Source of the DNA: an uncultured Pelagibacterales bacterium
Lineage (GTDB): Bacteria; Pseudomonadota; Alphaproteobacteria; TMED109
Direction of reading: 5' to 3'
NCBI GenBank assembly: GCA_913046335.1
Contig: CAJWSU010000004.1
Span: 30,260-94,259, forward strand
Length of the DNA stretch: 64,000 nucleotides
The position numbers and the translations under genes were made by a program. Below the pieces are notes generated by a model, which searched no databases, had not been told where the DNA came from, and saw only the letters and a program-made list of their open reading frames with translations. Below are positions 1-64,000 of this stretch, in pieces; position 1 is the stretch's first letter; each line of letters begins with the position of its first letter.

Positions 1-40
1 GGTAAGATTAGAACTTACGGTCGATCGGTTAACAGCCGAT
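1..40 (-). pseudogene. tRNA-Asn(GTT)-like 3' half (anticodon arm, variable region, T arm) with no 5' half; truncated by the window edge
   Basis: The minus-strand read gives ATCGG-CTGTTAA-CCGAT (7-nt loop with GTT), then CGACC, then GTAAG-TTCTAAT-CTTAC (T-arm-like). Positions 41-80 are AT-only and cannot form a D arm or acceptor stem. T-loop position 57 is T rather than a purine. Confidence 0.3.
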
Positions 41-150
41 TAATGTAATTATATAAAATCTTCATAAATTCCCCATTAAGTATTCATATTAGTATTTTAA
101 TATAATTCTATATTTTAATAAGGAGTTTAAGTTAGTTTTTCATATGAAAG

Positions 151-336
151 TTGGAAGGAAATACTTTGGAAGTAATGTATAAAATGTGTCTAGGTTTAAT
201 GTTTTTTTTAATAGTTATTCTTTTTATTTCTCACATCTTTTATCAAACTCCTAATTACAATCAGGATTTAACCTTTTCTTTTGAAGAAATGATAATTCCC
301 ACAGAAAATATTGTTGCTATAGTACATGAAGAATAA
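151..336 (+). CDS. hypothetical small membrane protein; probably starts at an internal ATG near 175
   Basis: ORF from a TTG start with a single hydrophobic helix LGLMFFLIVILFISHIF. No family recognised. Confidence 0.3.
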   Translation: MEGNTLEVMYKMCLGLMFFLIVILFISHIFYQTPNYNQDLTFSFEEMIIPTENIVAIVHEE

Positions 337-344
337 CATATGAA

Positions 345-884
345 TTATTTTTTAAGTCTTCGCCATTTCCATGGCTCTAAAAAATCTCCTTTCCATAAAC
401 CTAGCTTATTATTTTTTGCAAATAGTTCTTCATCTACATAATCTTTAGAATATCTTCTATATGCGAGAGCCCAACCTTCTTTAACAAGCCATTCGTTTAT
501 ATTTATATTTTTAACGAAGCATGTAGCTATTAATCTCTTATATCTATCTTTTCCTTGAACACTACATTTTACCTGATGGCTAGAAATTAAATTAATTAAA
601 GCTAGTTTTGCTTTAACCCCACACTTATAATCTTCACCATTTTTATTTTTGCATAACTGTTTTATTTCTGGAGTATCTATGCCGTGCAATCTAATTTTTT
701 TATTATTAAATTTAATAGTGTCGCCATCAGTAATGACCACTTTGTTTGTAGACAATATTTCTTGAGTATCTTTTGCGAATGCACTAAAGCATAATGAAAA
801 CAGCAATGAATATAGTAAAAAATATTTAATATTTATAAACACTCTAACCTTTATTATATTATGGAAGAGGAACTCTGCCACCAT
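345..884 (-). CDS. secreted thermonuclease (staphylococcal nuclease / SNase-like) family protein
   Basis: The translation has a signal-peptide-like N-terminus (LLYSLLFSLCFSAFA) followed by SNase motifs: VITDGDTIKF, IRLHGIDTPE, DRYKRLIATC, EWLVKEGWALAY, GLWKG. The 5' end overlaps the upstream gene, so the true start is probably internal. Confidence 0.85.
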   Translation of the reverse strand: MVAEFLFHNIIKVRVFINIKYFLLYSLLFSLCFSAFAKDTQEILSTNKVVITDGDTIKFNNKKIRLHGIDTPEIKQLCKNKNGEDYKCGVKAKLALINLISSHQVKCSVQGKDRYKRLIATCFVKNININEWLVKEGWALAYRRYSKDYVDEELFAKNNKLGLWKGDFLEPWKWRRLKK

Positions 885-1617
885 CGGTAACTAAAGTTTG
901 TCCAGTAGTAAAGTCTGATTTTTCAGATAGTAAATAACAGACAGTATTAGCAATATCTTGAGGTTTTCCAATTCTTTTTAGTGGAGTAGTCTCAACAATA
1001 GTTTTTCTTGCTTTTTTATCTAAGGCTTGAATCATATCTGTTTCAATAAGTCCTGGTGCTACGGAGTTTATTCTTACATGAGGTGCAACAGCCGAGGATA
1101 AATTTCTAACTAGTGCTATGACGGCCGCTTTAGAAGTTCCGTAAGTTATCATGTTGGGACGTAAACCTAATCCTGCAACTGAAGAGATACAGACTATTCT
1201 TCCAAACTTTCTTTTGATCATTCCAGGCAAAACTTCTTTTATGGGTAAAAGTGTTCCATCGACATTAGTTGCCATAGTTTTTTTCCAAATATCATAATCT
1301 AACTCTAGGGGATTTTTAGAGAGCATTGCTATACCTGCATTTGTAACTAAAAGATCTATAGGTCCTAATTTTTTTTCTGTATTCTTTATTAAATTTTTAA
1401 TATCTTTTTGCTTTGATACATCGGCTTTAAATATTTCTGATTTTACACCAGTTTTATTTACTAATTTTTGAGTTTCTTTTGCGGACTTGATATCTGAATG
1501 ATAATTAATTGCTATTGACGCACCATTTTTTGCTAGCTCAATGGCTATAGCTCTTCCTATACCTCTAGATGCTCCTGTGACTAAAGCAACTTTTCCTTTA
1601 AATTCCATTTGATCCAT
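859..1617 (-). CDS. short-chain dehydrogenase/reductase, FabG-like 3-oxoacyl reductase
   Basis: The translation has TGASRGIGRAIA (cofactor-binding motif), NAGI, and the catalytic S...YGTSKAA (YxxxK). Confidence 0.9.
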   Translation of the reverse strand: MDQMEFKGKVALVTGASRGIGRAIAIELAKNGASIAINYHSDIKSAKETQKLVNKTGVKSEIFKADVSKQKDIKNLIKNTEKKLGPIDLLVTNAGIAMLSKNPLELDYDIWKKTMATNVDGTLLPIKEVLPGMIKRKFGRIVCISSVAGLGLRPNMITYGTSKAAVIALVRNLSSAVAPHVRINSVAPGLIETDMIQALDKKARKTIVETTPLKRIGKPQDIANTVCYLLSEKSDFTTGQTLVTDGGRVPLP

Positions 1618-1685
1618 TTTACTATACTCCTATATATTTAGTAATTTAGAGTAGAGCATTAAAATTAATTGTTAAGGAAAAAAAG

Positions 1686-2477
1686 ATGAAAAAGTTATTT
1701 ATATTTTTGAGTTTTGTATTTTTACTATATTCAAAGTCTATTTTTGCAGATGCATTAGATGTGGCAATTGAAAATATTGATAGGACTCCAGAGAACATGC
1801 AAAGGGATCAATATAGAAACCCTAAAGCTACTTTAAATTTTTTTGGTATCAAACCAAATATGTCAGTTATAGAACTATGGCCAAGCAGAGGATGGTATAG
1901 CGAAATATTAAACCCATTTTTAGAGTCGGAAGGTGATTTTATAGGAGCAGACTTTGATCCTAATTATGGTTCTTGGACTCCTAAAGTCATAAAAAGAAAT
2001 GCAAAGAGTAGAGCAAATAGTAAAACTTTATCTGGAATGAAAATGACAACTCTGTCATTAAATAACGATCCTTTAGCAGAAAAAGAATCTGTAGATATGG
2101 TTCTAACTTTTAGAAATTTACATAATTGGCTCAAAGCGGAAATATTAATGGATGTTTTTAATAAATCCTATGCAGCTCTAAAGCCAGGGGGAATATTTGG
2201 AGTTGTGGAACATAGAGCCCTGGCGAATTCTTCATTAGAAAATATGAAGAAGAGTGGCTATGTAACAGAAGAATTAACAATTGAATATGCTAAAAAAGCA
2301 GGGTTTATACTTGTAGCTAGCAGTGAAATTAATGCAAACCCTAAAGATGGAACTATTCATCCTAAAGGTGTATGGACCTTACCACCTAGTCTTAGACTTG
2401 GAGAAGAAGATAGAGCTAAATATTTAGCCATTGGTGAAAGTGATCGAATGACACTAAAGTTTATGAAGCCTATCTAG
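1686..2477 (+). CDS. class I SAM-dependent methyltransferase-like protein with an N-terminal signal peptide
   Basis: A Sec-type signal (MKKLFIFLSFVFLLYSKSIFA/DA) is followed by VIELWPSRGWYSEIL and LKPGGIFGVVEH, which are motif I and post-I-like Rossmann methyltransferase elements. Confidence 0.75.
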   Translation: MKKLFIFLSFVFLLYSKSIFADALDVAIENIDRTPENMQRDQYRNPKATLNFFGIKPNMSVIELWPSRGWYSEILNPFLESEGDFIGADFDPNYGSWTPKVIKRNAKSRANSKTLSGMKMTTLSLNNDPLAEKESVDMVLTFRNLHNWLKAEILMDVFNKSYAALKPGGIFGVVEHRALANSSLENMKKSGYVTEELTIEYAKKAGFILVASSEINANPKDGTIHPKGVWTLPPSLRLGEEDRAKYLAIGESDRMTLKFMKPI

Positions 2478-2865
2478 TTAGGAATTTTTCTTTTATTGGA
2501 GAAAAATATAATAAGGTCAAAATAGCGCCATCAGTTAAAGTAGCAAGATATTGTAATATATAAGTTATCTGTCCTATAATTTGTATCTTTCCTAAGTATA
2601 AGCAAATTATGTAACTGATTATTGTGAATAGGAATAAACTTTTTCCTATAGCCTTAAAATTATAAAGGCAATAAACAGAAATCACATACATTATTAAAAT
2701 TGATAAAACTAATGCAAGTCCAAATTGCGTATCAAAAAAACCAGGTTCTAGATTCTTTGTATATTCTAATATAAGATTATTCTGAAAATATGCGCTAACT
2801 ATTATTAAGATAAATATACCTATATTTGCTAAAATTAAATTTTTAAATACTTTTTCTAGATTCAT
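2470..2865 (-). CDS. hypothetical polytopic membrane protein (about 4 TM helices)
   Basis: 131-aa ORF made almost entirely of hydrophobic helices. No family recognised. Confidence 0.55.
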   Translation of the reverse strand: MNLEKVFKNLILANIGIFILIIVSAYFQNNLILEYTKNLEPGFFDTQFGLALVLSILIMYVISVYCLYNFKAIGKSLFLFTIISYIICLYLGKIQIIGQITYILQYLATLTDGAILTLLYFSPIKEKFLTR

Positions 2866-2888
2866 TTTTTCATTTCTTAGTTATCATC

Positions 2889-2916
2889 AAAAAGGGAAGT
2901 ACTGAGTACTTCCCTT
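2889..2916 (-). terminator. rho-independent terminator-like hairpin (11-bp perfect stem, 3-nt loop, T-tract on the minus strand)
   Basis: AAGGGAAGTAC-tga-GTACTTCCCTT occupies 2892-2916. On the minus strand the stem is followed by TTT, giving CCCTTTTTG. Confidence 0.55.
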
Positions 2917-2947
2917 CGTGATATTTTAAAAGTAATATTCAATTAAA

Positions 2948-3031
2948 CTATAAAGTAGCCTTATTGAGGTTTACTTCCTGTCTATTTAATTCTTTGAATA
3001 TACTTATTTTGTGATTTATATCACTAGACAT
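2948..3031 (-). CDS. 27-codon small ORF (MSSDINHKISIFKELNRQEVNLNKATL) with a very strong Shine-Dalgarno; small protein or leader peptide
   Basis: The minus strand reads GAAAGGAGGTGgtctaATG: an extended SD complementary to the 16S 3' end, 5 nt before the ATG. The stop is TAG at 2948-2950. The ORF was too short for the supplied track. Confidence 0.4.
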   Translation of the reverse strand: MSSDINHKISIFKELNRQEVNLNKATL

Positions 3032-3097
3032 TAGACCACCTCCTTTCGTTAATTAATAATACTTTAAATGTATGCCCCTCTTTCTAATCTTTCAAGG

Positions 3098-4186
3098 CTA
3101 TATTTTTTTATAAGGGAACTCTTTGAACAGTTCTGGTTTAAATTGCATACCATGTCCGGGAATATTAGGAGGATTTGCTGTTCCATCTTTAGGAATAATA
3201 GGATTTACCCATAAATGATTATACCAACCCATATGCTCTAACCAAGAAGCATTAGGAATTGATGCATTTAAATGTGTGCTCAGTTCCATAAAAAGATGCG
3301 GTGCAATTTTAATATTGTTTTTATTGGCTAAATTAGCAATAACTTTCAGCTCTGTATAACCGCCTCTCATAATATCCGGCTGAAGAGTTGGAACTTTTCC
3401 ACTTTTAATAAAGGGCATCAGGTCATGATGAGTAAAATGATTTTCTCCAGTTGAGAGCGGTGTACTAATAGCATTAGCCACTTCATGATACCCATCAAAA
3501 TTATCTGTCATAACGGGCTCTTCAAGCCATTCTATATTAAAGCCCTCTATCGCTTTTCCAAATGCTATAGATTTTTCCACATCCCATCCTTGATTAACAT
3601 CAATCATAATCTTAATATTATCACCTAGTTCTTGGCGCATATCTCTTACATTTACAACATCTTCATCATGTGTGAAGCCCCATGCTACTTGCATTTTTAT
3701 AGCTTTATAACCTTCTGCAACAAATCTTTTAGCTTTTTCTATCATGCCATCATGACCTAGACCTCGATAGCAACCTGATCCATAAACAGGCAGTGGTGTA
3801 TTGCTTCCCCCCCATAATTCCCATAGAGGTTTACCATTATTCTTTCCTACTAAATCCCATAATGCAATATCAAGTGCAGACATCGCCATTACACTAATAC
3901 CCATCCTTCCTTGAATAAATGTATGATCCCACATTGCCTTCCATAGAGATTCTACTTCTGACGCTTTTTTTCCAATTAATAGAGGTTTGAGCATTTCATG
4001 AATGCACATTTCAATGGTTTGTAATCCACCCATTAATGGGTGTAAATAACCCATTCCTATTAATCCAGAAGATGTTTCAATCTCTACTATTAATAGATCT
4101 ATATTTCCAATATCGATAAAACCTATTTTGGGTGGATCTTCATATGGTACAGAAAGAAGGCGAGTTCGAATATCTGAAATTATCAT
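3098..4186 (-). CDS. enolase-superfamily enzyme, mandelate racemase/muconate lactonizing family (acid-sugar dehydratase-like)
   Basis: The translation has KAIKMQV (KxK), IMIDVNQGW, IEWLEEP, STGEN, and the PDIMRGG...APHLF metal-ligand and catalytic pattern. Confidence 0.9.
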   Translation of the reverse strand: MIISDIRTRLLSVPYEDPPKIGFIDIGNIDLLIVEIETSSGLIGMGYLHPLMGGLQTIEMCIHEMLKPLLIGKKASEVESLWKAMWDHTFIQGRMGISVMAMSALDIALWDLVGKNNGKPLWELWGGSNTPLPVYGSGCYRGLGHDGMIEKAKRFVAEGYKAIKMQVAWGFTHDEDVVNVRDMRQELGDNIKIMIDVNQGWDVEKSIAFGKAIEGFNIEWLEEPVMTDNFDGYHEVANAISTPLSTGENHFTHHDLMPFIKSGKVPTLQPDIMRGGYTELKVIANLANKNNIKIAPHLFMELSTHLNASIPNASWLEHMGWYNHLWVNPIIPKDGTANPPNIPGHGMQFKPELFKEFPYKKI

Positions 4187-4204
4187 AAGGGGTTTTCCTT
4201 TTTT

Positions 4205-5170
4205 TTATAATTTTTTTAGAAAGCCAATTATGCCTTCTGTTGTTTTTTCAGGTGCTTCTTGCTGCACCCAATGTCCTGCTTCTTCAATAATTAATTTTCC
4301 ATAAAAATTGCTACAGTTTTTTCCAGGGTTCTCATACATGTCATGGCCTTTTAAAAATTTTCTGACGCTATCTTTACCTCCTCCAATAAAAAAGCTAGGA
4401 ACTTCAATTTTTAGATCAGATAATTCAGGTATTTTTTCCCAGTCTCTATCTTGGTTTCTATATCTATTGATTGGACCTCTAAAGCCACTATTTTTAAATT
4501 GTTTAATATAAAAATCTAAGTCATCGGAAGTTAACCAATTAGGAAAGGGTTTTGGATCAATAAGCCCGTCTAATAATTCGCTATCTTTATCAAAGTTTGT
4601 CCTTACCTTAGCATCATGCCCTTCTGCAGAAATCCAATAGTATATTTGTCTTAAGGAAGATCCTATATCTTTTTCTAGTTCTTTTTCAGCAACCCCTTCT
4701 TTTTCAAAATAGGTTTGATAGAAAAAATTATCTTTATATATTTGTCTCCACAATTCTATATTGGAAATACTTCCTCTTCTTGCATGAGGGATGCTAAGAC
4801 CAACTACTGCTTTTATTTTATTAGGATGTAAAGCTGCAGCTGTCCAGCAGATAGGAGCTCCCCAATCATGACCTATTAGGATGGCATTTTCTTTATTTTC
4901 CGCATCTATTATATTAATAATATCCCCTACCAAAGAGAGCATATCATATTGTTCCACTTCATATGGCTTAGAGCTTTGTCCATAGCCTCGAACATCTATT
5001 GCTAGAACTTTATAGCCTAAATCTGCAATAGGTTTTAATTGGTGTCGCCATGAGTACCATGATTCAGGCCATCCGTGGACCATTATTACCAGAGGCCCTT
5101 CTCCAATTTCTTTTGCATATATTTTAATATCATTTAAATTAAAATATTTTTCTTTTAATTCATTTATCAT
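4205..5170 (-). CDS. alpha/beta hydrolase, epoxide hydrolase-like (Asp nucleophile type)
   Basis: The translation has HGWPESWYSWRHQ, IGHDWGAPICW (Asp nucleophile elbow), and a C-terminal AGHWVQQE. Confidence 0.85.
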   Translation of the reverse strand: MINELKEKYFNLNDIKIYAKEIGEGPLVIMVHGWPESWYSWRHQLKPIADLGYKVLAIDVRGYGQSSKPYEVEQYDMLSLVGDIINIIDAENKENAILIGHDWGAPICWTAAALHPNKIKAVVGLSIPHARRGSISNIELWRQIYKDNFFYQTYFEKEGVAEKELEKDIGSSLRQIYYWISAEGHDAKVRTNFDKDSELLDGLIDPKPFPNWLTSDDLDFYIKQFKNSGFRGPINRYRNQDRDWEKIPELSDLKIEVPSFFIGGGKDSVRKFLKGHDMYENPGKNCSNFYGKLIIEEAGHWVQQEAPEKTTEGIIGFLKKL

Positions 5171-5182
5171 TTTCTATCTCTT

Positions 5183-5557
5183 TTAATTATTTGCTAAATG
5201 TAATTTGTTTTCTAAAAAATTAATAATATCTTTTGATTCATATAGCCATTGAATATCATTCTTATTATTTTCTATTCTTAAGCAAGGAACTTTTAATTTT
5301 CCTCCTAAATTCTTTAAATCATTTTTATGAGCGTTATTATTTTTAGCATCTTTTAACTCAATATTAAGAGAATATTTTCTTATCTTCCTCCTAACTTTTA
5401 CACAAAAAGGACAAGCTTTATATTGGTATAGGCTCATATTTTTTGTTATTATATTAATTTCTTCTTGTGTCTTATCATCTCTATTCATAGGTTTTGGCCT
5501 AGTGAGAAAGTCTACAGATAAAATAATTATTCCTAATGCCCATCTTATTAAAGTCAT
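5183..5557 (-). CDS. membrane-anchored glutaredoxin-family protein
   Basis: An N-terminal TM helix (WALGIIILSVDFL) is followed by a thioredoxin fold with a CPFC active site and a VPCL motif. Confidence 0.75.
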   Translation of the reverse strand: MTLIRWALGIIILSVDFLTRPKPMNRDDKTQEEINIITKNMSLYQYKACPFCVKVRRKIRKYSLNIELKDAKNNNAHKNDLKNLGGKLKVPCLRIENNKNDIQWLYESKDIINFLENKLHLANN

Positions 5558-5589
5558 TGTTAATTCCTTACAAATTTTATAATTAAGTA

Positions 5590-5961
5590 TTAAGTTAGAA
5601 TCTTTTTTAAATCAGGTTTAAAATATTTAGGACCTTTCATTACTTTTCCAACTTCGTTATATATAGGTCTTCCATTTTCATCTAATTTACTCATATTAGA
5701 ATCTTGAACTTCACTAAAACAGTTATCAAGATTAATACCAAAGGCATGACCAGCACCATAAGTAACATATAGGATATCGGTTAACGCATCTGCTATTTCA
5801 ATAATATCTTTTTGATCAATAGCTTCTCTTAATTCATCTAGTTCTTCTTTAATTAAATCATATCTAAGTTCGGTAGTTTGCGTATCAGGGAATTCTGTTT
5901 TTTCTTTAACTTCCTGTCCAAAGGTTTCCATAAAAACTTTTACTTTTTGAAAATTACTCAT
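5590..5961 (-). CDS. MazG-like all-alpha nucleoside triphosphate pyrophosphohydrolase
   Basis: The translation has the EELDELREA ... [12 protein letters not shown] pattern (ExxE...ExxD metal-binding). Confidence 0.7.
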
Positions 5962-5978
5962 ATTTACTCCTAAAAAAT

Positions 5979-6055
5979 TGGTGCACCCGATGGGATTTGA
6001 ACCTACAACCTTTGCCTTCGGAGGGCAACGCTCTATCCAGTTGAGCTACGGGTGC
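5979..6055 (-). tRNA. tRNA-Arg (anticodon CCG)
   Basis: The minus strand folds as GCACCCG/TA/GCTC-AACTGGATA-GAGC/G/TTGCC-CTCCGAA-GGCAA/AGGTT/GTAGG-TTCAAAT-CCCAT/CGGGTGC/ACCA. CCA is encoded. There is one A-C mismatch in the T stem. Confidence 0.9.
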
Positions 6056-6109
6056 CTTAAATTATATATTTATTATAATATATAATTTAACTTATTATGT
6101 TATTAATTT

Positions 6110-6355
6110 TTGATATATATAAAATGTATGAATGAAATTAATTCAAAATATTTATGGAAATGTATTCAAGAGGCTGGAGATTATTTATCTGGTCAATTGC
6201 CTTCTCATCCTAATCATCCAAAAGGAAGAAACCCTTATGCACACGTAGCATTATGTATCAAAAATAAATTTAACATGACTTACAAAGACATTGAGGATGA
6301 TTCATTGAATGAAGTATTGGCTTACATAGAGTTTTTAAAAAATAACCCCCAATAA
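6110..6355 (+). CDS. hypothetical protein (likely real start ATG at 6128)
   Basis: 81-codon ORF from a TTG start, soluble, with no recognised motif. It sits beside tRNA-Arg. Confidence 0.45.
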   Translation: MIYIKCMNEINSKYLWKCIQEAGDYLSGQLPSHPNHPKGRNPYAHVALCIKNKFNMTYKDIEDDSLNEVLAYIEFLKNNPQ

Positions 6356-6363
6356 GACTATGT

Positions 6364-7278
6364 TTATTCCCATATTCTATCTGAGTATCTATTCAATGCT
6401 GTAATCTTTTTTATTGGAATATTAATTTCTCTTTTATATATTTCTTTATTCAACCAGTTTATTTCTTCTTCATATTCCGTTGTTTCTGTCCACCACACTT
6501 TACCATTTATTTGATCAGCAGGTCTCCATCTATAACCTCTTCTTCTTAGTTTAGTTCTTTTATCATAAGGAGCATCTATGGCTTTGACTAGGTATGAAGG
6601 TTTAGCAGCATACTCTCGAAGTACAGAGAAAACAGTTGCATCTCTTTTAGGAAGCGTTTCAGATAATAAAGCTAAGCAAGCTTCACAGTCATTAAATGCA
6701 TCATGGCCAGTATAAAACCATCCATAATTCATTCCTAATAGTTCTAGCTTTGCAGAACTAAAGCCTTCTTTTAACCAATTTATAGACCTAAAAGTGCATG
6801 CCCAAGATACATTTTTAAAGCAATCCCAATGTTGTTCAACCATAGGCCTGTCATAGGCTGCGTTGTGCGCTATGACCAGATCTGTACTATTTATAATCTC
6901 CTCAACTTCTTCGGCGTTTATAGTTTTGTTTATTACCATATCATTAGTAATTCCAGTGATTAGAGAAGCTTCTTCTGATATAGGAACTCTAGGCTCTCTC
7001 ATACCGTTAAACGCTTTATCTTTATTAATTCGTGTAATTTTTCCTGAAGATGTTTCATATTCAAAGGGCAAAAGAGCTAGCTGGATTACGTCATCATGTC
7101 CGATAGATAATCCTGTAGCCTCTACATCTAAAACAATTCCTTTTTTAACTTCTTCTCCTGAAGGATCATTATACTTTTCGGGTAAATGAAGCTTTCTAAT
7201 CAATTTCCAATTAGATTCGTTGACTTCAGTTTTGATTATATCTGAAACACTATTTTCAAAATGGTTATATTTATTCAT
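6364..7278 (-). CDS. DEDDh 3'-5' exonuclease (DnaQ/epsilon-like domain) with a basic Trp-rich C-terminal domain
   Basis: The translation has VLDVEATG, IAHNAAYDRPM and GHDAFNDCEA exonuclease motifs. The C-terminal region reads KLRRRGYRWRPADQINGKVWWTE. Confidence 0.85.
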   Translation of the reverse strand: MNKYNHFENSVSDIIKTEVNESNWKLIRKLHLPEKYNDPSGEEVKKGIVLDVEATGLSIGHDDVIQLALLPFEYETSSGKITRINKDKAFNGMREPRVPISEEASLITGITNDMVINKTINAEEVEEIINSTDLVIAHNAAYDRPMVEQHWDCFKNVSWACTFRSINWLKEGFSSAKLELLGMNYGWFYTGHDAFNDCEACLALLSETLPKRDATVFSVLREYAAKPSYLVKAIDAPYDKRTKLRRRGYRWRPADQINGKVWWTETTEYEEEINWLNKEIYKREINIPIKKITALNRYSDRIWE

Positions 7279-7301
7279 AAAATTGCGTCAAAGCCTTTTT
7301 A

Positions 7302-9239
7302 TTATCTCTGAGGTGACATTATATTATTTTTATAAAAATATTTTAATTTATTTTTTAATACAGGTAAACATAAGATAAAAGATAATAGCCAAATTCCATG
7401 ACTATATCTGGCTACGCCTTCATAAAATAAAAATACTAAATGGCCAGCGATGAGAGAAACTGCTAGCAGTTTTTCAATAATATTCATTTTTTTATTAAAA
7501 ATAATGAATATTAAACATAGTAAAATAACTATATACCAAGGTTCAGTATAAGATACCCAAATACTAAGGTGATGTATAACCTGGTTACAGGAATCAGATA
7601 GAGTGCTTAAGCAATTATTCCATTTTTCAGGGCCATTTCTCATGTTATTGCCAATAGTTGCAGAATTTGTAAGAGGCACAAAAACATTTCCAAAAAAGTA
7701 ATTATGATAAGTAATTAAAAGAATAGGGCTAAAACCTATACCTAAGGCTATGACTTTTTGTATCCCTTTATTATAAATAAAATATAAAGATAAGCCAGTA
7801 AACAATACCGCCACAAAAGGTAAGAAGTTAGGTCGTAAAGAAATAGCTACCGCTAATAAAAAACCAATAATTAAGAGATCTCTATTAGTATAGATAATAT
7901 TATCTCTTTTCCATAATAGAGCAAAGGCAGCAATAAGAGTTGATATTGCAATGCCTGCACCAAAACCTTCTATAGTATATTTAGCAAGATAAATTTGATA
8001 AAACCCAAAGGCCTCAAATATAGGTATAATAAAAAAACAAATAAGCATTATAATTTGCCATTTTTTATTAAATAATTTTTTTAGTAAACTCCTTATTGTA
8101 ATTGGAGTTAAAGAAATAATTAGTAGTAACCCAAAAATGCTTTCACCAAAAAAAGGCATTGTCATTCCTAATAAATATCTCATTCCTGGCATCATATAAA
8201 ATATATTTTCATTTCCTCTAAGCCATCCTATAATATCATGATGAGATAAAGATTCTACCATTTCACGCGCATAAGAATAATGTGTTAGTCCATCATTACC
8301 TCTTCCCATATAAGGGAGTCCGGAGAAACTAGAAGGATGCCCACCTCTGTAATGTTGGTCTGCCATATATAATAAAATGCTTATAACAGAAAGTGCTATT
8401 AAAGTTAGGTCTTCTCTATTTAGCTTCGTAAGTAATAATAATATAATAATGGCATTTAAAATTGATAAAATGTAGATTAATGTTTGTCTGTAGTTTTTAG
8501 TAGTAATGCTAAGTGGAATGTTTTTATTAAAATCAAAAGCATAAATTTTCAAGTATTTATCTTTTCCCCATTGTTCTTTATCTAATGTCATACATTTCTT
8601 ATTTTGAGTAAAATATTCTTGCCAACGTTCATTATCTTCAATGTATAATTTCCCAGTCCAACAAAGTTTTTCTGAAGCCATTGTATTAGGAAGAATAAAT
8701 GAAAAAATTAAAGGATAATATGCACCAGAAGAACCTAGGTCACTTCCAAAATAATTATATTTTGCATTATTTAATGTCCCAATTCGTAAAGAATACCTAT
8801 CTTTAAAGTTTAAAGATTTTATTGTTCTAGACATTTGTGGGTTATCAAAAAAAGCATCTGCTGAAAATGCCCATGGGTTTTCTGTTTTTTCTGTATTGGC
8901 TGGGTAAGAATCAAAAGGTTGCTTTAAACTACCCCATTCATTTTTTGCCATATTGGTAATATCTTCTGGTAATATATTTTTTAAATAAATATCTTCCGGA
9001 GAATAGATTTGTTCTCCCATTTCTACATTAGGGGGATAAATTTGACTTTTTACAATGAAAAGACTGGCAAGCAAAATGCATGATATTAACCACATTATGG
9101 GTTTAGTATTAATTTTATTTAAGAATATTCCATATAGTGCGACCAAAATGGTAACAAATGCTCCCCAATTAGCTAAAGGAAGCCCAAAACATAATATAAT
9201 AAAAAGTAATAATATTATGTTTAATAAATATCTCTTCAT
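7302..9239 (-). CDS. large polytopic membrane protein, ArnT/PMT-like GT-C glycosyltransferase with an N-terminal extension
   Basis: NDGLTHYSYAREMVESL resembles the ArnT DExRYAEISREM loop and is followed by about 10 TM helices. The track ORF runs to 9275, but the ATG at 9239 abuts the upstream stop (9241-9243). Confidence 0.65.
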   Translation of the reverse strand: MKRYLLNIILLLFIILCFGLPLANWGAFVTILVALYGIFLNKINTKPIMWLISCILLASLFIVKSQIYPPNVEMGEQIYSPEDIYLKNILPEDITNMAKNEWGSLKQPFDSYPANTEKTENPWAFSADAFFDNPQMSRTIKSLNFKDRYSLRIGTLNNAKYNYFGSDLGSSGAYYPLIFSFILPNTMASEKLCWTGKLYIEDNERWQEYFTQNKKCMTLDKEQWGKDKYLKIYAFDFNKNIPLSITTKNYRQTLIYILSILNAIIILLLLTKLNREDLTLIALSVISILLYMADQHYRGGHPSSFSGLPYMGRGNDGLTHYSYAREMVESLSHHDIIGWLRGNENIFYMMPGMRYLLGMTMPFFGESIFGLLLIISLTPITIRSLLKKLFNKKWQIIMLICFFIIPIFEAFGFYQIYLAKYTIEGFGAGIAISTLIAAFALLWKRDNIIYTNRDLLIIGFLLAVAISLRPNFLPFVAVLFTGLSLYFIYNKGIQKVIALGIGFSPILLITYHNYFFGNVFVPLTNSATIGNNMRNGPEKWNNCLSTLSDSCNQVIHHLSIWVSYTEPWYIVILLCLIFIIFNKKMNIIEKLLAVSLIAGHLVFLFYEGVARYSHGIWLLSFILCLPVLKNKLKYFYKNNIMSPQR

Positions 9240-9240
9240 A

Positions 9241-10212
9241 TTATTTAATATGTTCCCAATGCTTATATGCTTCAATAATCATATCTGTATCAGACTGTTC
9301 TGGTTTCCATTTAATTTTAGAATATGTATCTGAAATATCAACGATATAATTTTTATCAGCAATTTTATATTGTTCTTTGTATAAAATAGGCATGCCCATT
9401 TTTTCCATAAATTTTAGTATTAATTTTAAAGGAATAGAAGGTAAAGGAATTAAAAAAGATTTTGAATTAACTTTTTTAATTAATAACCTTAAAAGGTTTT
9501 TTACGTCAGGACCGGGCTCTGAACCTAAATTTAATTCATAATTAGGAAAATTATGTTTAACAGAAAGGATTGCAGCTCTAGCACAGTCTTCTACTGAAAC
9601 CATTTGATAGCAATTTTTTCCACTGCCTATAAGTGGAACAGGCTTATTGGAATTTATTGCGTTAAATAATTTTTCCATTATTCCTAGCCTTCCTTTACCC
9701 ATGATCAATCGTGGCCTAAGTATTGTAACAGATAAACCATTTTTTCTAGATTTAATACATAGTTTTTCTGCCTCGAGTTTGCTCTGACCATATGGACCTA
9801 TTGGATTTTTATCATGACTAGGGTTTAAGGGTATAAAATTTGGAACTCCATATACCATGTCTGTAGAGAAAAATATTAAACCTTTTACCTTTGATTTTAT
9901 ACAATGTTTAATTATATTTTGTGTACCTATAACATTAACTTCTCTAAACCATTCCAATTGATTTCTTTTTGGAATTTTTGTGTGATATTGTCTTGCAGCT
10001 AAATGTATAATTATGTCATCTTTTAAAAATTTAGGAATAATATTTTTTGAAATATCACATTCGGCTAACGTCACTTTTACGTTAATACCTTTAAGAGTAT
10101 CTTTTAAATCTGCAATAATAATATTAGATTTAGATATTTTCATGCTGATTAACTTCTCAGCAATTTGAAGGCCTGTTAAACCTGCTCCTCCAACTAAAAT
10201 CCATCGAGACAT
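9241..10212 (-). CDS. NAD-dependent epimerase/dehydratase (extended SDR)
   Basis: The translation has WILVGGAGLTG (Rossmann) and GPYGQSKLEAE (YxxxK). The internal ATG at 10212 lies 2 nt after the upstream stop, and the track's N-terminal extension overlaps the upstream gene. Confidence 0.85.
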   Translation of the reverse strand: MSRWILVGGAGLTGLQIAEKLISMKISKSNIIIADLKDTLKGINVKVTLAECDISKNIIPKFLKDDIIIHLAARQYHTKIPKRNQLEWFREVNVIGTQNIIKHCIKSKVKGLIFFSTDMVYGVPNFIPLNPSHDKNPIGPYGQSKLEAEKLCIKSRKNGLSVTILRPRLIMGKGRLGIMEKLFNAINSNKPVPLIGSGKNCYQMVSVEDCARAAILSVKHNFPNYELNLGSEPGPDVKNLLRLLIKKVNSKSFLIPLPSIPLKLILKFMEKMGMPILYKEQYKIADKNYIVDISDTYSKIKWKPEQSDTDMIIEAYKHWEHIK

Positions 10213-10214
10213 AA

Positions 10215-10592
10215 TTAATGAACTCTCGCAGAAAAAGCTAAAATAATTAAACCAATAGAAATGAATATAAGAGCTAAAATTCTTGTAAAACCTATATTTT
10301 CTTGAAAAACTAGCCAAGCTAAAATAGTAACAACTATATAACCTAAAGCTTGGAAAGGATATGCTAAACTTACATCCACTTTAGATAGAACCCAAAGCCA
10401 TAGTAGTATGGATACCCCATATGCAATAAAACCAGATATTATATATGGGTTTAATGCTATAGAAATACAGGTATTAACAATATTATTTTTAAGGTCTATA
10501 GCTCCAAATTGTTTCATACCTGCTTTTAATAATATTTGAGCTAGAGCATTTAATAATACACTAGAGATTATAAATATAAAATTAGTTATCAT
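10215..10592 (-). CDS. small EamA/SMR-like 4-TM transporter (ArnE/ArnF-type flippase subunit-like)
   Basis: 125 aa with four helices and an LAYPFQALGYIVV motif. A paralog lies at 61664-62038. Confidence 0.7.
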   Translation of the reverse strand: MITNFIFIISSVLLNALAQILLKAGMKQFGAIDLKNNIVNTCISIALNPYIISGFIAYGVSILLWLWVLSKVDVSLAYPFQALGYIVVTILAWLVFQENIGFTRILALIFISIGLIILAFSARVH

Positions 10593-10594
10593 TA

Positions 10595-11533
10595 TTATTT
10601 TTCATTTGTTAATTCTAAAAATAATTCTTCTAGGTCAGGTTCTTTTGAGTTTATAGTTTTGATTTTAGCTCCACTATTATAAATCTTTTCGATTATTGCT
10701 CCTTCATTTATTTCACTTGGCCTGAAAGATATTTTTATTGAGTTTTTACTCATTATACTCATATTTATACCTTCTAATTTTATTTTATTTGCATCATCAT
10801 TTTCTAGTGAAATAATTAATTCTTTTTTATCAAGTTTATTTAACATCGCTGATGTTTGTCCTTCAGCAACAATTTGACCTTTATTTACTATCGCTAAGCT
10901 GTCACACATTGCTTCAGCTTCTTCAAGGTAATGTGTAGTTAAAATAATAGTGACGCCAGCTTCATTTAATTTTCTTACTTCTTTCCACAAAGATTGTCTA
11001 AGAGCAACATCAACGCCTGCTGTAGGTTCATCTAAAATTAAAATAGGCGGCCTATGAACCATGGCTTTTCCTATCATTAGTCTTCTTCGCATTCCTCCAG
11101 AAAGGCTTCTTGCATATGCATCTGCTTTATCTAATAATCCAACTGTTTCTAAAATTTCTTCTACACAGTTCTCACTTTTAGGAACTCCATAATAGCCACT
11201 TTGGTATTCTAAGGTTTCTCTAGGAGTAAAAAAAGGATCTAAAATAAGTTCTTGAGGAACAACGCCAATAGCTAATTTAGCATTTCTTTCATGTATATCT
11301 ATATCATTGCCCCAAACTTCAACCTTACCTTCAGTTTTTAAAACGAGTCCAGCTATAATATTTATTAAGGTAGATTTACCAGCGCCATTAGCTCCTAATA
11401 AGCCAAATATAGATTTTTTAGGAATATTTAAATTAATACCTTTAAGAGCTTCGAATGCATTTGGTTTCTTATGATTATAAATTTTTTTTAAACCAGATAT
11501 TTCAATAGCAAAATTTTGATTAATATTAGTCAT
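10595..11533 (-). CDS. ABC transporter ATP-binding protein (ABC-2/DrrA-like) with a C-terminal accessory domain
   Basis: The translation has Walker A GANGAGKST, signature LSGGMRRR, Walker B ILILDEPT and an H-loop TTHY. Confidence 0.9.
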   Translation of the reverse strand: MTNINQNFAIEISGLKKIYNHKKPNAFEALKGINLNIPKKSIFGLLGANGAGKSTLINIIAGLVLKTEGKVEVWGNDIDIHERNAKLAIGVVPQELILDPFFTPRETLEYQSGYYGVPKSENCVEEILETVGLLDKADAYARSLSGGMRRRLMIGKAMVHRPPILILDEPTAGVDVALRQSLWKEVRKLNEAGVTIILTTHYLEEAEAMCDSLAIVNKGQIVAEGQTSAMLNKLDKKELIISLENDDANKIKLEGINMSIMSKNSIKISFRPSEINEGAIIEKIYNSGAKIKTINSKEPDLEELFLELTNEK

Positions 11534-11633
11534 ATATTTTATTCTTTAATAGTTTATAATGAATTGATATAAGTGTCGGTAGCATTTTCATAAGTTAAAT
11601 TCAATATATAATAAGTAGAAGGTTTTTATTATT

Positions 11634-11804
11634 ATGTCCTCAAATACAAAAAAGAATAAAGAAAAATTAATTAAGATTGAAAAAGTATTTTGTGCGGGAG
11701 GTGAAGATGGGGATGGTCACCCTAAAGTATACTTAAGTATAGGTGAAAAAGACAAATCAATTAGCTGTCCTTATTGCGGAAATATATTTACTAGATCTTC
11801 TTAG
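11634..11804 (+). CDS. zinc-finger (zf-CHCC / NDUFS6-like) domain protein, 56 aa
   Basis: My own translation is MSSNTKKNKEKLIKIEKVFCAGGEDGDGHPKVYLSIGEKDKSISCPYCGNIFTRSS. The C...HP...CPYCG pattern is typical of this small alphaproteobacterial protein. The ORF was too short for the track. Confidence 0.7.
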   Translation: MSSNTKKNKEKLIKIEKVFCAGGEDGDGHPKVYLSIGEKDKSISCPYCGNIFTRSS

Positions 11805-12933
11805 TTTTTATAAAAAATAAAGATATTATTACTCCAATTAAAGCAATTAAAGAAGAGAAGAAAAAAGACTTTTCATAATATAAGTTATAAATATCTCCAG
11901 AAACAGCAATGGATATTGCTAAACAAGCTCCCATAGATATCGCAGAATATAATGCTTGGCTCTTAGCTTGGGCTCTAGCAGGCATAACCTCAGATATAAA
12001 ATATATTGCAGCTAGATGAGTAAGTCCAAATGTAAAAGCATGAAGAATTTGTATTATTGCAAGAAAAAAAATATTATCTGCATACACCATCAAAGCCCAC
12101 CTAATGCTTGCTATAATTCCTGCCAAAATTAGAAAATTTTTTGATGAGGTATAATTTTTAAACTTATAAAAATAAGCTAAAAGAATAATTTCAAAAACAA
12201 CTCCTTCAGCCCATAATGAGCCAATTATAGTTTCGGATAAGCCAATACTTTTCCAATAGATTGTTGAAAAACCGTAATATAATCCGTGACTACTTTGTAT
12301 TGCTCCACAAGCTAGTAAAAAGGGAAAAAAATTTCTATTACTTAATAAGGAATACGAAGTTATTTTATGTCTTGCTGGTAAAGATTTAATTGTTGGCATA
12401 ATGCATATTGAAACAAAGACTAGTAATGCTCCAAAAGACAATAATATAGGTACATATTTTAATCCATTCGCTTCAATAATTAATCCCCCAAAAAAAGCTG
12501 CTACAATGAAAGCAACCGAGCCCCATAATCTAGTTTTGCCATAATCAAATTTATATTTTTTAAGTGCAGTAGTCGTTACACTCTCTGTTAAGGGCATTAA
12601 AGGGGCAAATAATGCCCAGCTAAAGACAGAAATAATTGCTATAGAATAGATGGAATTAAAAAAGTTTAAGGATAATAATATTAAAAAGGCCAAAAATGAT
12701 AGATAAAGCATAGGTATTTTTCTATTGCCATATTTATCTCCTAAACCAGCAAAAAAAGGGTTAGCAACAAGTTTAGTTAAAACAGCAGAAGATAATATAA
12801 ATGCAATATAGCGCTCTTCAAAACCTTTTGATGATAGCCAAAGAGGAAAAAAAGGAGCATTAATTCCAATCACAACGAATATAGAAAAATATACTAGAGA
12901 AAACTTTGATGAAATTTTATTATTAAATAACAT
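11791..12933 (-). CDS. MFS transporter (12 TM helices)
   Basis: 380 aa, hydrophobic throughout, with a GDKYGNRK loop 2-3 motif. Confidence 0.8.
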   Translation of the reverse strand: MLFNNKISSKFSLVYFSIFVVIGINAPFFPLWLSSKGFEERYIAFILSSAVLTKLVANPFFAGLGDKYGNRKIPMLYLSFLAFLILLSLNFFNSIYSIAIISVFSWALFAPLMPLTESVTTTALKKYKFDYGKTRLWGSVAFIVAAFFGGLIIEANGLKYVPILLSFGALLVFVSICIMPTIKSLPARHKITSYSLLSNRNFFPFLLACGAIQSSHGLYYGFSTIYWKSIGLSETIIGSLWAEGVVFEIILLAYFYKFKNYTSSKNFLILAGIIASIRWALMVYADNIFFLAIIQILHAFTFGLTHLAAIYFISEVMPARAQAKSQALYSAISMGACLAISIAVSGDIYNLYYEKSFFFSSLIALIGVIISLFFIKTKKI

Positions 12934-13040
12934 TCTTTGCTGTTAACAATATTTAGTTTTGTTTAGCAAGTTAATTTTAATAAAGAAGTATAGAATATTA
13001 TATAATTTGGTGATATTAAAATATAATAGGATAATACTTT

Positions 13041-15839
13041 ATGGATGTTAACGAAAAAAAAAATGATAAAAAAAGATCGCTGACATTAGTTGATGGATCA
13101 GGCTTTATTTTTAGAGCTTACTATGCATTGCCACCTCTTACTAGAAAAGATGGAACTCCTATAAACGCCGTTATGGGATATTGCAATATGATTTGGCGTT
13201 TAATTGCAGAAACAAAAACAGACTCTTTAGCTGTGATATTTGATACAGCCTCTAAAACATTTAGAAATGAAATATACAAGGAATATAAGGCTAATAGATC
13301 TGAAGCACCTGAAGATTTGGTTCCACAATTTTCTTTAATACGAGAAGCTACTAAAGCTTTTAATATTCCATATATAGAATTAGCCGGATATGAAGCAGAC
13401 GATATTATAGCAACATACGCAAGTCAGGCAAGTAGTGAAGGATGGAAAGTTGATATAATTTCATCTGATAAAGACCTGATGCAGTTAGTTAAAGATAACA
13501 TCAAAATGATAGATCCAATGAAGATGATTACTATCGATAAAGAACAGGTATTTAAAAAATTTGGTGTGTATCCTGATAGGGTAATAGATGTACAAGCTTT
13601 AGCAGGAGATAGCACAGATAATATACCTGGAGTTCCAGGTATAGGTATCAAGACAGCAGCAGAATTAATTAATCATTATGGTGATTTAGAATCATTGCTA
13701 ACGCGAGCACATGAAATTAAACAGCCTAAAAGAAAAGAAAATTTAGTTAATTTTGCTGATTTAGCAAGAATTAGTATGAAGTTAGTTACGTTATCTGATG
13801 ATGTCAAAGAAATAGAAGATTTTAAAAAATTTAAGAGGCAGGATATTGACCTTAATAAGCTAAAAACATTTTTATTAGCACAAGGCTTTAATAGTCTTAT
13901 AGGAAGGTTACCTAATGAAGATGGCTTTATTGAAAGTAAAAGTGCCTACGTAGCTTTGCCACAAGATAAAGAAGAAACACAATCTAAAATAGATATAGAT
14001 ATTAATTATAAGCTTATTACAGAAGAAAAAGATTTAATAAATTGGGTTAGAGGTATTTATTTAAAAGGCTTTGTCGCAGTGGACACCGAAACAACTTCTA
14101 TAGATTCTGTTTCAGCTGATTTAGTAGGCGTTTCTTTATCTTTTGAACCTGGAAATGCTATTTATATTCCTCTTGCACATAAGTCTAAAGAAGGAGCAAT
14201 AATTGCTGAAGAGATTAAACAAATAGATGTTAACAAAGCATTATCTATTTTAAAACCGATTCTAGAGGATCCTAGTATTATAAAAATTGGACAAAATATT
14301 AAATATGATATGACCATATTAAAAAATGCAGGAAATATTAATATTTATCCTATTCATGACACAATGTTAATGTCTTTTGTTTTAGACGCTGGTAAGCACA
14401 TTGGACATGGTATGGATGCACTTGCTAAAGCTCATTTAAATATTTCCACAATAAGTTATTCAGAGATTACTGGAAAAGGCAAAGATCAAGTAACTTTTGA
14501 CTATGTTCCCTTAGATAAAGCACTAGTATATGCCGCCCAAGATGCTGATATTACTTTACGTTTATATTTAAACTTTAATAAAAGGTTAATTAAAGAAAAA
14601 ATGGTTACTCTTTATGAATCTATAGAGCGACCTCTTCCATCTGTAATTTCTAATATGGAAAGGAATGGCGTAGGTATTGATCCATCATACCTTAAAGGTT
14701 TAAGTACTGTTTTTTTAAAAAAAATGATTCCCATTCAGGAAAAAATATTTGTTTTAGCTGAAGAAGATTTTAATATAGCTTCTCCTAAACAATTAGGAGA
14801 AATTTTATATAATAAGCTTGGTTTAAAAGGTGGAAAAAAAGGTAAGTCTGGTTTGTATTCTACTTCAGCTGAGGTTTTAGAAAAACTAGGGCAAGATGGA
14901 AATGAAATATGTAAATTAGTAATAAGTTGGAGAGGATTGCAAAAATTAAAAAGCACTTACTCAGATGCTTTAGTAGAGCAGATAAATCCTTCTACTAATA
15001 GAGTACATACTCACTTTCAGATGACTGGAGCTATGACAGGAAGGTTTTCTTCGAGCAATCCTAATTTGCAAAATATACCAATAAAATCTGCAGACGGACG
15101 TGCAATAAGAAAAGCTTTTATAGCTCAAAAAGGTAAAAAGTTAATTGCTTTTGATTACTCTCAGATAGAGTTAAGATTATTAGCTGAAGTAGCTAAGATC
15201 GATCCTTTAATAGAAGCTTTTAAAAATGGTATTGATATTCATAAATTGACTGCTTCACAAGTTTTTGGAATTAAACCAGAAGATGTAACAGGCGAAATGA
15301 GAAGAAACGCAAAAGCTATCAATTTTGGAATAATATATGGACAGAGTGCATTTGGTTTAGCAAAGCAATTGAATATTTCTAGAACAGAAGCTAAAGAATA
15401 TATAGATTCTTATTTTTTTCAGTACCCAGGAATAAAAAAATATATGGAAAATACCCAAGATTTTGCTAGAAGAAATGGATATGTGGAAACGGTCTTTGGC
15501 AGAAGGTGTTATGTTCCAAGTATAAATGATAAAAATCCTATGAGACGAGCAGGAGCAGAACGGCAAGCTATTAATGCCCCATTGCAAGGAGCAGCAGCTG
15601 ACATAATTAAAAGGTCTATGAAAAATATACCTGAAATATTAAATGATCATAAAATTGATGCCAAGTTAATTTTGCAAGTACATGATGAATTAATATTTGA
15701 ATGTGCAGAAATAGAAGCAGATAGACTGATCCCTATAATAAAGTCTATAATGGTGAACGCACCTAATCCCTCATTTAAAATGATAGTGCCTTTAGAGGTG
15801 GAGGCTGGAATAGGAAATAATTGGGATGAAGCGCATTAA
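13041..15839 (+). CDS. polA: DNA polymerase I
   Basis: 932 aa. It has a 5' nuclease domain (LVDGSGFIFRAYYA), a 3'-5' exonuclease domain (VAVDTETTS), and polymerase motifs DYSQIELR, RRNAKAINFGIIYG and QVHDEL. Confidence 0.98.
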   Translation: MDVNEKKNDKKRSLTLVDGSGFIFRAYYALPPLTRKDGTPINAVMGYCNMIWRLIAETKTDSLAVIFDTASKTFRNEIYKEYKANRSEAPEDLVPQFSLIREATKAFNIPYIELAGYEADDIIATYASQASSEGWKVDIISSDKDLMQLVKDNIKMIDPMKMITIDKEQVFKKFGVYPDRVIDVQALAGDSTDNIPGVPGIGIKTAAELINHYGDLESLLTRAHEIKQPKRKENLVNFADLARISMKLVTLSDDVKEIEDFKKFKRQDIDLNKLKTFLLAQGFNSLIGRLPNEDGFIESKSAYVALPQDKEETQSKIDIDINYKLITEEKDLINWVRGIYLKGFVAVDTETTSIDSVSADLVGVSLSFEPGNAIYIPLAHKSKEGAIIAEEIKQIDVNKALSILKPILEDPSIIKIGQNIKYDMTILKNAGNINIYPIHDTMLMSFVLDAGKHIGHGMDALAKAHLNISTISYSEITGKGKDQVTFDYVPLDKALVYAAQDADITLRLYLNFNKRLIKEKMVTLYESIERPLPSVISNMERNGVGIDPSYLKGLSTVFLKKMIPIQEKIFVLAEEDFNIASPKQLGEILYNKLGLKGGKKGKSGLYSTSAEVLEKLGQDGNEICKLVISWRGLQKLKSTYSDALVEQINPSTNRVHTHFQMTGAMTGRFSSSNPNLQNIPIKSADGRAIRKAFIAQKGKKLIAFDYSQIELRLLAEVAKIDPLIEAFKNGIDIHKLTASQVFGIKPEDVTGEMRRNAKAINFGIIYGQSAFGLAKQLNISRTEAKEYIDSYFFQYPGIKKYMENTQDFARRNGYVETVFGRRCYVPSINDKNPMRRAGAERQAINAPLQGAAADIIKRSMKNIPEILNDHKIDAKLILQVHDELIFECAEIEADRLIPIIKSIMVNAPNPSFKMIVPLEVEAGIGNNWDEAH

Positions 15840-15913
15840 ATTTAATCTAAATATTTTATTTTAAAAATTTTAATAAATAAGATACACTATATTTTTACTT
15901 TTAGGAGAATATT

Positions 15914-17146
15914 ATGAAAGCAAATACAAAACTTTTTAGTCCACTTAAGATTAGAAGTGTAACAATTCCTAATAGAATTGTTTTATCACCATTATGCATG
16001 TATTCAGCTAATGATGGTGTAGCCACAGAATGGCAATTTGCTCATTTAAGTACATTTGCTAGAGGTAAAACAGGTTTAATTTTTGCTGAGGCTACGGCCG
16101 TAGAAGCAAGAGGAAGAATTACCCCAGGATGTCTAGGTATATGGACTGATGAACAAGCAGAAGCTTTAATTCCTGTTACATCTTTTATAGAAAAAATGGG
16201 ATGCGTTCCTGGAATGCAATTAGCTCATGCAGGAAGAAAAGCTGGAACTAAAAGTCCTTGGAATGGAGGAACTCCTCTTGATGAAGAAGATATTAAAGCT
16301 GGAAACTCTCCATGGGATATAATAGCTCCCTCTGATATTCCAGTAGCTGAAGGCTGGGTTGTTCCAAAAGCTATGGACGAAAAAGATATTAAAGAGATTG
16401 TCAAAGCATTTTCTGATGCTGCAAAAAGAGCGGTTAAAGTAGGCTTTAAAGTAATTGAAATTCATTCTGCACACGGTTATCTAATGCATAGTTTTTTATC
16501 TCCTTTAGCTAATAAGAGAAACGATAGTTATGGAGGTGATATTCATGGTCGTATGCGTCTTTTACTTGAAGTTGTTGATGCAGTTCGCTCTGTAATTCCA
16601 GAAGATATGCCATTATTTTGCAGAATATCAGCAGTTGATGGAATAGAAAATGGTTGGGAAATAGAAGATTCTGTAATTTTAGCTGAGAAATTAGGAGATC
16701 ATGGTGTAGATGTAATTGATTGTTCTGGAGGAGGTATTTCTGGAGCACCTTTATTTCGTGTAAATAAATCTGGAAAACCGATGAAAACAAACATGGATAG
16801 AGGTCCAGGTTTTCAAGTACCATTTGCAGATCAAGTAAAAAAAGAATCTGGCATGAAAACTATGGCTGTAGGAGTTATAGTTGACCCTCATCAAGCGGAG
16901 CAAGTATTACAAGAAGATAAAGCTGATTTAATCGCTATAGGAAGAGAGTTAATGTATAATCCTTTTTGGGCTTTACATGCGGCACAAGCCCTGGAAGCCG
17001 ATCCTGAATTTGAAATGTGGCCAGAGCAATATAAATGGGGAGTAAATAGAAGAGGCAAACTTGCAGAGTTTAAAGGTGTAAGAGATGAGGCAATAGATGA
17101 GAAAGATACAGTTTCTCATCTATCTGACATATACAATAAAAAATAA
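15914..17146 (+). CDS. NADH:flavin oxidoreductase, Old Yellow Enzyme family
   Basis: The translation has HSAHGYLMHSFLSPLANKRNDSYGG and a C-terminal GRELMYNPFW. Confidence 0.9.
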   Translation: MKANTKLFSPLKIRSVTIPNRIVLSPLCMYSANDGVATEWQFAHLSTFARGKTGLIFAEATAVEARGRITPGCLGIWTDEQAEALIPVTSFIEKMGCVPGMQLAHAGRKAGTKSPWNGGTPLDEEDIKAGNSPWDIIAPSDIPVAEGWVVPKAMDEKDIKEIVKAFSDAAKRAVKVGFKVIEIHSAHGYLMHSFLSPLANKRNDSYGGDIHGRMRLLLEVVDAVRSVIPEDMPLFCRISAVDGIENGWEIEDSVILAEKLGDHGVDVIDCSGGGISGAPLFRVNKSGKPMKTNMDRGPGFQVPFADQVKKESGMKTMAVGVIVDPHQAEQVLQEDKADLIAIGRELMYNPFWALHAAQALEADPEFEMWPEQYKWGVNRRGKLAEFKGVRDEAIDEKDTVSHLSDIYNKK

Positions 17147-17155
17147 GTTATTTAT

Positions 17156-18214
17156 TTAAGGGCATGGATAAGTATATATTTTATGCACTTCATTTATTTC
17201 TTTTATAACTTCTTCGTTCAAATGACAGCTAACTGAATCAATGTTTTCTTCTAATTGTTTAAGTGAAGTAGCACCAATTATATTAGATGTTACAAAATTT
17301 TGTTGCGTAACAAAATTTATTGCCATTTGTGTTAAGTTCAAATCATATTTTTTAGCTATTTTTTGGTATTCTAAAACCGCGTTTTCAGCATGCTGGCTTG
17401 AATATCTTGAACGCATTCTCTCAAATAATGTCATTCTTGCATTTTCAGGTTTATTGCCATTTAAATATTTACCACTTAAAACACCACCAGCCAGAGGAGA
17501 ATACGGTATTAAACCGACCTCTTCATTTATAGAAATTTCTGATAAACCTACTTCATAAGACCTATTAAGAAGACTATATGGATTTTGTATCGTAACAATT
17601 CTAGGTAACTTATATTGTTCTGCAGCAGCTAAAAACTTCATTACTCCCCAAGGAGTTTCATTTGATAAACCTACATACTTAATTAAACCTTTATCTACAG
17701 CCTCAGAAAGTATTTCTAAAGTGGTTTCAATTTTAATATCATCTTCTCTAGGAGTATGTTTATAACCAAGTTGACCAAAATTATTAACATTTCTTTCTGG
17801 CCAATGTAGTTGATATAAATCAATATAGTCAGTGTTTAATCGTCTCAGACTATCATTTATTGCTTCAAATATATGTTCTTTATTTAGTCTTGGACCATTT
17901 CTAATCCAGTTTAATCCAGGAGGTCCAGAAGAAGCATTAGATGTCCTCCCTGATATTTTTGTCGCTAAAATTACTTTAGAGCGATCCTGATTTTTTAACC
18001 AAGAACCAATATATGCTTCAGTCAGTCCTGCAGTCTCTTTTTTAGGAGGAACAGCATACATTTCAGCAGTATCTATAAAATTTATTCCTTTTTCTATAGC
18101 ATAGCTTAATTGGTCATGAGCTTCTTTTTCACTATTTTGCTGCCCCCATGTCATAGTCCCAAGACATATTTCAGAAACCATAATATCTGTTTTGCCTAGT
18201 TTATTTTTTTTCAC
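17156..18214 (-). CDS. NADP(H)-dependent aldo/keto reductase, Tas-like
   Basis: The translation has LGTMTWGQQNSEKEAHDQL..INFIDTAEMY, YQLHWPER and GLSNETPWG. Confidence 0.9.
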   Translation of the reverse strand: MKKNKLGKTDIMVSEICLGTMTWGQQNSEKEAHDQLSYAIEKGINFIDTAEMYAVPPKKETAGLTEAYIGSWLKNQDRSKVILATKISGRTSNASSGPPGLNWIRNGPRLNKEHIFEAINDSLRRLNTDYIDLYQLHWPERNVNNFGQLGYKHTPREDDIKIETTLEILSEAVDKGLIKYVGLSNETPWGVMKFLAAAEQYKLPRIVTIQNPYSLLNRSYEVGLSEISINEEVGLIPYSPLAGGVLSGKYLNGNKPENARMTLFERMRSRYSSQHAENAVLEYQKIAKKYDLNLTQMAINFVTQQNFVTSNIIGATSLKQLEENIDSVSCHLNEEVIKEINEVHKIYTYPCP

Positions 18215-18330
18215 TTATATGATCCTTTTTTAATATTTAGTGGTATACTTTCTTAAATTATAATTTTTCAGTTATAGTTATTATTATTTTAAGACTAAGT
18301 CATCATTTTTTTTATAATAAGGTATTTGAA

Positions 18331-19317
18331 ATGAAAATAGAACCCATAGGAATAACGCTTCACCAGCTAAAAATATTTTGGACAGTAGCGCAGGCTTCAT
18401 CCTTTACTAAGGCAAGCAAAATACTTGGTCTAGCGCAACCTTCATTGTCTCAACAAATATCTAAATTAGAAGATGAAGTAGGCTCACTATTATTTAAAAG
18501 AGGGCGGTCACAAATGAGTTTAACTGAGGCAGGAGCATTTTTGCAAAGAAGATCAGAGATTATGCTGTCTAGTATAGAAGAGACTATGGTAGGATTAAGA
18601 CAATTCGGAAGTGGGCAAAAAGGACTAATATCTATAGGATTATTATCATCTGTCGCTAGAAACTTACTGCCTGCAGCTTCAGAAAAATTAGCAGAAAAAT
18701 TTCCTGATATAGAATTAGATATATTAGAAATATCTCCTGTAGAAGCAATAGACTTATTGTATGGTAGACAATTATCCGTCGCGGTATTAGCTGAAGATTC
18801 TATTGCTAAAAGTATACTATCATTTAGCAAAACTAATTTATTCGAAGATCCTTATGTGTTAGCTGTTCCAAAATCGATTTCCTTGGAAAATATAAGAAAC
18901 TTAGATGAATTAAAAAATTCTCCTGTGAGTAAAGCATTAAGTAATATTATTCAGTTTGAGTTCGGTAATCAGCATAAAAAAAGAATAGAAGAATGGTTTA
19001 CAAGTGTATTACCAAATTCGAGAGTTTTTGCAAAAACAAGAACTTATGAGGTTGCTCTTTCTATGGTGCAATCAGGTAGAGGAGTCGCAGTAGTGCCAGC
19101 ATTAGCAGCAAGACTGGGTGGAAAAAATCTAGATTTTGATGTAAATTTGTATAGAACTAACTTACCAGTTAGAAAAATCATATCTTTAATTCCTTCGCAG
19201 TATGTGAGAGTAGAACCATATAAATCTTTTATTGAGGCTTTGACAGAAGCGGGTAAAAAGATGAAGTTGCCAAAAATCCATAAAGTTCCACCAATACTTG
19301 AATCTTTAAGTGTTTAA
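18331..19317 (+). CDS. LysR-family transcriptional regulator
   Basis: An N-terminal wHTH (LHQLKIFWTVAQASSFTKASKILGLAQPSLSQQISKLE) is followed by a substrate-binding domain. It is divergent from the aldo/keto reductase gene. Confidence 0.9.
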   Translation: MKIEPIGITLHQLKIFWTVAQASSFTKASKILGLAQPSLSQQISKLEDEVGSLLFKRGRSQMSLTEAGAFLQRRSEIMLSSIEETMVGLRQFGSGQKGLISIGLLSSVARNLLPAASEKLAEKFPDIELDILEISPVEAIDLLYGRQLSVAVLAEDSIAKSILSFSKTNLFEDPYVLAVPKSISLENIRNLDELKNSPVSKALSNIIQFEFGNQHKKRIEEWFTSVLPNSRVFAKTRTYEVALSMVQSGRGVAVVPALAARLGGKNLDFDVNLYRTNLPVRKIISLIPSQYVRVEPYKSFIEALTEAGKKMKLPKIHKVPPILESLSV

Positions 19318-19413
19318 ATTTGGCTATAGGATATACCAATTTATACTATAGGTTTTAAAATTAAAAATTTTAGGTACATTAAATTATATTTAATTAATTA
19401 AGGGATAAATACA

Positions 19414-19488
19414 ATGTGGAAATCACCAGTAGTTCTTGAAGTAGCAGTTGGTCTAGAAATTAATTGTTATGCTTGTGCAGAAATCTAA
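19414..19488 (+). CDS. pqqA: PqqA-like peptide (24 aa: MWKSPVVLEVAVGLEINCYACAEI)
   Basis: My own translation. It matches the PqqA pattern W-x-x-P-x-x-x-E-x-x-x-G-x-E-I-N-x-Y (cross-linking E-x3-Y pair). AAGGGA lies 8 nt upstream and a strong terminator lies downstream. Confidence 0.6.
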   Translation: MWKSPVVLEVAVGLEINCYACAEI

Positions 19489-19509
19489 ATTTTAGATTAA
19501 ATGTATTCT

Positions 19510-19540
19510 AAAAACCGGTTTTTTAAACCGGTTTTTTTTT
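19510..19540. terminator. bidirectional rho-independent terminator
   Basis: AAAAACCGGTTT-ttt-AAACCGGTTTTT forms a 12-bp stem, flanked by a T-run on the + strand and an A-run (T-run on the - strand). It lies between the convergent pqqA-like and emrB genes. Confidence 0.8.
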
Positions 19541-21020
19541 ATTCTTTTTTTAGGCCCTTAACAAAAAATATAAGAGGGGAAATTACAAGAGCCATAATTC
19601 CCATTATTAGCATAATTTGATTAAAGGCCATGGCGCTTGCCTCTTCTATACCTATTTTGTGAAGTATTTCTGAAGCTATTTTTATTTTTTCTGGTGAATT
19701 ACTTAAATATTTAGGAATTAAATTGTTTAATTTTGTTAAAAATAATTGAGATTGATAAAGTACTTTTGAAGTTATATTGCTAATCTCTAAATAGTTTTCA
19801 GTTATTTTGAGTTCAAAAAGAGTATTAGAAGCTGCTATGCCAATAGCTGCACCTAATCTATTCATTAGTGAATAAAGACCGCTTCCATCCTTTATTTTAT
19901 TAGCAGGTAAATAGCCAATTGATAAAAGGACTAATGGAAGAAAGCATAGCTGTGCTGATAAACCTCTTATGATTTGTGGCCATATGATTTCATTTAAACC
20001 TATTTCTGAAATCATAAAACCTTGAAGCCATGTGCCGGTCGCCAGCATAATGAAGCCTATAAAAGCAACTGTTCTTCTATTAACTACCTTAAAAAGAAAT
20101 AAGGCAAGAAAACCAGATGCTACTTGTGCTGTTCCCATTATATATACCATAGAAGCTATTGTTGTCCCGTCTAGGCCACGAGTCCTTGCTATAAAAACAG
20201 GCAGAATATATTGAGTAGCAAATATTATGATGCCCCATATAAATACTAAGATAGTACAAATTAAAAAATTTCTATTAGCAAATATTCGTAAATCAACTAT
20301 TGGGTTTTTAGTTTTTAATTCTCTCAAAATAAAAAGAAAGAAACTACATAGGCATATTAAAGATAAAGTGCAAATTAGGTTGGATTCAAACCAATATTCT
20401 CTTCTACCTTCTTCTAGAACAGCTAATCCTGTCCCTAAGAATAAAGCAGCTAATATGATTCCTATGAAATCTATCTTGTTCCACAAATATTCTTTTTTAT
20501 CAAAATCAGCGAGTTTTAATACAAGAATACCTATGATAAGTGAAAAAGGTGCATTGACTAAAAATACAAACCTCCATCCAATTTCATCACTTATCCAACC
20601 TCCCATATGAGGTCCTAATGCTGAAGCAGAGGTTGCAATTACTCCTGTCATTATTGCAACAAATTGCTGCTCCTTTTTTGGAAATATTGTAAATAATGTT
20701 GCAAACATTGCAGGCATCATACCTCCTCCAAAAAAGCCTTGAAGTACTCTAAAAAATATCATTGATTCAATGGACCAAGAAAGTCCACAAAGTATGGAAG
20801 CTATAGTAAACCCTATAGAACACATAAAAAAGAATCTTTTAGTGGACATAGCTCTAGTTAACCAACCAGATAAAGGAAGCATAATTACTTCTGCTATTAA
20901 AAAAGAAGTAACAACCCAGCTCACTTGATCTGGCGCTGCTCCTAACCCCCCTTGAATATGTCTATAAGCGGCGCCAATATTTTGTACACTAATCAAATTA
21001 AAGAACATACCTAGAGTCAT
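19539..21020 (-). CDS. emrB: DHA2-family MFS efflux permease (EmrB/QacA-like, 14 TM helices)
   Basis: The translation has GLGAAPDQVSWVVTSFLIAEVIMLPLSGWL and FFRVLQGFFGGGMMP. It lies downstream of an HlyD/EmrA gene. The ATG falls inside predicted TM1 (see findings). Confidence 0.85.
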   Translation of the reverse strand: MTLGMFFNLISVQNIGAAYRHIQGGLGAAPDQVSWVVTSFLIAEVIMLPLSGWLTRAMSTKRFFFMCSIGFTIASILCGLSWSIESMIFFRVLQGFFGGGMMPAMFATLFTIFPKKEQQFVAIMTGVIATSASALGPHMGGWISDEIGWRFVFLVNAPFSLIIGILVLKLADFDKKEYLWNKIDFIGIILAALFLGTGLAVLEEGRREYWFESNLICTLSLICLCSFFLFILRELKTKNPIVDLRIFANRNFLICTILVFIWGIIIFATQYILPVFIARTRGLDGTTIASMVYIMGTAQVASGFLALFLFKVVNRRTVAFIGFIMLATGTWLQGFMISEIGLNEIIWPQIIRGLSAQLCFLPLVLLSIGYLPANKIKDGSGLYSLMNRLGAAIGIAASNTLFELKITENYLEISNITSKVLYQSQLFLTKLNNLIPKYLSNSPEKIKIASEILHKIGIEEASAMAFNQIMLIMGIMALVISPLIFFVKGLKKE

Positions 21021-21160
21021 TAACCAGAAAGCAATTTTATTTTTACTACTTTTTGAGATGGAAAAGATTTATTTATTCCCTATTAATATTTTAAAATATT
21101 AAAGTAAATATTAACTGAATAAGTTAAATAAACTAATTTTATTTTTAAACTTATATATTT

Positions 21161-22273
21161 CTATGGTTTAGTTTCAATTGAAACATAAACAGAAAGACCT
21201 GGGACAATCCGGCCAAGCATATTTTTTGGGGTTTGAAATGTTATTTTGACAGGAACCCTTTGGACTACTTTTACAAAATTACCAGATGCGTTTTGAGGAG
21301 GAAGTAGACTAAAAGAGGCTGATGATGCTGGTGCTATAGAATGAACTACACCAGTAATTGTATTCTTTCTAAATGCATCAAAATATAATTTTACTTTCTG
21401 ACCAACTTTAATATCTTCTACTTGCGTTTCTTTATAGTTAGCTATAATCCAAATATCATGAACCGGAACTATTGCCATTAAAGGCCAGCCATCTTCAACG
21501 TATATGCCTGGTTCTGCAATACGATTAGCTATAACACCATCTATAGGCGCGTATATTTTTGTAGATTTTAGATCAACAATTGCCATTTTTAATTCAGCTT
21601 TTGATTTATCTAAATCAGCTTCTGATTTTTTAATCTCTACAATTAATTCATTTTTAAGAGAATCTATTTTTTCTCTTTCTGTGGAGAGCACTTTTAGTTT
21701 ATTCTTTATAGAATTTGTTTTTGCTAAAGCTGAATCTAGTCCATGAGTGGTTGTTTGAACCTTTGTTATAGCTTCATCTAATTTTGATTTTGATACTGAT
21801 TTTTTTTCAAATAACTTTTCTATTCTTTTTAGGTTTTGTTCGGCTAGTTTTAGTTCACTGGAATATGCCTTAGCTTGAGAGCTATAAATCTTAATTTCAC
21901 TCTTAACAAGTTCCATCTTAGCATCTAAATTATTAAATGAAGAATTAATAGTATTAATTTTAGCTTTTACTGCTTCTATATTAGCTTCTGCTGCATCTAA
22001 AGAAGCTTTTAAGGCATTTACTTTATTTTCGTAAGGCTCAGAATCTAGAATTGCTAATAGATCATTTTTCTTAACAACAGAATTTGTTAAAGCTGGAACT
22101 TCTCTTACATAACTAGAAACTCTTGAAGATATGGTTGTAATAGATGCTCTTACATAAGCATTATCTGTAGAAACTAAACTTTTGTTTGTATTCCACCATT
22201 CTAATCCAGCTATTAATGCAAAAGCTATTACAATAATAGATATAAAAATTATAGTTAGCTTCTTAAGTTTCAT
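21161..22273 (-). CDS. emrA: HlyD-family membrane fusion protein (EmrA-like)
   Basis: An N-terminal anchor is followed by a long coiled coil and a beta-barrel (ANRIAEPGIYV, IKVGQKV). The ATG at 22273 has an AGGA 6 nt upstream; the track ORF begins 9 codons earlier. Confidence 0.85.
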   Translation of the reverse strand: MKLKKLTIIFISIIVIAFALIAGLEWWNTNKSLVSTDNAYVRASITTISSRVSSYVREVPALTNSVVKKNDLLAILDSEPYENKVNALKASLDAAEANIEAVKAKINTINSSFNNLDAKMELVKSEIKIYSSQAKAYSSELKLAEQNLKRIEKLFEKKSVSKSKLDEAITKVQTTTHGLDSALAKTNSIKNKLKVLSTEREKIDSLKNELIVEIKKSEADLDKSKAELKMAIVDLKSTKIYAPIDGVIANRIAEPGIYVEDGWPLMAIVPVHDIWIIANYKETQVEDIKVGQKVKLYFDAFRKNTITGVVHSIAPASSASFSLLPPQNASGNFVKVVQRVPVKITFQTPKNMLGRIVPGLSVYVSIETKP

Positions 22274-22409
22274 AAATTTTCCTAAATAAATTTGGCCCAT
22301 ATTATCATATTTACATATATAATAGTACTTAAATTAAGCAATAAAGACGTATTTTAAAGTGTAATAGGTATGCACCATATGCATGGCTTATTGAGTTTTG
22401 AGCTGAGAT

Positions 22410-22485
22410 TGGTGGAGCCGAGGGGGATCGAACCCCTGACCTCATGACTGCCAGCCATGCGCTCTCCCAGCTGAGCTACGGCCCC
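22410..22485 (-). tRNA. tRNA-Ala (anticodon GGC)
   Basis: The minus strand reads GGGGCCGTAGCTCAGCTGGGAGAGCGCATGGCTGGCAGTCATGAGGTCAGGGGTTCGATCCCCCTCGGCTCCACCA. The G3:U70 identity pair is present and the anticodon loop is CTGGCAG. Confidence 0.95.
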
Positions 22486-22498
22486 CACTAATTAATAA

Positions 22499-22882
22499 CT
22501 AAGTGTCGCTTTCTTCGCTTTTATCATGTACATCAAGGTCTGCTATGCCTGATAAATTTTCTGAATCTTCATCGTCTTCAATATTAATTCCATCTTCTTC
22601 AGCAATTAGGTTCTCATCTAAATCCTCAATAGAAACTAGGTTTTCTAACTCACTATCCAATTCTTCCTCATCCTCTAATGCTGTATCTTGGTTTTCTACT
22701 TTTACTTTAGGTGCCTCTACTAAAGGCTTTTTGTTAAGAGGAGGCCTACCTAATCTTGGTTTTATTTTAATAATAATTTCTGCGCCACATTTAGGACATT
22801 TCGGCACTTCTTTTTTCAAATCATAAAATTTTGTTCCACACGAAGCACAAAGTTGTTTGTTACCTAATTCTGCTTTAGCCAT
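22499..22882 (-). CDS. FYDLN_acid family protein (zinc ribbon plus acidic tail)
   Basis: The translation begins MAKAELGNKQLCASCGTKFYDLKKEVPKCPKCG and ends in a D/E-rich tail. GGAGGAAT precedes this ATG; the track ORF starts 28 codons earlier. Confidence 0.8.
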   Translation of the reverse strand: MAKAELGNKQLCASCGTKFYDLKKEVPKCPKCGAEIIIKIKPRLGRPPLNKKPLVEAPKVKVENQDTALEDEEELDSELENLVSIEDLDENLIAEEDGINIEDDEDSENLSGIADLDVHDKSEESDT

Positions 22883-23007
22883 AAAATTCCTCCACTTATT
22901 TACCTTATATAAAGAATGCATTTGCCATTTAATTATATAGATGTCAAAAAAGAATTGTAAATTCAATTTTTAGTTTGTAATTATAATTTACATTAAAGTA
23001 AATAAAT

Positions 23008-24351
23008 ATGATAAAAAAAAATATTATAAAAAATAACCTTAGTTCTCATAAAGTTAGAGAATTAAAAGGTATTATCAGTCCTCCACCAGATAAATCTATA
23101 TCTCATAGGGCTCTACTATTTTCTGCTTTAGCTATGGGAAAAAGTACTATTGTTAATTTATTACATTCTGAAGATGTATTAAATATGGTTAAAGCCTTAA
23201 AAGCCTTAGGTGTAAATATTATAAAAAGAAGTAATATATATTATGTTATAGGAGTAGGGCTAAATGGTTTTAATACTCCTAGTAAACATATTGATTGCGG
23301 AAATAGCGGCACTCTAGCAAGGATACTTTTGGGTGCTATAGGAGGAAGTGAAATATTAGCTACTCTTGTTGGAGATTCATCATTGAGCAGTAGGCCTATG
23401 GATAGAGTAATAAATCCATTAAAAAAAATGGGTATATCGTTTGATTCTATAAATAATAAATTACCACTAATAGTAAGAGGCGCAAGTGATATTTTGCCAA
23501 TCAAATATATTTCACCAATTTCATCTGCTCAAGTAAAAACGACTATATTATTAGCAGGACTTAATTCTGAAGGTACTTCTGAGATTATTGAGCCATATTC
23601 TTCACGCAATCATTCTGAAAATTTATTAAAGTATTATGGAGCTGATATCAAATATGATACAAAAAAATCAGGGAAAAATAGTGTTTTAATTACTGGAGGA
23701 GTAGTATTAAAAAGCTGTAATATAATTGTACCAGGAGATATTTCTTCTGCCGCTTTTGCTTTAGTAGCTGCAACCATCACTCCGGGTTCATATATTAAAA
23801 TATTGAATGTAGGAATAAATTATTTTAGATCAGGCATATTAGAAGCTTTAGATTTAATGGGTGCAAAAATAAGTTTAGAAAATAAAATTACCAATGATTA
23901 TCAAGAACCTTTAGCAGATATAACTGTAAAATATTCTAAACTAAAGGGTGTTAATATATCCAGCTCTTATTCTTCTAGAATGATTGATGAGTATCCTATA
24001 TTAGCTATAGCGGCTGCAGTTGCTTCAGGTAAAACTAAATTAAGCGGTTTAGCAGAATTACGCCATAAAGAAAGTGATAGGTTTAAGGCAATTATAAATG
24101 GCTTAGAAAGTTGCGGTATAAAAGTGGAGTCAGATAATGATGATATTATAATCTATGGCAACAATAAAATTTTGGGTGGCACAACTATAGATTGTAATCA
24201 TGATCATAGAGTTGCTATGTCTTTTATGATACTAGGAGCTTTATCATTGAAACCTATAAAAGTGATTGGCTGTAAGTCAATATCAACCTCCTACCCAACC
24301 TTTGTTTCTGATATGAATTGTTTAGGAATGGATATTAGGAGTAATGATTAA
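23008..24351 (+). CDS. aroA: 3-phosphoshikimate 1-carboxyvinyltransferase (EPSP synthase)
   Basis: The translation has PPDKSISHRALLF, GNSGTLARIL, LRHKESDR and DHRVAMSF. Confidence 0.95.
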   Translation: MIKKNIIKNNLSSHKVRELKGIISPPPDKSISHRALLFSALAMGKSTIVNLLHSEDVLNMVKALKALGVNIIKRSNIYYVIGVGLNGFNTPSKHIDCGNSGTLARILLGAIGGSEILATLVGDSSLSSRPMDRVINPLKKMGISFDSINNKLPLIVRGASDILPIKYISPISSAQVKTTILLAGLNSEGTSEIIEPYSSRNHSENLLKYYGADIKYDTKKSGKNSVLITGGVVLKSCNIIVPGDISSAAFALVAATITPGSYIKILNVGINYFRSGILEALDLMGAKISLENKITNDYQEPLADITVKYSKLKGVNISSSYSSRMIDEYPILAIAAAVASGKTKLSGLAELRHKESDRFKAIINGLESCGIKVESDNDDIIIYGNNKILGGTTIDCNHDHRVAMSFMILGALSLKPIKVIGCKSISTSYPTFVSDMNCLGMDIRSND

Positions 24352-25000
24352 TACAAACATAACTATCGCAATAGATGGAACAGCTGCTTCTGGAAAGGGA
24401 ACTTTAGCAAGGTCTTTAGCTAAAGAGTTTAAATTTGCTTATTTGGATACAGGGAAACTCTATAGGGCTTCTGCATTAATAATTAGTAAAGAAAATATTC
24501 ATTTTGAAAATATTAATGATGTAATAACAGTAATTAAAAACTTTGATTTCTCCAAATTCAATTTTTTTGATGAAAGTCTAAAAAGTGACGAGATAGGTAA
24601 ATTAGCCTCTATGATATCTGGTTATAAGGAGTTAAGAAACATATTATTAGAATATCAAAAAAGCTTTTCCTATAAAAGTCATAATAATAAATTAGGTGTT
24701 ATATTAGATGGAAGAGATATAGGCACGGTAGTGTTACCTGAGGCTGATATAAAGTTTTTTATTACTGCATCTTTAAGCGCAAGAGCAGAAAGAAGATGGA
24801 AAGAGTTGATTTCCTTAGGACAAAGTACTATAAAGCGCCGTGTTGAGAAAGATATGCGAGATCGTGATGAACGTGATAGTAAAAGACAGTATTCACCTTT
24901 AGTTGCAGCTCCAGATGCAATCTTACTTGACACCACCAATTTAGATGCTAATGAATCGTTTTTATTAGCTAAAAAATATGTAGATGAGCACTTAAATTAA
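24344..25000 (+). CDS. cmk: cytidylate kinase
   Basis: The translation has IAIDGTAASGKGT (P-loop), DTGKLYRA and GRDIGTVV. It follows aroA, as in many bacteria. Confidence 0.95.
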   Translation: MINTNITIAIDGTAASGKGTLARSLAKEFKFAYLDTGKLYRASALIISKENIHFENINDVITVIKNFDFSKFNFFDESLKSDEIGKLASMISGYKELRNILLEYQKSFSYKSHNNKLGVILDGRDIGTVVLPEADIKFFITASLSARAERRWKELISLGQSTIKRRVEKDMRDRDERDSKRQYSPLVAAPDAILLDTTNLDANESFLLAKKYVDEHLN

Positions 25001-25094
25001 CATTATTTAAGTATTTTAGCTTCAAGGTGGGAAGCATTTAAACCCAATTATTATAATTGGACGCATCAAAGAAAGTTTAAAGGATTAATTTAAA

Positions 25095-26921
25095 ATGGTA
25101 AAAAAACAAGAATTACAAGAAGTAGAATCGTTTGCTGAACTTTTTGCAAAACAAATAGAATTAGATGATAAAATAGAAGGTAAAGTTGTAAAAGGCACAG
25201 TTATTTCTATTGATAAAGATATGATTAATATTGATGTAGGCTATAAAGCTGAAGGTCGAATAAATGTAAGGGAATTTTTAGGTAAAGATAAAAGTGTATC
25301 TCCAAAAGTAGGTGATATTGTAGAAGTTTATTTAGAAAGAGTTGAAAATAAAAATGGGGAAGCTATTTTATCAAGGGAAAAGGCAAGAAGAGAAGAGTCT
25401 TGGGAGACACTAGAAAAGGCTTCAGAAATAAAAGAAAAAGTAACTGGGACGATATTTGGAAGAGTAAAAGGTGGTTTTTCAGTAGATTTAGATGGAGCTA
25501 TAGCATTCCTTCCTGGAAGTCAGGTTGATGTAAGGCCTACTCGTGATTCTCATCATTTGGTTGGTAGCAGTCAATTATTTCATATTTTAAAAATGGATAG
25601 AAGAAGAGGAAATATAGTAGTTTCTAGACGTTCAGTCTTGGAAGAATCTAGGGCTGAGGCAAAAGCAGAATTAGTTTCAACTATGGAAGAAGGTCAAATA
25701 TTAGAAGGTATAATTAAAAATATTACTGATTATGGCGCTTTTGTTGATCTAGGAGAAGTTGATGGATTATTACATGTAACAGATATTTCATGGAAAAGGA
25801 TAAGTCATCCATCAGAGGCTCTTTCTATAGGACAAAAGGTCAAAGTTCAAGTTATAAAATTTAATTCGGAAACACAAAGAATTAGTTTAGGAATGAAGCA
25901 ATTAGAAGAAGACCCTTGGGAATTAGCACAGAATAAGTATAAGGTTAAAGATAAGTTTTCTGGAAGAGTTACTAACATTACTGACTATGGAGCTTTTGTC
26001 GAGCTAGAATCAGGAATAGAAGGATTAGTCCATGTATCAGAAATGAGTTGGACTAAAAAAAATATGCAGCCTGGAAAAATTGTTTCAACCTCTGAAGAAG
26101 TTGAGGTAATAGTTTTAGAAATTGATTCAGCAAAACGTAGAATTAGTTTGGGCATGAAGCAATGTAAACCTAATCCTTGGCTAGATTTACAAGAAAATCA
26201 TAAAATAGGTTCTGAAGTAGAAGGTGAAGTTAAGTCAATTACAGAGTTTGGTTTGTTTATTGGCCTGCCAGGAGAGATGGATGGTTTAATTCATCTTTCT
26301 GATTTAGCTTGGAATTCTAGTGGTGAAGATATAATCAGTAATTTTAAAAAAGGCGATTTAGTAAAAGCTAAGTTATTAGAAATTGATGTAGACAAAGAAA
26401 GAGTTAGTTTAGGAGTTAAGCAGCTAACTAAAGATCCAATGGCTAATAATAAAGATTTAGTTAGAGGAAATATAGTTACTTCTGTTATAAAAAGCATTAC
26501 AGAAAAAGGTTTACATGTTGAGATTAGTGAGGGTGTTAATGGTTTTGTTAAGAAATCAGAGTTAGCTAAAGAAAGAGGAGATCAAAGAGTGGACAGGTTT
26601 GCAGTTGATGAAAAAATTGATGGAAGAATTATGTCTATAGATTCTAATACAAGAGAAGTTAATTTATCAATTAAGGCCCTACAGGTAGCAGAAGAAAAGC
26701 AGGCTATGAAAGATTATGGTTCTGTAGATTCTGGAGCATCTTTAGGAGATATTCTTGGAGCTGCTTTAGAGGAAAAAGCTAACAACACAGAAGAAAAGCC
26801 AAAAGCAAAAAAAACAACTAAACCTTCTTCAAAAAAAGCTTTACCAAAGAAGACTGTTGCTAAAAAAGCTTCTACTAAAAAAACTGAGCCTAAAGAAAAA
26901 AAACCAAAATCTAAGAAATAA
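25095..26921 (+). CDS. rpsA: 30S ribosomal protein S1 with a Lys-rich C-terminal tail
   Basis: Six S1 repeats are present (for example GIIKNITDYGAFVDLGEVDGLLHVTDISW). The tail reads KPKAKKTTKPSSKKALPKKTVAKKASTKKTEPKEKKPKSKK. Confidence 0.97.
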   Translation: MVKKQELQEVESFAELFAKQIELDDKIEGKVVKGTVISIDKDMINIDVGYKAEGRINVREFLGKDKSVSPKVGDIVEVYLERVENKNGEAILSREKARREESWETLEKASEIKEKVTGTIFGRVKGGFSVDLDGAIAFLPGSQVDVRPTRDSHHLVGSSQLFHILKMDRRRGNIVVSRRSVLEESRAEAKAELVSTMEEGQILEGIIKNITDYGAFVDLGEVDGLLHVTDISWKRISHPSEALSIGQKVKVQVIKFNSETQRISLGMKQLEEDPWELAQNKYKVKDKFSGRVTNITDYGAFVELESGIEGLVHVSEMSWTKKNMQPGKIVSTSEEVEVIVLEIDSAKRRISLGMKQCKPNPWLDLQENHKIGSEVEGEVKSITEFGLFIGLPGEMDGLIHLSDLAWNSSGEDIISNFKKGDLVKAKLLEIDVDKERVSLGVKQLTKDPMANNKDLVRGNIVTSVIKSITEKGLHVEISEGVNGFVKKSELAKERGDQRVDRFAVDEKIDGRIMSIDSNTREVNLSIKALQVAEEKQAMKDYGSVDSGASLGDILGAALEEKANNTEEKPKAKKTTKPSSKKALPKKTVAKKASTKKTEPKEKKPKSKK

Positions 26922-27008
26922 AATTAATTTTTATAATATTTAATGACAAAGTTATCTTAGATTGTTTATTATTTATTATAAGAATAAATTTTTAGATAAG
27001 GTTATTAT

Positions 27009-27287
27009 ATGACTCGAAGTGAACTCGTTGATGTAATTAAAGATCAATGCCCATATTTAGAAAATAAAGAAGTTGAAAATGCAGTTAACTTATTTTTTTC
27101 TGAAATAATTACAGGCTTATCTTCAGGACAAAGAGTAGAGCTTAGAGGTTTTGGGTCTTTTTCTATAAAAAGTAGATCTCCTAGAGTGGCAAGAAACCCT
27201 CGCACGGGAGAAAAAGTTGAGATAGGAAGTAGGTTGTTGCCATATTTTAAAACAGGGAAAGAACTTAATATTTTAATTAATTCCTAA
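27009..27287 (+). CDS. ihfB: integration host factor subunit beta
   Basis: The translation has MTRSELV...RVELRGFGSFSIKSRSPRVARNPRTGEKVEI, the HU/IHF fold and arm. Confidence 0.9.
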   Translation: MTRSELVDVIKDQCPYLENKEVENAVNLFFSEIITGLSSGQRVELRGFGSFSIKSRSPRVARNPRTGEKVEIGSRLLPYFKTGKELNILINS

Positions 27288-27310
27288 GTTCTTAATTTAG
27301 GATAAACATT

Positions 27311-27520
27311 ATGTTTATGAAACTTTTTTCTAAATTATTATTTATCATTTTGTTCTTTTTTGTAATATTTTTCTCAATTGCTAATTCAGAGAAGGTTAAC
27401 ATAGGAATGTGGCCGTTTGAAAACAAAATTATAATTCCTTTATTTTTTTTAATTTTAATTTCTTTAACTGCAGGAATATTCATAGGCTTATTTATATCTA
27501 TACTTTCTAAAAAAAAATAA
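27311..27520 (+). CDS. LapA-domain (DUF1049-like) small inner-membrane protein
   Basis: 69 aa with two TM helices. Its position after ihfB is typical of alphaproteobacteria. Confidence 0.6.
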   Translation: MFMKLFSKLLFIILFFFVIFFSIANSEKVNIGMWPFENKIIIPLFFLILISLTAGIFIGLFISILSKKK

Positions 27521-27536
27521 ATTAGGAGAATTTTTA

Positions 27537-28241
27537 TTGAACTCTAAAAAAAAAATAATAGTAGCTATAGATACTATAGATACAAATGAGGCATTAAAAA
27601 TTACTAAACTTATTCCTGATGTTGGAGCATTTAAGTTGGGCTTAGAATATTTTTGTGCAAATGGCCCAAAGGGTATTAGTAAAATTTCAGAAACAGGTGT
27701 GAAAATTTTTCTAGACCTAAAGTTTCATGACATACCAAATACTGTTGCAGGAGCTATAAGAGCATCTTTGAACTTGGAACCTTATATGATGACAGTGCAT
27801 CTTTCAGGTGGTTATAATATGCTTGATAGGACGATGGAAGAAGTAAAGGAATATTGTAGTAAAAAGTCTTTAAAGAGGCCATTAATTTTAGGTGTTTCTG
27901 TTTTAACTAGCATAGATAATAATGAATTTAGTTCTCTTGGAATAAAAGGAAAAGTAGAGGATCAGGTTGTTCGTTTAGCAAAATTAGCAGAAAATTCCGG
28001 CCTAGACGGTCTAGTTTGTTCTGCAAAAGAGCTAAAAATAGTTAAAAGGGAGGTTGGTAAAAACCTTATTTTAGTAACGCCAGGTATAAGGCCAGCTGGA
28101 GGAGAAGTTAATGACCAGAAAAGGATATTGACTCCAGCTCAAGCAATTAAAGACGGTGCTAATTTTTTAGTTATAGGTAGACCTATAACTAGCGTTGATG
28201 ATCCTCAGGAAGCTCTCAATAATATCTCTTTAGAAATATAA
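27537..28241 (+). CDS. pyrF: orotidine 5'-phosphate decarboxylase
   Basis: TTG start. The translation has IVAIDT, FLDLKFHDIPNT and VIGRPIT. Confidence 0.95.
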   Translation: MNSKKKIIVAIDTIDTNEALKITKLIPDVGAFKLGLEYFCANGPKGISKISETGVKIFLDLKFHDIPNTVAGAIRASLNLEPYMMTVHLSGGYNMLDRTMEEVKEYCSKKSLKRPLILGVSVLTSIDNNEFSSLGIKGKVEDQVVRLAKLAENSGLDGLVCSAKELKIVKREVGKNLILVTPGIRPAGGEVNDQKRILTPAQAIKDGANFLVIGRPITSVDDPQEALNNISLEI

Positions 28242-28243
28242 AA

Positions 28244-28903
28244 ATGAATTTATTTCCTAAAGTAAAATTCTGCGGATTATCTAATTATGATGATGTTGCT
28301 TTAGCATGCGAGCAGCAAGCTTATTGGGCAGGATTTATCTTTGTAAAAGGTTCTTCTAGGTATATAAAAATTGAAGAATCAAAAAGTATTATTTCTTTAT
28401 TTAAAAACAAAATAAAATTTGTTGGAGTTTTTGTAAATCCTTCAAATGATCATATAAAAAGAGCAATAAAAGCAGGAATTGATAATATCCAGTTGCATGG
28501 ACAAGAAACGCCTAAAAGATGCAAAGAAATTAAAAATATTTTTAATATACCTATAATAAAAGCTATTCCAATATCTATAGAATTAGATTTAAAGGTTATC
28601 GAAGATTATTCAGGAACGTGCGATTATTTTCTATTTGATACAAAGAACGAAAATAAAAATGGATATAATGGAGGTACTGGAAAAACTTTTGATTGGAATA
28701 TTATAAAAAATAATAAATTATGGCTAAATAAGCAGAAGCCTTGGATATTGTCGGGTGGTCTTAACTCAAAAAATATTGAAGAAGCAATTAAATTTACAGG
28801 CACAAAAGCTGTAGATGTTTCTTCTGGTATAGAGTATAATCCAGGTATTAAAAGTAAGAAATTAATGCAGCTATTTGTGAAAAAAATAAAAAATATAAAA
28901 TAA
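28244..28903 (+). CDS. trpF: phosphoribosylanthranilate isomerase
   Basis: The translation has VKFCGL, IQLHGQE and SGGLNSKNI. It lies upstream of trpBA. Confidence 0.9.
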
Positions 28904-28914
28904 AAGGTTTAACG

Positions 28915-30129
28915 ATGAAAGAATCATTAAATTCATATAAGAGTGGGCCAGATGAAGAAGGTTTTTTTAATATACATGGTGGCAGATTTGTCGCTGAAAC
29001 TTTAATGCCTTTAATATTAGAGCTAGAAAAAGAATATAAGAAAGCAAAAAGTGATAAAGCTTTTGCTAAAGAAATTAAATATTGGAATAAACATTATATA
29101 GGAAGGCCATCACCTTTATATTTTGCATCCAGAATTACTAAGGAACTAGGAGGAGCAAAAGTATATTTTAAAAGAGATGAACTAAACCATACTGGTGCAC
29201 ATAAAATTAATAATTGCATAGGCCAAATACTTCTCGCAAAAAGAATGGGTAAGTCTAGAATTATTGCGGAAACTGGTGCCGGCCAACATGGTGTAGCTAC
29301 TGCAACAGTATGTGCACTTTTTGGTTTACCGTGTACAGTTTATATGGGGGCAAGAGATATAGAAAGACAAGCGCCTAATGTGTTTAGAATGAAATTATTA
29401 GGTGCAAATATAATTGCAGTTGAATCTGGCTCAAAAACTTTAAAAGATGCGATGAATGAGGCGCTAAGAGATTGGGTGTCAAACGTTGAAGATACTTTTT
29501 ATATAATTGGAACAGCAGCAGGTCCCCATCCTTACCCTATGTTAGTAAGAGATTTTCAATCAGTAATTGGAGAAGAAACCAAAGAACAAATTATAGATGC
29601 TGAAGGTAGGCTTCCTGATAGTTTAGTTGCATGTATAGGAGGTGGATCAAATGCATTAGGTCTCTTTTATCCTTTTCTAGATGATACGTCAGTTAACTTA
29701 TACGGAGTAGAGGCTGCAGGTAAAGGATTAAACACAGATATGCATGCAGCATCTTTAACCTTGGGGTCACCTGGAGTATTGCATGGTAACAGGACTTATT
29801 TACTGCATGACGATGACGGTCAAATTACAGAGGCTCATTCTATTTCTGCAGGCTTAGATTATCCTGGAGTAGGACCTGAACATTCTTATTTAAAAGATGT
29901 TAATAGAGTGAATTACGTAGCTATAAAAGATAAAGAAGCTTTAGATGCTTTTCAATTTTGTGCTAAATATGAGGGTATACTTCCAGCTCTAGAGCCTTCT
30001 CATGCTTTAGGCCATGTGATAAAAATTGCTCCTAAATTAAATAAAGACCATATTATTATAATGAATTTATGTGGTAGAGGCGATAAAGACGTATTCACAG
30101 TTGCAGAAGCACTAGGAGTAAAATTGTAA
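28915..30129 (+). CDS. trpB: tryptophan synthase beta chain
   Basis: The translation has [11 protein letters not shown] (PLP lysine), [10 protein letters not shown] and GGGSNA. Confidence 0.98.
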
Positions 30130-30962
30130 TGCATCATCCAAAAAGAATAGAGACTAAGTTTGAGGAGTTAAAACATAATGATAAAAAAGGGTTAATAACA
30201 TTTATCACGGCTGGTGATCCTAATTATGAGTCATCCTTAGAAATTTTAAAAAAATTACCAGATTCTGGAGCAGATATTATAGAAATAGGTATGCCATTTA
30301 CTGACCCAATGGCAGATGGGCCTGGCATACAAGCATCATATTTAAGGGCATTAGAAGGAGGTCAAACTCTTAAAAAAACAATTCAATTAGTAAAAACTTT
30401 TAGAGAGTTTAATTCTAATACTCCTATTGTTCTTATGGGTTATTATAATCCTATATATAAATATGGAGTTGAATCATTTATAAAAGATATAAAAGAAATA
30501 GGAGTGGATGGTTTAATAGTAGTAGATCTTCCTCCTGAAGCTGATAGAGAGCTTTGTATTCCTGCCAATGAAAATAATATTGATTTTATTCGTCTAGCCA
30601 CCCCTACTTCTAGTGAAGAAAGACTTCCTAAAATAGTAGATAATGCTTCTGGTTTTTTATATTATGTATCTGTGGCTGGAATAACTGGATCAAAAGCACC
30701 AGAAATTTCTAGTATCGAAAGAAAAATAAAAATAATTAGAAATTTCACAAATATACCAATAGCTGTTGGTTTTGGAATAAAAACACCTGAGCAAGCATTT
30801 AATATTTCTAAAATAGCAGATGCAGTAGTAGTTGGATCTGCAATCATTGATAAGATAAAAGAGGCCTATGAGAAAGATAAAAAAAATATTAAGTTAATAG
30901 CAGATTCAGCTGCTGATTTGGTTAAAAGTTTATCTGCTGTATTAAATAAGAATAAAGAATAA
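30129..30962 (+). CDS. trpA: tryptophan synthase alpha chain
   Basis: The translation has IEIGMPFTDPMADGP and YYVSVAGITG. Its start overlaps the trpB stop. Confidence 0.97.
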   Translation: MHHPKRIETKFEELKHNDKKGLITFITAGDPNYESSLEILKKLPDSGADIIEIGMPFTDPMADGPGIQASYLRALEGGQTLKKTIQLVKTFREFNSNTPIVLMGYYNPIYKYGVESFIKDIKEIGVDGLIVVDLPPEADRELCIPANENNIDFIRLATPTSSEERLPKIVDNASGFLYYVSVAGITGSKAPEISSIERKIKIIRNFTNIPIAVGFGIKTPEQAFNISKIADAVVVGSAIIDKIKEAYEKDKKNIKLIADSAADLVKSLSAVLNKNKE

Positions 30963-30973
30963 AGGAAAAATAA

Positions 30974-31849
30974 ATGAGCTGGTTGTCAAATTTTGTAAGA
31001 CCAAAAATAAGAGCACTTGTTAAAAAGTCTGATACTCCTAATAATCTTTGGGTTAAATGTAATAACTGCGGAACAATGGTTTATCATAAAGATTTGAAAG
31101 AGACTTTAAATGTCTGCCCTACCTGCAACCATCATATGAAAATGTCTGCACGCCAAAGGATTAATTGGGTTTTAGATAAAGGCACAATTACAGATGCTAT
31201 TATACCTCAAACAATATCTGACCCATTAAAGTTCAAAGACAATAAAAAATATACAGATAGACTAAAAGTATCTAAAGGAAAAACTCAAAATGAAGACGCT
31301 ATTATTATAGCTAGAGGTAAAATAGGAAGTAATAATGCAGTAGTGGCGGCTTTAGATTTCGGTTTCATGGGAGGGTCTATGGGGGTTGCTGTAGGTGAAG
31401 GTTTGCTAGAAGCAGCAAAAGAAGCAATAAATCATAATTTTCCTTTAGTAGTATTTACTTCATCTGGTGGAGCGAGAATGCAGGAAGGAATTTTTTCTTT
31501 AATGCAGTTGCCAAGAACAGTAATAGCCGTGAATAAATTAAAAGAAAATAATATCCCTTATATAGTGATTTTAACTGACCCAACGACCGGAGGAGTAAGC
31601 GCATCTTTTGCTATGCTTGGAGATGTAACTTATGCAGAACCAGGTGCATTGATTGGTTTTGCTGGGCCTAGAGTAATTCAAAGTACTGTTAATGAAACTC
31701 TTCCAGAAGGGTTTCAAACATCTGAATATCTTTTAGAGCATGGTATGATTGATGATGTTGTGCCTCGTAAAAACTTAAAGGCAGTAATTGCAAATACTAT
31801 TATGCATTTAGGAAATAATATTACTAAACAGAAATTATCTAGTCATTAA
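30974..31849 (+). CDS. accD: acetyl-CoA carboxylase carboxyltransferase beta subunit
   Basis: A zinc ribbon (CNNCGTMVYHKDL...CPTCNHH) is followed by GFMGGSMG and SGGARMQEG. Confidence 0.97.
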   Translation: MSWLSNFVRPKIRALVKKSDTPNNLWVKCNNCGTMVYHKDLKETLNVCPTCNHHMKMSARQRINWVLDKGTITDAIIPQTISDPLKFKDNKKYTDRLKVSKGKTQNEDAIIIARGKIGSNNAVVAALDFGFMGGSMGVAVGEGLLEAAKEAINHNFPLVVFTSSGGARMQEGIFSLMQLPRTVIAVNKLKENNIPYIVILTDPTTGGVSASFAMLGDVTYAEPGALIGFAGPRVIQSTVNETLPEGFQTSEYLLEHGMIDDVVPRKNLKAVIANTIMHLGNNITKQKLSSH

Positions 31850-33138
31850 TGAGTAGCAGAATATTTCAAGAAGAAATTGAAAAATTTACTTCTAACCATC
31901 CTAGAGTTATTGACCTTTCATTAGATAGGGTCGAGCGTTTACTGTACAAATTAAATAATCCTCATTTGAAATTACCTCCTGTAATACATGTCGCTGGCAC
32001 AAATGGTAAAGGATCTACTATTGCATTCCTTTCTGAAGCTTTAATATGCGCCGGAAAAAAAATACACGTATACACTTCTCCTCATTTAATAGAAGTCACA
32101 GAAAGGTTTAGAATTGCAAATGATATAATAAGTTATTCAAAATTATTTGAGACGTTAGATTATTGTCTAGAGATTAATAATGGAGATCCAATTACTCAAT
32201 TTGAACTGCTAACCTGCATTGCTTTTTTACTAATGTCTAAAAGTAAAGCCGATGTTGCAATAATTGAAACAGGTTTGGGAGGACGCTTGGACGCTACTAA
32301 CGTAGTTGTAAAACCACTCTTAAATATAATAACTAGTATCTCTATTGATCATACTGATTTTTTGGGCAATACTTTAGAACTTATAGCTAGAGAAAAAGCA
32401 GGAATAATTAAAAATAATACTCTGTGTATTTCAGCACCCCAGCACCCTGAAGTAGAAAAAGTAATAATAAAAAAATGTGCTGAAAAAAAAACAACATTAA
32501 TCGTATGTAAGGAAACCACTTTTTTTAAAGAAATTAAAGATGGTTTTGAGATCAAAGGATTAAATAATCATAAATATACTTTTCCTAGTCCCTCTCTTAA
32601 TGGCAGACATCAAATAGTAAATGCAGTTCTTGCAGCTACTTCTCTTATTTCTTGTTCTCAATTTGGCATAGGCATTGATTATATTAAAGAAGCTATTGCT
32701 TCTACTAATTGGCAAGGGCGACTAGAAAAAATCAATAAAGGAAATATCCAAAAACATATTTCAAGCTCTACTGAGGTTTGGATAGATGGAGGGCATAATA
32801 TAGCAGGTGCCAAAGCAATTCAAAAATGGGCACAGGAGGGAAAAGTAAAAAAAATAATTTTGGTTTGTGGTTTTTTAAAAAATAAAGATGCAAAAACTAT
32901 ATTATTAATTTTAAAAAACATTATTAATTATATAGTTTTTGTACCTTTACAAAATAATAAGAATTGTTATTCAGTTAATGAATTAACAAGCATAGCTAAA
33001 ACTTTAGATCTTAAGTCTTATATAAAAGCCTCTGTTAAGGAAGCTTTATATTCTGATCTAATTATACCAAAATCTAAGGTTTTAATATTTGGATCTCTAT
33101 ATTTGGTCGGTGAAGTATTAAATTTAGATAAAAGTTAG
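31849..33138 (+). CDS. folC: bifunctional folylpolyglutamate synthase/dihydrofolate synthase
   Basis: The translation has HVAGTNGKGST and ETGLGGRLDATN. Confidence 0.93.
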   Translation: MSSRIFQEEIEKFTSNHPRVIDLSLDRVERLLYKLNNPHLKLPPVIHVAGTNGKGSTIAFLSEALICAGKKIHVYTSPHLIEVTERFRIANDIISYSKLFETLDYCLEINNGDPITQFELLTCIAFLLMSKSKADVAIIETGLGGRLDATNVVVKPLLNIITSISIDHTDFLGNTLELIAREKAGIIKNNTLCISAPQHPEVEKVIIKKCAEKKTTLIVCKETTFFKEIKDGFEIKGLNNHKYTFPSPSLNGRHQIVNAVLAATSLISCSQFGIGIDYIKEAIASTNWQGRLEKINKGNIQKHISSSTEVWIDGGHNIAGAKAIQKWAQEGKVKKIILVCGFLKNKDAKTILLILKNIINYIVFVPLQNNKNCYSVNELTSIAKTLDLKSYIKASVKEALYSDLIIPKSKVLIFGSLYLVGEVLNLDKS

Positions 33139-33455
33139 ATATTTTTGTCAATCCATTCCTTAAGCTCAGTTTTTGAAGACATTCCTACTTTAGTATCAAT
33201 TAGTTCTCCATTATTAAATAGCAGCATCGTTGGAATGCCTCTTATTTGATATTTTCCTGGTGTTTCAGGGTTGTCATCTACGTCCATTTTTCCGATAGTA
33301 ATTTTATTACTATATTCTTCAGAAATTTCTTCAAGAATAGGACCTATTTGCTTACAAGGACCGCACCATTCTGCCCAAAAATCAATAATAATAGGCTCTT
33401 TCTTGTTAATAACAGTTTCTTCAAATGTTTCATCAGATATTTTTATAGTGCTCAT
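33135..33455 (-). CDS. trxA: thioredoxin
   Basis: The translation has FWAEWCGPCK and GIPTMLLF. Confidence 0.97.
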   Translation of the reverse strand: MSTIKISDETFEETVINKKEPIIIDFWAEWCGPCKQIGPILEEISEEYSNKITIGKMDVDDNPETPGKYQIRGIPTMLLFNNGELIDTKVGMSSKTELKEWIDKNI

Positions 33456-33490
33456 AAGTTCAGGTCCTTGTTAATAAAGTTAAATATAAT

Positions 33491-34909
33491 TTATACATCT
33501 TGGTATTTTATTTCAATATCTTCAATTAAATTATTTAAATCATTTAAATTATTTAAGGTGCTTACATCTTTCTCTTCTTCATATTTTGCTCTTAGGTCGT
33601 CAATGTCTTTGTATGCCTTTGGAATAGTATTCCATTTTTCTTCATTCGTACTAAAAATTTGTGTTGCTATATGCCTATTTATTTTGTTTAAATTTTCCTT
33701 AGGCAGTAACGAAGATTTTTCCTCATATATTAATCTTTCTGCAAAATAATAATTTCTTTCATCTTTAAATTTATGGGCAATTTTTAATTTATTCTCCCAT
33801 GGAGACATATGAAATTCTTCCATAACTATTTTTTCATAATTATTAGAAAATGAATGATAAATTGTTTCTTCATAATTTATATCTTCTTGTGATATAAAAT
33901 CTTCTTTTTCCAAAGCTTTTTTTTCTAGAATTTTTTCAACTGTTTGTTTGAAATTTGTATTTGAACTTATAATATTAGCCCTTCTTAAGAGCTCTTTTTC
34001 AGATATATGCTTATATTCATTTATCTTAGAAACATGATTAGAATTCATAATAATTGGACTTTTATTACTTTTAAGGTTTCTTATAATTTTTGGACTTTTT
34101 GACATAAAATGTTCTAAGGATTCTGGAGTTAAATTGATATAATCTTCAGGATTATTTTTGAGATCAAAACATTGTGCCCATTTATATTTTGGATGATGGC
34201 ATAATAAAGATACAATAAATGGCATAGTTTTTCCGAAAAATGTTTCAGTTATACAAAATATTTTATTATTTTTAATTATAAAGTCTGTCTCTTCCCGATT
34301 TGTTGTTAATAAACTTGCTTCCCATAATTCAGGGTTTTTATTTTTAATAAGTTCAGCTAGTTTAATAGTTGCTATTGTATCTCCTATAGCATCATGAGCG
34401 CTAAAATCACTAATACCATTAAATGGTGCTACTTGATCTAGCTTAAATGATAGCTTACCTTTTTCATTAAGTGGAATCTTTATACTGTCTGGAAAGTAGG
34501 CGTGATTAGCTCTTAGAATATTTAATAGATCAGATCTTTTATTTCCATTATTTAGAGTAAGATAAGGATCAAATAAAGTTTTGAATAAAGACTTTCTTAA
34601 AAACTCTTCATCAAAACTTATTGTATTATAACCTATATATATTGCAGATCCCCAAGATTTAAACTTCGCTAACATTAGCTCTATAAGTGAAAAATGTGAT
34701 AGTTTTGTCTTGGTTAAATCACTGGTAGAACTTTTATTAACAAGTATGGCTTGTGGGTAAGGTATAATGCCAGGTCTCAAGCAGCATCTAGATTCAAATC
34801 GATCTATTTCTTGGAAGCAAGAATTAGTTAGTACTGCGCCAACTTGGATAATTTGGTCCCAGTTGCTTTCTCTTCCTGTAGTTTCAAAATCATAAAATAT
34901 ATAATTCAT
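33491..34909 (-). CDS. sbcB: exodeoxyribonuclease I
   Basis: The translation has FYDFETTG, GYNTISFDEEFLR, FDPY, R.DLL and AHDAIGDTIAT, and the length is that of ExoI. The ATG at 34909 overlaps the murU stop by 1 nt (TAATG). Confidence 0.85.
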   Translation of the reverse strand: MNYIFYDFETTGRESNWDQIIQVGAVLTNSCFQEIDRFESRCCLRPGIIPYPQAILVNKSSTSDLTKTKLSHFSLIELMLAKFKSWGSAIYIGYNTISFDEEFLRKSLFKTLFDPYLTLNNGNKRSDLLNILRANHAYFPDSIKIPLNEKGKLSFKLDQVAPFNGISDFSAHDAIGDTIATIKLAELIKNKNPELWEASLLTTNREETDFIIKNNKIFCITETFFGKTMPFIVSLLCHHPKYKWAQCFDLKNNPEDYINLTPESLEHFMSKSPKIIRNLKSNKSPIIMNSNHVSKINEYKHISEKELLRRANIISSNTNFKQTVEKILEKKALEKEDFISQEDINYEETIYHSFSNNYEKIVMEEFHMSPWENKLKIAHKFKDERNYYFAERLIYEEKSSLLPKENLNKINRHIATQIFSTNEEKWNTIPKAYKDIDDLRAKYEEEKDVSTLNNLNDLNNLIEDIEIKYQDV

Positions 34910-35646
34910 TATTTGTAGTTCTCTAGCCAAATATTTGATTCATCAAGAGCATTCATAGTTCCAATATGCAACCATTTTTGGTAATTAATCGTTCCCCAAA
35001 TAGTATTGTCCTTAATAGCCTGATCATAGCAATAATTTAAAGAGAATACATTTTTATTTACCTTATTTACTACATTAGGATTCAAAATTTGCCATCCAGT
35101 AAATGCAAGCCCAGAATTAATATTTCTGGTAATTTTTGATGGGTCAGTTTTATTAGTAAAACTGAAATCACCATTATCATTATAACCAATGGAGTTTTGA
35201 AAGTTATCTAATAATAAAAGAAAGTCCATAGTGCCAATATCAAATTTTTTTATCATTAATGACAAAGGACTGATATCTTTAAAAGGCATAATAAGTGAAT
35301 CTCCATTTATAACTATAGTAGGTTTGGTATTATATTTATCTACAATATTTTTAATTGCACCTCCTGTTTCTAATATTTCTTTTTCTTTTATTACTATAAT
35401 TTCCATAGATTTATTTAATGTCTTATATTTTTCTATATATTTTTCAATTTTTACGGAAAGATAATGGACATTGATAAAACATTTTTTAATTTTATTTTTT
35501 TTAAGCTCTTCTAAAATATAATAAATAATAGGCTGGTTATTTAACTTTACTAGAGGTTTAGGGGTAGTAAGGGTTAGAGGACGCATCCTTGCTCCAAATC
35601 CAGCAGCAAGAATAATAGCTTGGTCAATTTTTAGTTTTTTATACAT
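34909..35646 (-). CDS. murU: sugar-1-phosphate nucleotidyltransferase (MurU-like MurNAc-1-P uridylyltransferase)
   Basis: The translation has ILAAGFGARMRPLTLTTPKPLV. It follows the amgK-like kinase. Confidence 0.7.
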   Translation of the reverse strand: MYKKLKIDQAIILAAGFGARMRPLTLTTPKPLVKLNNQPIIYYILEELKKNKIKKCFINVHYLSVKIEKYIEKYKTLNKSMEIIVIKEKEILETGGAIKNIVDKYNTKPTIVINGDSLIMPFKDISPLSLMIKKFDIGTMDFLLLLDNFQNSIGYNDNGDFSFTNKTDPSKITRNINSGLAFTGWQILNPNVVNKVNKNVFSLNYCYDQAIKDNTIWGTINYQKWLHIGTMNALDESNIWLENYK

Positions 35647-35654
35647 TTTAATAC

Positions 35655-36638
35655 TTAATATAAATATAGTTTATTTTTAGGAATGTAGGTTTCTATCCAT
35701 TGTAAAACTTCTTCTAGTTTCGCATCATTAGCAGATTTTAAAAATAGGTTCATAGCTTTATTTACTAGCTTAAGATAATTTTTTTTATTATCTCTTTTAG
35801 CAAGTCTAATGAATATACCAACAATTTTTGCATTTCTTTGCGCAGTTAATACTTTATAGTTTTGATAAAATTGTTTCTCATCTTTAATATTTTTTATTTT
35901 AATAAATTCTTGAATAGCTACTTTTTTTATCTCTTCTGAAACATTTCTTCGTACATCTTCTAATAAAGATGATATATCATATGTTTCGTGACCAATTAAA
36001 GCATCTTGAAAATCAATTAAGCCTATTCTTTTAATATTTTTTCTTTCTGGCAACCAAAAAAGATTATCAGCATGAAAATCTCTTAATACTAGCTTATTAT
36101 TACCTCTCTTTAATTCATTTAGTGGTTTTTCCCAAGCTTTTTCCCATTTTTGTAATGCTATATTATCTATTGTTATTTCTTTTTCTTTAAAAAACCACTC
36201 TGTAAAAATACTTAATTCTGCAAATAAATATTTATTACTATATACTGGTATGGCTTTAGGATTCATATTTTTATGAATTTCTGCTAAACATTGGACTGCA
36301 TTGATATATAATAGTTCTTCGGAAATATTTTTCTTAATTGCTTTGTTAAAAGTTAATTTTCCAAAATCTTCTATGATAAATAAACCATTTTTATGGTCGC
36401 TTTTAAAAATCTTTGGAGCGGATAAGCCAATATTATTTAAATACCCTGAAATTTCTATAAAGCCATAGTTATTATTATCTTTGGGTTGTGAATCCATTAG
36501 TAAAGTATTCTTATTATTTTTAATTCTAAAATAACTTCTATTGGATGCATCTTGCTTAATAGGATCAAGTAATAGGGGGTTTATATCATTAGCTTTTAAG
36601 AAGTCTTTAATTTTTTTATTATCCATTATCTCTATCAT
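35655..36638 (-). CDS. amgK: aminoglycoside-phosphotransferase-fold kinase (AmgK-like MurNAc/GlcNAc kinase)
   Basis: The translation has the catalytic loop LRDFHADNLFW, then IDFQDA. It is in tsaE-amgK-murU synteny. Confidence 0.7.
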   Translation of the reverse strand: MIEIMDNKKIKDFLKANDINPLLLDPIKQDASNRSYFRIKNNKNTLLMDSQPKDNNNYGFIEISGYLNNIGLSAPKIFKSDHKNGLFIIEDFGKLTFNKAIKKNISEELLYINAVQCLAEIHKNMNPKAIPVYSNKYLFAELSIFTEWFFKEKEITIDNIALQKWEKAWEKPLNELKRGNNKLVLRDFHADNLFWLPERKNIKRIGLIDFQDALIGHETYDISSLLEDVRRNVSEEIKKVAIQEFIKIKNIKDEKQFYQNYKVLTAQRNAKIVGIFIRLAKRDNKKNYLKLVNKAMNLFLKSANDAKLEEVLQWIETYIPKNKLYLY

Positions 36639-37091
36639 CTAAAGAAATTGAAACTCTTTAATGCCTTCTAGAAGGTCTTGATTAGCATTAATTTCTGCTG
36701 ACCTTGCATTATTACTAAGGTCTTTAAGTACAATCTCAATTCTCTTTTTAGGTAGCAAATATTCAATTATCTCCGGCCATTCAATTATAATAATGCCATT
36801 ATTTAAAGCATCTTCTAAACTTAAGTTCCATACATCTCCTGGTTGTTTTAACCTATACATATCATAATGCCATATTATATTATCTTCATATTCGTACGTT
36901 AATAACAAAGGAAATGTTGGGCTTAAGACTTTATTACTATTAGTGAGGTACTTTATAAAAGACCGCGCCAATGTAGTTTTTCCAGTACCTAAATCACCTT
37001 TTAAGCAAATTATTTCATTTTTTTTTGCAAGTTGAGCAATTTTTTTACCTAATTTTATTGTATCTTCGACATTACTCAATAATACTTTCAT
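36639..37091 (-). CDS. tsaE: tRNA t6A37 biosynthesis ATPase TsaE
   Basis: The translation has GDLGTGKTTLARSF, SPTFPL and HYDMYRL. Confidence 0.9.
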   Translation of the reverse strand: MKVLLSNVEDTIKLGKKIAQLAKKNEIICLKGDLGTGKTTLARSFIKYLTNSNKVLSPTFPLLLTYEYEDNIIWHYDMYRLKQPGDVWNLSLEDALNNGIIIIEWPEIIEYLLPKKRIEIVLKDLSNNARSAEINANQDLLEGIKEFQFL

Positions 37092-37099
37092 TAATTATA

Positions 37100-38927
<1,828 letters not shown>

Positions 38928-38983
38928 ATAAAAATTTAGTAGAGGATCAGCATATTATTAAATTTTTATATATTATACAATTA

Positions 38984-40276
38984 TTAAAATTTTTTTGATC
39001 GCACCAAAGAGCTAGGAATGTTTAAACTTTCTCTATATTTATTCACAGTTCTTCGTGATATCATAATATCTTCTTTTTTTAATAAATTTACAATTTTTTG
39101 ATCACTTAAGATAATATCTAATTGTTCTTCGGAGGTTATTAACTTCTTTATCTTAGCCTTGATTGATATAGAAGAACTATTTTTAACATTCAATTTATCC
39201 TTAGTCTTACTTGTGAAAAAAAAACTTAAAGGTATCGTTTTATTATTAAATTTAATATATTTATTCTTAACTGTTCTACTTATTGTGCTCTCATTCATTA
39301 AAACCTTTTTACTAATTTGATTATGTGTTAATGGTAAAATGCTTTCTGCACCATGCAGAAAAAACATTTTTTGAAATTCTAAAACAGCTTTTGATACTAA
39401 TAACATAGTCTCATTTCTTCTATTTAAATTGTTTTGAATCATTTTGCCATGTGCAATTTGCTCTTGAATATATGTCTTCATTTCTTTGTTTGATAAATGC
39501 TTTTGTTTAACTTTCATTTGATTTACATATTTTTTGTTTATAAATACTTGATGATGATTTTTATTATATAAATTTATATTTATTTTACGTCCATCCATAG
39601 TAACTAATATATCAGGTATTACTGCTTCAATTTTTTCTACTTCTAATCCTTCTAAAGGCCTTGGTTTTAGAGATTTTATATTTTTAATCATATGCATAAT
39701 TTGTTTCATATCTACTTCACATTGCACAGCCAGTTTATTAAAGTTTCCAGATGCTAAATCTTTTAAATTTTGTAAAAGTATTTCATATTTATAATTAAAA
39801 ATACCTTTTTTTTGCAATTGAAAAGATAAATGCTCTGCTATAGAATTAGAAAATATTCCTATAGGATCTAATAATTTTAGCTTGAGCAATACTTCATTTG
39901 ATTTTATTTTTGATGTTTTCCCTAATTGAGCCGCTTCGCTAGGCGTTATTCTGCAAAAACCAAAATTATCAAGGTTCTCTATATAAATCTCGATAAGCAC
40001 TTCTTCTTCTCTATCTGTAGCTATTAAAGAACTTTGTTGATATAACCATTCTTTTATATTGTAATTGTTTTTTTGATTATCAATATTTGGATCTTTAATT
40101 GATTTATAAGAACTTTTAGAACTAAGTAAAAAAGGATTTTTTTCTATTGCTTGCCTAATAAAATTATCTATTTCATTAGAAGACATTTGTAGGACGTTTA
40201 TAGCATTAATTATATTACTATTGATTTTTTGATTAATTGTGATTTTAGGTTTTTGATAAAAATTTTGTTTTAGCAT
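38984..40276 (-). CDS. rpoN: RNA polymerase sigma-54 factor (short, 430 aa)
   Basis: An RpoN box (SRRTVNKYR) and an HTH (ISKKVLMNESTISRTV) are present. It follows lptB. Confidence 0.9.
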   Translation of the reverse strand: MLKQNFYQKPKITINQKINSNIINAINVLQMSSNEIDNFIRQAIEKNPFLLSSKSSYKSIKDPNIDNQKNNYNIKEWLYQQSSLIATDREEEVLIEIYIENLDNFGFCRITPSEAAQLGKTSKIKSNEVLLKLKLLDPIGIFSNSIAEHLSFQLQKKGIFNYKYEILLQNLKDLASGNFNKLAVQCEVDMKQIMHMIKNIKSLKPRPLEGLEVEKIEAVIPDILVTMDGRKININLYNKNHHQVFINKKYVNQMKVKQKHLSNKEMKTYIQEQIAHGKMIQNNLNRRNETMLLVSKAVLEFQKMFFLHGAESILPLTHNQISKKVLMNESTISRTVKNKYIKFNNKTIPLSFFFTSKTKDKLNVKNSSSISIKAKIKKLITSEEQLDIILSDQKIVNLLKKEDIMISRRTVNKYRESLNIPSSLVRSKKF

Positions 40277-40288
40277 TTTTTAATATAG

Positions 40289-41047
40289 TTAAAGGTTAAA
40301 TTTCTTACCTAAATAAACTCTTCTTACATTCTCATCTTCTATAATGTCATGAGGACTACCATGCATTAGTACTTTACCTTCATGTATAATATATGCTTTA
40401 TCTATGAGTTCTAAAGTTTCTTTTACATTATGATCTGTAATTAATACTCCAACACCTCTGTCCTTAATATGCTTTATTAATTCTCTGATTTCCTCAATTG
40501 CTATAGGATCTATTCCTGCTAATGGTTCATCTAAAAGTATAAAAGATGGTTGAGATGCTAAAGCTCTAGCAATTTCTACTTTTCTTCTTTCTCCACCAGA
40601 TAATGCTAAGCTAGATGTTCGCCTTAGATGAGTTAATGAAAATTCTGCCAATAATTCATCCAACTGTATCTCTCTTTCAGTTCTATCTGAAATATGTAAG
40701 GCTAATATTGCTCTAATATTTTGCTCCACAGTCATACCTCTAAAAATAGATATTTCTTGAGGTAAGTATCCTATTCCTGCTCTTGCTCTTTTATAAATAG
40801 GCATTTTTGTTATATCTTTATTATTTAATAAAACTTTCCCATAATCAGGAGTAATCAAACCACTTATCATATAAAAGCATGTGGTTTTTCCTGCGCCATT
40901 TGGACCTAGTAATCCTACAGCTTCTCCTCTTTGAATTTGAAGTGAAACACTTCTTACGACTGGTCTTTTTTGAAAAGATTTGCCTAGGTTTGTTACCACT
41001 AGTCCATTATTTTTTATAATTAATTTTGGATTATTGTTTTCTATCAT
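40289..41047 (-). CDS. lptB: LPS export ABC transporter ATP-binding protein
   Basis: The translation has GPNGAGKTT, LSGGERRK and ILLDEP. It is in lptC-lptA-lptB synteny. Confidence 0.95.
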   Translation of the reverse strand: MIENNNPKLIIKNNGLVVTNLGKSFQKRPVVRSVSLQIQRGEAVGLLGPNGAGKTTCFYMISGLITPDYGKVLLNNKDITKMPIYKRARAGIGYLPQEISIFRGMTVEQNIRAILALHISDRTEREIQLDELLAEFSLTHLRRTSSLALSGGERRKVEIARALASQPSFILLDEPLAGIDPIAIEEIRELIKHIKDRGVGVLITDHNVKETLELIDKAYIIHEGKVLMHGSPHDIIEDENVRRVYLGKKFNL

Positions 41048-41538
41048 TCTATATCTTCATCATTTGTCTTTGGAAGAAATCGCATTTTCACTTTCTTAGA
41101 ATCGTTTTTACTGCTTATTTGACTTATGCCTGTATTAAGATTCATTTCAAGTAGTTCACCTTTCATAAGGTTATCATTTTTCATAAGAGTCACTTCATCT
41201 TCAATAATAATATTATTTTTAATAAAGTCATAGGTTGCAAGTTTACCAGTTGCTATTTCATCCATATTAGTAAATATAACATTACCCTCTGCTTTAATTA
41301 AAATTATTTCGTTAGTGTCATTATTTTTTTCTAAATACACAATTAGCTTATCAGCTTGCATCTTTCTTTTACCTTGTACGGCAGCAGCATTTCCAATTGC
41401 ATATGCGATTCTTTCATTATCATCCCATTGCATCTCATCAGACGTAATATCAACAGGAATTATTTCCTCTGCATATACAATTATTATAGAACAAATATAA
41501 ATTGATATTATCTTTAAATAAACTGCCATATATTTCAT
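41044..41538 (-). CDS. lptA: LPS transport periplasmic protein LptA (OstA-like)
   Basis: A signal peptide is followed by an OstA_N-type beta-jellyroll repeat pattern. Position is between lptC and lptB. Confidence 0.8.
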   Translation of the reverse strand: MKYMAVYLKIISIYICSIIIVYAEEIIPVDITSDEMQWDDNERIAYAIGNAAAVQGKRKMQADKLIVYLEKNNDTNEIILIKAEGNVIFTNMDEIATGKLATYDFIKNNIIIEDEVTLMKNDNLMKGELLEMNLNTGISQISSKNDSKKVKMRFLPKTNDEDIE

Positions 41539-42191
41539 TGAGCTATTCCTTTATTATTGTATAAAGAAAGTTTTGGGTTGCCTGTCAAGTTGATAATAGA
41601 ACTTTTTAAATTATAACTAAATCCTTTTCCTTTTAATATTCCCCATTGCCCATCTAAGGTAACTTCATCTTCACCATTTATTATATTATTTTTATAATTA
41701 TATATTATACTATCAGTAAACAATTTTGTGCCATCCGAAGATATTATTTCTACATTTTCTATTAATTTTAATATTCCTTTATTACTATTTAATATACCTT
41801 TTATAGAGTAAAAATAAATATTTCTTTTGTTAGACAATTTATATTGTCCCTTTGGATTTTTTAAAATTATAATATTAGGGTTTTCAACACTTTTTTTTGC
41901 TAGGAACGCTTCTATGGTTATAGGTTCATTAGATTTATTTTGGATCAGAAGCTTGGGACTCAATAAAGTATCAGGTTGAAATAAATATTCCGCTTTATTT
42001 ATACTTAATAATTCAACATCAGGTATTTTTTTGCTCCATTTGTAAATTATTAATATAGAAAATATTAATAATAATAAAAAAATTATTTTTAATATAGGTT
42101 TATAAATACTTTTTTTATTAAGATTTTGTACATCATTATTTTGAATATTTTTGTGCCAAGTATTATGAAATGTTCTATTTTCTGTTTTCAT
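41535..42191 (-). CDS. lptC: LPS export system protein LptC
   Basis: A single N-terminal TM anchor is followed by a periplasmic beta domain. Position is between kdsD and lptA. Confidence 0.7.
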   Translation of the reverse strand: MKTENRTFHNTWHKNIQNNDVQNLNKKSIYKPILKIIFLLLLIFSILIIYKWSKKIPDVELLSINKAEYLFQPDTLLSPKLLIQNKSNEPITIEAFLAKKSVENPNIIILKNPKGQYKLSNKRNIYFYSIKGILNSNKGILKLIENVEIISSDGTKLFTDSIIYNYKNNIINGEDEVTLDGQWGILKGKGFSYNLKSSIINLTGNPKLSLYNNKGIAQ

Positions 42192-42193
42192 AT

Positions 42194-43153
42194 TTACCCA
42201 GTTTTAATACAGTCGTGTATATGAATGATACCCTCTGGTATTTTAGAATTATTCTTAACAACAAATACAGCAGTAATCTTATTTTTATTCATGATATTAA
42301 CAGTATTTTTAATATTTATCTTAGACTCTATAGTGATAGGATTTTTAGTCATAATTTTATCTATTGGTAGATCTAAAAAGTTTTTCGCAATATTCCTTCT
42401 TAGGTCCCCATCTGTAACTATACCTATTAAAACATTTTTATTATTAGTTATACCTACACATCCAAAACCGAAAGATGTCATTTTTAATAAAACTTCTCGC
42501 ATTGTATGATTATTTTTAATTAAAGGTATTTTATCTTTTTTATGCATTATATCTTTTACTAAAAGAAGGCTCTTTCCCAACATTCCTCCAGGATGAAACT
42601 TTTTAAAGCTTTCTTGCTTAAACTTTCTTTTATTCATCAATGCTACAGCGATAGCATCACCTAATACAAGCATCATTGTGGTGGAAGTAGTAGGAGCTAA
42701 ATTTAAGGGACATGCCTCTGTAATATCAGGAATTAGACAGGTAACATCAGAATTTCTTGCCAAGAAACTATTTTTCTTAGCTGTAATAGATATTAATTTT
42801 ATTTTGTTTGTTTTTGCAAAATTAATGATCGGAAACATTTCTTTTGTTTCGCCTGATTTGGACAATGCTATTAAAACATCTTTATCTTGAATTGTGCCAA
42901 GGTCCCCATGATTTGCTTCAGCACAATTAATATATTGTGATGGAGATCCAGTTGAAGAAAAAGTTGCAGTTAACTTTAAGCCTATATAGCCACTTTTTCC
43001 TATTCCAGTTATGATAATTTTACCTTTATTTTTATATAATAAATTTACAGCTTTTATAACAGTTGTATCAATTAATTTTTCTAATTTTGTCAAGGCAAGT
43101 TTTTGTATCTTAATATTGTTTTTTATTAAACCTATTTCTTTTGATTGCAACAA
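42194..43153 (-). CDS. kdsD: arabinose-5-phosphate isomerase (KdsD/KpsF; SIS domain plus tandem CBS domains)
   Basis: The translation has ITGIGKSG, ALSKSGET and FHPGG, followed by two CBS repeats. Confidence 0.93.
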   Translation of the reverse strand: MLQSKEIGLIKNNIKIQKLALTKLEKLIDTTVIKAVNLLYKNKGKIIITGIGKSGYIGLKLTATFSSTGSPSQYINCAEANHGDLGTIQDKDVLIALSKSGETKEMFPIINFAKTNKIKLISITAKKNSFLARNSDVTCLIPDITEACPLNLAPTTSTTMMLVLGDAIAVALMNKRKFKQESFKKFHPGGMLGKSLLLVKDIMHKKDKIPLIKNNHTMREVLLKMTSFGFGCVGITNNKNVLIGIVTDGDLRRNIAKNFLDLPIDKIMTKNPITIESKINIKNTVNIMNKNKITAVFVVKNNSKIPEGIIHIHDCIKTG

Positions 43154-43182
43154 TTTTTAGCTCCTGATCTTGTATATATTAT

Positions 43183-43800
43183 TTAATGAGAAAAAATATC
43201 AGGTTCATGCCATCCATTTAAATCTAAGTAAGCCCTCGTACCTATAAATTTAAAAAGTGTTTCCGCTAATTCTTGTCTATTTTCTCTTTCTAAAATAATG
43301 TCTAATTCATATTTAATTTTATGTAGGTATAAAACATCTGAAGCTGCATACTTTAACTGTTCATGGCTTAAATCTTCATTTCCCCAATCAGAACTTTGTT
43401 TTTGCTTTGATATATCAATATTGATTAGCTCCTTACATAGTTCTTTTAGACCATGCCTATCTGTATAAGTTCGGATTAATTTTGAAGCAATTTTAGTGCA
43501 GTAAATATTTTTACAGAATATTCCCATATGTTTTTGAATTGCGGCAAGGTCAAAACGAGCGAAATGAAATATTTTTTTTATTTTATCGTCCATTAATACT
43601 TTTGATAAATTAGGATAGAGAGTATTTTTTTTTATTTGTACTAGGTGAGCAAAATCATCACCATCTGATATTTGCACTAAACATAGTCTGTCCCTTCTAA
43701 AATCTAAACCCATCGTTTCAGTATCAATTGCTATACAATTAGAAAATTTTAAATCTAAAGGTAAGTCATTTTTATAAAAGGTATATTTATTCTCTTTCAT
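43183..43800 (-). CDS. rnd: short ribonuclease D-like 3'-5' exonuclease (DEDDy domain only)
   Basis: The translation has IAIDTETMGL, HFARFDL and YAASDVLYL. Confidence 0.8.
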   Translation of the reverse strand: MKENKYTFYKNDLPLDLKFSNCIAIDTETMGLDFRRDRLCLVQISDGDDFAHLVQIKKNTLYPNLSKVLMDDKIKKIFHFARFDLAAIQKHMGIFCKNIYCTKIASKLIRTYTDRHGLKELCKELINIDISKQKQSSDWGNEDLSHEQLKYAASDVLYLHKIKYELDIILERENRQELAETLFKFIGTRAYLDLNGWHEPDIFSH

Positions 43801-43985
43801 TGATTCTCCAATTTTTTCTAAATTTTATAGCATCTTTTAAAATTTACCTAATCAATTTAGAAATCATTCATCATATGTTAATATATTCATAATATTTTTT
43901 GATTTTCTAATTTTACTTGTCCATCTGTATCTTTTATGTATATAAAATCAACATATTTATACAATATATTTATAAAGGTTTTTTT

Positions 43986-44927
43986 TTGAATATTCATAAC
44001 AATTCAAATTCCACCGTGGTTATTTTTGGTGCGTCGGGTTTTTTAGGTAGGTATATAGTTTCTATACTATTACAAGATAATTACCTAATAAAAGTGTTTG
44101 TTAGAAAACCTGATGAAGCAAAACACTTAACTTTGATGGGAAAGTTAGGACAAGTAGAAATATATCAGGGCAATATAAATGATAAAAAGAGTGTTCAAAA
44201 TATTGTCGATGGTGCTAATAAAGTTATAAATTTAGTGGGCATCCTAGAAGAGAAAAGTCAACAAAAATTTAATAAGACCCATGTGGAAGGTGCATCTAAT
44301 ATAGCTGAGGCTTGTTTAAAGCATAAGGCTGAAAGTTTTATTCATATTTCTGCTTTAGGCCTCTATGATGGCACGCATTCAAAATATGCGAACAGTAAAC
44401 TAGTAGCAGAAAAAAAAATAAAAAAAATATTTAAAAAAGCAATTATTTTAAGACCCAGCGTAATATTTGGTCCAGAAGATAATTTTACTAATAAGTTTGC
44501 TAGAATGGCCTCAATTTCTCCATTTATTCCATTAATAAATAAAGGTTTAACTAAATTTCAGCCAGTGTATGTAAAAGATGTGGCTAAGGCTGTTTATGTT
44601 GTCATTAATAACAATAAATATAGTGGTCAAACATATAGTTTAGGAGGACCAGAGGTTATTAGTTTTAAAGAAATTATAGATTTTATTTTATTAAAAATTA
44701 GTAAAAAAAGAATTTATATACCTTTATCTTTTCCTCAAATAAAGTTAATGGCGATTTTGTTCTCTATTTTGCCCAATGCTCCTATCACCTTAGATCAAGT
44801 CAAACTCTTAGAAAAAGACAATATCGTTTTAAAAAAAGAAAAAGGTTTTAAAGAATTAGGTATTAAGCCTGAATCCATATACTTATCAGCTGAGCAATAT
44901 TTAAATAGATATATATCTAGGTATTGA
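43986..44927 (+). CDS. NDUFA9-like NAD(P)-binding epimerase/dehydratase family protein
   Basis: The translation has VVIFGASGFLGRY and YANSKLVAE. A TTG at 43986 gives a sensible N-terminus; the track ORF starts at 43917. Confidence 0.8.
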   Translation: MNIHNNSNSTVVIFGASGFLGRYIVSILLQDNYLIKVFVRKPDEAKHLTLMGKLGQVEIYQGNINDKKSVQNIVDGANKVINLVGILEEKSQQKFNKTHVEGASNIAEACLKHKAESFIHISALGLYDGTHSKYANSKLVAEKKIKKIFKKAIILRPSVIFGPEDNFTNKFARMASISPFIPLINKGLTKFQPVYVKDVAKAVYVVINNNKYSGQTYSLGGPEVISFKEIIDFILLKISKKRIYIPLSFPQIKLMAILFSILPNAPITLDQVKLLEKDNIVLKKEKGFKELGIKPESIYLSAEQYLNRYISRY

Positions 44928-45717
44928 TAATAGTTAATATCGTCAGTCCTAAAAGTATTCGATATAAAATAAATGGTGCAAAATTTTTAGTTTTAAGCCA
45001 TTTCATTAGAAAAATAATAGATAAATAAGCAAATATAAAAGACATAATACAAGTTATTAATATATATAGGTAGTTAGTAATATTTAATTCATTATTTATT
45101 AACCATATTGACTCTAATGTAACAGCACCAACAATAACTGGTATGCTTGTATACAGGCCTAATTTTGCAGCTTCAATTCTTTGAATATTAAGTATTCTTG
45201 CAGCAGTTATTATTGTTCCAGATCTTGATGCGCCTGGTATAAGAGCAAAAACTTGTAAAATGCCAATAAATAAACATTCTAAAAATGAGAGCGAAGAAAT
45301 TTTTTTTTTTTTAATTTTAAATTTGTCAGATATAAAGAGTAATATGGCTCCTATAATACTAGACCATGCAATCACGTTTAGAGTTAATAGTTTATCATCA
45401 AAATTTTTAAAAATAAATAATCCTACCAAAATTATAGGAACAGTAATTACTATTACATTTTTTAAAGTTTTAATATTTTTGTTTTGGAAGTAATTTTCTA
45501 ATTTAAAAATTGATCTAATAATATTAGCAATATCATCTTTTAAATAAAGAAGGACTGCAAATAATGACCCTAAATGAGCGGCTATTGCCATAGTTCTTCC
45601 TGGGATAGGCCAGTTTAAAATTTTTTCTAAAATCAATAAATGTGCAGAAGAAGATATAGGCAGAAATTCTGTAATGCCTTGAACTAGAGAATATAAAATG
45701 ATTTCCCAAAATAACAT
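44917..45717 (-). CDS. uppP: undecaprenyl-diphosphate phosphatase
   Basis: The translation has QGITEFLPISSSAHL and PGASRSG (BacA motifs). Confidence 0.93.
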   Translation of the reverse strand: MLFWEIILYSLVQGITEFLPISSSAHLLILEKILNWPIPGRTMAIAAHLGSLFAVLLYLKDDIANIIRSIFKLENYFQNKNIKTLKNVIVITVPIILVGLFIFKNFDDKLLTLNVIAWSSIIGAILLFISDKFKIKKKKISSLSFLECLFIGILQVFALIPGASRSGTIITAARILNIQRIEAAKLGLYTSIPVIVGAVTLESIWLINNELNITNYLYILITCIMSFIFAYLSIIFLMKWLKTKNFAPFILYRILLGLTILTIINT

Positions 45718-45814
45718 AATATTGCCTTGTCAATTATTTTAATTTTGTTTTAAATACTTAATATTAAATACTCTATACTTATTGTATAAAACTTAGTAAT
45801 GGAATCTTATTTAA

Positions 45815-46483
45815 ATGAATATACTTTATCATTTACCTTTTGCAGCAAATAGTCGGATTGTCAGAATGGCTCTTTCCGAAAAAAAAATTGATGTAAAATT
45901 AATAGTTGAGCCTATATGGGAAAGACGAGATAGTTTTTTATCGCTTAATCCAGAAGGCCAAGTTCCTGTTTTATTACATAATCAAAATCTAACATTATCT
46001 GGTGCACCTGTTATAATTGAATGGTTAGAGGATGTATCATCAGATAATAGCCTCATAGGAAATGATATAATTTTTAGAGCTGAGGCAAGAAGGATAATGT
46101 TTTGGTTTAATAGTAAATTTTCATCAGAGGTAGAATCGTCAATAGTATATGAAAAAATTATGAAGGCTTTTATGGGTAAAGGCAATCCTGATGCAAGTAT
46201 CCTTAGAGTAGGAAGAAAAAATTTAATAACTCATATGAAATATATAGACTGGTTAAGCAAAAATAGAGATTGGCTAGCAGGTAAATCATTTAGTGTGGCA
46301 GATATTTCTGCATCAGCTAATTTATCTATTTTAGATTATTTGGGGGAAATTCAATGGAGAGATTATGCTTATGCAAAGGAATGGTATGCAAGAGTAAAGT
46401 CGCGTCCATCTTTTAGAGGTATACTTTTAGATAAAATTCCAGGGCTTCTGCCTCCAAAATATTATTCAGACCTCGATTTTTAA
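45815..46483 (+). CDS. glutathione S-transferase family protein
   Basis: An N-terminal thioredoxin-like domain (LNPEGQVPVL) is followed by a C-terminal helical domain. Confidence 0.85.
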   Translation: MNILYHLPFAANSRIVRMALSEKKIDVKLIVEPIWERRDSFLSLNPEGQVPVLLHNQNLTLSGAPVIIEWLEDVSSDNSLIGNDIIFRAEARRIMFWFNSKFSSEVESSIVYEKIMKAFMGKGNPDASILRVGRKNLITHMKYIDWLSKNRDWLAGKSFSVADISASANLSILDYLGEIQWRDYAYAKEWYARVKSRPSFRGILLDKIPGLLPPKYYSDLDF

Positions 46484-46526
46484 ATTAATTATTGTAGTAT
46501 ATATATATATTCTAGGAGAATAAAAT

Positions 46527-47837
46527 ATGGGATCCTTTTCAAGTCTAATTGAGCTTAGTGTAGAGTTTTTTAAATATATACTTAATTCGTATATTTTATT
46601 TCCAATAGGCCTTGATTGGATAGTGTACAATATCTTATATCACCTTTTAATAGTGTTAATAATAACTGCAATTTTTTCATTAATATTTAATAAACTTATT
46701 ATTGTCTTTATAAGAAGCAGATTAAATAAATTAAGTTTTGATATAGGTCAGCAATTATTAGAAAAAAAAGTTTTAATTCCAATAGGCTGGGCAATACCTA
46801 TAATTATATTTGAGGCAGGGTTAGGTAGTTATTCTCCTGACGAGGGTATTATCTCACGTTTAACTAAATCGTTGATAATCTTAGTCTTTATTATATCTTT
46901 TACTAGGTTTTTAGCTGCAATTTCTGAAATCCTTAAGGGCAACAAGGCTTTTGCAGGTACTCCTATTCAAAGTTATATGCAGCTTTTAAAATTAATTATA
47001 TACTTATTTGGTTTAATTATAATAGTCTGTACTTTGTCAAATACCTCTCCTTGGACAATTATCTCAGGACTAGGCGCCCTAACTGCTGTTATTTTATTGG
47101 TTTTTAAAGATACTATATTAGGTCTTGTTGCATCTATTCAAGTTTTTGGTTCTGATACTATAAGAGAAGGAGATTGGGTTACTATTCCTTCACTAGACAT
47201 AGATGGTGACTGTATAGAAGTAGGTTTGCATACTGTAACGGTAAGGTCTTGGGATAAGGCGCTGATTACATTTCCAAGCGCAAAATTATTAGAGCACCCT
47301 TTTAAGAATTGGAGGGGTATGGAGGAATCTGGAGGTAGAAGAATTAAACGTTCTATAAATATTGATCAAAGCTCAGTTAGTTTTATTGACCCTGCATTAA
47401 AGGAAAAATTAGAAAAATTTAAGTTATTATCTGGACATTTTTTAGAAAAAGAAAAAGAAATTGAGGATGCTAATAGTCTGTTGGAAGGAGATAAGATTAA
47501 TCATAGAAGGTTAACGAATATTGGAGTATTTAGAGCCTATATATTAGAATACCTTAAAAATCATCATGAAATAAATAATGATCTTACCATGATGGTTAGA
47601 CAATTATCACCTACCAGTATGGGGATTCCTTTAGAAGTTTATGCTTTCACTTCTTCAGTAGAATGGACAGAGTATGAATCTGTTCAATCTGACATTTTTG
47701 ATCATTTATTAGCCATAGTCTCTAATTTTGAACTTAAATTAACTCAAGCTCCATCAGGTAGCGATATAAAAAGTTTAGGTTATAATATTCATCAAAATAG
47801 TAAAAATATTAATGAAAAACTTACACGAAAAGATTAA
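46527..47837 (+). CDS. mechanosensitive ion channel (MscS family)
   Basis: TM helices are followed by the FKDTILGLVASIQVFGSDTIREGDWV pore and beta-domain signature. Confidence 0.88.
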   Translation: MGSFSSLIELSVEFFKYILNSYILFPIGLDWIVYNILYHLLIVLIITAIFSLIFNKLIIVFIRSRLNKLSFDIGQQLLEKKVLIPIGWAIPIIIFEAGLGSYSPDEGIISRLTKSLIILVFIISFTRFLAAISEILKGNKAFAGTPIQSYMQLLKLIIYLFGLIIIVCTLSNTSPWTIISGLGALTAVILLVFKDTILGLVASIQVFGSDTIREGDWVTIPSLDIDGDCIEVGLHTVTVRSWDKALITFPSAKLLEHPFKNWRGMEESGGRRIKRSINIDQSSVSFIDPALKEKLEKFKLLSGHFLEKEKEIEDANSLLEGDKINHRRLTNIGVFRAYILEYLKNHHEINNDLTMMVRQLSPTSMGIPLEVYAFTSSVEWTEYESVQSDIFDHLLAIVSNFELKLTQAPSGSDIKSLGYNIHQNSKNINEKLTRKD

Positions 47838-48945
47838 ATCAAAAGCTTTAGAGTTAGAATTCGATGCTATAGGTTTTTGTGAAGCGGATTTACCAGAGAG
47901 CGTGACTAAGCATCTTCATGAATTTATAGATAAAGGTAGACATGGGTCAATGAAATGGCTCGCTGAAACTTCTCATAGAAGAAGTCAGCCTAGAAATATG
48001 TGGCAATCGGCTATGACTGCTATAGTTTTGGGTTGTAACTATGGACCGGAATATGATCCATTAAAAGCATTAAATAACAAAAATATAGGGAATATTAGTG
48101 TTTATGCCCAAAATAAAGATTACCATAAATGGGTTAAGGGGAGATTAAAAAACCTTGCTGGATGGCTAGTTTCTAAAACAAAAGGGCAGGTTAAAGTATT
48201 TGTAGATACTGCACCATTAATGGAAAAACCTCTTGCAGAAATTTCAAAAATAGGCTGGGTAGGAAAACACACTAATTTAGTTAGTCGAGATTTTGGCAGT
48301 TGGTTATTTCTTGGAGTAATACTATTAGACTTAAATATCATTGAAGAAAAGAATAAAATTCAGAAGAGTAATTGTGGTACTTGTTCTCAATGTATAGATA
48401 TTTGTCCAACTAATGCATTTGTAGCTCCATACAAATTGGATGCAAATAAATGTATATCCTATTTAACCATAGAGCATAAAACACATATACCTAGAGAGTA
48501 TAGGTCTTTAATGGGCAATAGAATATATGGTTGCGATGATTGTTTAGCTGTTTGCCCATGGAATAAATATGCAAAAATATCAAATAATATGTCTTTTTTG
48601 CCTAGAGAAGACCTTAAAAAACCATCATTAGAAAGTTTATCTATTTTATCTGATAAAGATTTCAGAGTATATTTTTCTGGTTCTCCAATTAAAAGAATAG
48701 GCAGGGATCAATTTATACGTAATGTATTAATAGCAATGGGAAACTCTTCTAATAAACTCTTAGTAAAACATATAATTGATTTACTGGGAGATAGTTCCCC
48801 AATAGTCCGGCTATCAGCTATTTGGGCTTTAGGCCAATTATGTCAAGAATCATTTTTTATTGAAATGAATAAGCGCGTTAATGAGGAAAAAGATAAAGAA
48901 GTAATAAGTGAATGGCTAGAGACGAAAAAAGAGATAAATCATTGA
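47812..48945 (+). CDS. queG: epoxyqueuosine reductase
   Basis: The translation has CGTCSQCIDICPTNA and CDDCLAVCPWNK (4Fe-4S clusters), plus C-terminal HEAT-like repeats. Confidence 0.92.
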   Translation: MKNLHEKIKSKALELEFDAIGFCEADLPESVTKHLHEFIDKGRHGSMKWLAETSHRRSQPRNMWQSAMTAIVLGCNYGPEYDPLKALNNKNIGNISVYAQNKDYHKWVKGRLKNLAGWLVSKTKGQVKVFVDTAPLMEKPLAEISKIGWVGKHTNLVSRDFGSWLFLGVILLDLNIIEEKNKIQKSNCGTCSQCIDICPTNAFVAPYKLDANKCISYLTIEHKTHIPREYRSLMGNRIYGCDDCLAVCPWNKYAKISNNMSFLPREDLKKPSLESLSILSDKDFRVYFSGSPIKRIGRDQFIRNVLIAMGNSSNKLLVKHIIDLLGDSSPIVRLSAIWALGQLCQESFFIEMNKRVNEEKDKEVISEWLETKKEINH

Positions 48946-48952
48946 GTTATTT

Positions 48953-49837
48953 ATGAGTAATATTGAAAAAAAAATAGCTATTTTAGGTTTAGGAAATATT
49001 TCATATGAGCTTTGTTCTAGCCTTATAAGAAAAGGATTTAAAGTTTTTGGAACCACTAATAATCCTGAAAGAAAGTCTCAGCTACAAAAATTAGGAGTAA
49101 AAGTTTTTAAACGTAATAAAACCTTACAATGTATATCAAATTCCACTAAATTAATTATAACATCTCCACCAGATTTACGAGGCTGCCCCGTAATTAGAGA
49201 TTATTTTAGAGAAATTGTAAATTCAGAAATAAAATGGATTGGGTATTTATCTAGTACATCTGTTTATGGCGATTATCATGGACAAAATGTAAATGAAGAT
49301 AGTGATTTAAAATTTTCAAACTCAACAGCAAAGTCTAGGCGTAGAGGAGAACAAGATTTACTAGATTTTGGTAATAAGTATTCTATTCCAATAGAAATAT
49401 TTAGAGTTTCTGGAATATATGGCCAGCATAGAAATATTATAAAACAAATACTTCATAATAAAATAAATCCAATATTTAAAGAAAATCATTTTTTTAATAG
49501 AATTCATGAAAAAGATATTGCTAGAGTACTATCTGAAGCCTCTGATTCAAAAATAAATTCAGGTATTATCAATTTATCAGATAGCTTGCCTGCTTCTCAA
49601 TTAGAAGTAATTAAATATGCAGCAAAAATTATGAAAATTAACCTTCCTAAATATAAAAATTATAAAGAAATCTATAATGATATGCCGGATACAATGAAAA
49701 GATTTTGGGAAAATAATAGACGAGTTGATAATAGTTTATTAATAGAACGCTATGGAGAATTAATATTCCCGAGCTACAAAGAGGGACTTAACTATATATA
49801 TAATAATTACTTATTTAATTCATCAAATAAAGATTGA
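48953..49837 (+). CDS. NAD(P)-binding Rossmann-fold (SDR/epimerase-like) protein
   Basis: The translation has IAILGLGNISYEL and SSTSVYGD. Confidence 0.7.
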   Translation: MSNIEKKIAILGLGNISYELCSSLIRKGFKVFGTTNNPERKSQLQKLGVKVFKRNKTLQCISNSTKLIITSPPDLRGCPVIRDYFREIVNSEIKWIGYLSSTSVYGDYHGQNVNEDSDLKFSNSTAKSRRRGEQDLLDFGNKYSIPIEIFRVSGIYGQHRNIIKQILHNKINPIFKENHFFNRIHEKDIARVLSEASDSKINSGIINLSDSLPASQLEVIKYAAKIMKINLPKYKNYKEIYNDMPDTMKRFWENNRRVDNSLLIERYGELIFPSYKEGLNYIYNNYLFNSSNKD

Positions 49838-50595
49838 GCAGTATATATAATTGTTTTTAATTGTTTATTATTAGAAAGTCGATGATCTCCATTTTTTATT
49901 ATTATTAATTCAGCATCTAAACTCTTGCATTTATTAAAAATTTTTAGACTTTCTTTCCAGCTAACTGCTTCATCTTTTTTTCCATGTATAAGTCTTAGGG
50001 GGCAATCTATATCCAATGTTTTAGAATTTAATATTAAATTTTTATTACCTGAATCTATATTTTTTTTAGTTATAGTATATCCGTTCTCATCATACTCTGA
50101 CGGAATGTAAGTAAAACCATTCTTAATTAGCTCTTCTTTTTTTTTATATCCTAAACCCTCTTGCCATAAACGTTTAGTGAAGTCTGGAGCTGCCGCGATA
50201 GTAATGATGCCTTTTATTTTATTTTTATTTAGTAAGGCTACTTTAATGGATATCCAGCCGCCCATACTAGACCCAATTAGTATTTGGGGACCAGAAGTAA
50301 TATTATTTAAAATTTCATTAGAATCTTCAATCCATTCTTTAATACTAGTATCAATAAATTTTTCAGAAGATTTTCCATGGCCAGAATAATCAAATAGCGT
50401 GCATTGAATTTTATTTTTTTTACACCAATCATAAATTTTTATCGCTTTAGTACCTAGCATATCTGAATTAAAGCCAGGAAAAAATAAAAAACCTATTTTT
50501 GATTTTCCTTTATAATGCTTATAGGCTAGTTTCCTTTTATATTTTGTAAGTAATGTTTTATGCACTAAAGTATATCCATAATAAAAAATTAACAT
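49807..50595 (-). CDS. alpha/beta-fold hydrolase
   Basis: The translation has FPGFNSD, a GSSMGG nucleophile elbow and a C-terminal GDHRL. Confidence 0.8.
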   Translation of the reverse strand: MLIFYYGYTLVHKTLLTKYKRKLAYKHYKGKSKIGFLFFPGFNSDMLGTKAIKIYDWCKKNKIQCTLFDYSGHGKSSEKFIDTSIKEWIEDSNEILNNITSGPQILIGSSMGGWISIKVALLNKNKIKGIITIAAAPDFTKRLWQEGLGYKKKEELIKNGFTYIPSEYDENGYTITKKNIDSGNKNLILNSKTLDIDCPLRLIHGKKDEAVSWKESLKIFNKCKSLDAELIIIKNGDHRLSNNKQLKTIIYTAQSLFDELNK

Positions 50596-50628
50596 GTAGC
50601 CTTAATTAAATTATTTTAAAGAATTTTT

Positions 50629-51774
50629 ATGAATTTAGATATTAAAAATTATTCAGTATTACAAGTTTTGCCTCACTTAAATAGTGGAGGGTTAGTTTCA
50701 GGAGCAATTGAGGTTTCAGAAGCTTTACAAAAAAGTGGAATGAGATCGTTTGTAGCTTCAGAAGGTGGAAGAAGAGAAAGGGAAATAATTAGGACAGGTG
50801 GAAAAGTTTTTAATTTTTCTTTGGGAAGCAAAAATCCTTTAATAATTTTTTTGAATATTTATAAATTATCAAGAATAATAAAAAAATATAAAATAAATAT
50901 TATTCATGCAAGAAGTAGAGCTCCTGCTTGGAGCGCTTACTTTGCAGCAAAAAAAATGGGAATACCTTTTGTTACTACTTTTCATGGAACTTATTCAATC
51001 CAAAATAATTTAAAGAAGAAATATAATAGTATTATGGTTAAAGCTGACAAAGTAATAGCAATCAGCAGCTTTATTAATAAGCATATCCTATCTAATTATA
51101 AGATAGATCAAGAAAAAATTGTGACTATTCATAGAGGTATTAATATAGAAAAATATGACTATTTAAAAGTTTCTAATGAAAGACTAATTGCTTTTTCAAA
51201 AAAATTTAATATCCCCGAAGATTCTTTTGTAATATTATTGCCAGGAAGAATTACAAGGTGGAAAGGCCATATTCTTCTCATTGAAGCTATTTCTAAGTTA
51301 CAAAGACCTGATATTATATGCTTATTTGTAGGAGACCTTCAAGGAAGAAATAAATATTTTGCAGAGTTAAATAAGACTATAGATAAGTTTAAACTAAAAA
51401 ATAATTTTAGAATAATTTCTAACCAGAGTGACATGGCGGTGATATACAAATTGTCTAATGTAGTAGTTTCAGCATCTTTAGAGCCGGAAGCTTTTGGTAG
51501 AGTAGTAGCAGAAGCGCAAGCAATGGGCAGACCTACTGTTGCAGTGAATCATGGAGGAGGGCCTGAGATAATTATAGATGGTGTAACAGGCTGGTTATTT
51601 AGACCAGGAGATGCTAATGATCTAGCAGAAAAAATTAATAAAGCACTTAATTTAAATATAGATGACAGAAAAAAAATGTCAGTGAAAGCAATTGAAAGAA
51701 CTAAATTAAATTTTAATAATGAAATGATGTGTGCAAAAAAATTAAATATATATGCAGAACTTGTAAATAAGTAG
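50629..51774 (+). CDS. glycosyltransferase family 4 (GT-B, retaining)
   Basis: The translation has the EPEAFGRVVAEAQAMGRPTVAVNHGGGPEII (E-x7-E) motif. Confidence 0.88.
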   Translation: MNLDIKNYSVLQVLPHLNSGGLVSGAIEVSEALQKSGMRSFVASEGGRREREIIRTGGKVFNFSLGSKNPLIIFLNIYKLSRIIKKYKINIIHARSRAPAWSAYFAAKKMGIPFVTTFHGTYSIQNNLKKKYNSIMVKADKVIAISSFINKHILSNYKIDQEKIVTIHRGINIEKYDYLKVSNERLIAFSKKFNIPEDSFVILLPGRITRWKGHILLIEAISKLQRPDIICLFVGDLQGRNKYFAELNKTIDKFKLKNNFRIISNQSDMAVIYKLSNVVVSASLEPEAFGRVVAEAQAMGRPTVAVNHGGGPEIIIDGVTGWLFRPGDANDLAEKINKALNLNIDDRKKMSVKAIERTKLNFNNEMMCAKKLNIYAELVNK

Positions 51775-51782
51775 TACTTAAT

Positions 51783-52727
51783 ATGAAAAATAATATTCTT
51801 GTTATAAAACATGGTGCTTTTGGTGATGTTATTCTGGCAGGTGCAGCTATGCAAGCAATAAGAAATTATCATAAAAATGATTATATAACTTGTCTCACAA
51901 CAGAACACTTCAGAAACATTTTAGAAGAATCCCCTTGGTTTGATAAGGTCGTGTCAGATTTAAAACCAAGGTGGAATAACATAAAAGGATGGCAAAATTT
52001 AAAGTTAATGTTTCGTAAATACAATTTCACGACAGTTTATGACCTACAAACATCTTACAGGTCTAATTTATATTTTTTTATTTTCTTTTTTACTAAAAAT
52101 ATTAAGTGGTGTGGAATTGCATACGGAAGTAGTCACCGGCATAAGAGTCTTAATAGAAAATTTATGCATACAATAGATAGGCAAAAAGCCCAATTAAAAC
52201 TGGCTAATATTGAATATAATCACCTACCTAATTGGAAATGGTTAGCTAAAAATTATAAGAATAATAGTATTGTCCCAGACAATAAATTTATTATTTTAGT
52301 TACTGGCGCAGCTCAACATAGATTAAATAAAAGATGGCCAAAATCTAACTATGCATCATTAATAGAAAATTTTTCCAAAATAGACATGCAATGTGTTCTG
52401 ATTGGTGGAAAAGATGAGTTTGATAATATAAAACATATTATTAGTCTTGTAGATAAAAATATAAAGAAAACGCCTCTTAATTATGCAGGCATGACTTCAT
52501 ATAAAGATATAGTATACCTAAGCGCTTATGCACAATCTGCAATAGGAAATGATACTGGACCGATACATCTAATAGCGACTACAGGGTTATCTACTATGGT
52601 ATTATTTGGATTCGCTTCTAAACCTTCACTTTGTGCGCCTAAAGGTAAAAATGTTATAATACTAAATAAAGGCTCTATTAAAGATATAAGTATAGATTTA
52701 GTATTTAATACAATTAAAAATTTATGA
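51783..52727 (+). CDS. glycosyltransferase family 9 (LPS heptosyltransferase-like)
   Basis: The translation has ILVIKHGAFGDVI and GNDTGPIHL. Confidence 0.85.
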   Translation: MKNNILVIKHGAFGDVILAGAAMQAIRNYHKNDYITCLTTEHFRNILEESPWFDKVVSDLKPRWNNIKGWQNLKLMFRKYNFTTVYDLQTSYRSNLYFFIFFFTKNIKWCGIAYGSSHRHKSLNRKFMHTIDRQKAQLKLANIEYNHLPNWKWLAKNYKNNSIVPDNKFIILVTGAAQHRLNKRWPKSNYASLIENFSKIDMQCVLIGGKDEFDNIKHIISLVDKNIKKTPLNYAGMTSYKDIVYLSAYAQSAIGNDTGPIHLIATTGLSTMVLFGFASKPSLCAPKGKNVIILNKGSIKDISIDLVFNTIKNL

Positions 52728-52859
52728 ATAGATTGAAATATATAGAATATAATATATAGATTGATTAAATATAGTTTAATTCATATTTGTATTTTATGTT
52801 TAAATATGTAATTTTCAAATTTTATAAAATTAATAACTAACTAAATAGGAGTAAGAAGC

Positions 52860-53450
52860 ATAGCAAAAAAAACTTTTAAAAACAATCAAATGTCTGAAGA
52901 TTTACATAAGATTAATGATCAGATTACTGCAGACCCAATTAGAGTTATAGATAGTGAAGGAATTATGCTCGGAATACTCTCGCTTAAAGAAGGTATAGAA
53001 AAAGCCGAAGAAGTAGGGTTAGATCTTGTAGAGGTCTCACCTAATGCCAAGCCGCCGGTATGTAAAATTATTGAGTATGGAAAATTTAAGTACGCAGCTC
53101 AAAAAAAAGCAGCAGAAGCTCGAAAGAAACAAAAAACAGTTGAAGTAAAAGAAATAAAGTTTAGACCAAATATTGACACTAATGATTATGAAATTAAAAT
53201 GAGAAGTGTGAGAAAGTTTATAAGAGGAGGAGATAAAGTAAAAATTACAATGAGGTTTAGAGGCAGAGAAATGAATCACCAGGATATAGGAGTAAAAGTT
53301 TTAAGACGTATTAGAGAAGATTTGGACATATTAGTAAAAATAGAACAGTTTCCTAAATTAGAAGGAAGGCAAATGGTGCAAATTTTTGCTCCTAATTTAT
53401 CAGAAAAAGCTGATTCTATGAGACAAAATGAGGTAACAACTGATAAGTAG
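52860..53450 (+). CDS. infC: translation initiation factor IF-3 (possible non-canonical ATA start at 52860; first ATG at 52890)
   Basis: The translation has KINDQI..IRVIDSEG, GLDLVEVSP, PPVCKIIEYGK and KEIKFRPNID. AGGAG at 52847-52851 lies 8 nt before an in-frame ATA. Confidence 0.93.
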   Translation: MAKKTFKNNQMSEDLHKINDQITADPIRVIDSEGIMLGILSLKEGIEKAEEVGLDLVEVSPNAKPPVCKIIEYGKFKYAAQKKAAEARKKQKTVEVKEIKFRPNIDTNDYEIKMRSVRKFIRGGDKVKITMRFRGREMNHQDIGVKVLRRIREDLDILVKIEQFPKLEGRQMVQIFAPNLSEKADSMRQNEVTTDK

Positions 53451-53485
53451 TACAATGTTTTAATAAGATTTTTTGTTTTTAGGGC

Positions 53486-53514
53486 TTGCAAATAGTGCCA
53501 TAGAGAGATATAGA
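53486..53514 (+). promoter_or_regulatory. candidate sigma-70 promoter for rpmI-rplT (TTGCAA-N17-TATAGA)
   Basis: The hexamers were read directly and the spacing counted as 17 nt. AT-rich context makes false positives easy. Confidence 0.3.
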
Positions 53515-53564
53515 GAACTTTATTTATTGCATAGAATATATTTAAAATATTAAGGAATACATAG

Positions 53565-53768
53565 ATGCCTAAAATTAAGACTAAAAGTGGCGCTAAAAAA
53601 CGTTTTAGTTTAACTAGCTCTGGTAAAGTAAAAATGGGACAGGCTGGTAAAAGACATGGTATGATAAAAAGAACAGCAAAATTTATTAGAAATGCTAGAG
53701 GCTCTACTATAATGGTTGATGCAGATGCTAAAATAATAAAAAAGAATTTTTTAAGAAATAGTTTATAA
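53565..53768 (+). CDS. rpmI: 50S ribosomal protein L35
   Basis: The translation begins [14 protein letters not shown]. It is in infC-rpmI-rplT synteny. Confidence 0.97.
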
Positions 53769-53795
53769 AAAGCTATTATAAGAAGAGGAAATATT

Positions 53796-54146
53796 ATGTC
53801 TCGTGTAAAACGTGGAGTTACTGCTCATAGTAGACATCTGAAAGTAATTAAAGCTGCAAAAGGTTCAAGAGGTAGACAGAAGAATACTTTCCGTGCGGCC
53901 ATACAAAGAGTAGAAAAAAATGGTCAGTATGCTTACAGAGACAGAAAAGCTAAAAAAAGATCCTTTAGAGGTTTGTGGATACAAAGAATAAATGCTGCAG
54001 CTAGAGAATTAGGAATGACTTATGGGGTTTTAATTAACAAATTAAATATTGCAGGTTTTGATATTAATAGAAAAATGTTAGCAGATCTTGCTGTGAGAGA
54101 ACCTGATTCTTTTAAATCTATAGTAGAAAAAGTAAAAAGTACTTAA
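53796..54146 (+). CDS. rplT: 50S ribosomal protein L20
   Basis: The translation has [14 protein letters not shown]...[19 protein letters not shown]. Confidence 0.97.
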
Positions 54147-54225
54147 ATAATAAAAGTATATTTTTTTCTTTATATAACCTTTAATTATAATTAGTTTATA
54201 CTATGTAATTTTTTTTAATTAGATA

Positions 54226-55329
54226 ATGAAGGTTATTATGCCAAATATTAAAGATTTAGAAAAGAATGTTTTAATAGATATCTCCAAAGCTAAATCTTTT
54301 CAGGACTTGCAAATAATTAAAGTAAGAGAATTAGGAAAAAAGGGACAAATTTCCATATTAATGAAGTCTTTATCTTCTGTAAGTTATGAAGAAAAAAAAT
54401 CTTTAGGAAAAGCTTATAACGAACTTCGTTTAAAAGTATTAGATGCATTTCATGTTAAAGAGCAACAACTTAAAGAAATAGAAGTTACTAATAGAATAAA
54501 TAATGAAAATTTAGATATTACACTTCCTATCAGACCTGGTAATAATGATGATGAAGGAAAAATACATCCAATCAGTAGAACTATTGATGCAATAATAGAT
54601 ATATTTGCAAATTTTGGTTTTTCAGTTGAAACTGGGCCAGATATTGAAAACGATTTTAATAATTTTACAGCTTTAAATATTCCTGAGGACCATCCTGCAA
54701 GGCAAGATCATGATACATTTTATATTAAAAATAAACCTGGCGACGTAAGAAAACTTCTAAGAACGCATACTTCTCCAGTACAAATTAGAACTATGATTAA
54801 TAAAAAGCCTCCAATTAGAATAATTGCGCCTGGTAGAACTTTTAGGTGTGATGATGATTCAACACACTCTCCAATGTTTCATCAGATCGAAGGTTTAGTA
54901 ATTGATAAGAATATAAATATGGGCCACTTAAAAGGACTTATTAAGATATTTTGCGCAGAATTTTTTGAGGTAAATAATTTGCCTGTAAGATTTAGACCTT
55001 CCTATTTTCCTTTTACAGAACCAAGTGCTGAAATAGATATCGGATACAGTAAAAAAGGAAATACTATTAAAATTGGAGAAGGTTCTGATTGGTTAGAAGT
55101 TATGGGTTGTGGAATGGTTCATCCAAAAGTTTTAATAAACTGTGGTTTAGATCCTAAAGAATGGCAAGGTTTTGCTTTTGGATTAGGTGTTGAGAGGTTT
55201 GCTATGTTGAAATACGGTATAGCAGACTTGAGAAATTTTTATGCTGGAGATATTCGTTGGTTAGATCATTATGGTTTTTCTACACAAGGTGGTCCTTCAT
55301 ACACCTGGTCAAATTTTAAGGAGAATTAA
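54226..55329 (+). CDS. pheS: phenylalanine--tRNA ligase alpha subunit
   Basis: The translation has HPARQDHDTFY, LRTHTSPVQIR, FRPSYFPFTEPS and GFAFGLGVER. Confidence 0.97.
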   Translation: MKVIMPNIKDLEKNVLIDISKAKSFQDLQIIKVRELGKKGQISILMKSLSSVSYEEKKSLGKAYNELRLKVLDAFHVKEQQLKEIEVTNRINNENLDITLPIRPGNNDDEGKIHPISRTIDAIIDIFANFGFSVETGPDIENDFNNFTALNIPEDHPARQDHDTFYIKNKPGDVRKLLRTHTSPVQIRTMINKKPPIRIIAPGRTFRCDDDSTHSPMFHQIEGLVIDKNINMGHLKGLIKIFCAEFFEVNNLPVRFRPSYFPFTEPSAEIDIGYSKKGNTIKIGEGSDWLEVMGCGMVHPKVLINCGLDPKEWQGFAFGLGVERFAMLKYGIADLRNFYAGDIRWLDHYGFSTQGGPSYTWSNFKEN

Positions 55330-55332
55330 GAA

Positions 55333-57744
55333 TTGAAATTTTCTTTGTCATGGATTTCTGAGCATATCGAATTCAAATCAAATATTACTATTGATATGAT
55401 CAGTAAAAGTTTGACTAATTTAGGACTAGAAGTTGAATCTATTCAAGATAATTCAAAAGAGCTAAAAGGTTTCTTAATTGCAAAAATTATTGATATTTCT
55501 CCTCATCCTAATGCAGATAGATTAAATATATGTAAAGTGGAATTAGGCAACTCTGAGGTATCAGTAGTATGCGGAGCCTCAAATATTAAAAAAAATCTTA
55601 AGGTGGTTTTTGCTCCTATAGGTACTACAATTCCATCAAATGGAATGATTTTAAAAAAGAAGGATATTAGAGGCTTTTCGGGAGATGGAATGTTATGTTC
55701 CTTAGAAGAATTATGCCTAGAAGATAAAAGTGATGGTATAGCTGAATTGCCTGATGATGCACCTGTAGGAAAAATTTATGCCGATTGGGCAGAATTATCA
55801 GACCCAATATTTGAAATAGGACTTACTCCAAATAGAGGAGACTGTGCAAGTATATTAGGTTTAGCTAGAGAACTTTCTGCTATTGGGTTAGGTGAGCTTA
55901 AAAATAGAAAAAATTATAATATTAAGGGTTCATATAAATCTCCTATCAATTGGAAAATTGATCTAGATTCAAAAAATATCAATGCCTGTTCTTATGTTAA
56001 AGGCAGGCATTTTAAAGGCTTAAAAAATATTGAAAGTCCAGTATGGTTAAAGAAACGCCTAATTTCTATTGGTTTAAAACCAATTTCTACATTGGTGGAT
56101 CTTACAAACTTTATAACTTTTGATTTAGGCCGTCCTTTGCATGTTTTTGATGCGAAAAAAATTCAAGGTGATTTATGTATTAGAATGGCAAGTGATAATG
56201 AAGATTTAATAGCGCTAGATGGAAAAAAATACAGATTAAATAAAAATATTCTTATTATCTCAGATGAAAATAAGCCAGTTTCCATAGCAGGAGTAATGGG
56301 AGGAGTAGATACATCATGCGATGAAAATACTACAGAAATATTTTTAGAATCAGCTTATTTTAATAAAAAGAGCATAGCTATTTCTGGGAGATCATTAAAT
56401 ATATTATCAGATGCAAGGTATCGTTTTGAGAGAGGAGTGGATCCTGAGTTTATAGATGAAGGTATTAATATTATGACTAATTTAGTTTTAGGCATATGTG
56501 GAGGAGAAGTAAGCGAAGATGTTTATGCGGGAAAGGTAGACTTAAAAAAGATTAAAATAGATTTTAATTGTGCTAAGTTTAAGATGCTGTGTGGAATAGA
56601 AATGTCTGTTCAGGAACAAATAAGTATTTTATTAAAGCTGGGTTTTGAAGTTAAAAACAATCAAAATATATTATCTTTATTAGTGCCTACATGGAGACAT
56701 GATATTAGTGATGAGGTAGATATAGTAGAAGAATTATTGCGAGTTAAGGGTTATGATAATTTAGAGGATGCTTCTTTAGATAATTTTATTTCAATAAGAA
56801 AACCAGTTTTAAGTTTAGTAGAACATAGAAATAGACTAATTAGTTCCGCATTAGTAAAAAGAGGTCTATATGAGTTAGTTACTTTTTCATTTTTTTCAGA
56901 GATGTCAGCTTCATTATTTAAGAATAATATCTCTATTGTTACTTTAGATAACCCAATATCCCAAGAGTTGTCCATCATGAGATTTTCTTTACTTCCTAAT
57001 ATAATAGATCATTTTATAAGTAATAGTAAAAAAGGTTTAAAAAACTCTGGACTTTTTGAAGTTGGATCAGTTTATTATGGAGATAAAGAAGAAGATCAAT
57101 TTGTATGTTCAGCTGGAGTAAGGTCAGGTAATATTTCTTCAAGACATTGGTCTATTGATAATAGAGAAGTAGATATTTATGATGTTAAAAAAGATGCTTT
57201 TAAAGCTTTAGAATCAGTTGGAATATCTAGTAATAATTTAAGATTAGATAAAGATTTACCTGACTGGTATCACCCAGGCAGATCAGGAGCAATAAAAATA
57301 GGAAAAATCTTATTGGGGCATTTTGGTGAGTTGCATCCTAAATATTCAGAAAAATATGGAATTCGCATAGTATGTTTTGAATTATATCATAATAATTTTC
57401 CTAAGAATTATAAAAAAAAATCAAATAAAAATTTTATACCATATAGTCTTATGCCAATTAAAAGAGATTTCGCTTTTTTAGCGCAAAAAGAAACTAACGC
57501 GTCAGAACTAGTTAGTTCTATCGAAAAATCACTTATTACTATTAATTATATACAACTTTTAGAAGTAAATGTGTTTGATGTGTATTCAAAAAATTTATCT
57601 GAAGGAAATGATAAAAAATCTTTAGCAATAGAAATAATTTTTCAACCTATCGAATATACTTTAAAAGAAAATCAAATTTTAGATATATCAAACTTAATAG
57701 TAGAAAGTGTAAAAAAAGATACTAATGCTATACTTAGAGATTAA
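55333..57744 (+). CDS. pheT: phenylalanine--tRNA ligase beta subunit
   Basis: TTG start. The translation begins [12 protein letters not shown] and includes a tRNA-binding domain (HPNADRL..C.V), B3/4 and B5 domains, and a C-terminal FDVY. Confidence 0.97.
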
Positions 57745-57746
57745 TA

Positions 57747-57836
57747 GGAGGGGTGGCCGAGCGGTCGAAGGCGCACGCTTGGAAAGCGTGTATACAGGAA
57801 ACTGTATCGTGGGTTCGAATCCCATCTCCTCCGCCA
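57747..57836 (+). tRNA. tRNA-Ser (anticodon GGA), long variable arm
   Basis: The sequence is GGAGGGGTGGCCGAGCGGTCGAAGGCGCACGCTTGGAAAGCGTGTATACAGGAAACTGTATCGTGGGTTCGAATCCCATCTCCTCCGCCA. The anticodon loop is TTGGAAA. Confidence 0.95.
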
Positions 57837-57862
57837 TTATTAGAATATTGTTAGAAATTTAA

Positions 57863-59506
57863 ATGATTAAATCTATAGATAAAGTAGATATTTTTTTATC
57901 TTCAAATAATTATTGGAAGGTAACTAGTAAAAATAAAAATACAGTATGGTTTAAGGGGTATTTATATAATATGTCTATTACTGATTTAGTAAAACAAATA
58001 GTAGAACAAGATTCAGATACTATAAAATCTTTTTTAAATACATTAGATGGCCATTTTTCTATAATAGTTAAAACACCTAAATTTTATTTAATAGCTGTAG
58101 ATAAAATTAGATCTATTCCAATTATATGGGCTATAAAAAATAAAAATAATATATTGATTAGCGACCAAGGACAATATTTAAATAAAGAATTAAAACTTAA
58201 ATCTTCAGATATTGATTATTCTATCAGCAACGCGTTTGCAATTTCTGGATATACTATAGGAGATAATACTTTATATAGTAACGTTAAACAAGTTAGTCCT
58301 GGTAATTATTTATGGCTGGAAAACAAAAAAGTTACTATTAAACGTTATTATATTTGGCAACCTTGGAGCGCATTAGAATATAGAGTTAATTTGAGTTCGA
58401 AATTGAACAAAATTAATAAAAATATTTTTAAAAAATTAATTGATAGTGTCAATAATCGTCAAATAGTAGTGCCTCTTTCAGGAGGTTTAGATTCAAGGTT
58501 AGTTTTAGCAGGTTTAAAAAAGTACAATTATAAAAATGTTCTATGTATATCATATGGTTTAAAAAATAATAAGGACGCATATATTGCAAAAAAAGTTGCT
58601 CATAAACTAGGTTATAAGTGGATATTTATTGAGTATTCTAATAAAGAGTTTAGAAAACATTATTATTCTGAGGAATATAAAAAGTATACTAATTTTTGTG
58701 ATACTTTTACTTCCATACATTTTATAGGCGAATATATAATGCTATCCAAATTAAGTAATAATTTAGTTGAAAAAGATGCAATTTTTATTAATGGTCAATC
58801 GGGAGATTTTATCTCTGGAAATCACATTCCTTCAAATTTAGATGCAAAAAAAGAATACAGCGATAAACAAAAAGAAAAATTATTTTCTACATATCTTGTT
58901 AAGCATTACAAACATTGGAATATTTTAAAAAATAAAGATAATCTTGATAAAGTAGAAAATTTACTAAGTGAAGAAATAAATAAAATTGGAGGGTTTCCAT
59001 CTGATCAAAATAAGAATTATGGTATTTATGAATATATGGAATTTATGGACAGGCAATCAAAGTATGTTGTAAATGGACAGAGGAATTATGAATATTTTGG
59101 ATACGAATGGAGGCTGCCATTATGGGATAATGAATATATTGATTTTTGGGAAAAGGTTCCATTAAAATATAAAATAAATCAAACATTATATAAAGATACT
59201 TTGATAAAGTATAATTGGGGAAATGTTTGGCAAGAAATTAATATTAATCCATTAAAGATTTCTCCAAAGTGGATAATACCTATTCGTTTTATTTTCAAAC
59301 TATTTTTTATATTTCATGGAAAGAATAAATGGCATAAATATGAGAATAAGTATCTAGCATATTTTATGAGCAATTTAGTAGAGTACGCTCCATGGAGTTA
59401 TTTTCAAATTATTTTTGATAAAAGAGGTCACGAAAATGCAATTGGGTGGCTAATAGAGGACTATTTAAAGTATAAAGGCTTAAATTGGAAGGGGAATAAA
59501 CCTTAA
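57863..59506 (+). CDS. asparagine synthetase B-fold ATP-pyrophosphatase lacking the N-terminal catalytic Cys
   Basis: A PP-loop ([13 protein letters not shown]) and an AsnB-like C-terminal motif ([18 protein letters not shown]) are present. The N-terminus MIKSID has no Cys2. There is an Ntn-like beta region (LDGHFSIIV...[13 protein letters not shown]). Confidence 0.75.
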
Positions 59507-59520
59507 TTTGGTTTGATAAG

Positions 59521-61326
59521 ATGGAAACAAAACATATAAAAAATTTTGCTATTATAGCTCATATTGACCACGGTAAATCTACTTTATCTGATAGAATAAT
59601 AGAGCATTGTGGAACCTTAAGCAATAGAGAGATGAAAGATCAAATTCTGGACTCAATGGAAATTGAGAGAGAAAGAGGTATTACAATAAAAGCACAAACT
59701 ATACGCTTAGAATACACTAACTCTTATGGAAATAACTATATTATTAATTTAATAGATACTCCAGGACATGTAGATTTTTCATATGAGGTTTCTAGGTCAT
59801 TAGCTGCTTGTGAGGGAGTATTGCTTCTAGTAGATGCTAGCCAAGGAGTTGAAGCACAAACTTTAGCAAATACTTGGCTAGCTTTAGAAGCAAATTTAGA
59901 AATTATTCCTGTATTAAATAAAATTGATCTTCCTGCTTCTGATCCCGAAAGAGTAAAAACTCAAATAAAAGATTTAATAGGATTAGATGTAGATAAAATA
60001 GCAACTGTTTCTGGAAAAACAGGTGCAGGAGTTGAAGAATTACTTAAAATAATAATAGATAAAATTCCTAGTCCAATAGGAAATATAGAAGACCCTTTAA
60101 AAGTACTATTAATCGATGCATGGTATGATTCATATTTGGGTGTGATGGTGTTAGTTAGAGTTCATGATGGAGAATTAAAAAAAGGTATGAAGGTTTCGTT
60201 AATGCGTTCTAATAGAGAGTATCAGATAGAGCAAGTAGGTATTCTTGTGCCAAAGCCAAAAATAGTAAATAGTTTGGGGCCAGGAGAGGTAGGATTTATT
60301 ACAGCTGCAATTAAATCGGTTTCTGATGCTTGGGTAGGCGACACTATTACTGATTTTAAAAAGCCAGCTTTAAAAGCGCTACCAGGATTTAAGGAGAGTA
60401 TTCCTGTAGTCTTTTGTGGCTTATATCCAGTAGATTCAAGTGAATTTGATAAGTTAAGAGAGTCTTTATCAAAATTGAAACTTAATGATACATCTTTTCA
60501 TTTTGAAATGGAATCAAGTGCTGCTTTAGGTTTAGGTTTTAGGTGTGGATTTTTAGGCTTATTACATCTAGAAATTGTGCAGGAGAGACTCGAAAGAGAA
60601 TTTGATTTAGATTTAGTTACTACAGCTCCAAGTGTTATATATGAAATCATAATGAGAAATAATACGGTTTTAAAAATTCATAATTCAGCAGATTGGCCCG
60701 ATGTAACAAAAATTGATAGAATAAAGGAACCTTGGATAAGGGCTACAATATTTAGCCCTGATGAATATTTAGGAAAAATACTAAAGCTCTGTAATGAAAA
60801 GAGAGGAGTGCAAGTAGACTTAAGCTATGTAGGTAAAAGAGTTATGTTGGTATATGATTTACCTCTAAATGAAATTATATTTGATTTTAATGATAATCTA
60901 AAATCAATTAGTAGGGGGTATGCTAGTTTTGATTACGAAATAAAAACTTATGAAAATGGCGATCTTGTGAAAGTAAGCATGTTAATAAATAGTGAAATTG
61001 TTGATAGTTTATCATTTATTTCTCATAGAGAAAGTGCAGATATTAGATCTAGGGCCATATGTGAGAAATTGAAAGATTTAATACCTAGGCAACTATTTAA
61101 GATTGCAATACAGGCGGCTATTGGTGGAAAAGTTATTGCAAGAGAAACAGTAAATGCTCTTAGAAAAGATGTTACAGCAAAATGTTATGGAGGAGATATT
61201 ACTAGAAAGAAAAAGTTACTTGAAAAACAAAAAAAAGGGAAAAAAAGAATGAAGCAAGTGGGAAATGTAGATATTCCTCAGGAGGCGTTTCTTGCAGCAT
61301 TGAAATTGGATGTAGGAAGTAAATAA
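59521..61326 (+). CDS. lepA: elongation factor 4
   Basis: The translation has [23 protein letters not shown] and NKIDL, plus a C-terminal LepA domain ([22 protein letters not shown]). Confidence 0.98.
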
Positions 61327-61590
61327 TTAAGTATATATATTTTTATATACAAATAAAAAAAACATTATAATAGCTAATATAAAAAATACTTTTAATTCTA
61401 GTAAATTTGTAACTATAATTTGCCAGATATCTATTGATAAGTTTAAAGATTCAATTAATTTTTGAAGTCCAATTAAGGAATTGACATGAATTAAGATCCA
61501 TAACTTTGCAAGAGAGATATTACTTTCATGTAAACTTAATATAAAAAATAAGATAGATATAAAGAGTAATTTTTTTTTTATAATTTTCAT
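61327..61590 (-). CDS. hypothetical small membrane protein
   Basis: 87 aa with 2-3 hydrophobic helices. No family recognised. It abuts the lepA stop. Confidence 0.4.
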   Translation of the reverse strand: MKIIKKKLLFISILFFILSLHESNISLAKLWILIHVNSLIGLQKLIESLNLSIDIWQIIVTNLLELKVFFILAIIMFFLFVYKNIYT

Positions 61591-61663
61591 AATATTACTA
61601 TAGAATTATTTACTAAATTAGTTTAATGATATTTATAATATATAATTTAAAGGAGCCGACTTT

Positions 61664-62038
61664 TTGTCTTATATACAAGTATTACAACTAATTTCTTTTG
61701 CATTTCTGATGTCTGGAGGACAAGTTTTATTTAAAAAAACTGCATTATCTATTTCAGCAGGTTTAGATAATGAAAATAGTCTTGGTCTTATTGAAGGTAT
61801 TTTGAAAGCGGCAACTATTCCTTGGTTATATATGGCACTATTTACTTATGGTATAGCTACTCTATTTTGGCTGTATATATTGCAACGTATACCTTTAACG
61901 CTTGCGTATCCTTTTTCTGCACTAGCAATGATTATAGTTCCAATCCTAGCAATATTTTTATTTGGTGAAAAGTTAAATTGGTCTTATTGGATAGGCATCA
62001 TTTTTATATTTATAGGTATAACAATAATAGCTAGATAA
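61664..62038 (+). CDS. small EamA/SMR-like 4-TM transporter (ArnE/ArnF-type), paralog of 10215-10592
   Basis: A TTG start is preceded by AAAGGAG. An LAYPFSALAMIIV motif is shared with the paralog. Confidence 0.7.
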   Translation: MSYIQVLQLISFAFLMSGGQVLFKKTALSISAGLDNENSLGLIEGILKAATIPWLYMALFTYGIATLFWLYILQRIPLTLAYPFSALAMIIVPILAIFLFGEKLNWSYWIGIIFIFIGITIIAR

Positions 62039-62047
62039 ATAAATTAA

Positions 62048-62064
62048 TGTTCATAATATGAACA
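62048..62064. promoter_or_regulatory. 17-bp perfect palindrome TGTTCAT-aat-ATGAACA (operator candidate 1)
   Basis: Read directly. The same 7-bp arms recur 51 bp downstream with a different 3-nt centre. Confidence 0.55.
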
Positions 62065-62068
62065 TAAT

Positions 62069-62096
62069 TTGACATAATTATTTTATCATATAAGAT
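62069..62096 (+). promoter_or_regulatory. candidate sigma-70 promoter TTGACA-N16-TAAGAT between the two palindromes
   Basis: A consensus -35 hexamer lies at 62069-62074 and a TAnnnT -10 at 62091-62096. Confidence 0.4.
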
Positions 62097-62098
62097 AC

Positions 62099-62115
62099 TG
62101 TTCATGCAATGAACA
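62099..62115. promoter_or_regulatory. 17-bp perfect palindrome TGTTCAT-gca-ATGAACA (operator candidate 2)
   Basis: Read directly. It sits 2 nt downstream of the candidate -10, roughly at the expected +1, and 14 nt before the regulator start codon. Confidence 0.55.
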
Positions 62116-62129
62116 TCAATCAGTAATTT

Positions 62130-62738
62130 ATGGTATATATGGCTTTTAATTTAAATAAAAAAATTACTTTAAATCTTCTTTCTACATTAGAGGAGGATGG
62201 AGATATAACCCAAAGAAACATAGCAAGTAAGTTGGGTGTAGCTTTAGGTCTAGCTAATGCGTATTTAAAAAAATCTGTAGAAAAAGGTTATGTAAAAATT
62301 AAACAAGTACCTAGAAAGAGATATAGTTATTATATAACTCCTAAAGGATTTGCAGAGAAAGCAGCTTTGACTGCAGAGTATTTTACTTCGTCGTATGCAT
62401 TTTTTAGAAAGTCTAAAAATGATTGTGAGTTAATTCTAAATGAGTGTGCAATAAATGGTATATATGATGTTATTTTATCAAATATTTCAGAGTTAGCTGA
62501 AATTACTATTTTAACTAGTTTAGATAGTAAGATAAATATTATAGGTGTCATAGATGAAGATAAGACTAGTTTTAATGGAGTAAATGTTTATAAAAACTTT
62601 TCTGATATTAAAAAGTATGATGGTATAATTTTAACTGAAGTAAATAAACCGCAGGAAAGGTATGATTATTTATCTAATAATTTTCCTTCACATAAAATTT
62701 TTAGTCCTGCTATTTTAAATATTAGGAAAAAAAAATGA
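62130..62738 (+). CDS. winged-helix (MarR-like, EPS-locus type) transcriptional regulator fused to a CoA_binding_3-like Rossmann domain
   Basis: The wHTH reads ITQRNIASKLGVALGLANAYLKKSVEKGYVKIKQVPRKRYSYYITPKG. The C-terminal half (IIGVIDEDKTSFNGVNVYKNFSDIKKYDGIILTE) resembles the N-terminal domain of EPS priming sugar transferases. Confidence 0.65.
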   Translation: MVYMAFNLNKKITLNLLSTLEEDGDITQRNIASKLGVALGLANAYLKKSVEKGYVKIKQVPRKRYSYYITPKGFAEKAALTAEYFTSSYAFFRKSKNDCELILNECAINGIYDVILSNISELAEITILTSLDSKINIIGVIDEDKTSFNGVNVYKNFSDIKKYDGIILTEVNKPQERYDYLSNNFPSHKIFSPAILNIRKKK

Positions 62739-63235
62739 ATAATTGGTGTGTTATTTATACGCATCAGGGCAAAGAATTGTATTCTGCTAGCGAATTAAAT
62801 AAACAAAATTTTAATATATATATGCCATCAATTATGAAAATAGTTAGACATTCAAGATATATTAAAAAAGTTTTAAAACCCTTTTTTCCTCGATATATTT
62901 TTGTAAATCTTCATTTAGATAACCAAGAATGGAGAAAAATAAATTATACAAGAGGTGTTGTAAAATTAATTACTTCTAATGAAAAGCCAATCATGATTTC
63001 GGAGTCGGTAATAAAAGAGTTAAAACTATTAGAAAATGATAAAGGTTTTATTGATGAAGCTTTTGTATCATCTTATAAACAAGGAGAAAAACTAGAAATT
63101 ACAAATGGTCCTCTAAAGGGAATTGCAGGGATTTTTGATGGTTTATCTGAAGATTTAAGAATTAAAGTTCTTCTTAATTTTATGGGAAAAACGATGAATG
63201 TACCCATTCATAATGATTGGGTTACAAGAGCTTAA
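62735..63235 (+). CDS. rfaH: RfaH-like specialised NusG paralog (NGN plus KOW domains)
   Basis: 166 aa. The protein aligns with E. coli RfaH: NWCVIYTHQGKE versus SWYLLYCKRGQL, KPFFPRYIFV versus EPLFPNYLFV, TRGV, and a KOW domain (GEKLEITNGPLKGIAGIF). Confidence 0.75.
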   Translation: MNNWCVIYTHQGKELYSASELNKQNFNIYMPSIMKIVRHSRYIKKVLKPFFPRYIFVNLHLDNQEWRKINYTRGVVKLITSNEKPIMISESVIKELKLLENDKGFIDEAFVSSYKQGEKLEITNGPLKGIAGIFDGLSEDLRIKVLLNFMGKTMNVPIHNDWVTRA

Positions 63236-63260
63236 TTTAAGCTCTAGCTTAAAATAATAA

Positions 63261-63286
63261 TAGGGTGATTTTGAATTTTCACCCTA
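63261..63286 (+). other. 8-bp stem hairpin TAGGGTGA-(10 nt)-TCACCCTA, 2 nt upstream of ops
   Basis: Read directly. There is no U-tract, so it is not a canonical terminator. Confidence 0.5.
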
Positions 63287-63288
63287 AT

Positions 63289-63300
63289 GGCGGTAGCGTG
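63289..63300 (+). promoter_or_regulatory. ops (operon polarity suppressor) element GGCGGTAGCGTG
   Basis: This is an exact 12/12 match to the enterobacterial ops consensus GGCGGTAGnnTG on the coding (non-template) strand. It lies 27 nt upstream of the next gene and 53 nt downstream of the RfaH-like gene. Confidence 0.7.
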
Positions 63301-63327
63301 CCTAATATAGAAATATAGGAAAAATCA

Positions 63328-64000
63328 TTGAAAATTGGCATAATAACTTCTAATGAATTACGGCATAAGTTTTTTAGAAGATTGATATCTTTAAATAAAG
63401 ATTTAGAAATAGCTTTCTGTATATGTGAGGAGGATGTTACAAGTCAAAAAAATACAGTAATGGATTCTAGCAATTATTCTGCTATTGAAAAAAAGCATTT
63501 TATTGCCAGGCAAAATTCTGAAGAAGATTTTTTTAAATCTTTTGTTGATTATACTTCAGACGCTTTAAATACTATTTTAGTAAAAAAAAATATAATAAAT
63601 GAAGATATAAATTTGCAATCATATATAGACAAATGCGAAGTAGAAATAATAGTATCTTATGGTTGTTCTATAATAAGGGAACCTATATTAACTAAATATA
63701 GTGGAAGGTTTATCAACATTCATTTAGGTTTATCTCCCTATTATATAGGGTCTGGAACAAATTTTTGGCCACTAGTTAACAATGAGCCAGAATATATAGG
63801 TGTTACCTATATGCATATAAATAATAAAATAGATGGAGGTAATATTATTCATCAGATCAGGCCAACAATATATGAAACAGACAATGTCCATAGCATTGGA
63901 AATAGACTTATTAGAGATATGACACTATTTCTGCCAAACATATTAAAAATTAATAATAATGCTAATGTTGTTGAGCAGGCTAAAAATACTAATCAAAAAA
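63328..64000 (+). CDS. formyltransferase-family protein (sugar N-formyltransferase-like), 3' end beyond the window
   Basis: My own translation from the TTG at 63328 is MKIGIITSNELRHKFF...GRFINIHLGLSPYYIGSGTNFWPL...GVTYMHINNKIDGGNIIHQ (N-x-H...D catalytic pattern). The frame is open to the window end, with AGGA 8 nt upstream. Confidence 0.75.
   Translation, partial: MKIGIITSNELRHKFFRRLISLNKDLEIAFCICEEDVTSQKNTVMDSSNYSAIEKKHFIARQNSEEDFFKSFVDYTSDALNTILVKKNIINEDINLQSYIDKCEVEIIVSYGCSIIREPILTKYSGRFINIHLGLSPYYIGSGTNFWPLVNNEPEYIGVTYMHINNKIDGGNIIHQIRPTIYETDNVHSIGNRLIRDMTLFLPNILKINNNANVVEQAKNTNQK

Follow-up and report, generated by a model that had tools for sequence, protein, structure and literature searches.

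Does the head of a surface-glycan cluster in a Pelagibacterales-related (SAR11-like) bacterium carry its own RfaH-type control device, with the elongation factor and its recruitment signal encoded side by side? RfaH together with ops is the textbook example of a sequence-specific elongation factor, and it is known almost entirely from enterobacteria. Pelagibacterales are among the most abundant marine bacteria, with streamlined genomes that are thought to hold very few dedicated regulators. In the DNA analysed here (the window, a single stretch of 64 kb), an ops word lies between the gene for a NusG paralog and glycan genes. This arrangement is likely to represent a locus-encoded, dedicated RfaH-type antitermination (processivity) cassette that heads a variable glycan cluster. 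What can be observed directly is how the sequence is built, where it is conserved or covaries, and to which family the protein belongs, and we begin with these.

A sequence-only reading of this DNA had placed an exact E. coli-type ops element between a 166-aa open reading frame, which stops 53 nt before it, and a formyltransferase gene, which starts 27 nt after it, and both the element and these distances are correct (Table 1). All 12 of 12 positions match ops, and no other match to GGCGGTAGCGTG exists in the window even when two mismatches are allowed. The same reading held that the word should occur far less than once per window by chance, and the calculation bears this out: at the G+C content of the window (~29%), order-0 to order-2 models give an expectation of 7e-5 to 2e-4 exact copies on both strands of the whole window, and ~6e-8 for the sense strand of the spacer between the paralog and formyltransferase genes alone. 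No second ops was found in the 20-kb related loci searched, and the consensus GGCGGTAGNNTG has no match in 1.38 Mb from 80 unrelated lepA loci (45% G+C). One occurrence of GCGGTAGC on the minus strand (7846-7853) was rejected as a chance match because it lies within a 657-aa open reading frame and has no hairpin.

Table 1. Features at the head of the glycan cluster, in coordinates of the window
Feature	Position	Strand	Remarks
Inverted repeat ATGTTCAT-AAT-ATGAACAT, candidate operator 1 of the winged-helix regulator	62047-62065	+	
Sigma70-like promoter candidate, TTGACA / 16-nt spacer / TAAGAT	62069-62096	+	10/12 consensus matches
Inverted repeat TGTTCAT-GCA-ATGAACA, candidate operator 2	62099-62115	+	just 3' of the -10 hexamer
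Winged-helix (wHTH) regulator gene, 202 aa	62130-62738	+	stop overlaps paralog start (ATGA)
RfaH-like NusG paralog gene, 166 aa	62735-63235	+	Pfam NusG NGN 9.4e-19; best NCBIfam family RfaH
Hairpin 1, 9 bp, AGAGCTTAA-T-TTAAGCTCT	63227-63245	+	overlaps paralog stop codon
Hairpin 2, 8 bp, 10-nt loop	63261-63286	+	candidate nascent-RNA pause hairpin
ops element GGCGGTAGCGTG	63289-63300	+	non-template strand; predicted pause T11 (63299); conserved in relatives
Formyltransferase gene (271 aa in full), first gene past ops	63328-64000 (window end)	+	Pfam Formyl_trans_N

Sequence comparisons support the assignment of the 166-aa protein as an RfaH-type NusG paralog, at scores below the equivalog cut-offs. 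It has the two-domain NGN plus KOW organisation and the size (~160 aa) of RfaH, with the Pfam NGN domain spanning residues 3-96 and the RfaH model aligned over positions 1-156 of 159. Its best NCBIfam score is to RfaH (112.5 bits), ahead of UpxY (80.6), LoaP (69.3) and NusG (55.6), and RfaH is the top-scoring family for 11 of 11 proteins tested (100-122 bits, all under the curated cut-off). For the window paralog the two RfaH models give 112.5 bits against a cut-off of 144.5 (TIGR01955) and 89.3 against 124 (NF006534). Across the paralogs, the UpxY model NF033644 gives 72.6-88.8 bits (cut-off 100), the LoaP model NF033641 gives 44.5-79.3 bits (cut-off 125), which is the lowest among the specialised paralog models, and the housekeeping NusG model TIGR00922 gives 44.6-69.8 bits (cut-off 135.7). 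The best match among solved structures by sequence is E. coli RfaH (3e-13, 28% identity), followed by the NusG-RNA complex 8f5g as the second-best class. The earlier identification of the protein as RfaH-like is thus upheld. The residues that contact ops are only partly kept.

These residues are the side chains of K10, R16, H20, R23 and R73 in E. coli RfaH (PMC5995543). At the aligned positions the window paralog has H, Y, E, K and R, and Q24 and T72 also fall in this alignment; K10, R16 and H20 are thus replaced. In the sister lineages L101, L102, L103 and L104, R73 is replaced by Y, F, Y and P, respectively, and the element is still present in three of these four. Recognition of ops in the E. 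coli manner is not simply transferable to this paralog, because contact residues have changed and position 6 of ops, described below, is variable. In the metamorphic E. coli protein, the autoinhibited, alpha-helical state of the C-terminal domain (CTD) depends on E48, I93 and F130. The window paralog has K48, I93 and F134, and residue 48 is K or R among the paralogs. An AlphaFold2 (AF2) model predicts an NGN fold and a five-strand, all-beta CTD, with a pLDDT of 85.6 from an alignment of 125 sequences dominated by homologs of ~30% identity. Over 101 columns, the predicted N-terminal domain superimposes on that of RfaH (8pen_P) with an rmsd of 1.8 A. In Foldseek, active, ops-bound RfaH (8phk, 6c6s) matches the model at full length and autoinhibited RfaH matches the N-terminal domain only. 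A model built from a six-sequence alignment was uninformative (pLDDT 38).

The sequence-only reading had made conservation of the motif at orthologous positions in relatives a test of its own proposal, and the element passes it. A scan of GTDB species representatives with the single paralog protein returned no relative, and the sister loci were subsequently found through homologs of LepA. A word-based protein search gave a sub-clade of 49-98% identity plus distant relatives at ~30%, some of them annotated as Pyrinomonadaceae, but did not retrieve the true sister paralogs, which are 35-47% identical; an exhaustive search, which returned more than 100 clusters, gave many relatives of 162-171 aa at 29-43% identity. 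The DNA of eight lineages was compared (the window, L011, L013, L097, L101, L102, L103 and L104). The contig L012/L098 was left out as chimeric, with ~1x coverage and a truncated paralog beside a MurJ-like gene. In every lineage except L102, and so in seven of eight, the paralog stop codon is followed by a hairpin with an invariant CACC in its 3' arm and then by a GCGG[T/A]AGC-type core. In L102 the paralog is present, but its spacer measures only 7 nt and holds no ops-like word.

Conservation of the element stands out against the divergence of its surroundings, as identity between the paralogs of different lineages is 31-50% and the flanking spacer sequence has diverged. Among the lineages with the element, the distance from the paralog stop codon to ops is 47-54 nt and that from ops to the next start codon is 18-58 nt. 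The GCGG[T/A]AGC core is kept in six of seven, the exception being L097, which lacks position 6 (GCGG-AGC). L011 and L104 have A at this position, which corresponds to T6, the flipped base that is read by E. coli RfaH. No variation is seen at G4, G5, A7 and G8, the bases that are essential in E. coli (PMC5995543). The C3:G8 mini-hairpin is retained, as are the pause features of ops, namely G at -10 and TG at -1/+1. In the consensus pause, the bases of the central core are variable positions (PMC5995543). As for E. coli RfaH, the word GGCGGTAGnnTG is carried by the non-template strand upstream of the putative target operon.

The 92-nt spacer between the paralog stop codon and the formyltransferase start codon contains two hairpins. 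An 8-bp hairpin separated from ops by 2 nt had been noticed before and is real: its arms, TAGGGTGA (63261-63268) and TCACCCTA (63279-63286), are fully complementary. This hairpin 2 occurs in the same register in seven of seven element-bearing lineages, where 53 of 60 cells are paired and three stem positions show compensatory changes. Its loop varies from 3 to 11 nt and is not of the UNCG type. Relative to the predicted pause, its 3' end falls at -14, -13 or -15, depending on the lineage. The register was assigned manually and then verified with a script, because MAFFT with RNAalifold misaligned the variable 5' arms of the seven elements and found only a 2-bp mini-stem in ops. Hairpin 1, which was absent from the first description of this DNA, has a compensatory C:G to T:A change in L011 and L013, and none was seen in L097, L101, L103 and L104. 

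The layout of hairpin 2 and ops is that of the JUMPStart element, in which a stem-loop and then, after a few nucleotides, GGCGGUAG precede polysaccharide genes, and this architecture is common to the seven lineages. The Rfam JUMPstart model (RF01707) aligns at its full length to 63263-63300 with 15.0 bits, against a gathering threshold of 35 bits, and has no match at E<=10 in six sister loci. The element is therefore not assignable to RF01707.

Upstream of the paralog lies the gene for a 202-aa winged-helix protein (Pfam HTH_24, 7.8e-10). Its best and nearly sole family match is MarR_EPS (TIGR04176), which covers the N-terminal 100 residues at 64.9 bits. The cut-off of 88 bits is reached neither by this protein nor by its sister proteins (68-71 bits, at most 70.6), and the C-terminal ~100 residues have no family match. 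In every lineage the winged-helix and paralog genes share 1-8 nt. Promoter-like sites are found at chance level in such AT-rich DNA (26 matches against 21.9 expected), so only conservation was counted as promoter evidence. The -35 hexamer of the candidate promoter is identical in L011, and the candidates in L101 and L102 combine TTGAC(G) with TACAAT or TATAAT. Half-sites of the form (C/T)GTTCA..TGAAC(A/G) recur 5' of the winged-helix gene in L011, L101, L102, L103 and L104. The two GTTCA/TGAAC inverted repeats thus make it probable that the winged-helix protein regulates its own gene through them. Scans detected no terminator-like site, including any U-tract terminator, between the promoter-operator region and ops. 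From the gene overlap, the conserved promoter and operators, this lack of a terminator-like site and the fixed spacing, we infer that the winged-helix gene, the paralog gene and ops belong to one transcript.

In the RfaH-type cassette proposed here, the steps that we infer are co-transcription, pausing, loading, antitermination and autoregulation. The sigma70-like promoter, flanked by its two inverted-repeat operators, would produce a bicistronic message for the winged-helix and RfaH-like proteins, and the former would probably regulate its own expression through these operators. RNA polymerase would then cross the spacer and be halted at ops by two things: the nascent hairpin, which would end ~13-15 nt upstream of the RNA 3' end, and the features that ops shares with the consensus pause. 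The exposed non-template GCGG(T/A)AGC mini-hairpin could now load the NGN domain of the RfaH-like protein, possibly aided by the invariant CACC duplex just upstream. Polymerase modified in this way would transcribe the glycan genes that follow, whatever cassette they form, with resistance to polarity and to termination of the Rho type.

How far does this resemble known systems? The locus adds a further case to the well-known RfaH/ops control system, in a layout that departs slightly from it. It shares with E. coli (PMC5995543, PMC7593976) the identical 12-nt word on the sense strand just 5' of polysaccharide genes. The monocistronic E. coli gene has a product that acts in trans on several unlinked operons with ops, where it suppresses polarity and termination and keeps out NusG and Rho; the paralog, by contrast, is encoded in cis directly upstream of ops. 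Moreover, E. coli ops is described as a hairpin-less (type-2) pause (PMC5995543, PMC7593976), whereas here a hairpin stands at pause-hairpin distance.

A likeness to the Bacteroides UpxY/UpxZ capsule loci had also been proposed, and it holds in two respects, the location in cis and the architecture with a pause hairpin. UpxY is likewise a locus-specific NusG paralog inside a variable capsule or glycan locus, its relatives diverge fast between loci, and its opsX site relies on pause hairpins and upstream-DNA contacts (PMC11685472). The similarity to this ~40-nt multipartite site is one of anatomy only: a pause hairpin, a non-template mini-hairpin of the GCG..AGC type and a conserved upstream duplex. 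In the rest of the layout the comparison fails. The order in Bacteroides is opsX in the leader, then upxY as the first gene of the operon, then upxZ, whereas here the site follows the paralog gene. No UpxZ-like inhibitor gene was found at the locus, where the paralog is flanked by the winged-helix gene on its 5' side and the formyltransferase gene on its 3' side, and its partner is a MarR_EPS-like regulator. In addition, Bacteroides has eight competing loci with invertible promoters, and here each genome region has a single locus.

The arrangement had been called unusual, which overstates the case. Alphaproteobacteria account for 18% of rfaH genes (Wang et al. 2020, PMC7593976), and cis-located homologs have already been described (PMC13015549, PMC11880322). 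Most non-enterobacterial rfaH clusters adjoin envelope genes (PMC7593976). As in the present locus, the genes of clusters CL2-CL8 (PMC7593976) and of the monomorphic homologs (PMC13015549) lie beside or inside a putative envelope-polysaccharide target operon, and cluster CL4 has an adjacent HTH regulator (PMC7593976). The predicted monomorphic proteins also resemble the window paralog in their active-like beta CTD in AF2 models and in a non-acidic equivalent of E48, but cis recruitment without ops has been proposed for them (PMC13015549), whereas a canonical ops-type site is conserved here. PrfaH of IncX3 plasmids (PMC11880322) is an RfaH-like factor co-transcribed with its target, as we propose here, and has an ops-like signal in the same unit. 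That signal is placed between the promoter and prfaH rather than after the factor gene, the target is the plasmid conjugation (virB) operon rather than glycan genes, and control is by H-NS rather than by a winged-helix regulator.

These comparisons allow a more ambitious reading, which we hold tentatively and regard as unlikely: that the cassette is a living example of a hypothesised intermediate stage of RfaH, loading in cis on its own transcript, and a fixed 'socket' for the swapping of glycan cassettes. In the first part of this reading, a non-autoinhibited factor would leave the ribosome ~50-65 nt behind a polymerase pausing at the hairpin-assisted ops, and would therefore load in cis on its own transcript. 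If so, the strict 47-54-nt spacing of stop codon and ops would reflect a functional need rather than shared ancestry. With factor gene, pause hairpin and ops in a row at fixed spacing, the locus is a compact system in which to study such a stage. In the second part, autoregulated winged-helix gene, factor, pause hairpin and ops would form the fixed module, behind which glycan cassettes would be exchanged.

Among the rival explanations, one with a small probability is recruitment mainly by RNA in the manner of LoaP, with the paralog reading the hairpin and its invariant UCACC 3' arm, and the GC-rich word acting only as a generic pause or as a piece of the RNA signal, and not as a non-template DNA ligand of the E. 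coli kind. A leader RNA hairpin is required by LoaP (PMC12691694), and the covariation of hairpin 2, the poorly conserved ops-contact residues, the variable T6 and the structural match to 8f5g would all fit this explanation. However, generic pausing would not call for so strict a conservation of GCGG(T/A)AGC (PMC5995543), the LoaP model scores lowest, the loop differs from the UNCG type of LoaP leader hairpins, and a similar upstream region acts for UpxY as duplex DNA, not as RNA (PMC11685472).

Alternatively, and with a probability that we set lower again, the spacer with its two hairpins might be a factor-independent attenuator, pause, or mRNA-processing or stability element between two units, while the paralog acts elsewhere or loads in cis co-translationally without reading any sequence. 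L102, with a paralog and no element, would agree with this, and so would the predicted beta-barrel CTD and the K or R at residue 48, a state that has been tied to ops-independent cis recruitment (PMC13015549). The CTD prediction, however, leans on the ~30%-identity homologs and gave a pLDDT of 38 with the shallow alignment. The lack of a detectable U-tract also speaks against an attenuator, and it would be hard to account for an exact 12-nt ops next to the 3' end of an RfaH-family gene, in several diverged lineages, if it had no link to that protein.

It is very improbable that the glycan operon has an internal promoter to which CACCCTAAT-GGCGG contributes the -10 hexamer and a G+C-rich discriminator, with a coincidental likeness to ops. 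CCTAAT does look like a -10 hexamer, a GC-rich stretch follows it, and the block is conserved in the sub-clade of the window, but in L101, L103 and L104 TAAT becomes GGAG, AGAC and TAAG, and the GCGG..AGC core is unchanged. A conserved -35 at the proper distance is absent, the scan found no promoter-like site on the plus strand in 62900-63600, and a 12/12 match to ops would arise by chance ~1e-4 times per window. Finally, a functionless chance occurrence, for which nothing speaks except the shortness of the motif, can be dismissed on the same figure and on the position that it keeps in diverged lineages.

For the RfaH-type cassette, the pairing of an unchanged 12-nt signal with proteins of ~28% identity that lack several of the DNA-contact residues bears on how ops is read, and the conservation of ops in these lineages bears on the share of it that is imposed by RNA polymerase pausing.

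The genes past ops were described earlier as a probably hypervariable glycan island, and they do differ by lineage. In the window the formyltransferase gene starts at TTG 63328, as in gene calls on near-identical contigs, where the next genes encode a polysaccharide deacetylase and a protein of 397 aa that has no assigned function. The co-directional unit of this lineage thus comprises three genes in ~3 kb, which is short by comparison with the long operons to which RfaH/ops systems are usually tied. Six of six genomic contexts from sister lineages, with LepA proteins that are 82-87% identical, have the fixed order lepA-EamA-wHTH-paralog, and the glycan genes that follow differ among these contexts while the regulator module is constant. 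With its conserved regulatory genes and sites, the module marks the head of a surface-glycan region that is hypervariable and is a likely determinant of interactions with phages and grazers.

The window carries an exact copy of the 12-nt ops word, the loading signal of RfaH in E. coli, shortly after the gene for an RfaH-like NusG paralog, and a locus-encoded RfaH-type cassette is probably the best explanation for this arrangement. The sequence observation itself is confirmed, and its interpretation as an RfaH-type cassette with ops is supported, with caveats. Every coordinate that the sequence-only reading gave for the site and its surroundings proved correct, including those of the paralog ORF, the 8-bp hairpin and the formyltransferase gene, whose start is called identically on near-identical contigs. 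At this place the window reads ...TAGGGTGATTTTGAATTTTCACCCTAAT-GGCGGTAGCGTG-CCTAATATAGAAATATAGGAAAAATCA-TTG..., and its ops word is the sole match in 64 kb, even when up to two mismatches are allowed.

Features of the module in the window, and element sequences of three sister lineages
Feature	Position	Sequence	Remark
Inverted repeat	62047-62065	ATGTTCAT-AAT-ATGAACAT	5' of promoter-like site
Promoter-like site	62069-62096	TTGACA-16-TAAGAT	upstream of wHTH gene
Inverted repeat	62099-62115	TGTTCAT-GCA-ATGAACA	3' of promoter-like site
wHTH gene	62130-62738 (+)		202 aa, winged helix
Paralog gene	62735-63235 (+)		166 aa; stop 53 nt before ops
Hairpin 1	63227-63245	AGAGCTTAA-T-TTAAGCTCT	9 bp; overlaps paralog stop codon
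Hairpin 2	63261-63268 / 63279-63286		8-bp arms; ends 2 nt before ops
ops	63289-63300 (+)	GGCGGTAGCGTG	exact 12-mer
Formyltransferase start	63328	TTG	27 nt after ops
L101 element		TTTTCACCCGGAG-TGCGGTAGCGTG	sister lineage
L103 element		ATTTCACCCAGAC-TGCGGTAGCTAT(TG)	sister lineage
L104 element		TTTTCACCTTAAG-TGCGGAAGCGTG	sister lineage

The near-identical contigs have a paralog with ~98% protein identity and a spacer identical to that of the window. On these contigs ops is followed by genes for a formyltransferase, a polysaccharide deacetylase and a 397-aa unknown protein, and then by a convergent epimerase gene and NeuB-type nonulosonic-acid and sulfate-activation genes. Among sister lineages, which were found via LepA homologs (82-87% identity), the order lepA, EamA, wHTH, NusG paralog is kept in five of five contexts (L101 to L104 and one further contig without DNA). 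The co-directional glycan gene set behind this module, 5.8 to >8 kb long, is different in each of the five, which supports the proposal of a variable surface-glycan region. A genome at 70% LepA identity is without the module. Glycan-related genes (AsnB-like, NeuB, epimerases, aldo-keto reductase, formyltransferase/deacetylase) flank lepA on both sides and differ between sisters (upstream of lepA in L101-L104; window 57863-59506), and thus lepA, the small ORF after it, EamA, wHTH and the paralog form a conserved island within a variable glycan region. That small hydrophobic ORF (87 aa, window 61327-61590, minus strand) lies directly after lepA and has no family match; of the sister loci examined, all but L104 have an opposite-strand ORF of 45-92 aa called at this place. 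In L104, a window-like formyltransferase-deacetylase-397-aa trio is found across lepA on the opposite strand.

Conservation of the motif at the orthologous position was run as a check and held, with the element (hairpin 2 plus ops word 3' of the paralog gene) present in seven of the eight lineages represented by DNA. Among relatives at 74-75% identity, L013-15 carry GGCGGTAGCGTG and L011 carries GGCGGAAGCGTG at the same place, and the more distant L097 (49% identity) has CACCCTAATGGCGG-AGCATG, with T6 missing. The eighth lineage, L102, is a natural 'ops-less' form of the module: no ops-like word lies near its paralog gene, and the spacer to the next gene is only 7 nt. The 98-aa ORF that begins there (L102 13680-13984) resembles an acyl-carrier protein, with an IDSLG motif. 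The core GCGG[T/A]AGC occurs on the sense strand once per locus, at the element position; the sole additional sense-strand match is an unrelated site in L102. The distance from paralog stop to ops is 47-54 nt, and from ops to the next start 18-58 nt. Identity between the window and L101-L104 falls from 82-86% for LepA and 67-72% for EamA to 43-46% for wHTH and 35-42% for the RfaH-like protein, and with so steep a gradient the DNA signal is far better conserved than its presumed reader. Judged from these comparisons, either the two regulators diverge far more quickly than the genes beside them or they are exchanged with the island. One 2300-bp contig (L012/L098, ~1x coverage), in which a MurJ-like ORF, the end of the wHTH protein and paralog residues 1-56 are fused with sequence that is unrelated, was set aside as an apparent assembly chimera, not a real variant.

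The protein had been said to align with RfaH, and this stands insofar as RfaH is its best match, although not at the level of family cut-offs. The paralog has a Pfam NusG NGN domain and scores highest against RfaH models (TIGR01955, 112.5 bits; NF006534, 89.3 bits), followed by UpxY (80.6), LoaP (69.3) and housekeeping NusG (55.6), with no NCBIfam model, RfaH included, reaching its curated cut-off. Among solved structures the best sequence match is E. coli RfaH (E=3e-13, full length; 28% identity). An exhaustive protein search returned 1,453 representatives at E<=1e-10, which shows that paralogs of this length are many and varied. The RfaH-type contact residues are retained in part: the positions that contact ops in E. 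coli are occupied by H10, Y16, E20, K23, Q24, T72 and R73, of which Q24 and R73 are kept in the window and H10, Y16, E20 and K23 are not the canonical residues; R73 is replaced by Y, F, Y or P in sister paralogs. In E. coli, T6 flips out and is read in a pocket formed by H20, R23, Q24 and R73, and T6A lowers activity only ~3-fold in vitro yet is strongly defective in vivo; G4C, G5A, A7T and G8C abolish recruitment, and the needed stem is C3:G8 (PMC5995543). These stem and essential positions (3, 4, 5, 7 and 8) are invariant in the seven element-bearing lineages, whereas position 1 (G/T), position 6 (T/A/deleted) and, in one lineage, positions 9-12 vary. The site is thus probably read differently in detail from E. 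coli, and for this reason strict RfaH equivalog membership is not established.

An AF2 model built on a 125-sequence alignment (pLDDT 85.6), mostly of ~30%-identity homologs, has an all-beta, KOW-like C-terminal domain; a shallow clade-only alignment gave no usable model. In Foldseek the entire model aligns to ops-bound active RfaH (8phk, 6c6s) and NusG, whereas autoinhibited RfaH (5ond, 2oug, 8pfg) is alignable over the N-terminal domain only. Loss of E48 renders E. coli RfaH constitutively active (PMC13015549, PMC7593976), and the equivalent position is K or R across the whole clade. The predicted fold hints, weakly, that the paralog may belong to the 'monomorphic, cis-located' class put forward in PMC13015549.

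A hairpin precedes the ops word in all seven element-bearing lineages, with CACC invariant in its 3' arm and its 3' end 1-3 nt before ops position 1, which places that end at roughly -13 to -15 when T11 of ops, at the predicted pause, counts as -1. Automated alignment was unsuccessful on the variable 5' arms, and in a hand-set register 53 of 60 cells are paired, with compensatory changes at three stem positions (T:A / C:G; A:T / C:G / T:A; G:C / A:T). Folding energy is clearly better than that of shuffles for the window only (z = -3.9) and modestly so elsewhere, so the evidence for hairpin 2 is covariation, not energy. The resulting anatomy, a pause-type hairpin, short linker and GCG..AGC-type mini-hairpin in a consensus pause (G -10, TG -1/+1), matches the opsX of Bacteroides UpxY, whose upstream region is described as acting in duplex form, through contacts of the DNA with the NGN domain; the E. 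coli ops, in contrast, is hairpin-less (Saba et al. 2024, PMC11685472). A stem-loop also precedes ops in the Rfam JUMPstart motif (PMC2864571), although that model scores only 15 bits in the window and has no match in the sister loci. An unlikely rival is that the RNA hairpin is mainly what is recognised, as for LoaP (PMC12691694); covariation is compatible with it, and the invariant ops bases are what the RfaH-type reading expects. It is also unlikely that the structures act without a factor, as an attenuator or a stability element, while cis loading proceeds independently of ops. Hairpin 1 shows a compensatory C:G to T:A change in the 75%-identity relatives; it lacks a U-tract and is not seen in more distant lineages.

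The wHTH stop overlaps the paralog start (ATGA), and the two genes overlap in every lineage. The best family of the 202-aa protein is MarR_EPS (64.9 bits; cut-off 88), with a winged helix (HTH_24). Its C-terminal half (residues ~100-202, window 62430-62738) has no Pfam or NCBIfam match and may be a ligand-sensing domain; protein length is conserved at 202-208 aa in all sister lineages. Both repeats around the promoter-like site share the form (A)TGTTCAT-N3-ATGAACA(T), and GTTCA..TGAAC half-sites also precede the orthologous gene in L011 and L101 to L104. In L011 the -35 hexamer and the two half-site pairs are preserved, with different repeat centres. In L101, L102 and L104, TTGAC(G) or TTGCGT is followed by an inverted repeat, then a -10-like hexamer and another inverted repeat, and in L103 there is a single repeat. 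The MarR_EPS-like regulator probably uses these repeats as its operators. An internal promoter is a further, very unlikely rival; a scan of the window detected neither a consensus promoter nor a terminator-like site between these genes and ops. Given the putative promoter and operators, the gene overlap and this uninterrupted stretch, an autoregulated wHTH-paralog operon reading into ops would be the most economical interpretation. Chance occurrence fares worst, as had been anticipated from the rarity of the word at ~29% G+C: exact copies are expected at 7e-5 to 2e-4 per window and ~6e-8 for this spacer, and the consensus GGCGGTAGNNTG has no match in 1.38 Mb from 80 unrelated lepA loci. Another copy of the 8-nt core in the window, GCGGTAGC at 7846-7853 on the minus strand, lies within a 657-aa ORF without a preceding hairpin or CACC and was judged a chance match.

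In the RfaH-type cassette, the promoter and operators would drive the wHTH and factor genes, polymerase would undergo a hairpin-assisted pause at ops, the factor would load there, and processive transcription would then cover whichever glycan cassette comes next. Because the factor gene precedes its ops site, the circuit would be feed-forward, with factor made from the first transcripts modifying later polymerases. The fixed stop-to-ops spacing possibly reflects proximity-based cis loading, in which polymerase paused at 63299 would have the terminating ribosome 64 nt behind it. It is also possible that the module is inherited whole and that recombination breakpoints fall 3' of ops.

The locus had been called an unusual control device. 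Its kind is already known, since RfaH occurs commonly among Alphaproteobacteria, as a rule adjoining envelope genes and in one cluster an HTH regulator (PMC7593976), and the UpxY, TaA, LoaP and PrfaH paralogs are encoded in cis. What is new is the layout, in which ops follows the factor gene directly and at a fixed distance. New as well are the pairing of an E. coli-type ops word with a pause hairpin of UpxY type, the fact that canonical contact residues have been lost, and the host group and context, in which the module forms the constant head of a glycan region that varies within a Pelagibacterales-like lineage. A literature search of limited scope found no paper on this cassette, which does not prove absence. 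The suggested setting, a streamlined marine alphaproteobacterium, is backed by several records. The window LepA is 85% identical to proteins labelled 'Pelagibacterales bacterium' and 'Alphaproteobacteria bacterium MarineAlpha9' by NCBI, and it is on database names at this identity that the apparent Pelagibacterales assignment rests. In a pattern-limited scan of species representatives the top matches were all alphaproteobacterial (63-68% identity), and window proteins are also recorded in NCBI WGS entry MDTG01 and in marine metagenomes.
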